A stretch of 64,000 bases of DNA from an uncultured Acidobacteriota bacterium (lineage in GTDB: Bacteria; Acidobacteriota; Thermoanaerobaculia; Multivoradales; SZUA-115): the NCBI GenBank assembly GCA_963805975.1, contig CAWDVR010000001.1, positions 1,280,001 through 1,344,000 of the forward strand, in the 5' to 3' direction. Position numbers and translations under genes: made by a program. Under the pieces are notes generated by a model. The model did not search any database. It was not told the DNA's origin and saw nothing but the letters and a program-made list of their open reading frames with translations. Positions 1 through 64,000 of the stretch are shown here, piece after piece (the stretch's first letter is position 1; each line of letters begins with the position of its first letter).

Positions 1-1059
1 GCGGCGGTGAAGTTCTTCCTCTTCACCATGGCGGGTAGTCTGCTGATGCTGGTCGCGCTGCTCTGGCTGGCCTGGACCTACCATCAGACGGCGGGCGTCT
101 GGAGCTTCGCCTACCAGGACCTGTTGCAGCTCGACTTGCCGCTCGCGCAGCAGAAGTGGCTGTTCTGGGGCTTCGCCCTGGCTTTTCTCATCAAGGTGCC
201 GGTGTTCCCGCTCCATACCTGGCTGCCGGACGCCCACGTCGAGGCGCCTACCGGCGGCTCGGTGCTCCTCGCCGGCATCCTGCTGAAGCTCGGCACCTAC
301 GGCTTCCTGCGCTTCGCCATGCCGCTCTTCCCGCACGCCAGCCAGGCGGCCGAGCCGATCCTCCTGACCATGGCCGTGATCGGCATCCTCTACGGCGCCC
401 TCGCCTCGTGGATCCAGAGCGACATGAAGAAGCTGGTGGCCTACTCGTCGGTCGCTCACCTCGGCTTCGTGATGCTCGGCCTCCTCGCCGCCGATCTCCT
501 CGCCTGGCAGGGGGCGCTGATCCAGATGGTGAACCACGGGCTCTCGACCGGCGCCCTCTTCCTTCTGGTCGGCATGCTCTACGACCGCCGCCACACCAAG
601 AAGTTCGAGGAGTTCGGCGGCCTTGCCAAGGTGATGCCGGTGTTCGCCTTCTTCCTGGTCTTCGCGGCGCTGGCCTCGGTGGGCCTGCCGGCGCTCAACG
701 GCTTCGTGGGCGAGTTCATGATCCTCCTCGGCTCCTACCGCACGCTGGGCGCCTGGGCGATCGTCGCGACCTTCGGTGTGGTGCTGGCCGCGGTCTACCT
801 GCTCAAGATGCTGCAGCTCACCCTCTGGGGGCCGCTCGAGAAGGAGGAGAACCGGAACCTGTCCGACCTCTCGGCGCGGGAGATCGCGGCACTGGTGCCG
901 CTCGCCGTGTTCATGCTGTGGATCGGCGTCGCGCCCGCGCGCTTCGTCGAGCCCAGCCGCCCGGCGCTCGAGGCCACTTTGCGTGACTACAGCGCGCGGC
1001 TCCTCACTCCGCCGCCGTCGATCGTGGGGCTGCGGCCGGACACGGAGAGCCAGCCGTGA
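1..1059 (+). CDS. nuoM: NADH-quinone oxidoreductase subunit M (5'-truncated by window edge)
   Basis: Motifs FLIKVPVFPLHTWLPDAHVEAP, LLKLGTYG and MKKLVAYSS; the frame is open from base 1. Confidence 0.95.
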   Translation, partial: AAVKFFLFTMAGSLLMLVALLWLAWTYHQTAGVWSFAYQDLLQLDLPLAQQKWLFWGFALAFLIKVPVFPLHTWLPDAHVEAPTGGSVLLAGILLKLGTYGFLRFAMPLFPHASQAAEPILLTMAVIGILYGALASWIQSDMKKLVAYSSVAHLGFVMLGLLAADLLAWQGALIQMVNHGLSTGALFLLVGMLYDRRHTKKFEEFGGLAKVMPVFAFFLVFAALASVGLPALNGFVGEFMILLGSYRTLGAWAIVATFGVVLAAVYLLKMLQLTLWGPLEKEENRNLSDLSAREIAALVPLAVFMLWIGVAPARFVEPSRPALEATLRDYSARLLTPPPSIVGLRPDTESQP

Positions 1060-2483
1060 GCCAGGCAGATTTCCTCGCGCTCCTGCCCGAGCTCCTGCTC
1101 ACCGCCGCGGCGACCGTGATCCTGCTCGCGGACGCCTTCGCGCCGGGCCTGCGGCGGACCTTCATGCCGCTGGGCCTGGTCGCCACCGTGGCCGCGGGCT
1201 GGGCGGCCTGGAAGCTGCCGGCCGGCACCGCCTTCGGCGGCCAGTTGGAGGCGAACGGCATCACCTTCGCCTTCACCGCCGTGGTGCTGGTCTCGACCTT
1301 TCTCGCCTTGCTCGCGTCCGAGGGCTACCTGAGGCGCGAGGGCATCCTCGCCGGCGAGTACCACGCGCTGCTCCTCTGGAGCGCCGCCGGCATGCTGCTG
1401 CTGCTCCGCGCCACGGAGCTCCTGACGCTCTTCCTGGCGCTCGAGCTGCTTTCGGTCTGCCTCTACGCCCTGGCGGCTTTCAACCGCCGCTCGCGGGTGG
1501 GCACCGAGGCGGCAATCAAGTACTTCCTGATGGGCGCCTTCGTCAGCTCGTTCGTGCTCCTCGGCCTGGCGCTGCTCTACGGCGAAACCGGTTCGACGAA
1601 CCTCGCGGCCATTCAGCAGGCGATCACGGGCGGCCCGGTCTCGATCCCCTTGGTGGCCCTGGGGCTCTTGCTGCTGGTCGCCGGCTTCGGGTTCAAGATG
1701 AGCCTGGTGCCGTTCCATGCCTGGTCCCCCGACACCTACCAGGGGGCCCCGTCGCCGTTCGTGGGCTTCCTCTCGGTTGCCCCCAAGGCGGCGAGCGCCG
1801 TGGTGCTGGCACGGCTGCTGGTGATCGCGGCGGCCAGTCCGCTGGCCGACAAGTGGACGGGCGTGGTGGCGCTCCTCGCCGTGCTCTCCATGCTGGTGGG
1901 CAACCTCCTCGCCCTGGTGCAGCGCGACATCAAGCGCATGCTGGCCTACTCCGGCATCGCGCACATGGGCTACCTGCTGCTCGCCCTGGTGAGCCCCGGC
2001 CCCGACTCCTGGAAGCCGATCCTCGTCTATCTCATGGCCTACGCGCTGATGAACGCCGGCGCCTTCGCGGTGATCACGCTCCTCTACCGCCGGGCCGGCG
2101 AGCAGCACCTGGTCTCCGATCTCGCGGGGCTGGGGTTCCGCCAGCCGGTGCTCGGAGCCTGCCTCGCGATCTCGATGCTGTCGCTCGGCGGCATCCCGCC
2201 GACGTTCGGCTTCTTCGGCAAGTACGTGGTGTTCCTGCAAGCCATCTCCAAGGGCCACGTCGGCCTGGTGATCGTCGGCGTGGTGGCGAGCCTGATCGGC
2301 GTCTTCTACTACCTGCGAGTGGTGTACACGCTCTACATGAAGCCGGAGACGCAGCCGGCGGCCGATCTCGGCACCGACGGCTGGGGGCGCCTGGCCGCGG
2401 TGCTGGCCGCCGCCGCCACGCTGCTCCTCGGCATCCTGCCCTATCGGCTGCTGGGCTGGATGATCGAAGCGATGGGCCGCTGA
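1056..2483 (+). CDS. nuoN: NADH-quinone oxidoreductase subunit N
   Basis: EAAIKYFLMG, FKMSLVPFHAWSPDTYQGAP and KRMLAYSGIAH; GTGA overlap with nuoM. Confidence 0.95.
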   Translation: MSQADFLALLPELLLTAAATVILLADAFAPGLRRTFMPLGLVATVAAGWAAWKLPAGTAFGGQLEANGITFAFTAVVLVSTFLALLASEGYLRREGILAGEYHALLLWSAAGMLLLLRATELLTLFLALELLSVCLYALAAFNRRSRVGTEAAIKYFLMGAFVSSFVLLGLALLYGETGSTNLAAIQQAITGGPVSIPLVALGLLLLVAGFGFKMSLVPFHAWSPDTYQGAPSPFVGFLSVAPKAASAVVLARLLVIAAASPLADKWTGVVALLAVLSMLVGNLLALVQRDIKRMLAYSGIAHMGYLLLALVSPGPDSWKPILVYLMAYALMNAGAFAVITLLYRRAGEQHLVSDLAGLGFRQPVLGACLAISMLSLGGIPPTFGFFGKYVVFLQAISKGHVGLVIVGVVASLIGVFYYLRVVYTLYMKPETQPAADLGTDGWGRLAAVLAAAATLLLGILPYRLLGWMIEAMGR

Positions 2484-2509
2484 GCGGCGAGAGCGGGTGA
2501 GCCCCCGCG

Positions 2510-3137
2510 ATGCTGACCCCACACGAGATCTCCTCGCACACGGTCAACCGCCTGTCGCTGTACTTGCAGTGCCTGCGGCGGCTGCAGCAGGCCGGCGTCA
2601 AGAAGGTCTCTTCGAAGGATCTCGCCAGCCGCTTCCACCTCTCCGCGACCCAGATCCGCAAGGACCTCGCCCAGTTCGGCGAGTTCGGCATCCGCGGCGT
2701 GGGCTACGAGGTCGAGGCGCTCGCCGACCACCTCTCGGACCTTCTGGGGCTCGACCGCCGGCGGGGCCTGGTGATCGTCGGGGTCGGCAACCTGGGGAGC
2801 GCCCTCTCCCGCTACTTCGGCTTCAACCACGGCAACTTCGGGGTGGTGGCCGGCGTGGACATCGACCCCCGCGTCGTGGGCCGCCGCGTCGGCAGCTTCG
2901 TCGTCCGCCACAGCCGAGAGCTGAACGAGGTGGTGGCCGAGAGCGGCGCCGAGATCGGCGTCCTCACCGTGCCTGGCCGACGCCGCCCAGGCCAACTACA
3001 ACGCCCTGGTCAAGGCCGGCGTCAAGGCGGTGCTCAACTTCGCGCCTGCCAGGCTGAAGACAGTCCCCGAGGTGCCCCTCAAGGACGTGGATCTGCGGAT
3101 TCACCTCGAGGAGATGGCGTTTCTGCTGCGGGAGTAG
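2510..3137 (+). CDS. rex: Redox-sensing transcriptional repressor Rex (apparent +1 frameshift at about 2975)
   Basis: RLSLY, QIRKDLAQFGEFGIRGVGY and IVGVGNLG; the C-terminus ADAAQ...GVKAVLNFAP...VDLRIHLEEMAFLLRE* continues in the shifted frame to TAG 3135-3137. Confidence 0.9.
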
Positions 3138-3160
3138 GAAGGCGGGTACCTTCCAGGCCG

Positions 3161-3736
3161 TCAAGTGTCGGAGCTTGAAGCCGTATAGAAGGAAAGCCCC
3201 ACCTCCCCGTACCGCCGTTCATCCGCCCGCGCCAGCGCACCCATCTGCGCCGGCAGCTCCGTCCGAGCCTCGTGCTCTATGCACAGCTCCCCGCCCTCCG
3301 CGAGCAGCGGCGCGGCGGCGGCGATGAGCTTTTCGTAGGCGTCGAAGCGGTAGGGCGGGTCGGCGAAGACGAGGTCGAACTGGGCGGCGTGGCGAGTGGC
3401 GAAGTCGGCGAGACCGGCGGGCAGGCTGAGGCGTTTGACCGTCACGCGGCCCGGTGCCAGGCGGCGGGCGTTGGTCTCGAGGACGCGCACGGCTGCGAGG
3501 TCGCTTTCGAGGCAGGTGGCGCGCGCGGCGCCGCGGCTGATCGCCTCCAGGGCCACGGCACCGCTGCCGGCGAAGAGGTCGAGGAACCGCGCGCCTTCGA
3601 GCCGGCCCTGCCAGATGGCGAACAGGGCCTCGCGCACCCGGGCCTCGGTGGGTCGCGCCTTGCGGGGCACGTCGACCACCTGGCCACGCAGCGACCCGCC
3701 GGCGATGCGGACGGCGTTGGGGGCGGAGCGGGCCAC
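3161..3736 (-). CDS. rsmD: 16S rRNA m2G966 methyltransferase RsmD
   Basis: VRIAGG, RPTEARVREALF, LDLFAGSG and FADPPY. Confidence 0.9.
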   Translation of the reverse strand: MARSAPNAVRIAGGSLRGQVVDVPRKARPTEARVREALFAIWQGRLEGARFLDLFAGSGAVALEAISRGAARATCLESDLAAVRVLETNARRLAPGRVTVKRLSLPAGLADFATRHAAQFDLVFADPPYRFDAYEKLIAAAAPLLAEGGELCIEHEARTELPAQMGALARADERRYGEVGLSFYTASSSDT

Positions 3737-3744
3737 CGCGGGAG

Positions 3745-4446
3745 TCAGAGCTCGCGCCGCGAGATCAGGGCCACGAACTCGCGCTGTAGCTCGTCGAGGG
3801 TGTGGTAGAGAGTGAGCGGCTGCTCGGTGCCCGACAGCTCGACTCCCTGCTTGTCCAAGGTGTAGCCCTGGACCCGGAAGAGCTCGCCGTCCTTCCTCTT
3901 CAGCACGTCGCCGGTCTTGGGGAGATAACCGGCCGGCAGGTGCCTGTCCACCGGGCTGTCGCGCTCCACCCGCTCCCCCAGCTCACGTACTACTGTCATT
4001 ACGCGCGAAAGCGCCAGCGACAGGCTGCCGTAGCGGTCGAGGAGGAAGGTCTCGGGCGGCCTGTCGAGAAGGGTCAGGCGCAGCGTGCAGCGCTCGATCC
4101 AATCGCCCTCGGGTGACAGGGTCTCGGCGTCGGTCTCGGAGAGGTCTTCCTCGGCGAGCCGGTTGACGAAGCCTCGAAGCTCGTAGGGTGCGAGCTCGGC
4201 CAGGCGCACGCTCTTCTCCCCCAGCCCCTCGGTCCACAGCCGGATGGTGCCGTTGGCGAACAGGGAGACGGCGCGGCGGTCGATCTCGCTCCGGCAGTCG
4301 TAGTCCACCAGCAGCCGGCCGCGGAGATCCTCCTGCGAAACCGGCTCTTCGGGCTGAGCCGCCCGCGATCCCGTGGTGCTGGTGAGCACGATGGCAGCGA
4401 GCACCGCCACGAGCCCGGTTTCAGGGCGTCTGCTCTTTTTCGCCAC
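3745..4446 (-). CDS. Hypothetical exported protein
   Basis: 233-aa ORF with an N-terminal hydrophobic signal-like segment, in operon context; no recognised domain. Confidence 0.65.
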   Translation of the reverse strand: MAKKSRRPETGLVAVLAAIVLTSTTGSRAAQPEEPVSQEDLRGRLLVDYDCRSEIDRRAVSLFANGTIRLWTEGLGEKSVRLAELAPYELRGFVNRLAEEDLSETDAETLSPEGDWIERCTLRLTLLDRPPETFLLDRYGSLSLALSRVMTVVRELGERVERDSPVDRHLPAGYLPKTGDVLKRKDGELFRVQGYTLDKQGVELSGTEQPLTLYHTLDELQREFVALISRREL

Positions 4447-5719
4447 GCAGGAACTCTAGCGCGAAGTCCAGCTCACCGGCCTCGTCGATTGCCCTGTCCA
4501 GACGCGCGTAGCGGACCGCCTTCAACGCGCGCCCCAGAGCCGCACCTGGGCGCACACCGCGGGCCAGAAGATCAGCAGCCCGCAGGCGCACCACGAGCGA
4601 CCTCATCTCGCGGAGATAGCGTTCGACCCAGGCGAGCGCGATTCCTCCCTGGCTCGCCAGCAGCAGCACTTCCTCACCCGCCAACCCGTCGAGCATCGTC
4701 GCCACGGCGTGCGGCGCTACGGCAGGGGAGCTCAGCCGGCTGCTCGCCTCGGCCACCCGTTCCGGCCCCTCGACGACCAGCCGCCGCTCCTCCCCTGCCA
4801 GGGCGAGCCGCGTGGCGATGGCTTCCCGAGCCTCCGGGCCGAGGCCGGAGACCAGCGCGGCCAGGAGCAACCGAGAACGCGACCAGGCAGGCACCGAGAG
4901 GGCCTGCGCTTCCAGTGTCCGCGCCGCCGCCAGGCTCGAGACGAGTCGCCGGGCCTGCTCCTCGGACCACACGAGAGCCGGGTGGATGCCGGCGAGCAGC
5001 CCCAGCTCGCCCAGCCTCCGCAGCACCTCGACCTCGATCCCCACCTCGCCGGCAACCAGCAGCAGCTCGGCCCGCAGACGAGAGCCCGAGAGGCGATCGA
5101 GCACGCCGGCGGCCAGTGCTTCCGCGAGCAGGGCGAGCGTTTCGGGTTGCATCGCGAAGCCCAGTCGCTTCTCGAAGCGCGCACCCCGAAAGGCGCGGGT
5201 CGGGTCATCGTGGAACGACCCAGGGTGGAGCACTCGCAGGCTCCCGCGCTCCAGGTCCGCTAGACCGCCGAGCGGGTCGATCAGCCGCGGTGGCTCATCG
5301 TCGAGCGGCATGGCCAGGGCGTTGACGCTGAAATCCCGCCGCGCGAGATCCTCCTCGAGGCTTGCCGGCTGCACCTCGGGCAGCGCGGCGGGAGCGGAAT
5401 AGCTCTCGCTGCGCGCCGTGGCCACGTCGAGGACGCTGCCGCGGGCCAGCTCGATCTCCGCGGTCAGAAAGCGTGGGTGGCGGCGCAGCCGGCCCTCCAG
5501 CTCGGCGGCGAGCGCCGCAGCGAACCTCGGGCCCTCGCCGATGACGACCAGGTCGAGGTCCCGCGTCGGACGCGCCAGCAAGAGATCGCGCACCAGGCCG
5601 CCGACGAGATAGGCGTCGACTCCTTCCCGCCGGGCCACCGCGCGGCAGGCCGCGATGCGCTCGAGGAGCGTGGGGTCGAGCGCGCCCAGGCCCTGGGACA
5701 GCCGCCCGCTGGCGTTCAT
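4421..5719 (-). CDS. cca: CCA tRNA nucleotidyltransferase / poly(A) polymerase family
   Basis: YLVGGLVRD, DLD, EDLARRDFSVNA and DDPTRAFRGARF. Confidence 0.85.
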   Translation of the reverse strand: MNASGRLSQGLGALDPTLLERIAACRAVARREGVDAYLVGGLVRDLLLARPTRDLDLVVIGEGPRFAAALAAELEGRLRRHPRFLTAEIELARGSVLDVATARSESYSAPAALPEVQPASLEEDLARRDFSVNALAMPLDDEPPRLIDPLGGLADLERGSLRVLHPGSFHDDPTRAFRGARFEKRLGFAMQPETLALLAEALAAGVLDRLSGSRLRAELLLVAGEVGIEVEVLRRLGELGLLAGIHPALVWSEEQARRLVSSLAAARTLEAQALSVPAWSRSRLLLAALVSGLGPEAREAIATRLALAGEERRLVVEGPERVAEASSRLSSPAVAPHAVATMLDGLAGEEVLLLASQGGIALAWVERYLREMRSLVVRLRAADLLARGVRPGAALGRALKAVRYARLDRAIDEAGELDFALEFLRGEKEQTP

Positions 5720-5726
5720 GGCGGAG

Positions 5727-9185
<3,459 letters not shown>

Positions 9186-9192
9186 GGTTACC

Positions 9193-9753
9193 TCAGGAAG
9201 CCTCCCGCGAGCCCGCCATGCGGTTGGCCAGCAGGATGTAGTAGAGACCCGAGGCCACGGTCAGGGCCGCGGCCGAGTAGACCAGGAACTGTTGCACGAT
9301 CTCGAGGTGAGGCGCCACCCCTGCGATGAGGGTCGCGAGCACCGCCAGCACCTGCACGGCGGTCGTCACCTTGCTGATCGTCGCCGGCGGGAAGCGCTTG
9401 ACCCCCACCGCCAGGTAGAGCACCAGCGAGACGATCACGATCACCACGTCGCGGGAGATCACCAGCACCGAGACCCAGACCGGGATCTTGGGCAGGATCG
9501 GCAGCGCGGGGATGGCGAGCGTGGCGTAGGCCGAGACCAGCAGCAGCTTGTCGGCCATGGGGTCGAGATAGGCGCCGAGCTGCGACTGCTGGCCCCAGAA
9601 GCGGGCGATCAGGCCGTCGAGCAGGTCGGTCACCCCGGCGACCAGGAAGATCACCAGGGCCTGCATCTGGCGGCCCTCGACCAGGGCGATGATGAAGAGC
9701 GGCACCAACCCCATGCGCGCCAGCGACAGCAGGTTGGGGATGGTCAGGCTCAT
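9193..9753 (-). CDS. CDP-alcohol phosphatidyltransferase (PgsA-like)
   Basis: TIPNLLSLAR and TDLLDGLIAR...G.YLDPMADK signature; start reassigned to ATG 9753. Confidence 0.88.
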   Translation of the reverse strand: MSLTIPNLLSLARMGLVPLFIIALVEGRQMQALVIFLVAGVTDLLDGLIARFWGQQSQLGAYLDPMADKLLLVSAYATLAIPALPILPKIPVWVSVLVISRDVVIVIVSLVLYLAVGVKRFPPATISKVTTAVQVLAVLATLIAGVAPHLEIVQQFLVYSAAALTVASGLYYILLANRMAGSREAS

Positions 9754-11126
9754 GGGCTGAGTATGACGCGGATCATCTCCACCGCCTCGGCTCCGGCCAC
9801 CGCGCCGCGCGGCAGGCAGCTCTCGGTGTCGGCGACCAGCCGGCAGCGCGCGGCGGCGGCGCAGACCTCGACCGCCGCGCTCGGGACGGCGCCAGCGGCG
9901 CACGAGCGGACCCCGCCGCGCAGCTTCGCCACCCCGAGCAGAGCACGAAGCGCCGCCAGCCGGCCGAGCCCGCCGCCGGGCGCGAACAGGTGCAAGGTGG
10001 GATCGATGTCCATCAGTCCCAGGTTCACCACCCGCGCGATCGCCTCCCGCTGCGGATGCTCCAGGATATCGCTCGCGATGCGGGCCGTGCCCGGCCGGCC
10101 GTAGCGGACCTCGGGCACCAGCCAGAAGAGGAGCGTCGCGAAGCCGGATCGGGTGAGGGTCGGCCGCCCGGCCAGGGCCTGCACCTCCGCGGGCAGCAGG
10201 GCCAGACGCCAGCGGAACTTGGCGCGCGCCAGCTTGGGCTCGAAGCGCCGCGCGTCGCCCTCCGCTGCCAGCCGCTGGTAGAGATCCACGGCCACCCCTG
10301 GGTCGCCGAGCTCGAGCTCGAGGTCGGCCCGCCGCTCGACGAGGTCCGGCCGCTCCCTGAGCCGCGACGCCAGGTGGGAGAGAGCCTGGAGCTCCGCCCG
10401 GGCGTCCCCCTGGGCCGCGGCCAGCTCGCGGGCGGCGAACCACGCGGCAGTGCCCTCCGGCTCCCAGCCCGCGAGCTGCCGCTGCTCGGCCGAGGCTTCC
10501 TCCAGGCGTCCCAGCCGCAGGGCCTCGGCGAAGCGGTTGGCCACGATCTCGACCGCACGCGGCCGCAGCTCCTCGGCCCGCGCACCGGCCGCGGGGCTGG
10601 CCTCGGCCGTCTCGCGGTAGGCCGTGTAGGCACCCACCACGTCCCCGAGCGCCTCGCGGACGCGCGCCAGGAGCAGCCTCGCCGCGCTCGACTCGGGGCC
10701 CTCTCGCACCGCCGCCTCCAGGCGCTCGGCCGCCGTCTCGTACCGTCGCCGCGCGAAATCCGCCTGCGCGGCGAGAACCGCTGCCGGCTGGAAGCGCGGG
10801 TCGACCGCCAGGAGCGCCGCGGCCGTGGCCGCCGCTTCGTCCGCGGCACCCTCGTCGAGCAGCCGGCGGAAGGCGGCCGCCACGTCCTCGGCCCGCTGGC
10901 CGTCGGAACGGAAAGAAAAGTTGGCGATCGGATCCAGCAGGAAGGGGCGGTCTTCCGTGGCTAGGGGATAGCGCTCCCCGCGGGGACTGGGAGCTTGGGG
11001 CTCGGGACTGGCCGCGCAACCGGCGGCAGCGAGCAGCGCCAGGGCCGCGAGCCCGGCAGCGCTCCTCGGCAGCCACCGCGCCGGCGGGCTACTCTCCCTG
11101 CGCCGGAGCAACGGTGGAGATGGCAT
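9750..11126 (-). CDS. TPR-containing lipoprotein with C-terminal S-layer-homology-like segment
   Basis: Lipobox-like LAAAGC, helical Ala/Leu repeats, and DILEHPQREAIARVVNLGLM...F.P resembling SLH. Confidence 0.65.
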   Translation of the reverse strand: MPSPPLLRRRESSPPARWLPRSAAGLAALALLAAAGCAASPEPQAPSPRGERYPLATEDRPFLLDPIANFSFRSDGQRAEDVAAAFRRLLDEGAADEAAATAAALLAVDPRFQPAAVLAAQADFARRRYETAAERLEAAVREGPESSAARLLLARVREALGDVVGAYTAYRETAEASPAAGARAEELRPRAVEIVANRFAEALRLGRLEEASAEQRQLAGWEPEGTAAWFAARELAAAQGDARAELQALSHLASRLRERPDLVERRADLELELGDPGVAVDLYQRLAAEGDARRFEPKLARAKFRWRLALLPAEVQALAGRPTLTRSGFATLLFWLVPEVRYGRPGTARIASDILEHPQREAIARVVNLGLMDIDPTLHLFAPGGGLGRLAALRALLGVAKLRGGVRSCAAGAVPSAAVEVCAAAARCRLVADTESCLPRGAVAGAEAVEMIRVILSP

Positions 11127-11304
11127 GCTTGTAAACGAGGATCTCCTTGCCGTCGATCTCGAGGACCACGGCGAATCGGTCGAAGCGCTTCAACCTGCCC
11201 GTGAGGCTGCGGCCGGTGATCAGCTCCATGTCCATCGGCCGGCCCTCCTTCAGGCTCTGGAACAGGTAGCCATCCTGGATGTTGATCGTGTGCTTAGTGG
11301 GCAT
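11089..11304 (-). CDS. hfq: RNA chaperone Hfq
   Basis: NIQDGYL, LKRFDRF and VYKHAISTV Sm2 motif; directly downstream of miaA (conserved synteny). Confidence 0.95.
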   Translation of the reverse strand: MPTKHTINIQDGYLFQSLKEGRPMDMELITGRSLTGRLKRFDRFAVVLEIDGKEILVYKHAISTVAPAQGE

Positions 11305-12244
11305 TGAGGGCTCCCCTCCCGACACCTGCGCGCTGCAAATAGATAAAAATCGAGTCCGTCGTTCGGCCGAGGGACGGCCCCTCGAACCAGGTGATGCCGG
11401 GTTCCTTGCGAAACCACGTCCCCTGCCGCTTGGCAAATCGGCGTGTGGCTCGCACGATCTCGTCCAGGGCCAGATCGAGGCTCCAACCCTCGAGCAGATG
11501 GCGGCTGAGCTGGCGATAGCCGATGGCCTGAAAAGCCGGGAGCTCCGGCGAGAGACCGCTGGCGATCAGGCTTCGAACCTCCTGCAACCAACCGCTCTCC
11601 ATCATGCTATATACCCGGCCTTCGATGCGATCGTACAGGATGGCCCGAGGAACCGTCAATCCGATGCGCAACGCCGAAAAAGGCTGCTCGCCGAAGGGCT
11701 GCTGGGTGATCCAGGACGAGAGCGGCCGGCCGCTCGTGAGAGCCACCTCGAGGGCTCTCAGGGTACGCTGGGTGTCGGTGCCCGCGAGGCGCGTGGCGGT
11801 CGCCGGGTCGAGGCTGGCGAGCTCTTTCTGCAGCGGCTCGAGGCCCTCCTGCTCGAGCCTGCAGCGCAAGGCCTCCCGCACCGCCGGATCGCCCGGCGGC
11901 ACCGGGCTCAGGCCTTGAAACAGAGCGCGAAAGTAAAGGCCGCTGCCGCCGACGACGATCGGCATCCTGCCGCGGGCGAGGATCTCGGCGATCGCAGTCC
12001 GCGCGCGGCGCGCGAACTCGCCCGCCGAGTAGCGCTCGTGCGGCTCGAGCAGGTCGATCAGGTGGTGGCGTACCCGGGCGCGTTCCTCGGCACCGGGCTT
12101 GGCGGTGCCGATGTCGAAACCGCGGTAGACCTGGAGCGCGTCGCCGTTGACGATCTCGCCGCCCAGGGCCGCCGCCAGCTCGAGCGCCAGCGCGCTCTTG
12201 CCGGCAGCCGTGGGACCAACGATCGCGAGCACCGGGGGCATCAT
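11294..12244 (-). CDS. miaA: tRNA dimethylallyltransferase (start ATG 12244 or 12241)
   Basis: GPTAAGKS, DALQVYRGFDIGTAKP, VGGSGLY and FAKRQ.TWF. Confidence 0.96.
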   Translation of the reverse strand: MMPPVLAIVGPTAAGKSALALELAAALGGEIVNGDALQVYRGFDIGTAKPGAEERARVRHHLIDLLEPHERYSAGEFARRARTAIAEILARGRMPIVVGGSGLYFRALFQGLSPVPPGDPAVREALRCRLEQEGLEPLQKELASLDPATATRLAGTDTQRTLRALEVALTSGRPLSSWITQQPFGEQPFSALRIGLTVPRAILYDRIEGRVYSMMESGWLQEVRSLIASGLSPELPAFQAIGYRQLSRHLLEGWSLDLALDEIVRATRRFAKRQGTWFRKEPGITWFEGPSLGRTTDSIFIYLQRAGVGRGALNAH

Positions 12245-14502
12245 CGCCAGTCTACCCGGATGGAAGGCGGGCCCACCGCGCTGACGCGGAGCGGCCTGGC
12301 CTCGGCGAGCTCGACCCTCAGGGCCCCTAGCCGGTCGGTCCGCAGCACCTGGGCGCCGTGTGCCTGCAAGCGCTCCAGGGCTTGCGCCGCCGGATGGCCG
12401 TAGGAGTTTGCGCGCCCAGCCGAGATCAGGGCCGTGCGAGGTTCCGCCAAGGCGAGGAAGCTCCGGGTGGACGAGGTTCGGCTGCCGTGGTGAGCGACCT
12501 TGAGGAGGTCGGCCGCGAGCAACGAGCCCCAGCGCCGGCCGAGGACCGCCTCTCCCCGGCCCTCGATGTCGCCGGCCAGGAGCACGCTGCGCCCCAGGGC
12601 CTCCCCCTTGAGCACCAGGGAGGCGTCGTTGCCCTGGAACCGGTCGTCCGCGGCCGGGTGGAGCACCCGGAAGCTCCAGCGCCCTCGCCGTAGCTCGTCG
12701 CCGGCCGCGAGCCCGATCCGCCGCTCGCCCGAGCGCTGGGCGAGCTCGCTCCCACAGCCGTCCTCCGGTGATCCTGGGGCCATCCAGGCCTCGCCGATCG
12801 GCAGGTAGTCGAAGAGGTCCACGAGCCCGCGGCAATGATCGCGGTCGCCATGGCTCAGCACCACTGCATCGAGCCGGCGGACACCCTCTCCCAGGAGGGC
12901 GGGCAGGAGCACTGCCCCGGCCAGGTCGCCCTGTTCCCATCCGCCGCCGTCCACCAGCAGGGCGTGGCGCCCGTCCCGCAGCAGGATGGCGTCGCCCTGC
13001 CCCACGTCGAGCATCACCACGGTCACTCCACCGTCGCGGTTCGGCCAGAGGAGGCAGAAGATCAATGCCACTGCGAGCGCCGCGAGGCCAAGGGCTCGGG
13101 GCCTGGCGAGGATCCGGTAAAGACCGAGGGCCAGGGCCGTGGCGCCGAGCCCGCCGAGGGCCACCGGCATCGTCCACAACGGACCCCAGGCGGAAGCGGA
13201 AAGCCAGCCCACCGGCGCCGCCAGAAAGTCGAGCACCGGGACCGAGGCCCTGGCTACACCAGGTGCGAGGACGGCCAGCATCGTCCAGGCGAGCGCGGCC
13301 AGCAATGCGATGGACATCCAGGGTATGAACAGCAGGTTGGCGAGCGGTGCGGCCGGGGCCAGGAGGTGGAAGGCCGGCAAAGCCCACGGAATGGTGGCGA
13401 CCTGGGCGCCGACGGTGGCTGCGAGCGGCCGGGAAAGCCCTCGCGGCAGGCGGGTCCAGGCCGCTTCCAGCCGCGGCGCCAGGAAGACCAGGCCCGCGGT
13501 CGCGGCCACGGTGAGCTGGAACCCGAGATCCAGGACCAGCGAAGGATCCCAAGCCACCAGAACGCCGGCCGCCACCGCCAGGGAGTTGCCGCTCTGGGGC
13601 GGTCTCTCGAGCAGCAGGGCCGTGGCAGCCAACGCCGCCATCAAGGCGGAGCGCAGGATCGCCGGCGAGGGCCCGACGAGAAGGATGTAAGCGACGACGG
13701 CGGTAGCGGCCAGGGCGAGGCGGAAGCCGCGGCGCGCCCCGGTGCCGAGCACCAGCGCGGCGGCTACGACCATACCGATGTGCAGCCCGGAAACGGACAG
13801 CACGTGCGACAGCCCCCAGCGCCGCAGGCCGCGCTTCCAGGTTGCCGGCAGCGCACTGGTATCGCCCAGTGCCAGGGCTCGCGCCAGAGCCACACCCGGT
13901 CCGCTCGCCGCCGCGTCCCGATAGCCGGCGTCCACCCGCGCCCGCAGGCGAGCGGACCAGGAGGACAAGGCGCCCGCGGCCTCCTCCACCTCGATCAACC
14001 TTGTGCTCTTCACGTAGAGCCGCGTCGGGCCGGGAGGAGTGGGCCGCCGGTTCCAGAAGCCGGACGAGCGGTAGAGCTGGCCTTGCAGCCGGACCCGCGT
14101 GCCCAGCCCCGGCAGCTCAGCATCGGCTGGCGCAGAAACGATCAGCCGCCGCGGCAACGAGAAGACCTGGCCACGCTGCTGCAGGCTCTCGACCGCGAGC
14201 GTGGCGGTCGCCGTTTCACCCGCGCGACGCCAGTGACTGGCAACCCGGCCGGCCACCGCCGCGGGCCGGCCCAGGTCGACCCGCTGTCGGTGCGGCTCGG
14301 CCGGCAGCTCGCCGCGTGCGACCGGCAGCAGGAAGCCGAGGCAGACCCAGGCGAGCCAAAGAGAGGAGCGCCGGCCGAGGGCCAGGCCGGCGAGCGCCAG
14401 GCCGGCAACCAGCATGCCAGCGGCCCGCAGGTGAAAGCCGAGCGCGGCACCGGCCAGGAGGCACAGGACGGGGACGAGGGCGGGCAGGCGTGGCGGATGC
14501 AC
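12241..14502 (-). CDS. comEC: DNA uptake competence protein ComEC/Rec2
   Basis: Competence domain HVLSVSGLH and GFQLT; metallo-beta-lactamase domain DVGQGDA, SHGDRDH and KVAHHGS. Confidence 0.93.
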   Translation of the reverse strand: MHPPRLPALVPVLCLLAGAALGFHLRAAGMLVAGLALAGLALGRRSSLWLAWVCLGFLLPVARGELPAEPHRQRVDLGRPAAVAGRVASHWRRAGETATATLAVESLQQRGQVFSLPRRLIVSAPADAELPGLGTRVRLQGQLYRSSGFWNRRPTPPGPTRLYVKSTRLIEVEEAAGALSSWSARLRARVDAGYRDAAASGPGVALARALALGDTSALPATWKRGLRRWGLSHVLSVSGLHIGMVVAAALVLGTGARRGFRLALAATAVVAYILLVGPSPAILRSALMAALAATALLLERPPQSGNSLAVAAGVLVAWDPSLVLDLGFQLTVAATAGLVFLAPRLEAAWTRLPRGLSRPLAATVGAQVATIPWALPAFHLLAPAAPLANLLFIPWMSIALLAALAWTMLAVLAPGVARASVPVLDFLAAPVGWLSASAWGPLWTMPVALGGLGATALALGLYRILARPRALGLAALAVALIFCLLWPNRDGGVTVVMLDVGQGDAILLRDGRHALLVDGGGWEQGDLAGAVLLPALLGEGVRRLDAVVLSHGDRDHCRGLVDLFDYLPIGEAWMAPGSPEDGCGSELAQRSGERRIGLAAGDELRRGRWSFRVLHPAADDRFQGNDASLVLKGEALGRSVLLAGDIEGRGEAVLGRRWGSLLAADLLKVAHHGSRTSSTRSFLALAEPRTALISAGRANSYGHPAAQALERLQAHGAQVLRTDRLGALRVELAEARPLRVSAVGPPSIRVDWR

Positions 14503-14509
14503 GCCCCCT

Positions 14510-14538
14510 AAGACGGGAACCGGCGCGGAAACCTTACC
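14510..14538 (-). promoter_or_regulatory. Putative ECF-type promoter GTAAG-N17-CGTCTT upstream of comEC
   Basis: The minus strand reads GGTAAG gtttccgcgccggttcc CGTCTT, 7 nt before GTG 14502; the same motif lies upstream of radC. Confidence 0.5.
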
Positions 14539-14944
14539 GCTGGCATACCTTGGCCATCGTCACCTGGCCGGAAAGGAACGCACCCTCCGCGATCACCACC
14601 CTCGAGGCAGCGATGTTGCCTTCCAACTTTGCCGAGGCGGCGAGCTCCACGAGGTCGCTGGCCACCACGTCGCCCGCGACTCGGCCGGCGATGGAGATCG
14701 TGCGGGCCGCGATCCCTCCCTCGACCTCGCCGCCCGCGGCCACCCTCACCACTCCCTCGGTCGCGACGCTGCCCACCAGGAGACCCTCGACTCGCAAGTC
14801 CGCGGCGCCGCTGACCACGCCTTCGAAGCGCGCCCCGGCGGTGATCAGCGATCCCGGCCCCGATGCTGCCGGGCCGGAGCTGGGGCGCGGCGCTGCCGCG
14901 GCGGCTCCGGGAGAGGAGAGCGGGTCACGACGGAAGATCGACAT
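14534..14944 (-). CDS. Bactofilin (polymer-forming cytoskeletal protein)
   Basis: SLITAGARFEG...LRVEG...VEGGIAARTISIAGRVAGDV...IAEGAFLSG beta-helix pattern. Confidence 0.88.
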   Translation of the reverse strand: MSIFRRDPLSSPGAAAAAPRPSSGPAASGPGSLITAGARFEGVVSGAADLRVEGLLVGSVATEGVVRVAAGGEVEGGIAARTISIAGRVAGDVVASDLVELAASAKLEGNIAASRVVIAEGAFLSGQVTMAKVCQR

Positions 14945-14962
14945 CGCGGCTGGGGTTGAGTT

Positions 14963-15038
14963 TGGAGCGGGCAACGGGACTCGAACCCGCGACATCAAGC
15001 TTGGGAAGCTTGCACTCTACCAACTGAGTTATGCCCGC
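14963..15038 (-). tRNA. tRNA-Gly (anticodon CCC), CCA encoded
   Basis: GCGGGCATAACTCAGTTGGTAGAGTGCAAGCTTCCCAAGCTTGATGTCGCGGGTTCGAGTCCCGTTGCCCGCTCCA forms a 76-nt cloverleaf. Confidence 0.97.
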
Positions 15039-15049
15039 TCGCGGCGGCT

Positions 15050-15078
15050 AATGTAGCGGAGGCCCCGAAAGTGGTCAA
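15050..15078 (-). promoter_or_regulatory. sigma70 promoter of tRNA-Gly
   Basis: TTGACC-N17-TACATT on the minus strand, 11 nt before the tRNA 5' end. Confidence 0.75.
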
Positions 15079-15133
15079 GCGCGCCCCTTGCCACGGACGC
15101 GCGGTCGCTATACTTCGAGGCCAGGCAAGAGAG

Positions 15134-15418
15134 ATGTCCATCCACGACCCAAAGACCGCACGCGGCCGCTCCGACACCCTCTACTTCTTTCCGGATCAGG
15201 AGGTCACCGCGGCCGAGCTGCACGAGATCCTCGGCGGGCGTGACGTGTGGCGGCGCAACTGGGCCATCTCGCACCTGCTGCGCTACGCGCAGTGGGACGA
15301 CATCTGGATGTACGTCAGCCGCGATCAGGTGCGCGAGGTGCTCTACGACCTCGACCTGCCCGAGCGCCTGCGCTCTGCCTGGGCCCGCATGCTGAAAATG
15401 GAAGTGCCCGTCGGCTGA
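15134..15418 (+). CDS. Small hypothetical protein (DUF6922-like)
   Basis: 94 aa; WAISHLLRYAQWDDIW resembles the DUF6922 pattern; TATACT at 15109-15114 upstream. Confidence 0.6.
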   Translation: MSIHDPKTARGRSDTLYFFPDQEVTAAELHEILGGRDVWRRNWAISHLLRYAQWDDIWMYVSRDQVREVLYDLDLPERLRSAWARMLKMEVPVG

Positions 15419-15436
15419 GGGCCTTTCGGCTGAGAT

Positions 15437-16732
15437 CTACAGCTGGGAGGCGAAGGGTCGCGCCAGCCATTCCCTGACGCGCTCCCGCCACGGCCGCCGG
15501 CGCCAGGCCTCGAAGGTCACCTGCCGGGACTGCTTCAAGTCTGCCTCGAACACCTCGGTCATCCGCCGCGCGAACTCGGCATCGTAGAGGTTGAGGTTGG
15601 CCTCGTCGTTGAGCGCGAAGGAGCGGTTGTCGAAGTTCGTCGAGCCCACCGAGACCAGGAGCCCGTCGACCGTCAGGATCTTGCAGTGGTACATGGTCGG
15701 CCGGTACTCGTGGATCTCGGCCCCGGCGGCCAGGAGCTCCCCCCAGTCCGCCCGGGAGGCGCTGCGCACCGCCTCGACGTCGATGTGCTCTCCGGGCACG
15801 ATGACACGCACCTTGACCCCGCGGCGCACGGCGTCGAGGAGGGTCTTCCGGGTCAGCTCGTCGGGCACGAAGTAGGACGCCGCCAAGTCGATCGAGCGCT
15901 CGGCCGCGGCGATCGCCAGCAGATACATCAGCCGCATGCTCTCGCTGCCGCCGGTCGGCGAGCTCGAGAACATCTGAGCGGGCGTGTTGCCGGCGTGCTC
16001 GAGGGCTGGAAAGTAGGTCTTCTCGTCGAGCACCTCGCCGGAGACCTTCAGCCAGTTGTCGGTGAAGACCGCCTGCACCTGGGCCACGGTCGGGCCCTCG
16101 AGCCGGAAGTGCGCATCCCGCCAGTGCCCGGGATCCTGTGCGTCGCCGGTCCACCTGTCGGCAATGCCGACGCCGCCGGTGAAGCCGACCCGGCCGTCGA
16201 CCACCAAGAGCTTGCGATGTGTGCGTTGGTTGAAGCGCGACAGGTGATACCAGCGCAGGGGATGGTACTTCTCGACCTCGACACCCGCGTCCCGGAGCTC
16301 CTGGAGCAGATCGTCGTCCATCTGGCTGCTGCCGACCCAGTCCAGCAGCACGTGCACCCGCACCCCGGCCCGCGCACGCTCGGCGAGCGCCGCGGCGAAC
16401 CGCCCGCCGATGTCTCCGGACCAGTAGATGTAGGTCTCGAAGGTGATGGTCTCGCGCGCCGCGGCGATCGCGGCGAGCATCGAGGGAAAGATCTCGTCGC
16501 CATTCTCGAGGTACTCGACCTTGTTGCCTTCGAGGATGGCGGGGCCCAGCAGCACCCCCATGACGTGTCGGAACTGTGGGTCCGTGGTGCCGTAACGATG
16601 CTCGATCCGCTGCTCGATCTGCTTCTCGCGCGGCAGGAAGTTCAGCCCCACGAGAACCACGATGGCGGTGAGAGCGACTGCGATCAGGATCCAGATGAGC
16701 ATCTTTGCGCGCCCCACCACGATGGCCATCAC
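15437..16732 (-). CDS. cls: Cardiolipin synthase (PLD family)
   Basis: Two HKD motifs (RTHRKLLVVD and YHCKILTVD), WRDAH and GSTNFDNRS. Confidence 0.9.
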   Translation of the reverse strand: MMAIVVGRAKMLIWILIAVALTAIVVLVGLNFLPREKQIEQRIEHRYGTTDPQFRHVMGVLLGPAILEGNKVEYLENGDEIFPSMLAAIAAARETITFETYIYWSGDIGGRFAAALAERARAGVRVHVLLDWVGSSQMDDDLLQELRDAGVEVEKYHPLRWYHLSRFNQRTHRKLLVVDGRVGFTGGVGIADRWTGDAQDPGHWRDAHFRLEGPTVAQVQAVFTDNWLKVSGEVLDEKTYFPALEHAGNTPAQMFSSSPTGGSESMRLMYLLAIAAAERSIDLAASYFVPDELTRKTLLDAVRRGVKVRVIVPGEHIDVEAVRSASRADWGELLAAGAEIHEYRPTMYHCKILTVDGLLVSVGSTNFDNRSFALNDEANLNLYDAEFARRMTEVFEADLKQSRQVTFEAWRRRPWRERVREWLARPFASQL

Positions 16733-16781
16733 CCACGCCCTCCAGGCCGGCTACCTGTGCGGTCTCCTGCCGCCCAGCTCC

Positions 16782-17798
16782 CTAGCTACCATCCAACAGG
16801 GTCCCCAACCCACCCAGGATCGAGCCCTCGTCCCGCCGGCCGCCCAGCGGATTGCCCGGCGCCGCGGCGAAGATGCGACCGGCCAGGCGGCTGAAGGGCA
16901 GCGACTGGAGCCACACCTTGCCCGGGCCGGTCAGGGTGGCGAAGACGATCCCCTCGCCCCCGAACATCGCGGTCTTGATGCCACCCACGAACTGGATGTC
17001 GTAGTTGACTCGCGGCTCGAAAGCCACCAGGCAGCCGGTGTCGAGCCGCAACGTCTCCCCGGCCGCGAGGTCGCGCTCGACGATGGTGCCGCCGGCGTGG
17101 ATGAAAGCCAGCCCGTCCCCTTCGAGCTTCTGCAGGATGAAGCCCTCGCCGCCGAAGAGGCCGGCACCGAGCTTGCGCTGGAAGGCGATCCCCACCGCCA
17201 CGCCCTTGGCGGCGCACAGGAACGCATCCTTCTGGCAGAGCATCGTACGGCCGTGCAGCTTGAGGTCCATGGGGATGATCTTGCCGGGATAGGGCGAGGC
17301 GAAGGCGACGCTCTTCCGGCCCACGCCGGTGTTGCTGAACACGGTCATGAACAGCGACTCGCCGGTCAGCACCCGCTTGCCGGCGGAGAGCAGCTTGCCC
17401 ATCAGTCCGCCGCCCTGCGATTGCGCCGAGCCGTCGCCGAAGATGGTCTCCATCTCGATCCCCGGCTCCATGTACATGAAGGAGCCGGCCTCGGCGATGC
17501 AGGCCTCGCCCGGATCGAGCGTGACCTCGACGAACTGCATCTCCTCGCCGACGATCTTGTAGTCGATCTCGTGCGCCTGGCCGACGCCGGTCGGCGGCGG
17601 TGGCGGCACGGCGCCAGCGGCGCCGAAAGCGCCGGCAAAGGGCTCGCGGTTGGCGATGGGCGCCCAACCGTCCATGCCCTGCGTGAACACGTGGGCGCTG
17701 CGATCGACCCGCCGGGCGCGGATGCGATCGACGATCTCCGCTTCGCTCAGCGGTCCTTCCTGCTGGCCGCCCACGGCGAGGTACCAGGTATTGCTCAT
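16782..17798 (-). CDS. TIGR00266/AIM24 family protein with N-terminal GYF_2 (DUF4339) domain
   Basis: WYLAVGGQQEGP...VFTQGMDGW N-terminal domain; GESLFMT, FGGEGFILQKL and GPGKVWLQS. Confidence 0.88.
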   Translation of the reverse strand: MSNTWYLAVGGQQEGPLSEAEIVDRIRARRVDRSAHVFTQGMDGWAPIANREPFAGAFGAAGAVPPPPPTGVGQAHEIDYKIVGEEMQFVEVTLDPGEACIAEAGSFMYMEPGIEMETIFGDGSAQSQGGGLMGKLLSAGKRVLTGESLFMTVFSNTGVGRKSVAFASPYPGKIIPMDLKLHGRTMLCQKDAFLCAAKGVAVGIAFQRKLGAGLFGGEGFILQKLEGDGLAFIHAGGTIVERDLAAGETLRLDTGCLVAFEPRVNYDIQFVGGIKTAMFGGEGIVFATLTGPGKVWLQSLPFSRLAGRIFAAAPGNPLGGRRDEGSILGGLGTLLDGS

Positions 17799-17821
17799 CC
17801 TCGGAGTCTCCTTGTTGGTGG

Positions 17822-18401
17822 TCAGCGGCTGCCGGGCTTCTCCGCTCCGGCAGCCTCGGCCCACGCGGGCGCAGCCTCGCCGGAGGCCGGGTCGTAGGTC
17901 GGGATGTCCAGCTTGAGCAGGGCGAAGAACGGCACCTCGAAGGGGCTCCGGCCCGTGGTGCGGTCGATGATGCCGCCCACCGCCACCACCAGAGCCCCGG
18001 CCTCGGTCGCGACCGCCGCCGCCTCGAGCGTGCTCTTGCCGGTGGTCACCGCATCCTCGACCACGGCGACGCGCTCGCCGGCCTCGAGATGGAAGCTGCG
18101 GCGCAGCTTCATCTCGCCCTTCTCCCGTTCGGTGAAACGGAAGGGCACGCCGAGCGCCGCCGCCACCTCGTGACCGATGATGACGCCGCCCAGGGCCGGC
18201 GACAGCACCGAGTCCGGCCGCAGGGGCGCCAGCCGGCGCGCCAGGGCCCTGCCCACCCGACGTGCCAGCTTGGGGTTCTCGAGCAGCCGCGCGCACTGCA
18301 CGTAGGCCGGCGAGTGCAGGCCCGAGGAGAGCACGAAGTGGCCGCGCTTCAGGGCGCCGGTCTCTTCGAGCAGGCGCTCGAGCTCGTCGGCCGGCAGGGT
18401 C

Positions 18402-18412
<11 letters not shown>
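17822..18412 (-). CDS. pyrE: Orotate phosphoribosyltransferase
   Basis: GHFVLSSGLHS and PRPP motif VVEDAVTTGKS. Confidence 0.93.
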
Positions 18413-19799
<1,387 letters not shown>

Positions 19800-19962
19800 C
19801 GCGGCTTACGACCTCGGGCCCAGGTTTGGATGACGGTTGCGGCGCCCGGCGGCGCCGCCGGGCGGCAGGAGTCTAGCAGGAGGAGATGGCAGAGGGCCGC
19901 TCGACATTGCCGCGAGGCGAGCCCGTGGCTCGCTCGCGGCAGCTTCGAGGGTCGATAGGGTG

Positions 19963-21501
19963 CTACTGGGCCTGCGGGAATGAGAGCAAGGGTGGCAGCT
20001 CCTCACCCTGCGGCGAGAAGCGCCGCACGTAGAGCCGCATCCGGCCCCCCTTCTCCACGGCCTTGACCGCGGTCTCGAACTCCCGGACGGAGCCCACGTT
20101 CTTGCCGTTGACGCTGGTGATCACGGACAGAACCTCGCCGCTCCTCAAGCCGTCTTCGTACAACGGGCTGGTGGGCGACACGGTGGTGACCAGGGCACCC
20201 TCCAGATTCTCCGGCAGGTTGTGGGTCGAGCGCAGGGTAGGCGTCAGATCCTGGTAGCGCAGACCCAGCCAGTCGATGGCAGAGTCTTTCTCGGGCTCCG
20301 GCGCTTCCGCCGCCTGGCCCACCCGCACGTCGCGCTCCGCGAGCTTGAGGACGAAATCCCGGCGCTTGCCCTCGCGCAGCACGTCGAGCCGGATGCTCGC
20401 GTCCGGACCGAGGCTCGAGACGTAGTCGATCAGCTCGCGGGTGTTCTTGATCGGCCGGTCGTTGACCTCGAGGATGATGTCCTCGGGCCGCAGGCCCGCC
20501 TTGTCGGCCGGCTGGCCCGGCAGCACGTTCATCACCAGCGCGCCGCTGGTCGACTCCAGGCCGTAGGCCTCCGCGGCGTCGAAATCGAGGTTGCGGATGT
20601 TGACGCCCATGTAGCCGCGCCGCACCTTCCCGGACTCGACGAGCTGCGGCAGGATCTGCTTCAGGGTGTTGGAGGGCACCGCGAAGCCGATGTTCTCGGC
20701 CGCGAAGTTGATCGCAGTGTTGATGCCGATGACCTCCCCCGCCAGGTTCAGGAGGGGCCCACCCGAGTTGCCGAAGTTGATCGCGGCGTCGGTCTGGATG
20801 AAGTTCTCGAACGAGGTGTCGTTGATGCCGATCGAGCGTCCCTTGGCGCTGACCACGCCCACCGTCACCGAATGGCTGAGGTCGAGCGGGCTGCCCACGG
20901 CCATCACCCACTCGCCGACGCGCAGCGCGTCGCTGTCACCCAGGCGCAGGTAGGTGAGCTTGCGCGGCAGGTCGATCTTCAAGACCGCGATGTCGGTCGC
21001 CGCATCCGTGCCCTTGATGGTCGCCTTGTACTCGCGGTCCTCGAGCACCACGGTCAGGTTCTCGGCTTCACGGATCACGTGGTAGTTGGTGACCACCAAG
21101 CCGTCCTCGCTGACCACGAAGCCGCTGCCCCCGGAGTCCTGACGGAACGGCTGATCGTCCTGCTGGGGCTGCTGCTGCGGCGCGTCTTGCTGGTCGGGCC
21201 GGCGCTGGCGGGGTCCGAAGAAGAACTCGAAGGGGTTGGGGGCACTGCCGGCGGCGCTCCTCCGCTCGATGCTGGTGGCGCGGATGGTCACCACCGCCGG
21301 GTCCACGGCGGAGGCGAGGTTGGCGAAGTCCGGCAGGCCGGCCGAATACCCGGGGACCGGCCCCGAGCTCACCGCCGGGATCGCCGGCCCCGTGGCCGCC
21401 GTGGGGGTGATCTCGAGCCCACCGGCCAAGACCATGCCGAAGACGGCGGCACCGAGCACGAGAAGAGAGGTCACGAACTGGCGGCTGCGGGAGTCCCTCA
21501 T
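19963..21501 (-). CDS. degP: HtrA/DegP-family serine protease with two PDZ domains
   Basis: GSGFV, TNYHV, TDIAVL and IQTDAAINFGNSGGPL. Confidence 0.9.
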   Translation of the reverse strand: MRDSRSRQFVTSLLVLGAAVFGMVLAGGLEITPTAATGPAIPAVSSGPVPGYSAGLPDFANLASAVDPAVVTIRATSIERRSAAGSAPNPFEFFFGPRQRRPDQQDAPQQQPQQDDQPFRQDSGGSGFVVSEDGLVVTNYHVIREAENLTVVLEDREYKATIKGTDAATDIAVLKIDLPRKLTYLRLGDSDALRVGEWVMAVGSPLDLSHSVTVGVVSAKGRSIGINDTSFENFIQTDAAINFGNSGGPLLNLAGEVIGINTAINFAAENIGFAVPSNTLKQILPQLVESGKVRRGYMGVNIRNLDFDAAEAYGLESTSGALVMNVLPGQPADKAGLRPEDIILEVNDRPIKNTRELIDYVSSLGPDASIRLDVLREGKRRDFVLKLAERDVRVGQAAEAPEPEKDSAIDWLGLRYQDLTPTLRSTHNLPENLEGALVTTVSPTSPLYEDGLRSGEVLSVITSVNGKNVGSVREFETAVKAVEKGGRMRLYVRRFSPQGEELPPLLSFPQAQ

Positions 21502-21573
21502 AGGATTTGAATCCTCTTTCCTGTTCGTGCGCGGTGCGAGGGCCGCGTCACGTCATTGCGCCCGCGGGGCGGC

Positions 21574-21589
21574 TGCAAGCGTCCTGCCA
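21574..21589 (-). promoter_or_regulatory. sigma54 -24/-12 promoter upstream of degP
   Basis: Minus strand TGGCAGGACGCTTGCA with exact GG-N10-GC spacing. Confidence 0.7.
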
Positions 21590-21799
21590 GGGGTTCCGCT
21601 TCCTTTTCCCCAACGCCGGTGGGAGCGTGACGCCATTTTGGCGCAGATCAGCCTCCAAAGGAAGAGTACTGTCCCTAGTTGTTGCCGCCAGCGGGGGCCG
21701 GAGTGAGGGTGGAAGCGTGGCCGGGAAACTGGTTGCTATGCCAGATATTGGTGTGCCAGGATTGGGGCTCCAGAAAGAAATGAGTTACCTGAGGCCATC

Positions 21800-22102
21800 A
21801 TGTCCGACGAAATCCTCCGCAGACTCGACGAGCTCAAGGCCGGCCAAGACGGGCTGAGGGCCGGCCAAGACAAGCTGAGGGCAGGTCAAGACCAGCTGAG
21901 AGCAGGCCAAGACCAGCTCAAGGCCGGCCAAGACGAGCTGAGAGCGGGCCAGGCCGCTATCCGGACCGAGGTTGGCGAACTGCGCACGGAGGTAATGAGG
22001 GCAGTGAGCGAGAGCAATGAGAGCGTGCTGAAGGCTCTTCAAGCTCTTCACAGTTCCCACCAAGAAACCCGCGCCACCGTTCGAGAGCTGAAGCGAGCCT
22101 GA
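21800..22102 (+). CDS. Small coiled-coil protein with heptad tandem repeats
   Basis: GAGG RBS then ATG; six (x)L(R/K)AGQD heptads; 100 aa. Confidence 0.7.
   Translation: MSDEILRRLDELKAGQDGLRAGQDKLRAGQDQLRAGQDQLKAGQDELRAGQAAIRTEVGELRTEVMRAVSESNESVLKALQALHSSHQETRATVRELKRA
21829..21952 (+). repeat. Imperfect 21-bp tandem repeat (about 6 copies)
   Basis: Units of the form xxg ctg/ctc aag/agg/aga gcc/gca/gcg ggc/ggt caa gac. Confidence 0.85.
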
Positions 22103-22254
22103 CGCCACGAGCTTCACGACTGGAGCCGGTGCTGGGCCGGACGTTCCAGCTCCCGGTCGGCCCCCTGGTTAGGTGCGCGGCGCGAACCTAGACCACCGTC
22201 GATCCCCCGAGAGCATCAACAGGCTCTTAGGACACTACCCTGGGAAGGGCTTCA

Positions 22255-22284
22255 TTGCGGGAAAGACGCTCCGTCCGCTATACT
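22255..22284 (+). promoter_or_regulatory. sigma70 promoter of the rimP operon
   Basis: TTGCGG-N18-TATACT. Confidence 0.6.
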
Positions 22285-22313
22285 TGCCCGGCTTACTGAC
22301 CTCCGCTGCAAGG

Positions 22314-22340
22314 AGAGTGGGCACTATGCCCACTTTTTTT
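22314..22340 (+). terminator. rimP-leader hairpin/attenuator
   Basis: AGAGTGGGCA-CTA-TGCCCACTTTTTTT hairpin plus U-tract, the GGGC..GCCC leader commonly seen upstream of rimP. Confidence 0.85.
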
Positions 22341-22398
22341 GTTGGGGCGGATGAAGTCTGAAACCCAAAAGGAACGCTAGCGCTTGATCGGTTCGACG

Positions 22399-22890
22399 AT
22401 GGCCGTGGAGTACCCTGCTCTCACTCCGGAGATCACCCGTGAGCTGGCTGCGATCGCTGCCGGCCAGGGGTGTGAGCTGGCGCACGTCGAGTTCAAGGGC
22501 AGCATGCTGCGCCTGATCCTCGACCGGCTCGACGGCGGCGTCAACATCTCCGACTGCGAGGCCGTCGCCAAGCAGGTCTCCGCGCTGCTCGACGTGGTCG
22601 AGTTCAGCGAGAGCCGTTACACGCTCGAGGTGAGCTCTCCGGGGCTCGACCGCGAGCTTTACGGGCCGCGCGACTACGAGCGCTTCCAGGGCCGCGCCGT
22701 GCGCGTCACCTACTTGCAGCCGGAGAACGGCGCCAAGCGCACCGTGACCGGCCGGCTGACTGCCTTTCGGCCGGCCGCGGGCAGTGGGGTCGGTGGTGGC
22801 AGCATCGAGGTCGCCGCGGACGACGGCAAAGAGATTCTCGAGATCCCCTTGGACCGCATCAAGACCGCCCGGCTCGAGATCGAGCTCTAG
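22399..22890 (+). CDS. rimP: Ribosome maturation factor RimP
   Basis: GVNISDCEAV and YTLEVSSPGLDREL; upstream of nusA. Confidence 0.95.
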   Translation: MAVEYPALTPEITRELAAIAAGQGCELAHVEFKGSMLRLILDRLDGGVNISDCEAVAKQVSALLDVVEFSESRYTLEVSSPGLDRELYGPRDYERFQGRAVRVTYLQPENGAKRTVTGRLTAFRPAAGSGVGGGSIEVAADDGKEILEIPLDRIKTARLEIEL

Positions 22891-22915
22891 AGTGCAGAAG
22901 CAATAGGAACGAGAA

Positions 22916-24430
22916 ATGCCGCAAGCACAAACTGCCGAGATCAACCTCTCCGAGATCATCAAACAGGTCGCCCGCGAGAAGGACATCGACGTCGGGCGCT
23001 GGACTGCCGCGCTCGAGGACGCCATGGCCTCGGCCGCCAAGAAGCAGCACCGCATCAAGGAACCTGTGCGCGCGAGGCTCGATTCGGCAACCGGCAAGTT
23101 CGAGGCCTTCATCGTCAAGCAGGTGGTCGAAGAAGTGCAGGACCCGCTCGCCGAGTGGACGGTCGAGGAAGCCCGCGACCACAAGCCCGACGCCGAGGTG
23201 GGCGACGAGATCCTGCTGCCCATCCCCACCGAGGGCCTGGGCCGCATCGCTGCCCAGTCGGCCAAGCAGGTGCTCTATCAGCGGGTGCGGGAAGCCGAGC
23301 GCGAGAACATCTACAACGAGTACGCCGGCCGCGTCGGTGAGGTGCTGAACGGCACGGTCAAGCGCTTCGAGCGCGGCGACATCATCGTCGACCTGGGGCG
23401 CACCGAGGCCATCGTGCCGAGGAGCGAGCAGGCCCGCCACGAGCGCTACAGCCAGGGCGAGCGCATCCGCGGCGTGATCGTCGACATCCATACCCAGCCC
23501 AAGGGGCCGCAGATCGTCCTCTCGCGCACCGACCCCCGTCTCCTCGTCAAGCTCTTCGAGATGGAGGTGCCGGAGATCTACGACGGCACGGTGGTGATCA
23601 AGAACGCGGTGCGGGCACCCGGCGAACGGGCCAAGGTGGCGGTGATGAGCCGCGAGCGCGACGTCGACCCGGTGGGCGCCTGCGTGGGCATGAAGGGCTC
23701 GCGCGTGCAGTCCATCATCCGCGAGCTGCGCGGCGAAAAGATCGACATCATCGAGCACAGCGACGACCTGGTGACCTTCGCCCAGAGCGCGCTGGCGCCG
23801 GCCAAGATCACCCGCGTCTCCGTCACCCACTTGGGCGAGGTCCCGCACCTCGACGTGATCGTCGAGGACGAGCAGCTCTCGCTCGCCATCGGCAAGCGCG
23901 GCCAGAACGTGCGCCTGGCCTCGGAGCTGATCGGCGCCAAGATCGACATCAAGAGCGAGACCGACGTCAAGGACGAGGTGGCCGACGCGCTCGCCAAGAT
24001 GCTGCAGACCGCCTTCGCGCAGGCCACCAGCGACGCGGCCGGGGAGGAGCTGGACCTGACCGAGGTGCCTGGCGTGACCTCGGAGATGGCCGCCGCCCTC
24101 CAGGAGGCCGGTTACGACACGGTCGACGCGCTGCTCGAGGCCGATGTCGCCGTTCTCGAGCAGATCGAGGGCGTCGACAGCCAGGCGGCGCAGGCCCTCC
24201 TCGACTGGGCGCAGGAAAGAGAAGAGACGCGCAAGGCGGACCTCGACCTGGGTCTCGGCGGGGCGGTCGAAGAGCGCTCGGCGACGATGGGCGACAGCGA
24301 CTTCATGGCCGCGCTCTCGAAGGCGTTCCAGGAGAGCGAGGCGGTCCGCACCCGGCACTCGGGTGACGACGAGGCCGAAGAAGCCGAGCCGGAGCCAGAG
24401 GCCGCGACCGAGGTCGAAGAGAAGAGTTGA
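22916..24430 (+). CDS. nusA: Transcription termination factor NusA
   Basis: GRIAAQSAKQV, VPEIYDG, DPVGACVG and LSLAIGKRGQN. Confidence 0.97.
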   Translation: MPQAQTAEINLSEIIKQVAREKDIDVGRWTAALEDAMASAAKKQHRIKEPVRARLDSATGKFEAFIVKQVVEEVQDPLAEWTVEEARDHKPDAEVGDEILLPIPTEGLGRIAAQSAKQVLYQRVREAERENIYNEYAGRVGEVLNGTVKRFERGDIIVDLGRTEAIVPRSEQARHERYSQGERIRGVIVDIHTQPKGPQIVLSRTDPRLLVKLFEMEVPEIYDGTVVIKNAVRAPGERAKVAVMSRERDVDPVGACVGMKGSRVQSIIRELRGEKIDIIEHSDDLVTFAQSALAPAKITRVSVTHLGEVPHLDVIVEDEQLSLAIGKRGQNVRLASELIGAKIDIKSETDVKDEVADALAKMLQTAFAQATSDAAGEELDLTEVPGVTSEMAAALQEAGYDTVDALLEADVAVLEQIEGVDSQAAQALLDWAQEREETRKADLDLGLGGAVEERSATMGDSDFMAALSKAFQESEAVRTRHSGDDEAEEAEPEPEAATEVEEKS

Positions 24431-24482
24431 AGCGGGCGCATTACAGTTTTCTGCCTCAGCAGTTCTGATTTCAAGGAGCTCT

Positions 24483-27221
24483 ATGGGAAAGATTCCGGTC
24501 CAGGACCTGGCGAAGATGATGGGCATTTCGAACCAGGATCTGGTCTTCAAGCTGCGTTCGATCGGTGTCCGTGTCGAGGGTGACAACGCCCACATCGACA
24601 CCGACATCATCTCGGCGATCTTGCAGGGCAAGAAGCTGCCGCATCCGCGGGAGGTCATCCTGCGCGACGAGCAGCCTCCCGGCACCGCGGCGCAACCGCG
24701 ACGGGCGGCCCCGGTGCCGGTCCGCCGGCCACCGCCGAGCCCGCTGCGTCCCAACCGCCCGCGGACCCTGATCCAGCGGACGGACCGCATCCAGACACTG
24801 CCGATGGTCGAGCGCCCGCTGCTGCCCTCGTCGGTGCCTCATCAGGCCCAGGCCTATGCCGCCGAGCCGCAGGTGGCCGAGGTGGAGATGCCTCAGGCGC
24901 CGGTCGCCGCCGCCCCGCCCGCGGCGTCGCCCCCGCCGCTGGTCACCTCCCGCGCCGGAACTCCCAGAGCGACCATCATCAGCCGGCCGCCACCGGGGTC
25001 CACCTACCGGCCGGCGACGCCTTCCTCCAGACCGCCGGCTCCGGGCTCCAGGCCGATGTCTCCCGGCTCGCGGCCGATGTCTCCCGGCTCGCGCCCTTCC
25101 GGACCTCCGGGATCGAGGCCGCCAGGGCCGCCGGGATCGAGACCCGGCCTGCCCGGCTCTCGCCCCTCCTCCTCGGCGCCCGATCCGCGACGGGTCGAGC
25201 GGCGTGACGCGCCGGCGGCGCCGCCACCGCGGGGAGACGACAAGGACAAGAAGGGCAAGCGTCCCAAGAAGCCCGGCACTCTGCGCGCCGTTCCGGACGA
25301 GGATCTGGGCGCTTACCTGGGTTCGCTCCGGTCGATCGAGGAGGTCGAAGAGGTCGAGGACGTCGGCATCGCGTCAGGCCGCCGCCGGCGGCGCGCCGAG
25401 CGCAAGGAAGAGGCCGACCGCGGCAACGGCAAGGTGCTGCAGTTCCGCGAGGCGGCTCCTTCCGGCCCGGTGATGATCTCCGAGGGCATGACCGTCCGCG
25501 ACTTCGCCGAGAAGCTCGGGGTCAAGACCAAGGATCTGATCAAGGCCCTGTTCCAGCGCGGCATCCTGGCCAACATCAACCACGTCCTCGATGCCGAGCT
25601 CGCGCAGCAGCTCGGCTCCGAGCTGGGCATCGAGACGATGGTGGTGAGCTTCGAGGAGGAAGTGCAGCTCAAGAAGGAGCTCGCCACCGGGCAGGAGCTC
25701 GCCAACCGCGTGACGCGGGCTCCGGTGGTCACCATCATGGGTCACGTCGACCATGGCAAGACCTCTCTCCTCGACGCCATCCGCTCGTCGAAGGTCGCCG
25801 AGGGCGAGCACGGCGGCATCACCCAGCACATTGGCGCCTACCAGGTGCGGGTGGGCGAACGCTCGGTGGTCTTCCTCGACACGCCGGGCCACGAGGCCTT
25901 CACCATGATGCGCGCCCGTGGCGCCCGTGCCACCGACATCGTGGTCCTGGTGGTGGCGGCCGACGACGGCGTGATGCCGCAGACGCTGGAAGCCATCAAC
26001 CACGCCCGCGCCGCCAAGGTGCCGATTGTGGTGGCGCTCAACAAGATCGACAAGGACAACGCCAACCCGGACCGGGTCAAGAAGCAGCTCTCCGACAACG
26101 GGCTGCTGATCGAGGAATGGGGCGGCGAGACCGTGCTGGTACCTCTCTCGGCGACCAAGAAGGAAGGCATCACCGCGCTCCTGGAGATGATCCTGCTGAC
26201 CGCCGACCTGCGCGATCTCAAGGCGAGCCCGGAGATCCCGGCCCAGGGCACGGTGCTCGAGGCGCGCAAGGACATCGGCCGCGGCATCGTCGCCACCGTG
26301 CTGGTGCAGAACGGTACGCTGTCGGTGGGCGACCTCTTCGTCTCCGGCGCCACCTGGGGACGGGTCCGCGCCATGGCCGACGACCTCGGCAAGCGCATTC
26401 CGCAGGTCGGCCCTTCGACGCCGGTCGAGGTGACGGGCTTCGGCGAGCTGCCGGAGGCCGGTGATCTCTTCCAGGTGGTCGAGGACGAGGCCAAGGCGAG
26501 GAGCATCGCGGATTTCCGCCGCCAGGAGCAACGGCGGCGCGATCTCGCCCCCTCGGCCGGCCGGCTGTCTCTCGAGCAGCTCTTCAACCGCATCGAAGAG
26601 GGCGAGATCAAAGAGCTGCCGGTGATCGTCAAGGCCGACGTGCAGGGCTCGGTCGAGGTGCTCAAGGACACTATCGAGAAAGCCTCGGGCGACAAGGTCA
26701 AGGTACGGGTCATCATGGCTTCCGCTGGTGCCATCTCCACCAACGACGTGCTCCTGGCCTCGGCCTCGGGCGCGATCATCATCGGTTTCAACGTGCGCCC
26801 GGAGAGAAATGCGTCCGAGCTCGCGGACAAGGAAGGCGTGGACATCCGCCTCCACACCGTGATCTACGAGCTGACCGACGAGCTGCGCAAGGCCATGGTC
26901 GGCCTGCTCGAGCCCACCTGGGAGGAGTCGGTCAAGGGACGGGCCGAGGTGCGCGAGATCTTCAAGGTACCCAAGGCGGGCATGGTGGCCGGCTGTCACG
27001 TGGTCGAGGGCGTGGTGCCGCGCAACGCCCAGGTGCGCCTGCTGCGCGACAACGTGGTGGTCTACGACGGCCGCATCTCTTCTCTCAAGCGCTTCAAGGA
27101 CGACGCCTCGGAGGTGCGTGCTGGCTTCGACTGCGGCATCTCGCTGGACCGCTTCCAGGACGTCAAGCCCGGCGACATCATCGAGGCCTACATCAAGAGC
27201 GAGGTCGCAGCGACCCTCTAA
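24483..27221 (+). CDS. infB: Translation initiation factor IF-2
   Basis: [20 protein letters not shown] and NKID; ATG 24483 follows an AAGGAG RBS; Pro/Ser/Arg-rich linker. Confidence 0.97.
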
Positions 27222-27276
27222 CGGGGTCGCCCGAGGAACAGCCCGCCGCGCGCCGCCGCGCGGCGGCCCTCCCACC

Positions 27277-27570
27277 ATGGTCGTCGGTATCTCCATCTGT
27301 GAGCTCCACCTGCCCCACGCGCACAGCCTCAAGGACAAGCGCCGGGTAGTGAAGTCGCTGGTCGAGCGCATCCACCAGCGCTTCCGGGTCTCGGTGGCCG
27401 AGACCGCGTTCCACGACCTGCACCAGCGGGCGGAGATCTCGATCGCCGTCGTGGCCCAGGCCGAAGGTGAGGTCGAGAGCCTGATGCAGAAGATCCGCGG
27501 CCTCTTCGACGACGAGGTGGAGGCCTATGTCACCTCGTGGGAGCCGCAGTTCCTGGAGAGCGGAGCATGA
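27277..27570 (+). CDS. DUF503 (YlxP-like) protein
   Basis: SLKDKRRVVKSL...FRVSVAE; located between infB and rbfA. Confidence 0.9.
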   Translation: MVVGISICELHLPHAHSLKDKRRVVKSLVERIHQRFRVSVAETAFHDLHQRAEISIAVVAQAEGEVESLMQKIRGLFDDEVEAYVTSWEPQFLESGA

Positions 27571-27920
27571 GCCGGCGCACCGACCGGGTGGCGGACGTGG
27601 TGCGGGCGGAGCTGGCGGAGATCCTGCGCCGCGACCTGTCCGACCCGCGGCTTTCGCTCGCCACAGTGAGCGAGGTCGACCTCTCCCCCGACCTGCATCT
27701 CGCCCGGGTGCGCGTTTCGGTTCTGGGGAACGAAGAGGCACGAGAGCAGGCGATCGCCGCCCTGCGCCGTGCCGCCGGTTTCGTGCGCCGTCAGCTCGGC
27801 CGGCGCCTGAAGCAAAGAGTCACTCCGGAGCTCGCCTTCGAGCTCGACCACAGCGCGGAGTACAGCCAGCAGATGTCGGACCTTCTGGAGGAGCTGCACC
27901 GTGACGATCACCATTCCTGA
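27567..27920 (+). CDS. rbfA: Ribosome-binding factor A
   Basis: RTDRVAD, VSEVDLSPDL and RVTPELAFELD. Confidence 0.95.
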   Translation: MSRRTDRVADVVRAELAEILRRDLSDPRLSLATVSEVDLSPDLHLARVRVSVLGNEEAREQAIAALRRAAGFVRRQLGRRLKQRVTPELAFELDHSAEYSQQMSDLLEELHRDDHHS

Positions 27921-28875
27921 AGAGCTGCTGCGCCGGCTCCGCACCGGCAACCGCTTCCTGCTCACCAGCCATGCCAACCCGGACGGCGACGCCATCGGCT
28001 CGGAGATCGGCCTCGCCCGCATCCTGCGCGGCCTGGGCAAGAGCGTGACCATCTGGAACCGCGACCCGGTGCCGGCGATCTACCGCGCCCTGCCCGGAAG
28101 CGACCGCATCCACACCGGCACCGAGCCGCCCACCGGGTTCCCCGACGCCTTCGACCTGACGGTGGTTCTCGAGTGCCCGAGCCTCGACCGCACCGGACTC
28201 GAGGACCACCTCGACGGCACCTCGCTGATCAACATCGACCACCACCTCGGCAACCAGCACTATGGCGGGGTCAACTGGGTCGATCCGGCGGCGCCGGCCG
28301 CGGGCGAGCTGATCTACCGCCTCGCCCAGGGGCTCAAGGTCCGGCTCGACCGCGAGACCGCGACCGCCCTCTACCTGACGCTGGTCACCGATACCGGCGG
28401 CTTCCGCTACTCGAATGCCAACCCGGCCGCCTTCGAGGCCGCCGCGGCCCTGGTGCGCGAGGGAGCGCGGCCGGAACAGGTCTCGGAGTGGCTGTACGAG
28501 AGCTATCCGCTCGCCATGATGAAGCTCCTGGGCGAGATGCTGCCCACGCTCGAGATCGCGGCCGACGGGCGCGTGGCCTCGGCCGTCGTCACCCTCGACA
28601 TGATGACGCGGGCAGGCGCCGCTCCCGGGGACACCGAAGGCTTGACCGACTACCCGCGCTCGATCGCCGGGGTGGCGGCCGCCGCCCTGCTGCGCGAGAA
28701 GGAGCCGGGCCGGTTCAAGGTCTCGCTGCGCAGCCGCGGCGAGATCGACGTCGAGAAGGTGGCCAGCCGTCACGGCGGCGGAGGCCACCGGAATGCCGCG
28801 GGCTGCGAGCTCTCGGGATCGGCGGACGAGGTCCGGAAACAGATCGTGACCGAGCTCGCGACTGCCGTCGCCTGA
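27901..28875 (+). CDS. nrnA: DHH-family bifunctional oligoribonuclease/PAP phosphatase
   Basis: HANPDGDAIGS, NIDHH, TDTGGF and GGGGHRNAAG. Confidence 0.9.
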   Translation: MTITIPEELLRRLRTGNRFLLTSHANPDGDAIGSEIGLARILRGLGKSVTIWNRDPVPAIYRALPGSDRIHTGTEPPTGFPDAFDLTVVLECPSLDRTGLEDHLDGTSLINIDHHLGNQHYGGVNWVDPAAPAAGELIYRLAQGLKVRLDRETATALYLTLVTDTGGFRYSNANPAAFEAAAALVREGARPEQVSEWLYESYPLAMMKLLGEMLPTLEIAADGRVASAVVTLDMMTRAGAAPGDTEGLTDYPRSIAGVAAAALLREKEPGRFKVSLRSRGEIDVEKVASRHGGGGHRNAAGCELSGSADEVRKQIVTELATAVA

Positions 28876-28876
28876 G

Positions 28877-29818
28877 ATGATCGCCGGAGCCTCCAACGTG
28901 ACCGAAGAGCTGCGCCACGGCGTCCTGCTGATCGACAAGCAGCCCGAGTGGACCTCGCACGACGTGGTGCAAAAGGTCCGGCGGCTGATCCAGGAGAAGA
29001 AGGTCGGCCACTGCGGCACCCTCGACCCCGCGGCCACCGGACTCCTGGTGGTCACGGTGGGCCGCGCCACGCGCCTCACCCGCTTCCTGATCCGGGCTCC
29101 CAAGGTCTACGAGGGCACGGCGCGGCTGGGCATCGCCACCGACAGCTACGATGCCGAGGGCAAGGTGATGGCGGAGCGGCCCGTCGAGGGCGTGACCCTC
29201 GAGCGCGTGTCGGCGACCATGAAGGGTTTCGAAGGCGCCTTCGAGCAGCTTCCGCCGCCCTTCTCGGCGAAGAAGGTCGGCGGCGTCAAGCTCTACGAGC
29301 TGGCGCGTCGTGGCGAGGAAGTGCCGCAGGAGGCGAAGACCGTCACCGTGTTCGAGTTCGCCTCCACGAGCGAGCTCGAAGGGGAGAGCGTCGGCTTCCG
29401 GCTCGCCTGTTCCTCGGGCACCTACGCCCGCGCCCTGGTCCACGACCTGGGCACGCGGCTGGGCTGCGGCGCGCACCTCTCGGCGCTCCGCCGGCTCTCC
29501 GTCGGACCGTTTCAGGTGGGCGATGCGCTGACCCTTCCCGAGCTGGCGGCGAAGCTCGATGCCGGCCTCGAGCTGGGCACGGCCTGGCGGCCCTTCGACG
29601 AGGTTGCCCTGCCGTTCGCGGAAGTAACCATCGACGCCCAGCAGGAGCAGCGCATCCAGCACGGCCAGACCGTCCTGGTCCGCGATCTCCAGGGCGGTGA
29701 AGGAGACTGGGTGAAGCTGATCAACCTGCGGCGGCAGTTCGTCGCCGTCGGCACCGTGACCGAGCGCATCGGTAGCGCCGGGGTGGGTGTGGTGCAGCCC
29801 AAGGTCGTGTTCAAGTAA
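28877..29818 (+). CDS. truB: tRNA pseudouridine(55) synthase
   Basis: IDKQPEWTSHDVV, GHCGTLDP and CSSGTYAR. Confidence 0.95.
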   Translation: MIAGASNVTEELRHGVLLIDKQPEWTSHDVVQKVRRLIQEKKVGHCGTLDPAATGLLVVTVGRATRLTRFLIRAPKVYEGTARLGIATDSYDAEGKVMAERPVEGVTLERVSATMKGFEGAFEQLPPPFSAKKVGGVKLYELARRGEEVPQEAKTVTVFEFASTSELEGESVGFRLACSSGTYARALVHDLGTRLGCGAHLSALRRLSVGPFQVGDALTLPELAAKLDAGLELGTAWRPFDEVALPFAEVTIDAQQEQRIQHGQTVLVRDLQGGEGDWVKLINLRRQFVAVGTVTERIGSAGVGVVQPKVVFK

Positions 29819-29873
29819 TCCGCTGTGGTAGGATCCACCGCGTTCCAGCAGGCCCGTTTTTAGGGAGGAATTC

Positions 29874-30146
29874 GTGTTGTCTCAGAGCATAGAAGCCAAA
29901 GCCAAGATCATTCAGGACTTCCGGCGCCACGACCACGACTCGGGCTCCCCCGAGGTGCAGGTGGCGCTCCTGACCGGCCGCATCACCGAGCTCACCGATC
30001 ACTTCAAGACTCATCCCAAGGATCATCACAGCCGTCGCGGACTGTTGAAGATCGTCGGTCAGCGCCGCCGCCTGCTCGACTATCTCAAGAAGAAAGATCT
30101 CGAGCGCTACCGCTCGACCATCGAGCGTCTCGGTATTCGCAAGTAG
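29874..30146 (+). CDS. rpsO: 30S ribosomal protein S15
   Basis: [13 protein letters not shown] and [10 protein letters not shown]. Confidence 0.98.
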
Positions 30147-30263
30147 CCGCGGACCGCCGCGCCCGCACTCTCGCAGCCCGAGCGCGGTTCACCGAAAATC
30201 AGCAACGTCGAAGGCCCGGCTCTCGCGATCGCGAAGGGCCGGCCTGCACACCAAGGAACCCTC

Positions 30264-32543
<2,280 letters not shown>

Positions 32544-32546
32544 TCT

Positions 32547-33318
32547 GTGACCCCCGCCGGCATCGACTGCGAGGCCCTCGTCGCCTATCTCGACGAGTAC
32601 CTGCAAGCCGGCCGGGGGCGTGACTTCGGCCCCAACGGGCTCCAGGTCGAGGGAGCCCGCCGCATCAACCATCTGGTGACCGGCGTCTCCTCCTGCCTCC
32701 CGCTCTTCGAGAGTGCGGCCGAGGTGGGCGCCGACGCCGTTCTCGTCCACCACGGCCTGCTGTGGGACAACGAGCCCCGCGTCCTCACCGGCGTGCAGTT
32801 CCGGCGCGTCGAGGCCCTGATCCGCCACGGCCTCCACCTCCTGGCCTACCATCTGCCCCTCGACCGGCATCCGGAAGTGGGCAACAACGCGGTGGCCGCC
32901 GGGCTGCTGGGGTTGGTCGACGTCGAGCCGTTCGCGCCCTTCGACGGCCTGCCCCTGGGCTTCGCCGGCCGCTTCTCCGCAACCGATCTCGCCCGGCGAG
33001 CTCCTGGCACGCTGCTCCGACGTCTTCGAGCAGGCGCCGCTCGCCTTCACCTACGGCCCCGAGCGCGTCTCTTCGTTGGGCATCGTCTCCGGCGGCGCGC
33101 AGCGCGAGCTCCACGCCGCCATCCGCCAGGGCCTCGACGCCTACGTGACCGGCGAAGCTTCCGAGTGGGTGATGAACGTGGCGCGCGAGGCCGGCATCCA
33201 CTACCTCGCCTGCGGCCACTACGCCACCGAGCGGCTCGGCGTCCGCGCCCTGGGCGAGCACCTGGCCGAGCGCTTCGGCATCGAAGTGACGTTCATCGAC
33301 GTACCGAACCCCGTCTAA
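32547..33318 (+). CDS. Nif3-like dinuclear metal-centre protein (apparent +1 frameshift at about 32976)
   Basis: NGLQVEG, VHHGL and YHLPLD.H; C-terminus YVTGE...GHYATE...DVPNPV in the shifted frame. Confidence 0.88.
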
Positions 33319-33332
33319 GCGCGCGACGCGGG

Positions 33333-33730
33333 CTAGTTCACGTAGGCGAAGCCGTCGCTGCTGGCACCCCAGTGCAGCCCCACGATCCGCGGCTCGTCTT
33401 CAGCCGAGACCAGCGCCGAGCCCGAGTCTCCAGGAGCCGTCAACTCGATCGTCTGCCAGCGGATCTGCTTTTTCATGGTGAGCTCACCACAGCAGAAGCC
33501 GCCTTGGCTCGGTGGCGGAGCCTCCACCGTGAAGTTCACGCTCTCGATGATCCCGGTGGTGAGGCCGGTGGTCCGGCCGCTCTTCTGTACTTGATCGCCG
33601 GGCGCCCCCGTTGACGAGGCGCACCGGAGCTTCCCGCTCCACGCGGACCGGCACACCTTCGAGGGCCGGCGGTAGGGCGGGGAGCGATCCGGTCTCGCTC
33701 GCGAGGAGCACGAACTCCAGGTGAGGAGGC
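33333..33730 (-). pseudogene. Remnant of a trypsin-like (Nal1/alpha-lytic-type) serine protease
   Basis: Propeptide-like LPPALEGVPVRVE in one frame joined out of frame to VQKSGRTTGLTTG...GDSGS...VGLHWG; no His/Asp half. Confidence 0.6.
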
Positions 33731-33811
33731 GCTTACGGTTCTCTACCGGCCGTCGCCGGCCTTCGCTAGGATGGCTTCCTGATGCCCCGACCGATCGAGG
33801 GAGGCTTTCCC

Positions 33812-34564
33812 ATGGCACGGCCTATCAAGCGACTCGTTGTTCTCGCAGGGCTGGCGCTTCTCCTGCCTTTACCGGCAGCTCGCGGCACGGAGGAGGTTTC
33901 CGACCTCCTCCGCCGCCAGACCCAGGAGATGCTCGACGCGGTTGCCGTGGGCGGGGCCACGGTCTGGGAGCGCTACCTCGACCCCAAGGCGGCCTACACC
34001 GCGGAGGACGGCACGGTCTACACCAAGTCGAAGCTGGTAGAGGGCATCAAGCCGCTGCCGGAGGGCGTGTCCGGCACCATCCGGGTGATCGACTTCCAGG
34101 CCACGGTCCACGGAAACGTGGCGATCGCCAACTACGTGGCCGACGAGCACGAGGACTACCACGGCCACGAGCTGCACTGCCAGTACCGGAACACCGATAC
34201 CTGGCTTCAGACTCCCGAGGGCTGGCGACTGATCGCCGCCCAGGCCCTGGCGCTGCGCACTGACCCGCCCGCGGTGCCGCTCACCGACCGCCAGATGGAC
34301 GAGTATGTGGGTCGCTATGCGCTGACGCCGTCCATCACCTACGAGATCCGCCGCAAGGGCGATGGCCTCGAAGGCCAGCAGGTGGGCCGCCCCGCGGAAG
34401 AGCTGCGTGCCGAGGCACCGGACGTGCTCTTCGTGCCCGGCAGGCCCCGGTACCGCAGGATCTTCCAGCGCGGGCCGGACGACGGCATCACGGCCTTCGC
34501 CGAGCGCCGTGAGGCCTGGGACCTCGGCTGGAAGCGGCTGCCCCCTACTCCGCCGCCTTCCTGA
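33812..34564 (+). CDS. Exported DUF4440 (NTF2-like) protein with C-terminal DUF3471-like domain
   Basis: Signal peptide; TDTWLQTPEGWRLIAAQ; MDEYVGRYAL; alternative start 33782. Confidence 0.75.
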   Translation: MARPIKRLVVLAGLALLLPLPAARGTEEVSDLLRRQTQEMLDAVAVGGATVWERYLDPKAAYTAEDGTVYTKSKLVEGIKPLPEGVSGTIRVIDFQATVHGNVAIANYVADEHEDYHGHELHCQYRNTDTWLQTPEGWRLIAAQALALRTDPPAVPLTDRQMDEYVGRYALTPSITYEIRRKGDGLEGQQVGRPAEELRAEAPDVLFVPGRPRYRRIFQRGPDDGITAFAERREAWDLGWKRLPPTPPPS

Positions 34565-35330
34565 ACAACCGGAAGAAGTTCGCCGTCGTCCGGGCCGCCA
34601 TCTGCTCGAAGGTCTCGCCGCATTCCTCGGCCAGCCGCTGACCTACTTCCCACACGTAGGCCGGGCGGTTGGGCTTGCCGCGGTAGGGGATCGGCGCCAG
34701 GTACGGAGTGTCGGTCTCGATGAGCGCGCGGTCGGAAGGCAGGGCGGGGATCACCTCGCGAACGTTGTCGGCCCGGGGAAAGGTGATCATGCCGGAGAGG
34801 CCCAGGTAGAAGCCGCGCTCGATCAGCTCGCGGCCCATCGCGAGGCCGCCGGCGAAGGAGTGGAAGTCGGCCTGGAGGTCGGCGAACTCGGGCCGCCGCA
34901 CCATCTCCAGCATCGCCTCGTTGCTGTCGCGGTTGTGGACCACCACCGGCAAGCCCAGCTCGATGGCGAGCGACCATTGCTGGGCGAGCGCACGCTCCTG
35001 CACGTCCCGCGGCGAGTGGTCGTAGTAGAAGTCGAGGCCACACTCCCCCACCGCCACGGCCTTGGGGTCCACGAGCAAGCCTCGCAGGCGCTCACGGCTG
35101 TCATCCTGCCAGCTCGAAGCGTCGTGGGGATGGACACCGAGCGCGCACCACACGTCCGGGTGGCGGTGGCAGAAGGCGAGGATGTCCTCGGCATCTTCCA
35201 GTCGCACGGCCGGCAGCAGGAAGCCGTGGACACCGCGCGCCCGCGCCTCGTCGAGAGCGCGCTCGCGTTCGTCAGGAGGTAGGTTCTGCAGGTGGCAGTG
35301 GGAATCGACGAGAGTCGGCGCGTCGCTCAC
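34545..35330 (-). CDS. tatD: TatD family hydrolase
   Basis: VDSHCHL, GVHPH, VGECGLDFYY and ETDTPYLAP; GTG start overlaps the metG stop. Confidence 0.93.
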   Translation of the reverse strand: MSDAPTLVDSHCHLQNLPPDERERALDEARARGVHGFLLPAVRLEDAEDILAFCHRHPDVWCALGVHPHDASSWQDDSRERLRGLLVDPKAVAVGECGLDFYYDHSPRDVQERALAQQWSLAIELGLPVVVHNRDSNEAMLEMVRRPEFADLQADFHSFAGGLAMGRELIERGFYLGLSGMITFPRADNVREVIPALPSDRALIETDTPYLAPIPYRGKPNRPAYVWEVGQRLAEECGETFEQMAARTTANFFRLFRKAAE

Positions 35331-37232
35331 CGCACCCGCGTCCCGTTGGGCACCGGCTTCTCGGGCGCCAGCAGGATGGCGCCGTCGCCGGGCGAGGCCG
35401 CGAGCACCATGCCCTGCGACTCGACGCCCATGAGCTTCGCCGGCTGCAGGTTGGCGACGATCACCACCTGCCGTCCGACCAGGCTCTCGGGCGTGTATTG
35501 CAAGGCGATGCCGGCCACCACGGTGCGCTGCTCGTCCCCCAGGTCCACGGTGAGCTTTACCAGCTTCTGGCTCTTCGGCACCGGCTCGGCGGCGAGCACC
35601 GTGGCCACCTTGAGCTGCGTTTCCATGAACTGATCGATGGTGATCATGGGACCTTTCTCGGCCGCCGGGGACTTGGCGGCGGCAGCCTCCGCGAGGTAGG
35701 CCGCCTTGTCGATGCGCGGGAAGAGAGGCGAGGGCGACGGCAGCGGTGCGCTGGTGGGGGTGCCGCCCCAGGCCAGCGCCTCGAGGTCCGTGGGCGCCTC
35801 GGCGGTGCCCACCGCGCGGAGCACGGCGGCGGCGGTCGTGGGGATGAACGGCAGCAGGCCGGTGGCCACGATGCGCGTCGCCTCGAGCCCGTTCCACAGG
35901 ATGCGCGAGAGCCGCGTCCTTCTCCTCCTCGCGGCCGATCAGCTTCCAGGGCTCGCGCTGCACGATGTACTGGTTGGTCTCGGCGAGCAGGCGCCACAGC
36001 GCTTCGAGCGCCCGGCTGAAGGCCGGCTCGTCCATCGCGCTCCGGTACTCGGCCGCCACCTCCGCCGCCACCGCGATCAGCGGGTTGTCGTCGCAGGCCT
36101 CGGGCGGGGTCTGGTCGTCGAACGCCCGGCGGGACAGGGTGACGACGCGGCTCACGGTGTTGCCGAGGTCGTTCGCCAAGTCGCTGTTGAAGCGGTCGAT
36201 GAACGCTTCGTCGGAGAAGCTCGCGTCCTGCCCGAAGACCATGTCGCGCAGCAGGAAATAGCGCAGCGCATCCACGCCGAAGCGGCGCGTGAGCTCGTCC
36301 GGGCGCACCACGTTGCCCACCGACTTCGACATCTTCTTGGCGTCGCGCAGCCACCAGCCGTGGGCCCATACCTGGGTGGGGAGCGGCAGGCAGGCCGACA
36401 TCAGGAAGGCCGGCCAGTACACGGCGTGGTGGCGGAGGATGTCCTTGCCGATCACGTGCTGGCGGGCGTCGCCCTCGGCCCAGAAGCGCTTGTAGCGCTC
36501 GTCCTCGACCGGCTGGCCGAAGCCCAGGGCGCTGATGTAGTTGGTCAGGGCGTCCAGCCAGACGTAGACCCGGTGCGGCGGATGACCCGGGAACGGCAGG
36601 CCCCAGGTGAGCGCCGTGCGGGACACCGAGAGATCCTTGAGGCCGCCGGCGACGAAGGCCCGCACCTCGTTGGCGCGCACCCGCGGCCGGACCGGCTGCG
36701 CCTCGCTGTCGTACCACTCGAGCAGGCGGTCCTGGTACTTCGAGAGGCGGAAGAAGAGGTTCTCCTCCTCCTGCTTCTCGACCGGCGTCTCGTGCACCGG
36801 GCAGCGCTGGCCGGAGAGCAGCTCTTTCTCCGTGTAGTAGGTCTCGCACTGCACGCAGTACCAGCCCTCGTGCCGGGCGAGGTAGAGGTCGCCGGCCGCG
36901 TCGATGCGGCGGATGATCTCCGCCACCCCGGCCGCGTGCCGGGGCTCGGTGGTGCGGATGAAGTCATCGTGCGAGATGCCCAGCTCGCGCCACAGCTCGT
37001 GGTAGCGCTGGACCACGCGATCGGCCAAGGCGAGCGGCGCGATGCCCTCGGCGGCGGCGGCGCGCTCGATCTTCTGGCCGTGCTCGTCGGTGCCGGTCAG
37101 GAAGCGGGTCTGGTCGCCCGCCAGGCGGCGATAGCGGGACCAGGTGTCGGCCACCACCGTGGTGTAGATGTGCCCGATGTGGGGCAGATCGTTGACGTAG
37201 TAGATGGGTGTGGTGAGGTAGAAGGTGCTCAT
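35327..37232 (-). CDS. metG: Methionine--tRNA ligase with C-terminal tRNA-binding domain (apparent +1 frameshift at about 35918)
   Basis: YYVN..HIGH, GTDEHG, YVWLDAL and KMSKS; C-terminal RTVVAGIA...ANLQPAKLMGVESQGM in the shifted frame. Confidence 0.95.
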
Positions 37233-37285
37233 GGCCCTCTCGTGGATCTCGGCGCTGGGCTGAAAAACCGCGCCATCCTAGCAGC

Positions 37286-38200
37286 TCAAGCGTCCGCGAC
37301 CTCCGCCGACCGGTACTCGTACTGCTCGCCGCAGAAGGCGCACTCGACGGCGATCCTGTCCTGCTCGTCGTGGAGCGGCTCGCTCTCGCTCCTGGCGATC
37401 GCCACCAGGTAGGCGCGGATGCGCTCGCGGCTGCAACGGCAGCGATAGGAGAGGGTGACCGCTCCGTGCCGCTCGGGCGCGAGGTCCTTCAAGGCGAGGC
37501 CGATCACCGCTTCGAGCCCGCCCTCGGCCAGCACCCGGCTCACCCCGCTCAAGCCCGCCCCGGTAAAGCCCTTGAGGTTCGTCTCCAGGGCGGTGACGGC
37601 CGAGCCCGGTGTGCCGGGCAGCGCTTCGAGCATCATGCCGCCGGCGGCCGTGACGCCGCTGGGCTGGGCCAGGACGCCGACCAGCACCGCCGACTGCGTC
37701 TGCTCGCTCTGCTCGAGGTAGTGCGCCAGGTCCTCGCCGATCTCGCCGGAGACCAGGGCGACCTCGCTCTGATAGCGCCGGTTGTCCGGCTCCTCGCGGA
37801 TCACCCGCAGCACGCCCACCCCCACCGCCGTGCCCACCGCGAGCTTGCCGTCGCTCTTGTGCGGCACGTCGACCCGCGGGTTGCCGACCATGCCGCGCAG
37901 GTTGCCGTGGTGGTCCACCTCTGCCACCACGCCGCCGAGCGGCCCGTCGCCCTTGATCTCGAGGATCAGGCGGCTCGGCGTCTTGAGCGCCATGCGCAAC
38001 AGGAGCACGGCACCGGTGAGCGCGCGACCGAGCGCCGCGGCGGCGACCGGCGAGAGGTCCAGCCGCGCCCGCGCGGCCTCGACCACCGCGGAGAGGTCCA
38101 CCGCTGCCCAGCGCAGGTCGCCGTGGTGCGCCAGGCCCTGCTCCAAGGTGCCGGTGGCGAAGGGCGCCCGCCAACCGGAGTCGTCTTCCCGCTCTTCCAA
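37286..38200 (-). CDS. hslO: Hsp33 redox-regulated chaperone
   Basis: AAALGRALTG, GDGPLG, YLEQSEQ and C-terminal CRC...CAFC zinc motif. Confidence 0.93.
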   Translation of the reverse strand: MEEREDDSGWRAPFATGTLEQGLAHHGDLRWAAVDLSAVVEAARARLDLSPVAAAALGRALTGAVLLLRMALKTPSRLILEIKGDGPLGGVVAEVDHHGNLRGMVGNPRVDVPHKSDGKLAVGTAVGVGVLRVIREEPDNRRYQSEVALVSGEIGEDLAHYLEQSEQTQSAVLVGVLAQPSGVTAAGGMMLEALPGTPGSAVTALETNLKGFTGAGLSGVSRVLAEGGLEAVIGLALKDLAPERHGAVTLSYRCRCSRERIRAYLVAIARSESEPLHDEQDRIAVECAFCGEQYEYRSAEVADA

Positions 38201-38267
38201 GGCGCCTCCTCCGCAGCTCGCCAGGCGTCCGGCCCTCTGCAGGGGCTCTCTGGCAAGAAGGGGAACC

Positions 38268-38951
38268 CTACCAGGGCCGGCGCTCGCGAAGCGAGACCCA
38301 GCGCCCGAAGCCGCCGAGGATCAGATGATCGACCAGCCGAAGGCCCACGGTCTCGGCGGCCTCGGCCATGCGCCGGGTGAAGAGGTAGTCCTCGCCGCTG
38401 GGGCTCGGGTCGCCGCTCGGGTGGGTGTGGAAGAGGAGGAGCGCCGAGGCGTCGCGCAGGATCGCCTCCTTGAGCACCGCCCGCGGCTCGACAGCGGCGC
38501 GGTTGAGGGTGCCGCGGAAGACCTCCCGCTCGCCGATCAACTGGTTGCGCAGATCGAGAAAGAGCGCGCCCATCACCTCCTGCGGGATCGAGCAGTAGCG
38601 CATCACGAGGTAGTCCGCCACTTCGCGGGGTCGGGCGAGCGACACCTTCTGGGGCAGCTCCAGGCGGGCGAGGCGGCGGCCGATCTCGACCGCGGCCAGC
38701 ACGCTGGCGAGCTTGGCCCGGCCGAGGCCGGGGCAGGTCGCCCCCCCATCCCGCAAGCCACGGAGGCCGGCGAGACCGCCGGTCAGGCGCAACAGCTCCC
38801 GGCCCAGCTCGACCGCGGACGCGCCGGGCCGGCCGGTGCGCAGCAGCACCGCCACCAGCTCGGCGTCGGACAAGGAATGGCTGCCGTGCTCGAGCAGGCG
38901 CTCGCGGGGCCGGTCGTCGAGCGGCAGCTCGTGGATCATCAGGCTTTCCAT
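38268..38951 (-). CDS. radC: RadC family JAB-domain protein (full length)
   Basis: DDRPRERL, LSDAELVAVLL and HTHPSGDPSPS.ED. Confidence 0.93.
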   Translation of the reverse strand: MESLMIHELPLDDRPRERLLEHGSHSLSDAELVAVLLRTGRPGASAVELGRELLRLTGGLAGLRGLRDGGATCPGLGRAKLASVLAAVEIGRRLARLELPQKVSLARPREVADYLVMRYCSIPQEVMGALFLDLRNQLIGEREVFRGTLNRAAVEPRAVLKEAILRDASALLLFHTHPSGDPSPSGEDYLFTRRMAEAAETVGLRLVDHLILGGFGRWVSLRERRPW

Positions 38952-38975
38952 CGTGCTCTCTCCCTTCGAGAGAGA

Positions 38976-39004
38976 AAGACGGAAATCGCCCGCCCAGTCT
39001 TGCA
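38976..39004 (-). promoter_or_regulatory. Putative ECF-type promoter GCAAG-N17-CGTCTT upstream of radC
   Basis: Minus strand TGCAAG actgggcgggcgatttc CGTCTT, 24 nt before ATG 38951; matches the comEC upstream motif. Confidence 0.5.
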
Positions 39005-39014
39005 GCGAGGGTCA

Positions 39015-39121
39015 CGGGAATCGGGGTGGGGCTGGGGGAGAGCCTGGGAGGAGCGCAGCGTGACCCGAAGGGGGCGTCGAGCACCGCACCGGGCTCTCCC
39101 CCAGCCCCACCCCGATTCCCG
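39015..39121. repeat. Perfect 30-bp inverted repeat with 47-nt spacer
   Basis: CGGGAATCGGGGTGGGGCTGGGGGAGAGCC (39015-39044) and its exact reverse complement (39092-39121). Confidence 0.95.
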
Positions 39122-39123
39122 CG

Positions 39124-39152
39124 TTGACTCCCTGCTCGTGCGCTGTTACAAC
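39124..39152 (+). promoter_or_regulatory. Putative sigma70 promoter of speB
   Basis: TTGACT-N17-TACAAC with a TG extension. Confidence 0.55.
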
Positions 39153-39194
39153 CTGCCGCCTGACCCGGAGGCGCCACCTGACCTGGAGACCGCG

Positions 39195-40082
39195 ATGGAC
39201 CTGACCCTGCCCGACAACTTCGCCCAGCTTCCGGAGGCCTACAGCACCTACGAGACCAGCCGCGTGGCCGTGCTGCCGGTGCCGTTCGAGCGCACCGTCT
39301 CCTACGGCAAGGGGACGGCCGAGGGGCCGCGGGCCATCGTCCGCGCCTCGCAGTTCGTCGAGACCTACGACGAGGAGCTGGGCTCCGAGCCCTTCCTCCA
39401 GGGCATCGCCACTCTCGACCCGTTCGAGCCGCCGGCCGAAGACCTCGCCGAGGCCCTGGCCGAGGTCGAAGCCGAGGCCCGGCGCCACCTCGCGGCGGGC
39501 AAGTTCCTGGTCACCCTGGGCGGCGAGCACAGCCTGAGCACGGCACCGATCCGCGCCGCGAGAGCGGTGTTCGGCGAGGTGGGAGTGGTGCAGTTCGACG
39601 CCCACGCCGACCTGCGCGACGAGTACGAGGGCACGCCCTGGAGCCACGCCTGCATCATGCGCCGGGTGCTGGAGCTGGGAGTGCCCACGCTCGCCGTGGG
39701 CATCCGCTCGCTGTCGACGCCCGAGGCCCGGCTGGTGACCGAGCGCGGCCTGCCGGTGATCTGGGGCCACGAGATGGCGCGGGCGGCCGAGCTCTTCGCG
39801 CCGCTCCTCGCCAGCCTGCCGGAGCGCATCTACCTCACCTTCGACGTCGATTACTTCGACCCTTCGCTCGTCCCCGCGACCGGCACTCCCGAGCCGGGCG
39901 GCGGCACCTGGTACCCGACCCTCGCACTCCTGCGCGAGCTGTTCCGCACCAAGACCGTGGTGGCCATGGACGTGGTCGAGCTGGCGCCCTTCGCCGAGCA
40001 GGCGGTGAGCGACTTCGTGGCCGCCAAGCTGATCTACAAGTGCCTGGGATACCTGCAAGAGAAGGAAACCGGCACGCCCTGA
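39195..40082 (+). CDS. speB: Agmatinase
   Basis: GGEHS, FDAHADL, TFDVDYFDP and TGTPEPGG; GGAG RBS before ATG 39195. Confidence 0.9.
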   Translation: MDLTLPDNFAQLPEAYSTYETSRVAVLPVPFERTVSYGKGTAEGPRAIVRASQFVETYDEELGSEPFLQGIATLDPFEPPAEDLAEALAEVEAEARRHLAAGKFLVTLGGEHSLSTAPIRAARAVFGEVGVVQFDAHADLRDEYEGTPWSHACIMRRVLELGVPTLAVGIRSLSTPEARLVTERGLPVIWGHEMARAAELFAPLLASLPERIYLTFDVDYFDPSLVPATGTPEPGGGTWYPTLALLRELFRTKTVVAMDVVELAPFAEQAVSDFVAAKLIYKCLGYLQEKETGTP

Positions 40083-40109
40083 GTGGGCTCGGCGCGCCCG
40101 CTGGCCCCC

Positions 40110-41786
40110 TCACTGCTGTTTCTTGGGCTCCTTCATCATCAGGCTCGGGGTGTCCTCGCCGAGGGCCTCGCGGATCGCCTCGAGCCGCTGCATGATCTCT
40201 TCCTCGTCGGGCGGGATCATGTGGACCGCGGTCGTGGGATCGACCGTGGCGGCTTGCAGAGCGATCTCCGCCTCCGGCACCAGCCTTGCGGCGAAGGTCG
40301 GCTGCGGCGGCTTCTCCCGCAGCTTCGCCAGCCGCGCGAGGTTCGTGTCCAGGGCCGCCCGCCGCCCTTCCGGCAGCCGCGCGATGTGCTGGGCCGCCGC
40401 CTTGTCGGCGTCCATCCCCTTGTCCGCCGGGCGCGCGGCGACGGCGCTCGCCGGCACGGCGCTGGCAGCGGCCGGCACGTCCCACTGGAGGTGGATCTCA
40501 CCGGCGAACCAGGGATCTCCATCACCAGTAGCCGGGTTGTCGTCGAGGTTGATCGTCACCTTCACCAGATTGCTGCCCGGGTTGATGGTGACCGCGTAGG
40601 TCGAGTTGCGGGTGGCCTGCGTGCGGTCGGCGGCTGCGCTGTGCACCACGCTCGACGCCATGGGCTCGGACCGCCACGGCAGGACCAACTGCACCGATCG
40701 CTGGCTCAGGACCTGGACGCTTCTGCCGCAGTAGCCTTCGGAGAGCCGCTGGTGGAAGAAGACCGCCCACACCTCGTCCCTCGAGCCAGGCGTCGGCACC
40801 TGGATCGCCATGGCGAAGACCGGGTGCAGCTCGGTGGGTAGCCAGGAGTGGGCGCCGTCGAGGGAAAAGACCCCCACGGCCACTCCTTTCCTCGCGCCCA
40901 CCATGGCCCTCCGATCGTCGTCGCTGCCGGTGGCGAACTGGTGCCACCACGGGACGTGGTCGCGCGAGTACCGGTCCACGGTCTCCCCCGAGGAGAACTC
41001 GAGGGAGCGCGAGGCGGTGACCCGCGCCCCGTCCTCGGTGCGGGTCTGAAGCTTGAGGTTGTGGTCGCAGTCGATCCAGCAGCTATTGTGGTCGCTGTAG
41101 GAGAGCAGCCCCTGGAGGGTCGCCACTCCCCAGTTCATGTGGCCGCTCTCGATCGTGCACGCGTCGTGGACGACGCCACACGGCACTTCTGTGCCCGAGC
41201 TCCCGCAGGTCCGACTGCAGAGGAAATCTTTGGGCGGCGTTCCGGCAAGCGTGCAGTTGCACGGGCACAGGGCTCGCGTCGCGTTGAGCCACGGCGGACG
41301 CGACCACGCCGGGCGCATGGTGTCGGTGCAGGGCCACTCCCAGGGATGTCCGCACCGGTTCTTGGGGCTGCGCTCGATGTCGTCGCTGTTGGCGGCGATC
41401 TCCCAGGCCCAGTTGGGATTGAGCCAGTAGCCGTTGCGGTCGATTGCGGGGGTCTTCACGTCCCAGGGCTGCGCCGGGCGCCCGTCGATACAGACCTGGT
41501 GGCCGGAGAGGCAGCTCGTCCCGCACGGCTTGCCGCAGCAATAGCTCCCCATGCAGGTGAAGCCCGCGGCGCAGCAGTCCGCGCCGCAGGGACGGGTGCC
41601 CGAGCGGCAGATGCACTCCTCGTCCGGTCCGCAGCGCTGGGTCGGCCTGCAGCACGGGCCCAGGGGACCCCCGCAGGGGCTGGTGCCGACCGGGCACCAC
41701 CCGGGCGCCGCCCGGGTGACCGCGGGCAGCGCGAGCGAGAAGAGGACAAACAGGAGCGCGATTCGGATCGACCGCCAATGCCGCAT
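40110..41786 (-). CDS. Secreted cysteine-rich hypothetical protein
   Basis: AGGAG RBS, signal peptide, N-terminal Cys/Gly-rich repeats; 558 aa. Confidence 0.75.
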   Translation of the reverse strand: MRHWRSIRIALLFVLFSLALPAVTRAAPGWCPVGTSPCGGPLGPCCRPTQRCGPDEECICRSGTRPCGADCCAAGFTCMGSYCCGKPCGTSCLSGHQVCIDGRPAQPWDVKTPAIDRNGYWLNPNWAWEIAANSDDIERSPKNRCGHPWEWPCTDTMRPAWSRPPWLNATRALCPCNCTLAGTPPKDFLCSRTCGSSGTEVPCGVVHDACTIESGHMNWGVATLQGLLSYSDHNSCWIDCDHNLKLQTRTEDGARVTASRSLEFSSGETVDRYSRDHVPWWHQFATGSDDDRRAMVGARKGVAVGVFSLDGAHSWLPTELHPVFAMAIQVPTPGSRDEVWAVFFHQRLSEGYCGRSVQVLSQRSVQLVLPWRSEPMASSVVHSAAADRTQATRNSTYAVTINPGSNLVKVTINLDDNPATGDGDPWFAGEIHLQWDVPAAASAVPASAVAARPADKGMDADKAAAQHIARLPEGRRAALDTNLARLAKLREKPPQPTFAARLVPEAEIALQAATVDPTTAVHMIPPDEEEIMQRLEAIREALGEDTPSLMMKEPKKQQ

Positions 41787-41968
41787 GACGATGCTCCTTC
41801 TGGGAGACTGCGTCTCTCGGGCCGGCCGCTCACGTCGATCGCTGCGTCGACAGAAGCCCGTCGCTCGAGCCTCAAGGGCCGCACTGCGCCCAGTCTCCCC
41901 AGTGCTTCGGATGCAAGTAGGTCAGGTTATCCTACTTCCCTGCAATGGAAGTCAACGCGGCCGCCCGC

Positions 41969-41994
41969 GAACTTTCGGCCCCGGCCTCTCGTCT
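41969..41994 (+). promoter_or_regulatory. Putative autoregulatory ECF promoter (leaderless)
   Basis: GAACTT-N16-GTCT ending 6 nt before ATG 42001. Confidence 0.6.
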
Positions 41995-42000
41995 CTCCGG

Positions 42001-42621
42001 ATGATGGCCGCCCTGATGCCCAACCCCGACCTCCTGCTCGCCCGTCGCGCCGCGGCCGGCCAGCCCGAGGCTTGGAACGAGCTGATCGCGCTCTACGGCC
42101 GGCGCATCTTCAATCTGGCCTTCCAGTTCACGGGGGACGTCGCCGAGGCGGAAGATCTGACCCAGGACATCTTCCTGCGCCTGCACCAGAACCTGCGCGC
42201 CTACCGCGGGGACGTGCCCCTGGTGGGCTGGACGCTGCGCCTCTCCCGCAACCACTGCATCGACCACTACCGGCACGCGCGCTCCCAGAACCGCCTGTCG
42301 CGGGTGCCGGAAGAGATCCTCGACCACCTTCCGTCCGCCTCCGATCCCCAGGCCGAGGCCACGCGCAGGGAGCAGCTCGCGCTGGTCTACCGGGCCCTGG
42401 CCGAGCTGCCGGAAGAGCTGGCGGAGATCGTCGTGCTGCGCGACCTGCAAGACCTTTCCTACGAAGACGTGGCCCAGGCCCTGGACCTGCCGCTGGGCAC
42501 CGTCAAGTCACGACTCAATCGCGCGCGCCAGGAGCTCTCGGAAACCGTGCAGCGCCTGCTCGAGTCACCCGGCGAGCAGCTCCCTCCGAGCGTGCTTGCC
42601 GGCAACGGGGAGGGCGCATGA
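42001..42621 (+). CDS. ECF RNA polymerase sigma factor (sigmaW/E-like)
   Basis: AEDLTQDIF, RNHCIDHYR and LSYEDVA..LDLPLGTVKSRLNRAR. Confidence 0.92.
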   Translation: MMAALMPNPDLLLARRAAAGQPEAWNELIALYGRRIFNLAFQFTGDVAEAEDLTQDIFLRLHQNLRAYRGDVPLVGWTLRLSRNHCIDHYRHARSQNRLSRVPEEILDHLPSASDPQAEATRREQLALVYRALAELPEELAEIVVLRDLQDLSYEDVAQALDLPLGTVKSRLNRARQELSETVQRLLESPGEQLPPSVLAGNGEGA

Positions 42622-43226
42622 ACACCGCCTGCCGCCGCTTCCGCACTGCCTTCGAGCCGGGCGACTCCACCGTCCACCGCTCGGGCTGCCCGGCCTGCGA
42701 CGCCTTTGCCCGCACCGTCGAGCTGGCGCGCGCCGGCGGGGCCCGGCTGCCGCTCTCCGCGGGGCTCGAGGACCGTCTTCGCGCCCTCGCCCTGCCGGAG
42801 CCCGCCGGCTCGACGCTGCCCGAGCTGCCCCTTCCCCTGCCTTCGCTGCCGCTGCCCGAGGGCCTGGAGGCACGGCTCGAGGCCATCGGCCGGGGGCAGC
42901 GCGCCACGGCGCGCCCACCGCTGCCGGCCTGGGTACGGAGCCCTGCCGCGAGCCTCGCCGCGAGCCTCGCCGCGGTGGTGCTCTGCGGCGCCCTCTGGGG
43001 CGATCCGGTGGCCCGCACCGAGCCCCTGGCCGGTGCCCTGGGCGAGCGCTGGACCGAGGTCGAGCGCCAGGGCCGTGAAGGCTGGGTGCATGGCGTGCTG
43101 CTGCCGGCACACCGCACCGTCGACAGGACCTTGAACCGTTCCCGGCAGGCCATTGCCTCGCTGCGCGAAGAGCTCGAGCAGCTCAAGGCCGCGGTGGAGA
43201 ACCCCGCAACACCCGAGCTCGATTGA
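42618..43226 (+). CDS. Putative zinc-finger (ZAS) anti-sigma factor
   Basis: C...HRSGCPAC (HxxxCxxC), one hydrophobic helix; ATGA overlap with the sigma gene. Confidence 0.75.
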   Translation: MNTACRRFRTAFEPGDSTVHRSGCPACDAFARTVELARAGGARLPLSAGLEDRLRALALPEPAGSTLPELPLPLPSLPLPEGLEARLEAIGRGQRATARPPLPAWVRSPAASLAASLAAVVLCGALWGDPVARTEPLAGALGERWTEVERQGREGWVHGVLLPAHRTVDRTLNRSRQAIASLREELEQLKAAVENPATPELD

Positions 43227-43255
43227 TACCGCTACTGGCGGAAGGAGAATCGAAT

Positions 43256-43768
43256 ATGGAACCGATCGCAAGCCCCACCACCGGGCACCCGGCAGCAGCC
43301 CGCCGCGCGCCGCTCAAGAACCCCTGGCTCGCCGGCCTGCTCTCGGGCTTTCCGGGCATGGGCAACGTCTACAACGGCCTCTACATGCGGGCGGTGACGT
43401 TCTTCCTGCTGATCGTCGCCTGCCTGTACCTGGCCAACCACGGCGAGGGCCAGCCGCTCTTCGGCTTCGCCACCGCCTTCGTCTGGATCTTCAACGTGCT
43501 CGACGCCTTCCGCCAGGCGACGCTGATCAACTACGGCTACGTCGACGATCTCGGTGCGGCCTCGCCGGCCCGCGGCGCCTCCGCCCGCAACGAGAAGCTC
43601 TTCGCGGGCATCATGATGCTCGCGCTGGGCACGGTCGCGGTGCTCAAGCTCTACTTGGAGATCGACCTCGACTGGCTCCTCCGGCTCTGGCCCGTGGCGC
43701 TCCTCGGCACCGGCGCCTGGCTCTTGTGGAGCGCCCTCTCGGGCCGCGAGCGGGACCAAACGCCTTGA
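43256..43768 (+). CDS. Membrane protein (LiaF/DUF5668-like C-terminus)
   Basis: KNPWLAGLLS.FPGMG.VYNG; LWPVALLGTGAWLL; four or more hydrophobic segments. Confidence 0.75.
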   Translation: MEPIASPTTGHPAAARRAPLKNPWLAGLLSGFPGMGNVYNGLYMRAVTFFLLIVACLYLANHGEGQPLFGFATAFVWIFNVLDAFRQATLINYGYVDDLGAASPARGASARNEKLFAGIMMLALGTVAVLKLYLEIDLDWLLRLWPVALLGTGAWLLWSALSGRERDQTP

Positions 43769-43776
43769 GCAGGAAG

Positions 43777-43802
43777 GGGCCGCCGGTGCGCGCCGGCGGC
43801 CC
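43777..43802. terminator. GC-rich hairpin between convergent genes
   Basis: GGGCCGCCGG-N6-CCGGCGGCCC; no clear U-tract. Confidence 0.5.
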
Positions 43803-43815
43803 GCGTTGGTCCTCT

Positions 43816-45003
43816 CTACCCACCCGCCTCGACGATCAGCGCGATACCCTGCCCGCCGCCAATACAGGCTGAGGCCACTCCCACCCCACCGCCCCGCCGC
43901 TTCAGCTCCTTGGCCAGGGTCAGGGTGATGCGGGCGCCGGTGGCGCCCAGCGGATGGCCGAGCGCGATGGCGCCGCCGTTGACGTTGAGCTTTGTCGGGT
44001 CCAGTCCCAGGTCACGGACACAGGCCAGGATCTGGCCGGCGAAGGCCTCGTTGATCTCGATCAGGTCGAGGTCCCCGAGCTGCATGCCGGCTTTGGCCAG
44101 GGCGGCGCGGATCGCCGGCGCCGGCCCGATACCCATGCGCGAGGGATCGACGCCCACCACCGCCCAGGCCACCAGCCGGGCGAGCGGCTCCTTGCCCCAG
44201 GCCCTGGCGCGCTCCGCGGTCGAGAGGATCAGCATGGCCGCGCCGTCGACGATGCCCGAGGCATTGCCGGCGGTCACGAAGCCATTCTCCTCGAAGGCGG
44301 GGGCCAGCTTGGCGAGGATCTCCATGGTGGTGTCCGGCCGCGGGTGCTCGTCGCGCTCGACGCGCTTCGCCTTCTTGCCCGAGCCCACCTCGACCGCCAC
44401 CACCTCTTCGGCGAGGCGGCCGCTGTCCCAGGCCGCGGTGGCCTTCTGCTGGCTCTCGAGCGCGAAGCGGTCCTGCTCCTCGCGGCTGATGCCGAAGTCC
44501 CGGGCCAGGTTGTTCGAGGTCTGCGCCATGTAGCAGCCGCAGTACGGGTCGAGGAGCGACTCCATGAGCAGGTCCTCGAGCTTGCCGTGGCCCAGGCGGT
44601 AGCCGCGCCGCGCGCCGCGCAGCACGTGCGGCGCCTGGCTCATGCTCTCGATACCGCCCACCAGGGTGACCTCGGCCTCCCCCGCCAGCATGAGGTGAGC
44701 GCCGGAGACGATGGCCTGCACGCCCGAGCCGCACAGGCGGTTGACGGTGAGCGCCGGCACCTCGATGGGCACGCCCGACCTGAGCGCCACGTGGCGGGCG
44801 CCGTAGATGGCGTCGGCCGAGGTCTGGAGAGCGTTGCCGACCACCGCGTGCTGCACTTCCTTGGGGTCGATGCCGGAGCGTTCGAAGAGGGCCCGGGCCG
44901 CGTGCACGCCCAGGTCGATAGCGGAGAGGTCGGCGAAGGAGCCGTTGTACTCGGCCATCGGCGTACGCACGCCGTCGACCAGGACGAGGTCTCTGATGTC
45001 CAT
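43816..45003 (-). CDS. Acetyl-CoA C-acyltransferase (thiolase)
   Basis: NRLCGSG, EINEAFA, NVNGGAIALGHPLGATG and CIGGGQG. Confidence 0.95.
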   Translation of the reverse strand: MDIRDLVLVDGVRTPMAEYNGSFADLSAIDLGVHAARALFERSGIDPKEVQHAVVGNALQTSADAIYGARHVALRSGVPIEVPALTVNRLCGSGVQAIVSGAHLMLAGEAEVTLVGGIESMSQAPHVLRGARRGYRLGHGKLEDLLMESLLDPYCGCYMAQTSNNLARDFGISREEQDRFALESQQKATAAWDSGRLAEEVVAVEVGSGKKAKRVERDEHPRPDTTMEILAKLAPAFEENGFVTAGNASGIVDGAAMLILSTAERARAWGKEPLARLVAWAVVGVDPSRMGIGPAPAIRAALAKAGMQLGDLDLIEINEAFAGQILACVRDLGLDPTKLNVNGGAIALGHPLGATGARITLTLAKELKRRGGGVGVASACIGGGQGIALIVEAGG

Positions 45004-45165
45004 GCGGGAGCGATCCTCCTTGCGGGTGGAACGGGGGATGGGTTCGGGAGCCGGCGCGTCTCCCTGCCTGATCAGACGGGGCCTGACCAGATGGGGGCAC
45101 GACGAGATCGAACGCGGTATCATGCGCGGCGTTCTGACCGCGCCGTCCAACGAGGAGACTTTACT

Positions 45166-45846
45166 ATGAACTCGACCGCCGTCTTAGCCGAGCTCGACTC
45201 GCTCATCGCCCGCCGCTCGATCCTCGACCACCCCTTCTACCAGGCCTGGACCGAGGGTCGGCTCACCTGCGACCAGCTCTCCACCTACGCCCGTTACTAC
45301 TACCCGCACGTCGCCGCCTTCCCCGGCTATCTCGAGACCGCGATCGCGGCCAGCGCCGACCCCGAGGTGCGCGCCGAGCTCGAGGACAACCTGCGCGAGG
45401 AGCTCGCCGTGCCCAAGCCGCACGCCGAGCTGTGGCTGGACTTCGCCCGCGGCTGCGGCCTGGCCGTGGCCGAGGTCTCGACCGCGGCCCCCGCCGCCGG
45501 CGCCCGGACCACGGTCGAGACCTTCGACCGCCTCGCCGGCCGGAGCTCCGCCTCGGCGCTCGCCGCCCTCTACGCCTACGAGAGCCAGCAGCCCGAGGTG
45601 GCCCACACCAAGGCGGCGGGCCTCGCCGGTCACTACGGGATTGCCGACGAGGCGAGCCTCGCCTACTTCACGGTCCACGCCGAAGCCGACGTGCGGCACC
45701 GCGACGGCGAGCGGCAGGCGCTCGCGCGCTGCCTCGCCGCGGGCGCCACCCGCGAAGAGATCCTGGGCAGCGCCGAGCAGGCGCTCGACGCCTACTGGGG
45801 CCTGCTCGACGGGGTCTGCCGCGAGGCTGGCATCGCCTGCAACTGA
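45166..45846 (+). CDS. CADD/PqqC-like heme-oxygenase-fold diiron protein
   Basis: HPFYQAW.EG.L, NLREE..PHAELW, YAYESQ..VA.TK and HAEADVRH; GAGGAG RBS. Confidence 0.85.
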   Translation: MNSTAVLAELDSLIARRSILDHPFYQAWTEGRLTCDQLSTYARYYYPHVAAFPGYLETAIAASADPEVRAELEDNLREELAVPKPHAELWLDFARGCGLAVAEVSTAAPAAGARTTVETFDRLAGRSSASALAALYAYESQQPEVAHTKAAGLAGHYGIADEASLAYFTVHAEADVRHRDGERQALARCLAAGATREEILGSAEQALDAYWGLLDGVCREAGIACN

Positions 45847-46886
45847 CGCCTGGCCAGGCGGTGGAACTCGCGCCGCAGCGGGTCGAGATCCGAGAAGGGT
45901 GAAGTGCGGTGCCCGAGGAGGACCAGGATGCGGTCCGCCTCGGGGTCGACCCACAGGCTGCCGCCGGGAAAACCGGGATGACCGAACGACGAGGCCGAGA
46001 GCGTGCTCCCGGCCGAGCCCGCCACGGTCCGCTTCCACCAGCCGAGCACGTGGCTTCCCGGGCCGGCCAGGGCCTCGCGGAGCCGCAGCCCTACCAACAG
46101 GGTCCTGCTGCGCGGCAGCAGCCACTCCTTTGCCAGCCGCCATAGATCCTCCGCCGTGCCGAAGAGGCCGGCGTGCCCCGCCAGGCCGCCCAGGAAGCGG
46201 GCGTTGCCGTCCTGGACCCGGCCCCAGGCGGGAGCGGGCAGCGGCTCGATCTCGAGGCCCAGCCCGGCCGCCAGGCGCACCTCCTGGCCGGTGTCGATGA
46301 GACAGGCCGCCGCCCCGGTCACGGCGCCCGGCGACGGGCGGACGGTCTTGAGGTCGAGCGGCATCAGGACGTGGCGGGCCAGGAGCCGTCCCAGGCCGTC
46401 GATCAACCGCTCCTCGGCCGCGAAGCCCCACAGGATGTAGCCCAGGTCGCTGTAGACCCCGCGCTTGCCCCCCAGCGCCGATCCGGAGAGCAACGCCGCC
46501 AGCGCCGCGGGCCGGTCCGGGCAGAGGTGATAGAGCGGCGCCCAGGCCGCGAGCCCGCTCCGGTGACGCAAGAGATCGTGCAGGGCGATGGCGTCGAAGC
46601 GCGCATCGGCCTCCGGCCAGATCTCGCGTACCCGCGTCTTGAGCGGCAGCAGGCCGCTGGCCTCGAGGTAGAGGGCGAGCGTCGCCATGAACGGCTTGGT
46701 GATCGAACCGAGGTCGAAGACCGTCGCCGGGCTGGCCTCGAGGCGGGGCCGGGCCTGCTCGAGCCCGGCCGCCCCGGTCCACAGCACCCGGCTGGCGCTG
46801 CCCACCAAGCCCACGACCGAGCTCCAGGTGCCGCTCGCCACGGCACGGGCGAGGAAGCCGTCGAGGTCAGTACCCTGGCTCTTCAC
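45792..46886 (-). CDS. Serine hydrolase (beta-lactamase/AmpC-like family)
   Basis: FDLGSITK (SxxK), YSDLGY, AGHAGLF and FGHPGFPG. Confidence 0.85.
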   Translation of the reverse strand: MKSQGTDLDGFLARAVASGTWSSVVGLVGSASRVLWTGAAGLEQARPRLEASPATVFDLGSITKPFMATLALYLEASGLLPLKTRVREIWPEADARFDAIALHDLLRHRSGLAAWAPLYHLCPDRPAALAALLSGSALGGKRGVYSDLGYILWGFAAEERLIDGLGRLLARHVLMPLDLKTVRPSPGAVTGAAACLIDTGQEVRLAAGLGLEIEPLPAPAWGRVQDGNARFLGGLAGHAGLFGTAEDLWRLAKEWLLPRSRTLLVGLRLREALAGPGSHVLGWWKRTVAGSAGSTLSASSFGHPGFPGGSLWVDPEADRILVLLGHRTSPFSDLDPLRREFHRLARRQLQAMPASRQTPSSRPQ

Positions 46887-46912
46887 ACAACCCCTCTCAC
46901 GAATCCTTGGAG

Positions 46913-48061
46913 TCAGGCGTAGTTGGCGGGATCGCCGGTCTGGAAGATCACGGCGCGCTCGCCGGCACGCACCACGCCCGCCGCCGCCAGGTCCGCGAGC
47001 GCCACCAGGCACGCCGCCCCTTCCGGGCCGGCGCGGAGACCGGCGCGGCGCGCCAGGCGCGCGGTCGCCTCGGGAAGCCGCTCCTCGGCCACGGCCAGCG
47101 CCCGGCCGCCGCTCTCCCGCAGGGCGGAGAGGATGAGGAAATCGCCGATCGCCTTGGGCACCCGCAGGCCCCAGACCCGGGTTTGCGGGTCCTCCCAGGC
47201 CGGCGCCGAGTCGAGGCCCTGGTCGAAGGCGCGGACGATGGGCGCGCAACCCGCCATCTGCACTACCACCCAGCGCGGCCGGTGGCTGCCGATCAGGCCC
47301 AGCCGCTCCAGCTCGTCGAAGGCCTTGTGCATGCCGATGATGCCGGTGCCGCCGCCGGTGGGATAGAAGATCCAGTCCGGGAGCGTCCAGCCGAGCTGCT
47401 CGGCGAGCTCCAGGCCCATGGTCTTCTTGCCCTCCACCCGGTAGGGCTCGCGCAGCGTCGCCAGGTTCCAGAAACCGCCGCCCTGCCGGGCGAGGAGGGC
47501 CGCGGCCTCGACCAGGGTACCGGGGGCGGTGAGCACCTCGGCGCCGTGCTCGCGGCAGCGGTCGATCACCGTCGCCGGCGTGTCCTCCGGCATCGCCACC
47601 CGCGCCGGCAGATCGGCCGCCGCGGCGTAGGCGGCGAGCGCCAGGGCCGCGTTGCCGGCGCTCGGCAGCTCGACTCCCGGCGCACCCAGCTCGCGCGCCC
47701 GGTTGACGGCGAGCGACAGGCCGCGCGCCTTGAACGAGCCGGTGGGGTTCCCCGCTTCCTGCTTGAGCCAGACCTCGACCTCGGGCGGCGCAAAGCCCGC
47801 GATCCGCACCAGCGGGGTGGCGCCTTCCCCGAGGTCGACCCGGCGCTCGAAGTCGGCGATCGGCAGCAGCTCGCGGTAGCGCCAGAGGCTCCACGGCCGG
47901 CCGGCGAGCGCCGCTTTCAAAGCCTCGCCGCGGCGGGCGTCGAGATCGTAGGAAACCAGCCAGGGCGCCCCTGCCGGCGACAGGAAGGCGGGCTCGTCGA
48001 GCGGCGCTTCCAGCCCCGTCTTCGAGCAGACGAGGCTGCGTGCCCAGCGCTCCCCGCTCAG
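46913..48061 (-). CDS. thrC: Threonine synthase (start uncertain, possibly CTG)
   Basis: LWRYRELLP, GEGATP, NPTGSFKARG, SAGNAA, EGKKTMG and YPTGGGTG. Confidence 0.85.
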   Translation of the reverse strand: MSGERWARSLVCSKTGLEAPLDEPAFLSPAGAPWLVSYDLDARRGEALKAALAGRPWSLWRYRELLPIADFERRVDLGEGATPLVRIAGFAPPEVEVWLKQEAGNPTGSFKARGLSLAVNRARELGAPGVELPSAGNAALALAAYAAAADLPARVAMPEDTPATVIDRCREHGAEVLTAPGTLVEAAALLARQGGGFWNLATLREPYRVEGKKTMGLELAEQLGWTLPDWIFYPTGGGTGIIGMHKAFDELERLGLIGSHRPRWVVVQMAGCAPIVRAFDQGLDSAPAWEDPQTRVWGLRVPKAIGDFLILSALRESGGRALAVAEERLPEATARLARRAGLRAGPEGAACLVALADLAAAGVVRAGERAVIFQTGDPANYA

Positions 48062-49059
48062 CCCAGACGCTCCCGGATCGAGTAGCTCTCCCGCCGCCGG
48101 AAGGCCGTGGCACTGATCATGTCGGCGATCAGGCCGGTGGTCAGCACCTGGATGCCGAGGATCATCAGCAGGACGCCGAAGAGCAGCAGCGGCCGGTTGG
48201 ACAGCCACTGGCCGCGGAACCAGAGCACGGCGAGGTAGGAGTTGATGACCAGCCCGGCGGACAGCGCGAAGATGCCGATGACGCCGAAGAGATGCAGCGG
48301 CCGGCGGGTGTACCGGGTGATGAAGAGCACGGTGATCAGATCGAGGAAGCCCTTGTAGAGGCGGTCCCAGCCGTACTTGCTGGCGCCGTGGCGTCGTGGA
48401 TGGTGGCGGACCTCGATCTCCCCCACCGCGAAGCCGCGCCGGCTGGCGAGCACCGGGATGTAGCGGTGCAGCTCGCCGTAGATGTCGATCTCCGCCAGCA
48501 CCTCGCGGCGGTAGGCCTTGAAGCCGCAGTTGAAGTCGTGCAGCTCGACCCGCGCCATGCGGCGCGTCACCCAGTTGAAGAGGCGCGAGGGGTAGCGCTT
48601 GGAAGCCGGGTCGTGGCGTTGTCGCTTCCATCCGGAGACCAGGTCCAGATCGTCGTCCTCGAGCGCCGCCAGGAAGCGCGGGATCTCCTCGGGATCGTCC
48701 TGGAGATCGCCGTCCATGGTGACCAGGAGGCGGCCGGCAGCGTGGTCGAAGCCGGCCGAGAGGGCCGCCGCTTTGCCGAAGTTGCGGCGCAGGCGAACGA
48801 GCTTCACCCGCGGCTCGGCGGCGTGGACCTCCCGCACCCGCTCCGAGGTGCCGTCACTCGAGCCGTCGTCGACGAAGATGACCTCGAAGGTCCGCCCCAG
48901 CCGGCTGAGCACGTCGACGATCCGCGCCGCCAGCTCGGCCACGCTCGAGGCCTCGTTCAGGACCGGGATGACGACACTGACCCCCACCTCCGCCAGGCTC
49001 TGGGGAGTGAGTGGAGGTATGGCAGCGAGCTGCGGTACGGCTTCGAGACGGGCGGGCAC
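48058..49059 (-). CDS. GT2 glycosyltransferase (polyprenol-phosphate glycosyltransferase, ArnC-like)
   Basis: SVVIPVLNE, VDDGSSDG, RNFGKAAAL, MDGDLQDDP and two C-terminal TM helices. Confidence 0.9.
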   Translation of the reverse strand: MPARLEAVPQLAAIPPLTPQSLAEVGVSVVIPVLNEASSVAELAARIVDVLSRLGRTFEVIFVDDGSSDGTSERVREVHAAEPRVKLVRLRRNFGKAAALSAGFDHAAGRLLVTMDGDLQDDPEEIPRFLAALEDDDLDLVSGWKRQRHDPASKRYPSRLFNWVTRRMARVELHDFNCGFKAYRREVLAEIDIYGELHRYIPVLASRRGFAVGEIEVRHHPRRHGASKYGWDRLYKGFLDLITVLFITRYTRRPLHLFGVIGIFALSAGLVINSYLAVLWFRGQWLSNRPLLLFGVLLMILGIQVLTTGLIADMISATAFRRRESYSIRERLG

Positions 49060-49085
49060 GGTGCCGATTGTAGCAAGCCACCGCC

Positions 49086-51266
49086 TCAACCCATCAGCCG
49101 GTGATACTCCGCCGTGCTCTCGGCCAGCGGCTCGATCCCCAGCTCGTCGCGCAGCAGCTCGCTCAGCCGATCGTACTGGCGGCGCACCAGGTCGCGCCGG
49201 CCGACCCGGCCGTAGAGGCGCATCATCGCCACGTGGACCCGCTCCTGGAGCGGATCCGCGATGAGCAGCGAGCGGTAGGCGTCCATCGCCCGCTGCAGCT
49301 CGCCGCTCTCGAGCAGGGCCTCCCCCAGCCGGCGGAGCAGCTCGACGTAGCTCTGCAGGTAGCGCTCGCGGCGCTCGCTCACCCACCCGCCTTCCTCACC
49401 GGCGAGGAAGGGCCCACCGTGGAGCCGCCAGCCCGCCTGCCAGTGCTCGACCGCGGCGGGCAGGTCGCCTGCCTCCTGGCGCTGCCGCCCCCGCCGCAGC
49501 CAGGCCTCGAACTCGACGGTGTCGACCCGCCAGTCGATCGCCGGGCTCAGGCGGTAGACCCCGCCGTGCAGCTCGAGAGGCGGCGGCAGGCCGGGCGCGG
49601 CGCGGGTCAGGTCCCGGCGCAGGTGGCTCAGGGTGGGGTGGAAGTTGCGCGCCACCGCCGCCTCGTCCTCAGCGCCCCACACGGCATCCATCAGCTCTTC
49701 TCGGCTCGCCTGGAAGTCGGGCGAGGAAGCGAGGAAGGTGAAGACGCGGAGCGCCTTCCTGAGGGTCCAGCCGACCTCCTGCGCCTCCGCCGTCTCCCCG
49801 GCGAGGACGCGCGGCACACCGAAGAGGGCCGCGCTGACCACCGGTCCCGAGGCGGTACGCCGGCCGGCGAGGAACGGCCGGGAGACGGCGGGCGCCGGCG
49901 CGCGCAGCAGCCACAGCAGGAGGTGCTCGGCGACGGTGGTGGGCGCGGCGGGCGGCTCGGGGCCGTCGAGCGGAGCCCTCCCCACTTCGACCGTCGACAG
50001 AAGCTTCGTCAGGCCCGCGGGGAGCGGCCCCCACGCGGCGAGCTCGTGCAGCGCGGCGATCGCCACCTCCGGGGCCGGCCCGGCGGCCCGCACCGCGGCC
50101 AGGAGGGCCCGCGCCACGGCGGTCACGGCACGATCGTCATCGCCGTCTCGCCGCCGGGTCAGGAGCTCCGAGAGACCGGCCGCGGCGCGCCGGCGATCGC
50201 CCGCGGCAGCCTCGACGGCGAGCGACAACAGTTCTCCACCACCGCTACTCCCGTCGGTACCCTCGTCGGTTCTCTGGGGGGCACCGGCGAGGCGCAGGGC
50301 GGCGCGCAGCAGCGCGATCGGCGCCGCTCCCAGGAGATGAGGCCACTCGAGGGCCAGGAGAGCGCCCACGCGCAAGGGATCGGTAGCCTCGACCAAGGCG
50401 GCGAGCGCCTGCTCGGGCCGGCCCAGACTGAGCGCCACGGCCGCCAGGCGCTGGGAAGAGGCAAAGGCCCGCGCCACCGGCCATCGGCGGCCCCTTTCGA
50501 GGCGCAGGTGAGCGCTCAGCAGACGGGGCAGGCGCCGGGAGGCGGCGGTCTCGACCACCAGACCGTGGCGTTCGAGCAGGGCCCCGAGCGCCGCCAGGCG
50601 GGGATCTCCGTCCCCCCAGACCTGACGCCAGAAGCCTTCGTCGAGCATTTCACCGCCCGCCAGCTCGAGCAGCAGCTCCTGTGCTTCGGGGGGCAACGGC
50701 GCGACCACCTCCTGGCGCAGAAAGCCCGCCACGGCCGGCACGACGGCGAGGCCTTCCGCCGTCGGCTCCAGGCGCCGGCTGCCGGCGGAAAGCGCGAGCG
50801 CGAGCGGTCGCCACCAGCCGTCAGTGGCCAGCCACAGGCGCCGCACCAGCTCGGAACCATGGCCACCGGCAGTGTGTCGCTCCACGACCGCCCCCACCTC
50901 GGCCTCGCTCAGCAGCAGCTCGTGAGGAGGGATCACCGCCGCCCGGGCTCCCTCGGCAGCCGGCGGCCGTTCCGGGCCCCAGAACAGGAAGCGCACCCCC
51001 GGCGGCGCCACCCGCTCGAGGAAGTCGGCCGGGGGAGGTTCCTGCCGCGCCCACAACAGCCAACGGACCTCGGGACTGCGGCGCACAAACCCTTGCGGAG
51101 AGTCGTCGACGCTGGCCGCGCGCCGCCCTTCTTCCTGTGCGAACGCGGCCAGGGCCTCGCTCGCCCCGGCCCCGGGCCAGGCCCATAGCTGCACCCGCGC
51201 CTCGGTCTGACGACGGAGGAGGTCGACGATGCGGTGGGTGTGGGGAGGAGGATCGAGCGGCGGCAT
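49086..51266 (-). CDS. BTAD/SARP-domain transcriptional regulator with degenerate MalT-like N-terminus
   Basis: TDGW...LAL, FLRQEVV..LP, REELMDAVW, LSHLRR, GPFLAG and DPLQERVHVAMMRLY. Confidence 0.8.
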   Translation of the reverse strand: MPPLDPPPHTHRIVDLLRRQTEARVQLWAWPGAGASEALAAFAQEEGRRAASVDDSPQGFVRRSPEVRWLLWARQEPPPADFLERVAPPGVRFLFWGPERPPAAEGARAAVIPPHELLLSEAEVGAVVERHTAGGHGSELVRRLWLATDGWWRPLALALSAGSRRLEPTAEGLAVVPAVAGFLRQEVVAPLPPEAQELLLELAGGEMLDEGFWRQVWGDGDPRLAALGALLERHGLVVETAASRRLPRLLSAHLRLERGRRWPVARAFASSQRLAAVALSLGRPEQALAALVEATDPLRVGALLALEWPHLLGAAPIALLRAALRLAGAPQRTDEGTDGSSGGGELLSLAVEAAAGDRRRAAAGLSELLTRRRDGDDDRAVTAVARALLAAVRAAGPAPEVAIAALHELAAWGPLPAGLTKLLSTVEVGRAPLDGPEPPAAPTTVAEHLLLWLLRAPAPAVSRPFLAGRRTASGPVVSAALFGVPRVLAGETAEAQEVGWTLRKALRVFTFLASSPDFQASREELMDAVWGAEDEAAVARNFHPTLSHLRRDLTRAAPGLPPPLELHGGVYRLSPAIDWRVDTVEFEAWLRRGRQRQEAGDLPAAVEHWQAGWRLHGGPFLAGEEGGWVSERRERYLQSYVELLRRLGEALLESGELQRAMDAYRSLLIADPLQERVHVAMMRLYGRVGRRDLVRRQYDRLSELLRDELGIEPLAESTAEYHRLMG

Positions 51267-51275
51267 CGCGGAAGA

Positions 51276-51950
51276 CTACCGCCGTGCGGGCGGCAATCTC
51301 CGCTTCCTCCGTCGCTGCGGCTCGCCAGCCAGGCTTCGCGCTCCGGCGGCACCCTCGGCCACCGACGGCTCGTTGCCGCGCTCCGGGAACGCCGCGCTGG
51401 GGGGCGCCAGGCCCGCGGCGCTGGCTTCGGCGCTCAATACGGCAAGGCAGCGGCTGGTGATCTTGCCGATGCTCGACGGCCGGTACCCCAGATGGGCAGC
51501 CACCTCCTGCGGCTCGAGCCCGAACCAGAAACGCAGGCGCAGCAGGCGCTGGTGCCGCTGCGGTAGGCGCGCGAGGAGTGACTCCAGGTCGCGCGCCAAG
51601 TCCCCCATCTCCTGGGCCGGCTCGGTGGGCTCGGCCAGCCATTCGAGGGTCTCTTCGTCCACCGCCTCGTCCCGCCGGCGGCGGCGGGAGCGCCAATACA
51701 TCAGGCACTTGCGCTTCAACACGCCGACCAGCCAGTGCTGGGGATCGCGGACGGTCTCGCTCCGGTAGACCAGGGCGAGCAGCGCCTGCTGCAGAAGATC
51801 CTCGGCGTCCTCGGGCGGCACGCGGAAGCCGCGCAGCACGGCCATCAGGCGTGGCCGGAGGGCCTCGAGAAAGGCATCCTGGCCGGAGAGCGGCTCGACG
51901 CCGCGCGATGGTGTCACACCATTATTCCAAGGTTTAGAATAACCTACCAC
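51276..51950 (-). CDS. ECF-type sigma factor (start uncertain)
   Basis: EDAEDLLQQALL, WLVGVLKRKCLMYWR and region 4 LP.RHQRLLRLRF..G....EVA..LG. Confidence 0.8.
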   Translation of the reverse strand: MVGYSKPWNNGVTPSRGVEPLSGQDAFLEALRPRLMAVLRGFRVPPEDAEDLLQQALLALVYRSETVRDPQHWLVGVLKRKCLMYWRSRRRRRDEAVDEETLEWLAEPTEPAQEMGDLARDLESLLARLPQRHQRLLRLRFWFGLEPQEVAAHLGYRPSSIGKITSRCLAVLSAEASAAGLAPPSAAFPERGNEPSVAEGAAGARSLAGEPQRRRKRRLPPARR

Positions 51951-52068
51951 ATCTCATTTCCCAAGCACAACCTCCCGGCGCACAGATCCATAGCCTACAA
52001 CGAAGCCATTCTCACAATCACGACATAGTTGTGTTCCGCCCGAGGTGGGAGAGATAGGATCCGCCGCC

Positions 52069-52791
52069 ATGCCCGGGCTCCGTCCACGCTCGAAAAGTGA
52101 CCTCCTCGTGCTCGTGGCCGCCGTGCTGCCGACCGTGGCTGCGGGAGTGTACTTCGTGGGGCTGGAGGGCAACCCGCAGGCCCGGGAGGCCTATCTTGCC
52201 GCCAAGGTTCTCCAGTTCGCGCTACCCCTCGCCTGGCTGGCCCTGGTAGGCGCTCCTCTTGCGAGGCTCGGCGGTCGCCGGCCGACCGCGAAGGGCACCC
52301 TCCTGGGGCTCGGGCTGGGGCTGCTGCTCGCGGGCTCCACGGTCGCCTGGTACTTCGGCTGGCTCGCCGGCTCGCCCCTCCGCGCGGAGGTGGCGGCGCG
52401 GATTCGCACCGCTCTCGCCGACTTCCGCATCGCCACCCCGTTCGCCTACCTCGCCATGTCGGCCGGCCTGTCGTTCGTGCACGCTTTCCTCGAGGAGTAC
52501 TACTGGCGCTGGTTCGTCTTCCAACGCGCGGCTGTCTGGCTGCCCCTCCCTGCCGCGGTGACGCTCGCCAGTGCCGCTTTCGCCTCCCACCACCTGATCG
52601 TGGTGGCGCGCTATCTGCCGCCGGAGAGGTTCTGGACGCTCGCCGTGCCGGCGACTGTGGCGATCGCTTGCGCGGGCGCGCTCTGGTGCTGGCTCTTTCG
52701 CCGCACCGGGAGCCTGCTCGCGCCCTGGGTCTCGCACGTGATCGTCGACGCTGCCCTGATGGCGCTGGGCGCCTTGCTGATCTGGGGCTAG
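52069..52791 (+). CDS. CPBP (Abi/CAAX) intramembrane glutamic endopeptidase
   Basis: EEYYWR, FASHH and TGSLLAPWVSH...D motifs. Confidence 0.88.
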   Translation: MPGLRPRSKSDLLVLVAAVLPTVAAGVYFVGLEGNPQAREAYLAAKVLQFALPLAWLALVGAPLARLGGRRPTAKGTLLGLGLGLLLAGSTVAWYFGWLAGSPLRAEVAARIRTALADFRIATPFAYLAMSAGLSFVHAFLEEYYWRWFVFQRAAVWLPLPAAVTLASAAFASHHLIVVARYLPPERFWTLAVPATVAIACAGALWCWLFRRTGSLLAPWVSHVIVDAALMALGALLIWG

Positions 52792-53486
52792 CCGGCCGGC
52801 CCCTGCAGCCGGTCCCGCACCCTCTGCATGTCGTCCCAGGTGGGGCGTTTGAGGGCTTCGTTGCGCAGGATCGCGGCCGGGTGGTAGGTCACCATCAGGT
52901 CGGCGCCGCCAAAGGAGTACCACTGCCCGCGCAGGCGGCCGAGCGGCAAATCGTTGCCCAGGAGGGCCTGGGCCGCGACGCGGCCCAGCGCGACGATCAC
53001 CCGCGGCCGGATGGCCGCGATCTGGCCGTCGAGGTACGGCCGGCAGCTTTCCGCCTCGTCCGGCTGGGGATCGCGGTTGCCGGGCGGCCGGCACTTGACG
53101 ATATTGGCGATGTAGACCTGCTCGCGCTCGAGGCCGATGGCGCGCAGGATGCGCGTCAGGAGCTCGCCGGCCGGCCCCACGAAGGGCAACCCGCGGCGAT
53201 CCTCTTCCGCGCCGGGCCCTTCGCCGATCAGCATCAGGTCGGCGCAAGGGTCGCCGGAGCCGAAGACTACGGTCTTACGAGTCTCGGCCAGCCGGCAACG
53301 GGTGCAGGTGGCCGCCTCGGCCGCGAGCGCGGCGAGATCTGGCGCCTCGCCATCCGGCGTGCCGAGGGCCGAGGAGACCGGTGAGCCGGCAGAATCGGTG
53401 GACTGCCCTGGCGGGCGCCGATAGGTCTCGCCGTAACCGACCTCGCCCAGGTACCGCACCAGCTCCTCGAACGTGGTCGGCCGCAT
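52788..53486 (-). CDS. Uracil-DNA glycosylase, family 4
   Basis: CTRC.L, GEGPG..ED..G.PFVG, NIVKCRPP.NR and TYHPA. Confidence 0.93.
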   Translation of the reverse strand: MRPTTFEELVRYLGEVGYGETYRRPPGQSTDSAGSPVSSALGTPDGEAPDLAALAAEAATCTRCRLAETRKTVVFGSGDPCADLMLIGEGPGAEEDRRGLPFVGPAGELLTRILRAIGLEREQVYIANIVKCRPPGNRDPQPDEAESCRPYLDGQIAAIRPRVIVALGRVAAQALLGNDLPLGRLRGQWYSFGGADLMVTYHPAAILRNEALKRPTWDDMQRVRDRLQGPAG

Positions 53487-53499
53487 GGCGAGCGCGGGG

Positions 53500-53784
53500 T
53501 CAGGCGTTGGCGTCCTGGTCTTCGCCCTCGGACTCGACGGGCTCCTCGGTGGACTGGCCGTAGCCCCAATCGACGACACGCTTCTCGATCTCCCGCATCG
53601 CGACCACCGTCGGCTTGCGGGTCGGCATGTCGATCTTCGGCCGCGCGCCGCGCATCAATTGCTCGGCCCGGTTGGATGCCACCAGGACGAACCGGAACTT
53701 GCTGTCCATCCCCTCCGCGCTGTTCCCGTCCGGGCCGTTGCTCGGCTGCGGTGGGGCTGGAATGTCTCGCCGCAAAATCGCCAT
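53500..53784 (-). CDS. rpoZ: RNA polymerase omega subunit
   Basis: SKFRFVLVASNRAEQL and KPTVVAMREI; follows gmk. Confidence 0.92.
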   Translation of the reverse strand: MAILRRDIPAPPQPSNGPDGNSAEGMDSKFRFVLVASNRAEQLMRGARPKIDMPTRKPTVVAMREIEKRVVDWGYGQSTEEPVESEGEDQDANA

Positions 53785-53826
53785 GAAAAGCTCTCCTTCG
53801 AGGTCAAGGGCCGGGGGCCACCGCGC

Positions 53827-54471
53827 TCAGGCGGCGCCGACCTCGGCCCGCGCAAAGTCGCGCAGGATCTCCTCCACCCGCTCCCGCATCCGCGCCAACC
53901 GCTGGCGTTTCTCGAGCACGATCGCCGCCAGCACCTCGCTGGCGCGCTCGGCTTCGTCGTTGACGATCACGTACTCGTACTGCTCGTAACACTTGATCTC
54001 GGACAGCGACTGCCGGAGGCGCCGCGCGATGGCGTCCGGCTCGTCGAGGCCCCGCGCCTCCAGGCGCTGGCACAGGATCTCGAAGCTCGGCGGCACGATG
54101 AAGATCCCGTGCGCCTCCGGGTGGCGGCTCATGACTCGCGCCGCGCCCTGCACGTCGATGTCGAGCACCACGTCGATGCCCTGCTCGAGCCGCGGCAGCA
54201 CCTCGTCGTACGAGGTGCCGTAGCGGTTGCCGTGGACCACCGCCCACTCCAGAAAGCGGTCCTCGTCGACCATCTTCTCGAAGGTCGCCGTGTCCACGAA
54301 GTGGTAGGCCTTGCCGTCCTCCTCGCCGATACGCGGCGCGCGGGTGGTGTGGGAGACCGAGAAAGCGATCGTTCCGCCCGCAAAGAGGCCACTGCGGAAC
54401 ATGCGGTGGATCAGGGTCGTCTTGCCAGCCCCGGACGGCGCCGAGAGGATGAAGAGTTCGCCCCGCGCCAT
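53827..54471 (-). CDS. gmk: Guanylate kinase
   Basis: APSGAGKTT, SHTTRAPR, FLEWA.VHGN.YGT and DIDVQGA. Confidence 0.96.
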   Translation of the reverse strand: MARGELFILSAPSGAGKTTLIHRMFRSGLFAGGTIAFSVSHTTRAPRIGEEDGKAYHFVDTATFEKMVDEDRFLEWAVVHGNRYGTSYDEVLPRLEQGIDVVLDIDVQGAARVMSRHPEAHGIFIVPPSFEILCQRLEARGLDEPDAIARRLRQSLSEIKCYEQYEYVIVNDEAERASEVLAAIVLEKRQRLARMRERVEEILRDFARAEVGAA

Positions 54472-54529
54472 GGCTCGAGCCAGGTATCGTACCACGGCCG
54501 GGTCGGCCTGCCGTCGCGCTGGCCCGAGC

Positions 54530-55637
54530 TCAGTCCCGCGAGGGGGCCGAGGCCCGCAGCCACGCCTTGGCCGCCTCGGCGTCGTCGAGGCGCCGGTTTC
54601 CCTCGCAACGCGGGTCCGGGCGGGTGCGCAGCGCCAGCGGGGTGCGCAGCGCCAGTGCCTCGAGCGCGTAGGCCCGGGTGCGCAGCTCGCTCGGCCCCAT
54701 TTCCTCCGGTGTCAGGTACTCCTCCGGCGTCAGGTACCTCTCGAGCTGCTCGACGTCGGCCGGCCCACCGAGCGCCGCGGCCATCAGCACCATACGCTCG
54801 CGGACCCAGCCCCAGTAGTCGGCGTCGAGACCCAGGTGCATGAACAGGCGCGAGAACTCGGAGTGGATGGCGGGCGGCGGGTCCGAGGCGGGCGCATCGT
54901 CGGGTCGCTGGAAGGCGTCGAGCACGATGTTCTTCGCGGCCACGGCGCGCGCGAAGCGGCCCGCGTCGTCCGATCCCGGGTAACCAGCCCAGGAGCTGGA
55001 GATCCGGATGCGGTGCTTCCCAGCCTCGACGAGGTTCACCGCCACCACGAAGTTGGCGGTCGAGCCCCCCGAGATGCCGCCCATTACCCCGCTCACCTCT
55101 CCCGTGTCCTCGTTCTCCTCGAAAGGGTCGTCGAGGTACTTCTTCTCGTAGACCCGGACGAAGAGCGCCGCCCGCGCGGCCCGGAGCGCGGCACGGGCGG
55201 CCTCGGCGGGAACGCTCCAGGTCGCGCAATCGACGACGGCGGAGGGCTCTGGCGGGCAGGTGCGGCCCCCGTCGCGCCCCAGGCGCAGCGCGCACTCGGT
55301 CGCCGAGGCGTGGTCGCCCTCCACCCTCGCGTGCAGGAGCCACAGGTGCTGGCCGATGGGCCGCCCGTCCGAGGCGAACGCGGTCAGCGCATGGCCTGCC
55401 CCACCGAGGACTGTGACCGCGACCGGCTCGCCCCGGCCGGCGACCTCGGGCGACGGAGGCTCGGCCCCCCAGTCGGAATCGGCCTGGTGCTGGCGGAAGA
55501 CCTCGCGGACGGAATCGGTGGCGGCATCGCCCCACAGGCGGCGGCGAGGCGGCCTCGGCCCACAGAGGCACGGCCGAGAGCGCCGCCAGGCTCGTCAGCA
55601 CCGTAGCGAGCGCGACTCGTCGGGAGAGAGGGTCCAC
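54530..55637 (-). CDS. Hypothetical exported protein (apparent +1 frameshift at about 55540)
   Basis: Signal-peptide frame from GTG 55637 joins a long open frame LWGDAATDSV...VEGDHAS...RD* ending at 54530. Confidence 0.55.
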
Positions 55638-55746
55638 CTTGGTTCCTCGGAAGTGGGGATCGTAACAGATTGGGCTCGTCGCTGCCCCCGACGCAACGGC
55701 TGGGAGGTTGGCAGAGGCTGACGTTGCAGTGAGGCCGCCGGCGCCG

Positions 55747-56625
55747 CTACTCCACGTTCTGGACCTGCTCGCGGAGCTGCTCGCCCAGCGTCTTGCCGTC
55801 GAGCAGCAGGCGGGTCACCTCGGGGTGGCGGCACTTGGCGCCCAGCGTGTTGAGCTCGCGGAAGATCTCCTGCACCAGGAAATCGAGCCGCTTGCCCAGC
55901 GCGCCGGGCTGGTCGATCACTTCGCGGAAGTGCTGGAGGTGGAGGCGCAGGCGGTCCAGCTCTTCGCTCACGTCGGCACGGTCGGCCGCCACCGCCACCT
56001 CCTGGGCCAGGCGCTGCTCGTCGACCGGCACCGCGCCCAGGAGCATCGCGAGCCGCCGCCGCAAGGCCTCGGCCGCCTCCTGCTGCGCCGCCGGCACCAG
56101 CGGCTCGAGCCGCCCGGCGATGGCCTCGAGCGCCTCCAGGCGCTCGAGCAGGGCGGCACGGAGCTTGGCCCCTTCGTGGGCGCGGGCAGCCACCAGCTCG
56201 GCCAGGCCCAGGCCGGCGACCGACAGCACCAGCTCGAGGTCCGCCGGCTGCCAGTCCGGCTCGGCGGGCCGGATCGCCACCGCCTCGGGCACTCGCAGCA
56301 GCTCCCCCAGCGTGAGCCCCGGGCTGACCAGGCCCTCGGCGATCAGCGGCGCCGTGGCCTGGTGGAGGGCGCGGACGATCTCCTGCCGCACCTCGACCAC
56401 GGCCCGGCCGGCGGCGAGCGGCCGGATCTCGAGGCCCGCCTCCACGCGCCCCCTCGCCAGGGCCGCGCTCATCAGCTCGCGCAGCGGGGCCTCCGCGGCC
56501 CGGTACTCGTCGCGCAGGCGCAGTACCAGGTCCAGGAACTTGCCGTTGACGCTGCGCAGCGTCACCGCCACCGCGTACCGGCCGTTCTCGCCTTGGCTCT
56601 GGCCGAATCCGGTCATGCTCCGCAT
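55747..56625 (-). CDS. yicC: YicC/YloC family endoribonuclease
   Basis: MRSMTGFG, RSVN, DVSEELDRL, GKRLDFLVQE..RE.NT and REQVQNVE. Confidence 0.95.
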   Translation of the reverse strand: MRSMTGFGQSQGENGRYAVAVTLRSVNGKFLDLVLRLRDEYRAAEAPLRELMSAALARGRVEAGLEIRPLAAGRAVVEVRQEIVRALHQATAPLIAEGLVSPGLTLGELLRVPEAVAIRPAEPDWQPADLELVLSVAGLGLAELVAARAHEGAKLRAALLERLEALEAIAGRLEPLVPAAQQEAAEALRRRLAMLLGAVPVDEQRLAQEVAVAADRADVSEELDRLRLHLQHFREVIDQPGALGKRLDFLVQEIFRELNTLGAKCRHPEVTRLLLDGKTLGEQLREQVQNVE

Positions 56626-56636
56626 GCGAACCTCCT

Positions 56637-57302
56637 TCAAAGGGTGCCGGTCAAGCGCTCGGCCTCGGCCTCGGCCGTGTTCAGTCGCCGCTCGAGCTCG
56701 CGGCAGGCGGGCTCCACCGCGGCGTCACGCGCCACCCGGAACGGCTCGCCGTAGACCATGGCCACGCGGCTGCCGGGCCAGGGGATCACGAAGCGGTCCC
56801 AGCTCGCCAGGCGCTTGGCGCGGCTGGCGGCGATCGCCACCGGCACCAGCGGCAGGCCGGACAGGGCGGCGAGCTGGATCGCGCCCGGTTTCACGGTCGA
56901 GGCGGGCCCGCGCGGCCCGTCCGGGGTGATCCCGAGGTCGTAGCCCTGGCGCACCCGCCGCAGCAGGTCGCGGAAGCCCGCCGCGCCGCCGCGGGTCGAG
57001 GAGCCACGGCTCGCGTCGATGCCGAAATGACCCATGGTGCGGGCGATCAGCTCGCCGTCCTTGTGCTGGCTGATGAGGACCGAGATCCGCCGGCCGCGGT
57101 AGCTGTAGGGCATGAGCAGGAGGTGGCGATGCCAGAAGGCGATGATGAACCGCTCACCCGCCCGCTCCAGGCGCCGGATCTCGACGTCCCCGTGGTGCGA
57201 GAGCCGCACCGTGGCGCGCAGCAGCCGGATGAAGCCGGCACCCAGCCAGCCGATGAGGGCCGCCTTGGGGTCCCGGCGGTCGGCCTCGGTGGCGGCGGTC
57301 AT
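56637..57302 (-). CDS. DUF374 lysophospholipid acyltransferase-like protein
   Basis: AFWH, SQHKDGE, RGSS.RGG, TPDGPRGP and SWDRF..P.P. Confidence 0.88.
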   Translation of the reverse strand: MTAATEADRRDPKAALIGWLGAGFIRLLRATVRLSHHGDVEIRRLERAGERFIIAFWHRHLLLMPYSYRGRRISVLISQHKDGELIARTMGHFGIDASRGSSTRGGAAGFRDLLRRVRQGYDLGITPDGPRGPASTVKPGAIQLAALSGLPLVPVAIAASRAKRLASWDRFVIPWPGSRVAMVYGEPFRVARDAAVEPACRELERRLNTAEAEAERLTGTL

Positions 57303-57366
57303 CGGGGCGATTGTAGCGGGCCGGCTTGCCCTGGCCGCCGCCGGCCACGGATAATGCCCCTCGGCC

Positions 57367-58170
57367 ATGGCCTCCCGACCCAAGAAAGAAGAGATCCCGG
57401 TCGTCATCCTGTGCGGCGGCAAGGGCACCCGGCTGCGCGAGGAGACCGGTTACCGCCCCAAGCCCATGGTGGAGATCGGCGAGCAGCCGATCCTCTGGCA
57501 CATCATGAAGATCTACAGCACCCACGGCCTCGGCCGCTTCGTGCTCTGCCTCGGCTACCTGGGCTGGGAGATCAAGCAGTACTTCCTGCGCTACCACGAG
57601 ATGCACCGCGACTTCACCATCACCATGGACGACAGCGTGCCCATCGAGTTCCACAACCGGCTCGGCGACGAGGCCTGGCGCGTGACCTGCGCCGAGACCG
57701 GCGCCGAGACCGCGACCGGCGGGCGCCTGTGGCGGGTGCGGCAGTACGTGGACAGCAGCACCTTCTGCTTCACCTACGGCGACGCGGTGGGCAACGTGGA
57801 CATCGACGCGCTGCTCGACTTCCACTGGCGGGAGGGCCGGCTCGCCACCGTGACCGGCGTCCACCCGACCTCCCGCTACGGCGAGATGCGGGTCGCCGGC
57901 CCCAAGGTGGTGGAGTTCAACGAGAAGCCGACGCTCGCCGAGGGCGTGGTCTCCGGCGGCTTCTTCGTCTTCGAGCGCGAGGTCTTCTCCTACCTCAACG
58001 ACGACCCGCAGCTCTTCCTCGAGCTCGACCCCCTCCAGCGCCTGGCCCGCGACGGCCAGCTCTCCGTCTACCTGCACGAGGGCTACTGGCACCCGATGGA
58101 CACCTACCGCGACTACCTGCACCTGAACGAGGTCTGGAAACAGGGCCAGCCGCCCTGGAAGACCTGGTAG
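57367..58170 (+). CDS. rfbF: Glucose-1-phosphate cytidylyltransferase
   Basis: LCGGKGTRLREET..PKPM, TGGRL, TYGD and W.PMDT.RD. Confidence 0.9.
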   Translation: MASRPKKEEIPVVILCGGKGTRLREETGYRPKPMVEIGEQPILWHIMKIYSTHGLGRFVLCLGYLGWEIKQYFLRYHEMHRDFTITMDDSVPIEFHNRLGDEAWRVTCAETGAETATGGRLWRVRQYVDSSTFCFTYGDAVGNVDIDALLDFHWREGRLATVTGVHPTSRYGEMRVAGPKVVEFNEKPTLAEGVVSGGFFVFEREVFSYLNDDPQLFLELDPLQRLARDGQLSVYLHEGYWHPMDTYRDYLHLNEVWKQGQPPWKTW

Positions 58171-58171
58171 C

Positions 58172-59405
58172 GTGGCCGCGCTCGCCTGCCGCTTCTGCTC
58201 CGCGCCGCTCGCGCGGGTCTTCGTGGACCTCGGTGCCTCGCCGCTCGCCAACTCCTTTCTGAAGCCCGAGGACCTGCTGCGCGGCGAGGTCTTCCATCCG
58301 CTCGCCACCTACGTCTGCGAGCGCTGCTTCCTCGTCCAGCTCCCCGAGGCCGAGAGCCCGGAGGCGATCTTCTCCGACTACGCGTACTTCTCCTCCTTCT
58401 CGGCGAGCTGGCTGGCGCACGCCGAGGGCTACGCCGGGAAGATGACCGGACGTCTCGGGTTGGGGCCGCAGTCCCAGGTGATCGAGATCGCCTCGAACGA
58501 CGGCTACCTGCTGCGCTTCTTCCACCGGCGCGGCATCCCGGTGCTGGGCATCGAGCCGGCAGGCAACGTGGCCGCCGCGGCTCGCGAGGCCGGCATCCCC
58601 ACGATCACGCGGTTCTTCGGCACGGCGCTCGCTCGCGAGCTGGTGGCCGAAGGCCGGCAGGCCGATCTCCTGGTAGGCAACAACGTGCTCGCGCACGTGC
58701 CGGCGCTCAACGACTTCGTGGCCGGCCTGAAGCTGGTGCTCAAGCCGGGCGGCCTCCTCACCATGGAGTTTCCGCACCTGCTGCGGCTGATCGACGAAGG
58801 GCAGTTCGACACTATCTACCACGAGCACTTCTCGTACTTCTCGTGCCTCACGGTAGGGCAGGTCTTCGCCGCGCACGGCCTGGAGCTGTTCGACGTCGAG
58901 GAGCTGCCCACGCACGGCGGCTCGCTCCGCATCTTCGTGCGCCACGCGGGCGAGTCGGGGGAGGAGCCCGGCCGCGTGCGTGAGCTCTGCGCCCAGGAAG
59001 AGGTGGCGGGTCTCGGGAACGTCGAGGGCTACCTGGGCTTCGCGGGGCGCGTGGCGGAGGTCAAGCGCGACCTGCTGCGCTTCCTGCTCGATGCCCAGGA
59101 GCGCGGCGAGACGGTCGCCGGCTACGGCGCGCCCGCCAAGGGCAACACGCTCCTCAACCACTGCGGCATCCGCTCCGACCTGCTGGCCTACACGGTGGAC
59201 CTCTCCCCGCACAAGCAGGGGCTCTTCCTGCCCGGGCACGCACATCCCGATCCACCACCCGGACAAGATCGCCGAGACGCGGCCGGACTACCTGCTGATC
59301 CTGCCCTGGAACCTGAAGGACGAGATCATCGAGCAGCAGGCCGGCATCCGTGCCTGGGGCGGGCGTTTCGTGGTCGCCGTGCCACGGCTCGAGGTCCTGC
59401 CTTGA
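58172..59405 (+). CDS. NDP-sugar C-methyltransferase (TylC3/NovU-like; apparent +1 frameshift at about 59234)
   Basis: CRFC...CERC zinc motif, EIASNDG, NVLAH, YHEH.SYF, THGGS and YGAPAKG; the tail THIPI...LILPWN is in the shifted frame. Confidence 0.88.
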
Positions 59406-59938
59406 TCTTCCGGCCGCTCGCGGTCGACGGCGCGTTCCTGATCGAGCCCGAGCGCATGGGCGACGAGCGCGGCTTCTTCGCCCGCACCTTCTGCCGCGAG
59501 GAGCTCACCGCGCACGGCCTCGAGACCGGGATCGAGCAGTGCAGCGTGTCGTTCAACCACCGGCGGGGAACGCTCCGCGGCCTGCACTTCCAGGCGGCGC
59601 CGCACGAGGAGGTGAAGCTCGTACGCTGCACCCGGGGCGCCATCTTCGACGTGCTGGTGGACCTCCGTGCCAGTTCGCCGAGCTTCCTCCGGCACGCGGC
59701 GGTGAGCCTGACCGCCGAGTCGCGCGCCCAGGTCTACGTGCCCCGGGGCGTGGCGCACGGCTTCCTGACGCTTGCGGACGAGACCGAGGTCTTCTACCAG
59801 ATCTCGACGCCCTATGCGCCCCAGTGGGCGCGCGGCTACCGCTACGACGACCCGGCCTTCGCCATCCCCTGGCCCGAGCCGGTGACGGTGATCTCGGAGA
59901 AGGACCTGCGGCTGCCGTACTTCGAGCCGGTGGTATGA
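59402..59938 (+). CDS. rfbC: dTDP-4-dehydrorhamnose 3,5-epimerase family
   Basis: DERGFF, GTLRGLHFQ, DVLVDLR, GVAHGF and SEKD. Confidence 0.9.
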   Translation: MIFRPLAVDGAFLIEPERMGDERGFFARTFCREELTAHGLETGIEQCSVSFNHRRGTLRGLHFQAAPHEEVKLVRCTRGAIFDVLVDLRASSPSFLRHAAVSLTAESRAQVYVPRGVAHGFLTLADETEVFYQISTPYAPQWARGYRYDDPAFAIPWPEPVTVISEKDLRLPYFEPVV

Positions 59939-61287
59939 CTGTCATCCTGAGCGAAGCGAAGGATCTGGGCGGCGCCGATCTCCGCCTCGACCTCGCCACG
60001 CTCGGCGAGGAGATGCACCGCTTCGTCGCCCGCCTCTTCCCGATCGGCCGCAGCATCACCGGCCAGGGCGTGCGCGACACGCTGGCCATCGCGCAAGGAG
60101 TGGCGCCCCTCGCCGTACACGAGGTGCCGAGCGGCACGCAGGTCTTCGACTGGACGGTGCCGGACGAGTGGAACGTGCGTGAGGCGTGGGTGAAAGACCC
60201 CTCCGGCCGCAAGGTGATCGACCTCGCGGACCACAGCCTCCATCTGCTCGGCTACAGCGTGCCGTTCGCGGGCAAGGTGTCGCGTGCCGAGCTCGACGCC
60301 CATCTCTTCTCGCTCCCCGACCGGCCGGACCTCGTTCCCTACCGCACCTCCTACTACCGAGAGGCATGGGGCTTCTGCCTGCCGCACGAGCTTCGCGAGA
60401 CTCTGCCGGAAGGCGAGTACGAGGTGCGGATCGACTCGACGCTCGCTCCCGGCTCGCTCACCTACGGCGAGCTGCGTCTCCCCGGCGACAGCGAGCGCGA
60501 GGTGCTCGTCTCCTGCCACATCTGCCACCCATCCCTCGCCAACGACAACCTCTCCGGCCTCGCCGTCTGCCTCTTCCTGGCGCGCGAGCTGGCGAAGGTC
60601 CGCCGGCGCTACGGCTACCGCTTCCTCTTCATCCCGGGCACCATCGGCTCGATCACCTGGCTCGCGCTGCACCGCGAGGCGGCGAGCCGCATCGCCCACG
60701 GCCTGGTGGCGGCGAACCTCGGTGATGCCGGTGACTTTACTTACAAGAAAAGCCGGCGCGGCGACGCCGAGATCGACCGCGCAGTGCCCGTGGCCCTGGC
60801 CGGCGCCGGGCTGCCGCTCCGTCAGCTCGACTTCGTGCCCTTCGGCTACGACGAGCGGCAGTTCTGCTCGCCGGGCTTCGACCTCCCCGTGGGCTCTCTC
60901 ACCCGCACGCCCTGGGGCCAGTATCCCGAGTACCACACCTCGGCCGACAACCTCGAGCTGGTGCGGCCGGCCGCGCTCGCCGGGTCGCTGGCCGCCTACC
61001 TGGAAGTGATGGCCGTGCTCGAAGGCAACCGCAGATACCGAAACCTCAACCCGTTCTGCGAGCCGCAGCTCGGCCGGCGCGGCCTCTACGGCTCGATCGG
61101 CGGTGCTTCGGCCAAGGAGCGCGAGCTGGCGCTGCTCTGGGTGCTCAACCAGTCGGACGGTAACCACACCCTCCTCGACGTGGCCGAGCGCTCGGGCCTG
61201 CCGTTTGCGGCCTTGCGGCAAGCCGCGGACGCGCTCCTCGCCGCGGGGCTGCTCGCGGAGATCGAAGAAAGCGAGGCTGGCCCGTGA
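59935..61287 (+). CDS. DUF4910 domain protein (peptidase-M28-like fold plus C-terminal winged HTH)
   Basis: RSITG.GVR.TL, FDWTVP.EW, PYRTSYY, HICHPSLANDNLSG, YDERQF and EYHTSAD. Confidence 0.88.
   Translation: MTVILSEAKDLGGADLRLDLATLGEEMHRFVARLFPIGRSITGQGVRDTLAIAQGVAPLAVHEVPSGTQVFDWTVPDEWNVREAWVKDPSGRKVIDLADHSLHLLGYSVPFAGKVSRAELDAHLFSLPDRPDLVPYRTSYYREAWGFCLPHELRETLPEGEYEVRIDSTLAPGSLTYGELRLPGDSEREVLVSCHICHPSLANDNLSGLAVCLFLARELAKVRRRYGYRFLFIPGTIGSITWLALHREAASRIAHGLVAANLGDAGDFTYKKSRRGDAEIDRAVPVALAGAGLPLRQLDFVPFGYDERQFCSPGFDLPVGSLTRTPWGQYPEYHTSADNLELVRPAALAGSLAAYLEVMAVLEGNRRYRNLNPFCEPQLGRRGLYGSIGGASAKERELALLWVLNQSDGNHTLLDVAERSGLPFAALRQAADALLAAGLLAEIEESEAGP
59940..59966 (+). repeat. Half copy of a REP-like palindromic element (VILSEAKDL type)
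   Basis: TGTCATCCTGAGCGAAGCGAAGGATCT; the matching inverted arm is not present nearby. Confidence 0.7.
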
Positions 61288-62009
61288 GCGAGCTCAGAGA
61301 CCGCGTCGCCCTGGTGACCGGGGCCTCCGGCGCCATCGGCGGCGCCCTGGCCGAGGCCCTGGCCGACCGCGGGGCGCGGCTGATCCTGGTGGGACGGGAC
61401 GAGCGGCGGTTGACCGAGCTGGCGGAGCGGCTGCGCGGGCGCTCGCCGGAGATCGATGTGCAGCCCACGGACCTGGCCGACGACGCGCGCCTCCGCCGCC
61501 TGGCGAGCCGGGTGGGAACCGCGTTCGGTGGTGTGGACCTGCTGCTGCACTCGGCCGGTCTGTTCGTCGGCGGAACCGTGGAAGAGGCACCGATCGCCGA
61601 CCTCGACCGCCAGCTCGCCGTGAACGTGCGGGCTCCCTACCTTCTCACACAGCTCCTCCTGCCCGGCCTGCGCCAGCGCCAGGGGCAGATCGTGTTCGTG
61701 AGCTCGTCGGCAGGGCTGGCACCGCGGGCCTCGGTCTCGGCCTACGCGGCGACCAAGGCCGCGATGACGGCGCTGGCGACCGCGTTGCGCGACGAGGTGA
61801 ACCCGGACGGCGTGCGGGTGCTGACCGTGTACCCGGGACGCACGGCGGGCCGCATGCAAGAGCAGGTGAAGGCCTTCGAGGCCAAGCCCTACGAGCCCGA
61901 GCGCCTCGTCCAGCCCGCGGACGTGGCACAGGCGACGATCGCGGCGCTCGAGCTGCCACGCACGGCGGAGCTCACCGAGATCCATCTGCGGCCGATGCGG
62001 CCGGGGTGA
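61284..62009 (+). CDS. Short-chain dehydrogenase/reductase
   Basis: VTGASGAIG, SS.AG and YAATK. Confidence 0.9.
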   Translation: MSELRDRVALVTGASGAIGGALAEALADRGARLILVGRDERRLTELAERLRGRSPEIDVQPTDLADDARLRRLASRVGTAFGGVDLLLHSAGLFVGGTVEEAPIADLDRQLAVNVRAPYLLTQLLLPGLRQRQGQIVFVSSSAGLAPRASVSAYAATKAAMTALATALRDEVNPDGVRVLTVYPGRTAGRMQEQVKAFEAKPYEPERLVQPADVAQATIAALELPRTAELTEIHLRPMRPG

Positions 62010-62027
62010 CGAGCTTTCGGCTGTCGT

Positions 62028-62053
62028 CGAAACCTCGCGTCCCGGCGCTCGTA
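62028..62053 (+). promoter_or_regulatory. Putative sigmaW-like ECF promoter
   Basis: CGAAAC-N16-CGTA upstream of the ADOP gene. Confidence 0.45.
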
Positions 62054-62096
62054 CCAACTGGCAACCGGAGCACTGTCGAGAGGAGGTCCCGAGACC

Positions 62097-64000
62097 ATGA
62101 GTGTGTTCCTCAAGGATCTGCGCCTCGCCCTGCGATCCCTCGCCAAGAAGCCGGCCTATGCCGGCCTGGCGATCGCCACCATGGCCTTGGGGCTCGGCGC
62201 CGCGACCGCCGTCTACGGCGTCTTCGACGTCGTGCTGCTCTCTCCCCTGCCCTTTCCGGCCTCCGACCGGCTGATGGTGCTCTCGACCGCCAACCCCGCG
62301 AAGCGCATCGAGACCGCCGGCGTTTCGGCCCCCGAGTACCGCGACTATCGCGAGCAGCTCTCCTCCTTCGCGTCGCTCGAGCTGTGGACCTGGTACGGCC
62401 TCTCGCTCAACCGGGACGGCCGGCCCCGCGACATCACCACCGTGCGCGCGAGCCCTGGCCTGCTCGAGGCCCTGGGCACCCGGCCGCTCCTCGGCCGGAC
62501 CTTTCGCCCCGACGAGTCCGAGGAGTCGAGGGTGATCGTGATGTCTCACGGCCTGTGGGCGAGCGAGTTCGGCGCCGACCGCGAGATCATCGGCCGGTCC
62601 GTGCGTCTCGACGAGGAGCCTTGGACGGTGGTCGGCGTGATGCCTGCAGGCTTCGAGTTCCCCAGCGCCGAGGTGAAGCTGTGGATCCCCTACTCGGCGG
62701 CCGAGGCCAACGAGCGGCTGCGCTTCTGGAGCGTGGTGGGCCGGCTGAAGCCTGGGGTGACCGAGGAACAGGCCCGGCGGGAAGCGGAGACAGTTTCCCG
62801 GGCCCTCGAGAGCAAATACCCGGAAACCGCCGGCTTCGTGGCGCGGATCGCCTCGCTCAAGGAGCGCGCGGTGGGCACCATCCGCAGCAGCCTGGTGGCG
62901 GTGCTGGTGGCGGTGGGTCTGTTCCTGTTGATCGCCTGCGCCAACGTCACCAACCTGACCCTCGCCCGGGGCCTGGACAGGGGCGGCGAGCTCGCAGCCC
63001 GGACGGCGCTCGGAGCTCCCCGCTCCCGGCTGCTCTCCCTGCTGCTGGCCGAGAGCACCCTCCTGGCCTTGCTCGGAGGCCTGCTGGGCGTGGCGCTCGC
63101 CGCCTGGGGGGTGGAGGCGCTCTCGGCACTGGCGCCGCCGGAGATCCCTCGCTCGGCGGAGATCACCCTCTCACCCCGCGTGCTGGCGGTGGCCGCTGGC
63201 CTCATTCTGCTGGCCGGGCCCCTCTTCGGGCTCCTGCCGGCCTTGCAGCTCTCCGGCCGGGCCGGGACGGCGATCTCGGGCAACCGCAGCATGACCGGCG
63301 CCCGCGCCGCCACCCGGGCCCGCCGCGCGCTCACCATCGCTCAACTGGCCCTGTCGCTGGTGCTGCTGGCCGGCGCCGGCTTGATGGTGCGCAGCCTGTG
63401 GAAAGTGTTCGGCCTCGACCCCGGCTTCGAGCCGAAGAACGCCGTGGCCGTGCAGCTCTTCGTCTTCGGGCCGCCGTACGAAGGCAAGCCCGATGCCTGG
63501 CGCCAGTTCGGGCGCAGCCTGGAGGCAGGGATCGCCGCCCTGCCCGGAGTGACGGCGGTGGGCACGGTCAACGCGCTGCCGCTGTCGCCGATCCAGGGGG
63601 GCAGCCGGGAGGTCGAGATCGGGGGCCGGGCCGAGCCCGAGCAGCTCCGGGCCTCCTTCCGCGTGGCCTCACCGGGCGCCCTGGCCGCCCTGGGCCGCCG
63701 CCTGGTGACGGGCCGGAGCTTCACCGCCGACGACCGCGACGGCGGCGCGCCGGTGGTGATGCTCTCCGCGGCGGCGGTAGGGGCCTACTTCGGAGACCAG
63801 AACCCGATCGGTGCGTCGATCCGCGTCCGCGGCGGCGAGAAGTGGGCCCAAGTGGTGGGGGTGGTCGCGGACGTGCGGGCGGCCGGTCTAGAGCGCGTGC
63901 CGGACCCGGAGGTGATCTTCCCCTTCGAGCAGCAGCCCTTCGGCGTGATGTCGGTGGTGGTGCGCTCCGCCGGCCCCATGCCGGGCCTTCTGGAGGCAGT
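62097..64000 (+). CDS. ADOP-family duplicated ABC permease (MacB/FtsX), 3'-truncated by window edge
   Basis: AGGAGG RBS; MSVFLKDLRLALRSLAKKP..., LLIACANVTNL, ALGA.R and QLALSLVLLAGAGL; absent from the ORF track because it runs off the end. Confidence 0.9.
   Translation, partial: MSVFLKDLRLALRSLAKKPAYAGLAIATMALGLGAATAVYGVFDVVLLSPLPFPASDRLMVLSTANPAKRIETAGVSAPEYRDYREQLSSFASLELWTWYGLSLNRDGRPRDITTVRASPGLLEALGTRPLLGRTFRPDESEESRVIVMSHGLWASEFGADREIIGRSVRLDEEPWTVVGVMPAGFEFPSAEVKLWIPYSAAEANERLRFWSVVGRLKPGVTEEQARREAETVSRALESKYPETAGFVARIASLKERAVGTIRSSLVAVLVAVGLFLLIACANVTNLTLARGLDRGGELAARTALGAPRSRLLSLLLAESTLLALLGGLLGVALAAWGVEALSALAPPEIPRSAEITLSPRVLAVAAGLILLAGPLFGLLPALQLSGRAGTAISGNRSMTGARAATRARRALTIAQLALSLVLLAGAGLMVRSLWKVFGLDPGFEPKNAVAVQLFVFGPPYEGKPDAWRQFGRSLEAGIAALPGVTAVGTVNALPLSPIQGGSREVEIGGRAEPEQLRASFRVASPGALAALGRRLVTGRSFTADDRDGGAPVVMLSAAAVGAYFGDQNPIGASIRVRGGEKWAQVVGVVADVRAAGLERVPDPEVIFPFEQQPFGVMSVVVRSAGPMPGLLEA

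Follow-up and report, generated by a model that had tools for sequence, protein, structure and literature searches.

The comEC and radC loci

The window, by which we mean the whole 64,000-nucleotide stretch analysed (G000:C1:1280001-1344000, from a genome of 5.36 Mb and 70% G+C), contains a tRNA-Gly-bactofilin-comEC-miaA-hfq run read from the minus strand. A sigma-70-type promoter, TTGACC-17-TACATT (15050..15078, minus strand; one found vs 0.0 in shuffles), stands at the head of the run, with tRNA-Gly (14963-15038) in the head region. The bactofilin gene follows (14534..14944, minus strand; PF04519; start read from the sequence), upstream of comEC/rec2, which encodes the DNA-uptake channel (12241..14502, minus strand; TIGR00361 above its cut-off, with PF03772, PF13567 and PF00753). 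miaA and hfq lie directly 3' of comEC (11089..12244, minus strand), and the miaA start overlaps the comEC stop. Elsewhere in the window is radC (38268..38951, minus strand; TIGR00608 and PRK00024, both above cut-off). The identities of ComEC/Rec2, RadC, bactofilin, MiaA, Hfq and tRNA-Gly were all upheld. For one protein of this genome, the named homologues belong to Thermoanaerobaculia.

Both comEC and radC are preceded by a predicted competence-type promoter. The comEC copy (14510..14537, minus strand) consists of a -35 box GTAAGG (14537-14532), a 17-nt spacer and the -10 box TTCCCGTCTT; the radC copy (38976..39003, minus strand) consists of GCAAGA, a 17-nt spacer and TTTCCGTCTT. An earlier note on this DNA had placed the two copies on the minus strand, at 14537-14510 and 39003-38976, with 17 of 28 positions identical, and had put the end of CGTCTT in the comEC copy 7 nt upstream of its GTG (14502); these readings proved accurate. 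The two-site pattern matches the window twice, where 0.02 matches were expected and none of 100 shuffles held two, a count obtained with a pattern derived from those same two sites. The bactofilin stop codon TAA (14536-14534) falls inside the comEC -35 box, and we regard the box as independent of the stop codon because the same-genus orthologue has GCAAG. No terminator was found, and the comEC site shows no stable fold (z 0.2). With its start codon 7 nt after CGTCTT, the comEC mRNA is likely leaderless, and miaA and hfq would share the transcript from this internal promoter. The competence-type promoter is internal to the run that begins at tRNA-Gly.

Targets across the genome

The loose form GYAAG-N17-CGTCTT is not decisive alone: it has 12 matches in the genome at a 17-nt spacing and 11 at 14 nt, the latter attributable to codon periodicity. 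When the TTYC part is included, nine matches occur at the 17-nt spacing vs 0-3 at each of 21 other spacings. The exact form GYAAG-N13-WTYCCGTCT has nine sites and its reversed control none. These sites precede the core genes comEC, radC, ssb (C1:865768), comM/YifB (C6:244618) and dprA (C5:377400), a gene for an Rpn-family nuclease (C2:518981), and three genes of toxin-antitoxin type (C1:271007, C1:32482 and C2:714079), all identified with NCBIfam/Pfam. The flanks of the nine sites have nothing in common outside the motif. A weaker site lies ~65 nt upstream of comF (C5:656894).

The same genes emerged when the genome was ranked with a matrix built from 28 comM upstream regions of other genomes (one of 29, lacking a site, was left out). 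All nine exact sites fell within the top 11 of 4,160 predicted genes, with dprA at rank 2, ssb 3, radC 5, comM 7, comEC 9 and comF 21; the gene models are codon-score calls, so that ranks and distances are approximate. The earlier note had expected enrichment at other uptake and recombination genes, and this expectation was borne out for dprA, comM, ssb and comF (ranks 2, 7, 3 and 21) and failed for comEA, recA and the pilin, PilB and PilT genes. The motif is absent upstream of comEA in five of five genomes, and five pilin-like and five PilB/PilT-like genes, found by motif searches, scored at background (ranks 362-4,050), as did the upstream regions of recA, lexA and ruvB. The ranks of lexA, recA and ruvB (598, 713 and 1,923) indicate that this is not an SOS-type set, and a LexA/SOS regulon was rejected with lexA and recA lacking a site upstream. 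Because comEA, recA and the pilus genes lie outside the regulon, the label 'competence' rests on gene content.

Form and spread of the motif

De novo sampling of the 70 nt upstream of comM in 29 other genomes of this Thermoanaerobaculia order returned the same two boxes, at 15.6 bits vs 9.5-9.8 in three shuffles. With the foreign-comM matrix, a score of at least 11 was reached upstream of comEC in 18/30, dprA in 20/30 and radC in 16/30 orthologues, compared with 0-1/30 in opposite-strand and internal controls (the 30 best matches of 41 genomes, G000 included). The motif is thus kept upstream of orthologous comEC and radC, as the earlier note had required. Together with the enrichment at uptake and recombination genes, this conservation supports its central proposal that an alternative ECF sigma factor governs DNA uptake.

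A refinement that used 93 foreign sites gave the consensus G-N-N-A-G-A-T and, 17 nt from AG, T-T-N-N-C-G-T-C-T, with each CGTC column matched in 82-93 of the 93. The spacer is 17 nt in 83 of 98 sites, 18 in 13 and 19 in two. ECF-type promoters typically carry an AAC core in the -35 box. The motif shares with them the bipartite layout, the spacer length and the CGT-type -10 box, and its -35 box, G-N-N-A-G-A-T, lacks the AAC core. The first ATG or GTG, counted irrespective of frame, is reached 7-10 nt past the motif at 22 of 25 comEC sites and 6-10 nt past it at 24 of 32 comM sites. Box variants are common to different genes within one genome (0/300 permutations), as in G003, where four of four sites read CCTCT; this is the pattern to be expected were the sites recognised by a single evolving protein. 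Base composition could contribute to such genome-specific variants.

In a survey of comM in 60 additional genomes, a clear motif stood upstream of the gene in three of four members of the order, none of six from other orders of the class and two of 50 from other classes (G049 and G114). In other genomes of the order, 20 exact sites, for which 18 ORFs were scanned, head genes for Y1/RAYT-like transposases, Rpn and Uma2 nucleases, a DUF222-HNH protein, ssb and comF. A 16-base form was also searched in 185,579 species genomes; among the matches listed there were 80 named loci, 14 of them labelled Thermoanaerobaculia or Thermoanaerobaculaceae. Rpn, RAYT-like or ssb genes were headed in 12 of these 14 listed loci, one of four listed loci from other acidobacteria and none of the 62 listed from other taxa.

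A candidate sigma factor beside rpmG

The genome encodes one primary sigma factor and ~50 ECF-like genes. Comparison of two small genomes singled out a divergent orphan ECF-like sigma (G000:C1:185112-185771, minus strand) beside tRNA-Val, tRNA-Asp and rpmG. It is present in 208 of 212 genomes of the order, nearly always as a single match, forms one clade in a quick tree (support 91), and has rpmG at most 1.5 kb away in 16 of 30 loci. The range given for the family is based on these genomes, two named homologues and atlas clusters. In families f14 and f16 the sigma was found in none of five genomes, and the motif at comM is absent there too. Outside the order the co-occurrence of sigma and motif, with 22 candidates scored per genome, is loose. 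The best match outside the class is in G049, which has TTGCCAGA...CGTC at comM, dprA and radC; in G114 both comM and radC have motif-like sites, and the genome gave no sigma match at E 1e-14; and related sigmas occur in G082, G083, G085, G096 and G142, with no clear motif in G082, G085 and G096, the three tested.

The protein comprises regions 2 and 4 only, without region 3, as in ECF sigmas. A profile search aligned both domains with the solved SigE, CnrH, RpoE and SigH at E 3e-10 to 9e-8, and TIGR02937 was found in three of three proteins, below or near its cut-off, with Pfam scores mostly below theirs. SigH and ComX were not among the 25 NCBIfam families listed. Its predicted structure is helical and two-domained (pLDDT 80.5); a fold search gave no match at E 0.001, the top rows being ECF sigmas at E 0.1 or weaker. 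ECF sigmas are typically encoded with an adjacent anti-sigma gene, or carry a regulatory extension, and are typically autoregulated via their own promoter. No anti-sigma gene adjoins the rpmG-linked sigma, the neighbours being rpmG, tRNAs and unrelated genes, and none of 30 loci has the motif upstream of the sigma gene (score at least 10 within 500 nt), so that autoregulation is not indicated.

The leader of the sigma gene has a TGCTA-type housekeeping -10 box and a hairpin, CCTCCGCTCC/GGAGCGGA, that covers the Shine-Dalgarno sequence. A perfect stem of at least 7 bp over the Shine-Dalgarno sequence is found in 22 of 30 sigma leaders vs 40 of 2,099 own genes; in one hairpin analysis the start codon taken was the one with the lowest folding energy, a choice that may make the number of hairpins too high. 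Changes on both sides of the stem number 15, most of them at a single pair (0/500 shuffles, in a control that ignores kinship). Rfam searches at the sigma and comEA loci returned tRNAs only.

Parallel loss of region 4 and the -35 box

In G002 and G006, two species of one genus, the sigma gene is cut short after region 2, at an identical codon in both (129 aa), and the distance to the end of rpmG is 107 nt. The short gene is under purifying selection (dN/dS 0.052, dS 0.55), and other conserved ECF genes in the two genomes are intact. One query for a separate family region 4 found none in these genomes, and a split sigma was rejected on that basis. With sites located by their -10 box only, and with a -35 matrix for which the 'rest' set supplied the training data, seven of eight strong -10 sites in G002 and G006 had negative -35 scores vs 4 of 48 elsewhere. 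The negative scores are close to background (median -7.2), and G000, left out of the matrix training, scores 3.4-9.4. A -10-only pattern made from the eight sites found 21 sites in the two genomes and none in the control. Among the 13 new sites are those of ssb, in each of the two genomes, and of four RAYT-like genes, and two resemble chance intragenic matches; all score below 3 at -35, and none of the upstream columns shows conservation. A second truncation was sought in five low-scoring genomes of the order, where, among the matches listed, all sigmas are full-length. The case made by the truncation is strong, not conclusive, because the losses of region 4 and the -35 box are a single evolutionary event and because family f8 and G013 also depart at -35, with low scores and a different, shifted box, though their sigma keeps region 4.

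Weighing the explanations

We consider that the motif is probably, throughout this Thermoanaerobaculia order, a promoter read by the rpmG-linked orphan ECF-like sigma, which would co-activate DNA import and recombination. Both the promoter function and the assignment of the sigma are inferred here from sequence comparison.

The most serious competitor keeps the regulon and the alternative-sigma promoter and has another ECF read the motif, be it the sigma at 42001, the one at 51276 or a conserved ECF linked to an anti-sigma; we judge this improbable. In its favour, reciprocal best hits for several ECFs occur in each of the two small genomes that were compared, and other ECFs are likewise conserved in three genomes compared. 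The earlier note had named the two sigmas inside the window as candidates, and neither fits; the better candidate lies outside it. The ECF sigma at 42001 (41969..42621, plus strand) has its own GAACTT-17-CGTCT promoter and shares the -10 CGTCT with the motif, which speaks for it, but it was rejected as the reader because it occurs in only 21 of 61 genomes of the order and its promoter has an AAC-type -35 box. The ECF-like sigma at 51276 (51276..51845, minus strand) belongs to a separate four-paralogue family, which is unmatched among the sigma loci retrieved from motif-bearing G030, and is not favoured. Against the remaining conserved ECFs, those of G002 keep a near-identical region 4.2 despite the lost -35 box, and the conserved ECFs share 57-88% identity from one genome to another, whereas the boxes differ among lineages. 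Two further readers were discarded: a FliA/sigma-28-type factor, as a motif search found only a single group 1-3 sigma (570 aa), and a paralogous sigma adjoining a second radC, the motif being absent before that radC in four of four loci.

Slightly less probable again is a reading in which promoter and sigma are as described, and the programme answers foreign DNA or DNA damage (repair, DNA feeding, defence) instead of serving competence. The absence of the motif from comEA, pilin, PilB/PilT and recA genes favours it, as does the predominance of nucleases and toxin-antitoxin genes among the extra targets. It is opposed by comEC, comF, dprA, comM, radC and ssb, which form the core late-competence set, and by the low ranks of lexA, recA and ruvB, which do not fit an SOS-type set.

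It is very unlikely that a transcription factor, Sxy/CRP-S-like or a repressor, uses the motif as its operator at sigma-70 promoters. The radC and ssb copies do hold a short palindrome, AAGAC...GTCTT, and TA-rich bases follow some sites, but the consensus is neither a palindrome nor a direct repeat, its spacer is fixed at 17 nt, and loss of half the motif tracks loss of a sigma domain; with start codons 7-10 nt downstream there is also no room for a second -10 box. In Sxy/CRP-S control a palindromic CRP-S site precedes a sigma-70 promoter, and the present motif lacks symmetry and adjoins the start codon.

Finally, the idea of a chance match, a terminator tail or a dispersed repeat has next to no standing: the loose pattern does match coding-looking sequence, the -10 part is T-rich and one -35 box holds a stop codon, but the reversed, opposite-strand, internal and -10-only controls, the lack of a terminator, the lack of a notable fold at the comEC site, and the unrelated flanks all oppose it, and chance origin is refuted by the foreign-matrix ranking (of 4,160) and the orthologue test (n=30 per gene).

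A model for control by the rpmG-linked sigma

Under the preferred reading, the gene for the rpmG-linked sigma would be transcribed from its housekeeping-type promoter and its translation blocked by the leader hairpin. A signal would open the hairpin, and the sigma would then bring RNA polymerase to the motif promoters, giving comEC and comM mRNAs that are presumably leaderless. comEC could in this way be induced from a promoter within its run. The membrane channel and the cytoplasmic steps that handle single-stranded DNA would be induced, with the pilus, ComEA and RecA under other control. The Rpn, RAYT-like, Uma2 and toxin-antitoxin genes share the promoter and would therefore fire on entry of foreign DNA.

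A wider evolutionary claim, to which we give neither more nor less credence than to its opposite, is that the order evolved an ECF-derived competence sigma independently, free of an anti-sigma and with a SigH-like lock, that in one genus a region-2-only form came to act on -10-only promoters, and that Rpn, RAYT-like, Uma2 and toxin-antitoxin genes were wired in to act on incoming DNA.

Comparison with known systems

Sigma-driven competence is known from the Bacillota, and in S. aureus sigH adjoins rpmG. As in the SigH regulons of S. aureus and L. sakei, one alternative sigma would serve the late competence genes here, from a gene set among translation genes. The available part of a report on S. 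aureus sigH places nusG and rplK downstream and describes an inverted repeat over the ribosome-binding site that blocks translation (PMC3486894); the similar repeat over the ribosome-binding site of the present sigma is an in silico prediction. For L. sakei, strong induction of dprA and weak induction of recA by SigH are given in the accessible portion of the source (PMC3364868). Unlike SigH, the present sigma matches ECF (group 4) models only, is predicted to use a different promoter and belongs to a diderm host, and the pilus and comEA genes are outside its regulon.

ComX promoters are not known to have a -35 box, and they contain the cin-box TACGAATA. ComX/SigX of streptococci is likewise a dedicated sigma with radC, dprA and ssb targets, and the -10-only sites of G002 and G006 recall its promoters, but here no cin-box and no peptide system were seen, and recA and the pilus genes, which are ComX targets, are not targets. 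Direct ComX targets named in the part of the literature available include radC, dprA and ssbB (PMC6560143). With ComX and SigH alike, the present system has a single promoter type before comEC, comF, dprA, ssb and radC. The predicted regulon of the rpmG-linked sigma works like theirs and is not a member of either group, sharing no homology beyond the sigma-70 fold.

Compared with ECF sigmas such as E. coli RpoE, M. tuberculosis SigE/SigH and B. subtilis SigW, the protein has the same regions 2 and 4 and a CGTC-type -10 box, but it has no anti-sigma neighbour or self-promoter, its -35 box is AG(A)T and not AAC, and in one genus it exists in a region-2-only form. The ECF re-classification, in its available part, ties no group to competence control (PMC7826278). 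Sxy/TfoX-CRP-S of Haemophilus, Vibrio and E. coli differs in being an activator on sigma-70 promoters, and Legionella RocC/RocR in its use of an sRNA, as opposed to a sigma and a bipartite promoter-like element. The Legionella competence set, as given in the portion available, contains comEA, comEC, comM and radC as well as comF (PMC12378983). Our literature search, in which subscription papers were thinly covered, found no account of the motif, the sigma or an acidobacterial competence regulator.

Control by an orphan sigma, if true, would be a new way of turning on natural transformation. The candidate sigma, its predicted promoter and the translational lock make competence testable, in E. 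coli or in vitro, for these uncultured soil and sediment bacteria, and suggest a route for inducing transformation once strains are grown. The roles of Rpn, RAYT-like and Uma2 nucleases are debated, and a common promoter would tie them to DNA entry. The region-2-only sigma and its -10-only promoters offer a natural test of a minimal sigma; single-domain sigma-like proteins are described, in the part of the source available, as frequent but without a classification (10.64898/2026.10.08.757525). The presence of ComEC tracks recombination in soil populations with Acidobacteria among their members, as stated in the accessible part of one study (PMC7305173). The RAYT targets found here echo the rise of yafM in competence-induced E. 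coli cells, an observation relayed second-hand in the available part of its source (PMC5581495).

A paralogue of the candidate sigma factor and a separate ECF-like family

The proposed reader of the competence motif, the orphan ECF-like sigma factor encoded beside rpmG, has a paralogue located 1-4 kb from a second radC gene, an arrangement found in G000 (the genome containing the window), in G001 and twice in G002 (L322, at G000:C4:46259-51027; L319, L320 and L321). The motif was absent upstream of this second radC at the G000, G001 and G002 loci. Three orphan ECF-like genes, paralogous to one another, lie in tandem next to metK (G000:C1:1249506-1251257), and these constitute a single family together with the window gene at 51276-51845.

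Promoter variants and other upstream elements

The -10-only promoters of G002 and G006, two members of one genus, show additional conservation 3' of CGTCTA (L411-L431), where two downstream positions are occupied by C in 17 and by A in 14 of the 21 sites. A strong motif site with a 16-nt spacer is present at G000:C4:123851 (+) (L010); it is oriented antisense into the adjacent gene, and no called gene lies downstream.

Outside the order bearing the motif, comM is preceded by a different conserved element, CCGAGGTAGCCTCGG, in all four genomes of f14, a family in the other order of the class (L075-L078). Two genomes from other classes, G085 and G162, share TGCA...CTATTGGCGTCT upstream of comM (L114-L133 set), which is perhaps a variant promoter. 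Inspection by eye of the sequence upstream of comEA in five genomes (L404, L405, L406, L407 and L408; G000:C5:68188-68700) showed, in at least four of them, a TGGCA...TTG element resembling a sigma-54 promoter, together with leader sequence that is conserved. An Rfam search there gave no match.

The radC region of the window

The ribosome-binding site of radC is covered by a predicted hairpin (38949-38975, minus strand; z -2.3, 6/200 shuffles), the 5' arm of which would contain the start of a transcript from the competence promoter. Immediately 5' of that promoter lies a 33-nt inverted repeat (97%; 39015-39121), the central part of which has ~30 BLAST matches across the genome and represents a REP-like family. 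Elsewhere in the window, methionyl-tRNA synthetase and TatD DNase domains occur in a single 895-aa ORF (34545-37232, minus strand), reflecting either a fusion or a lost stop codon.
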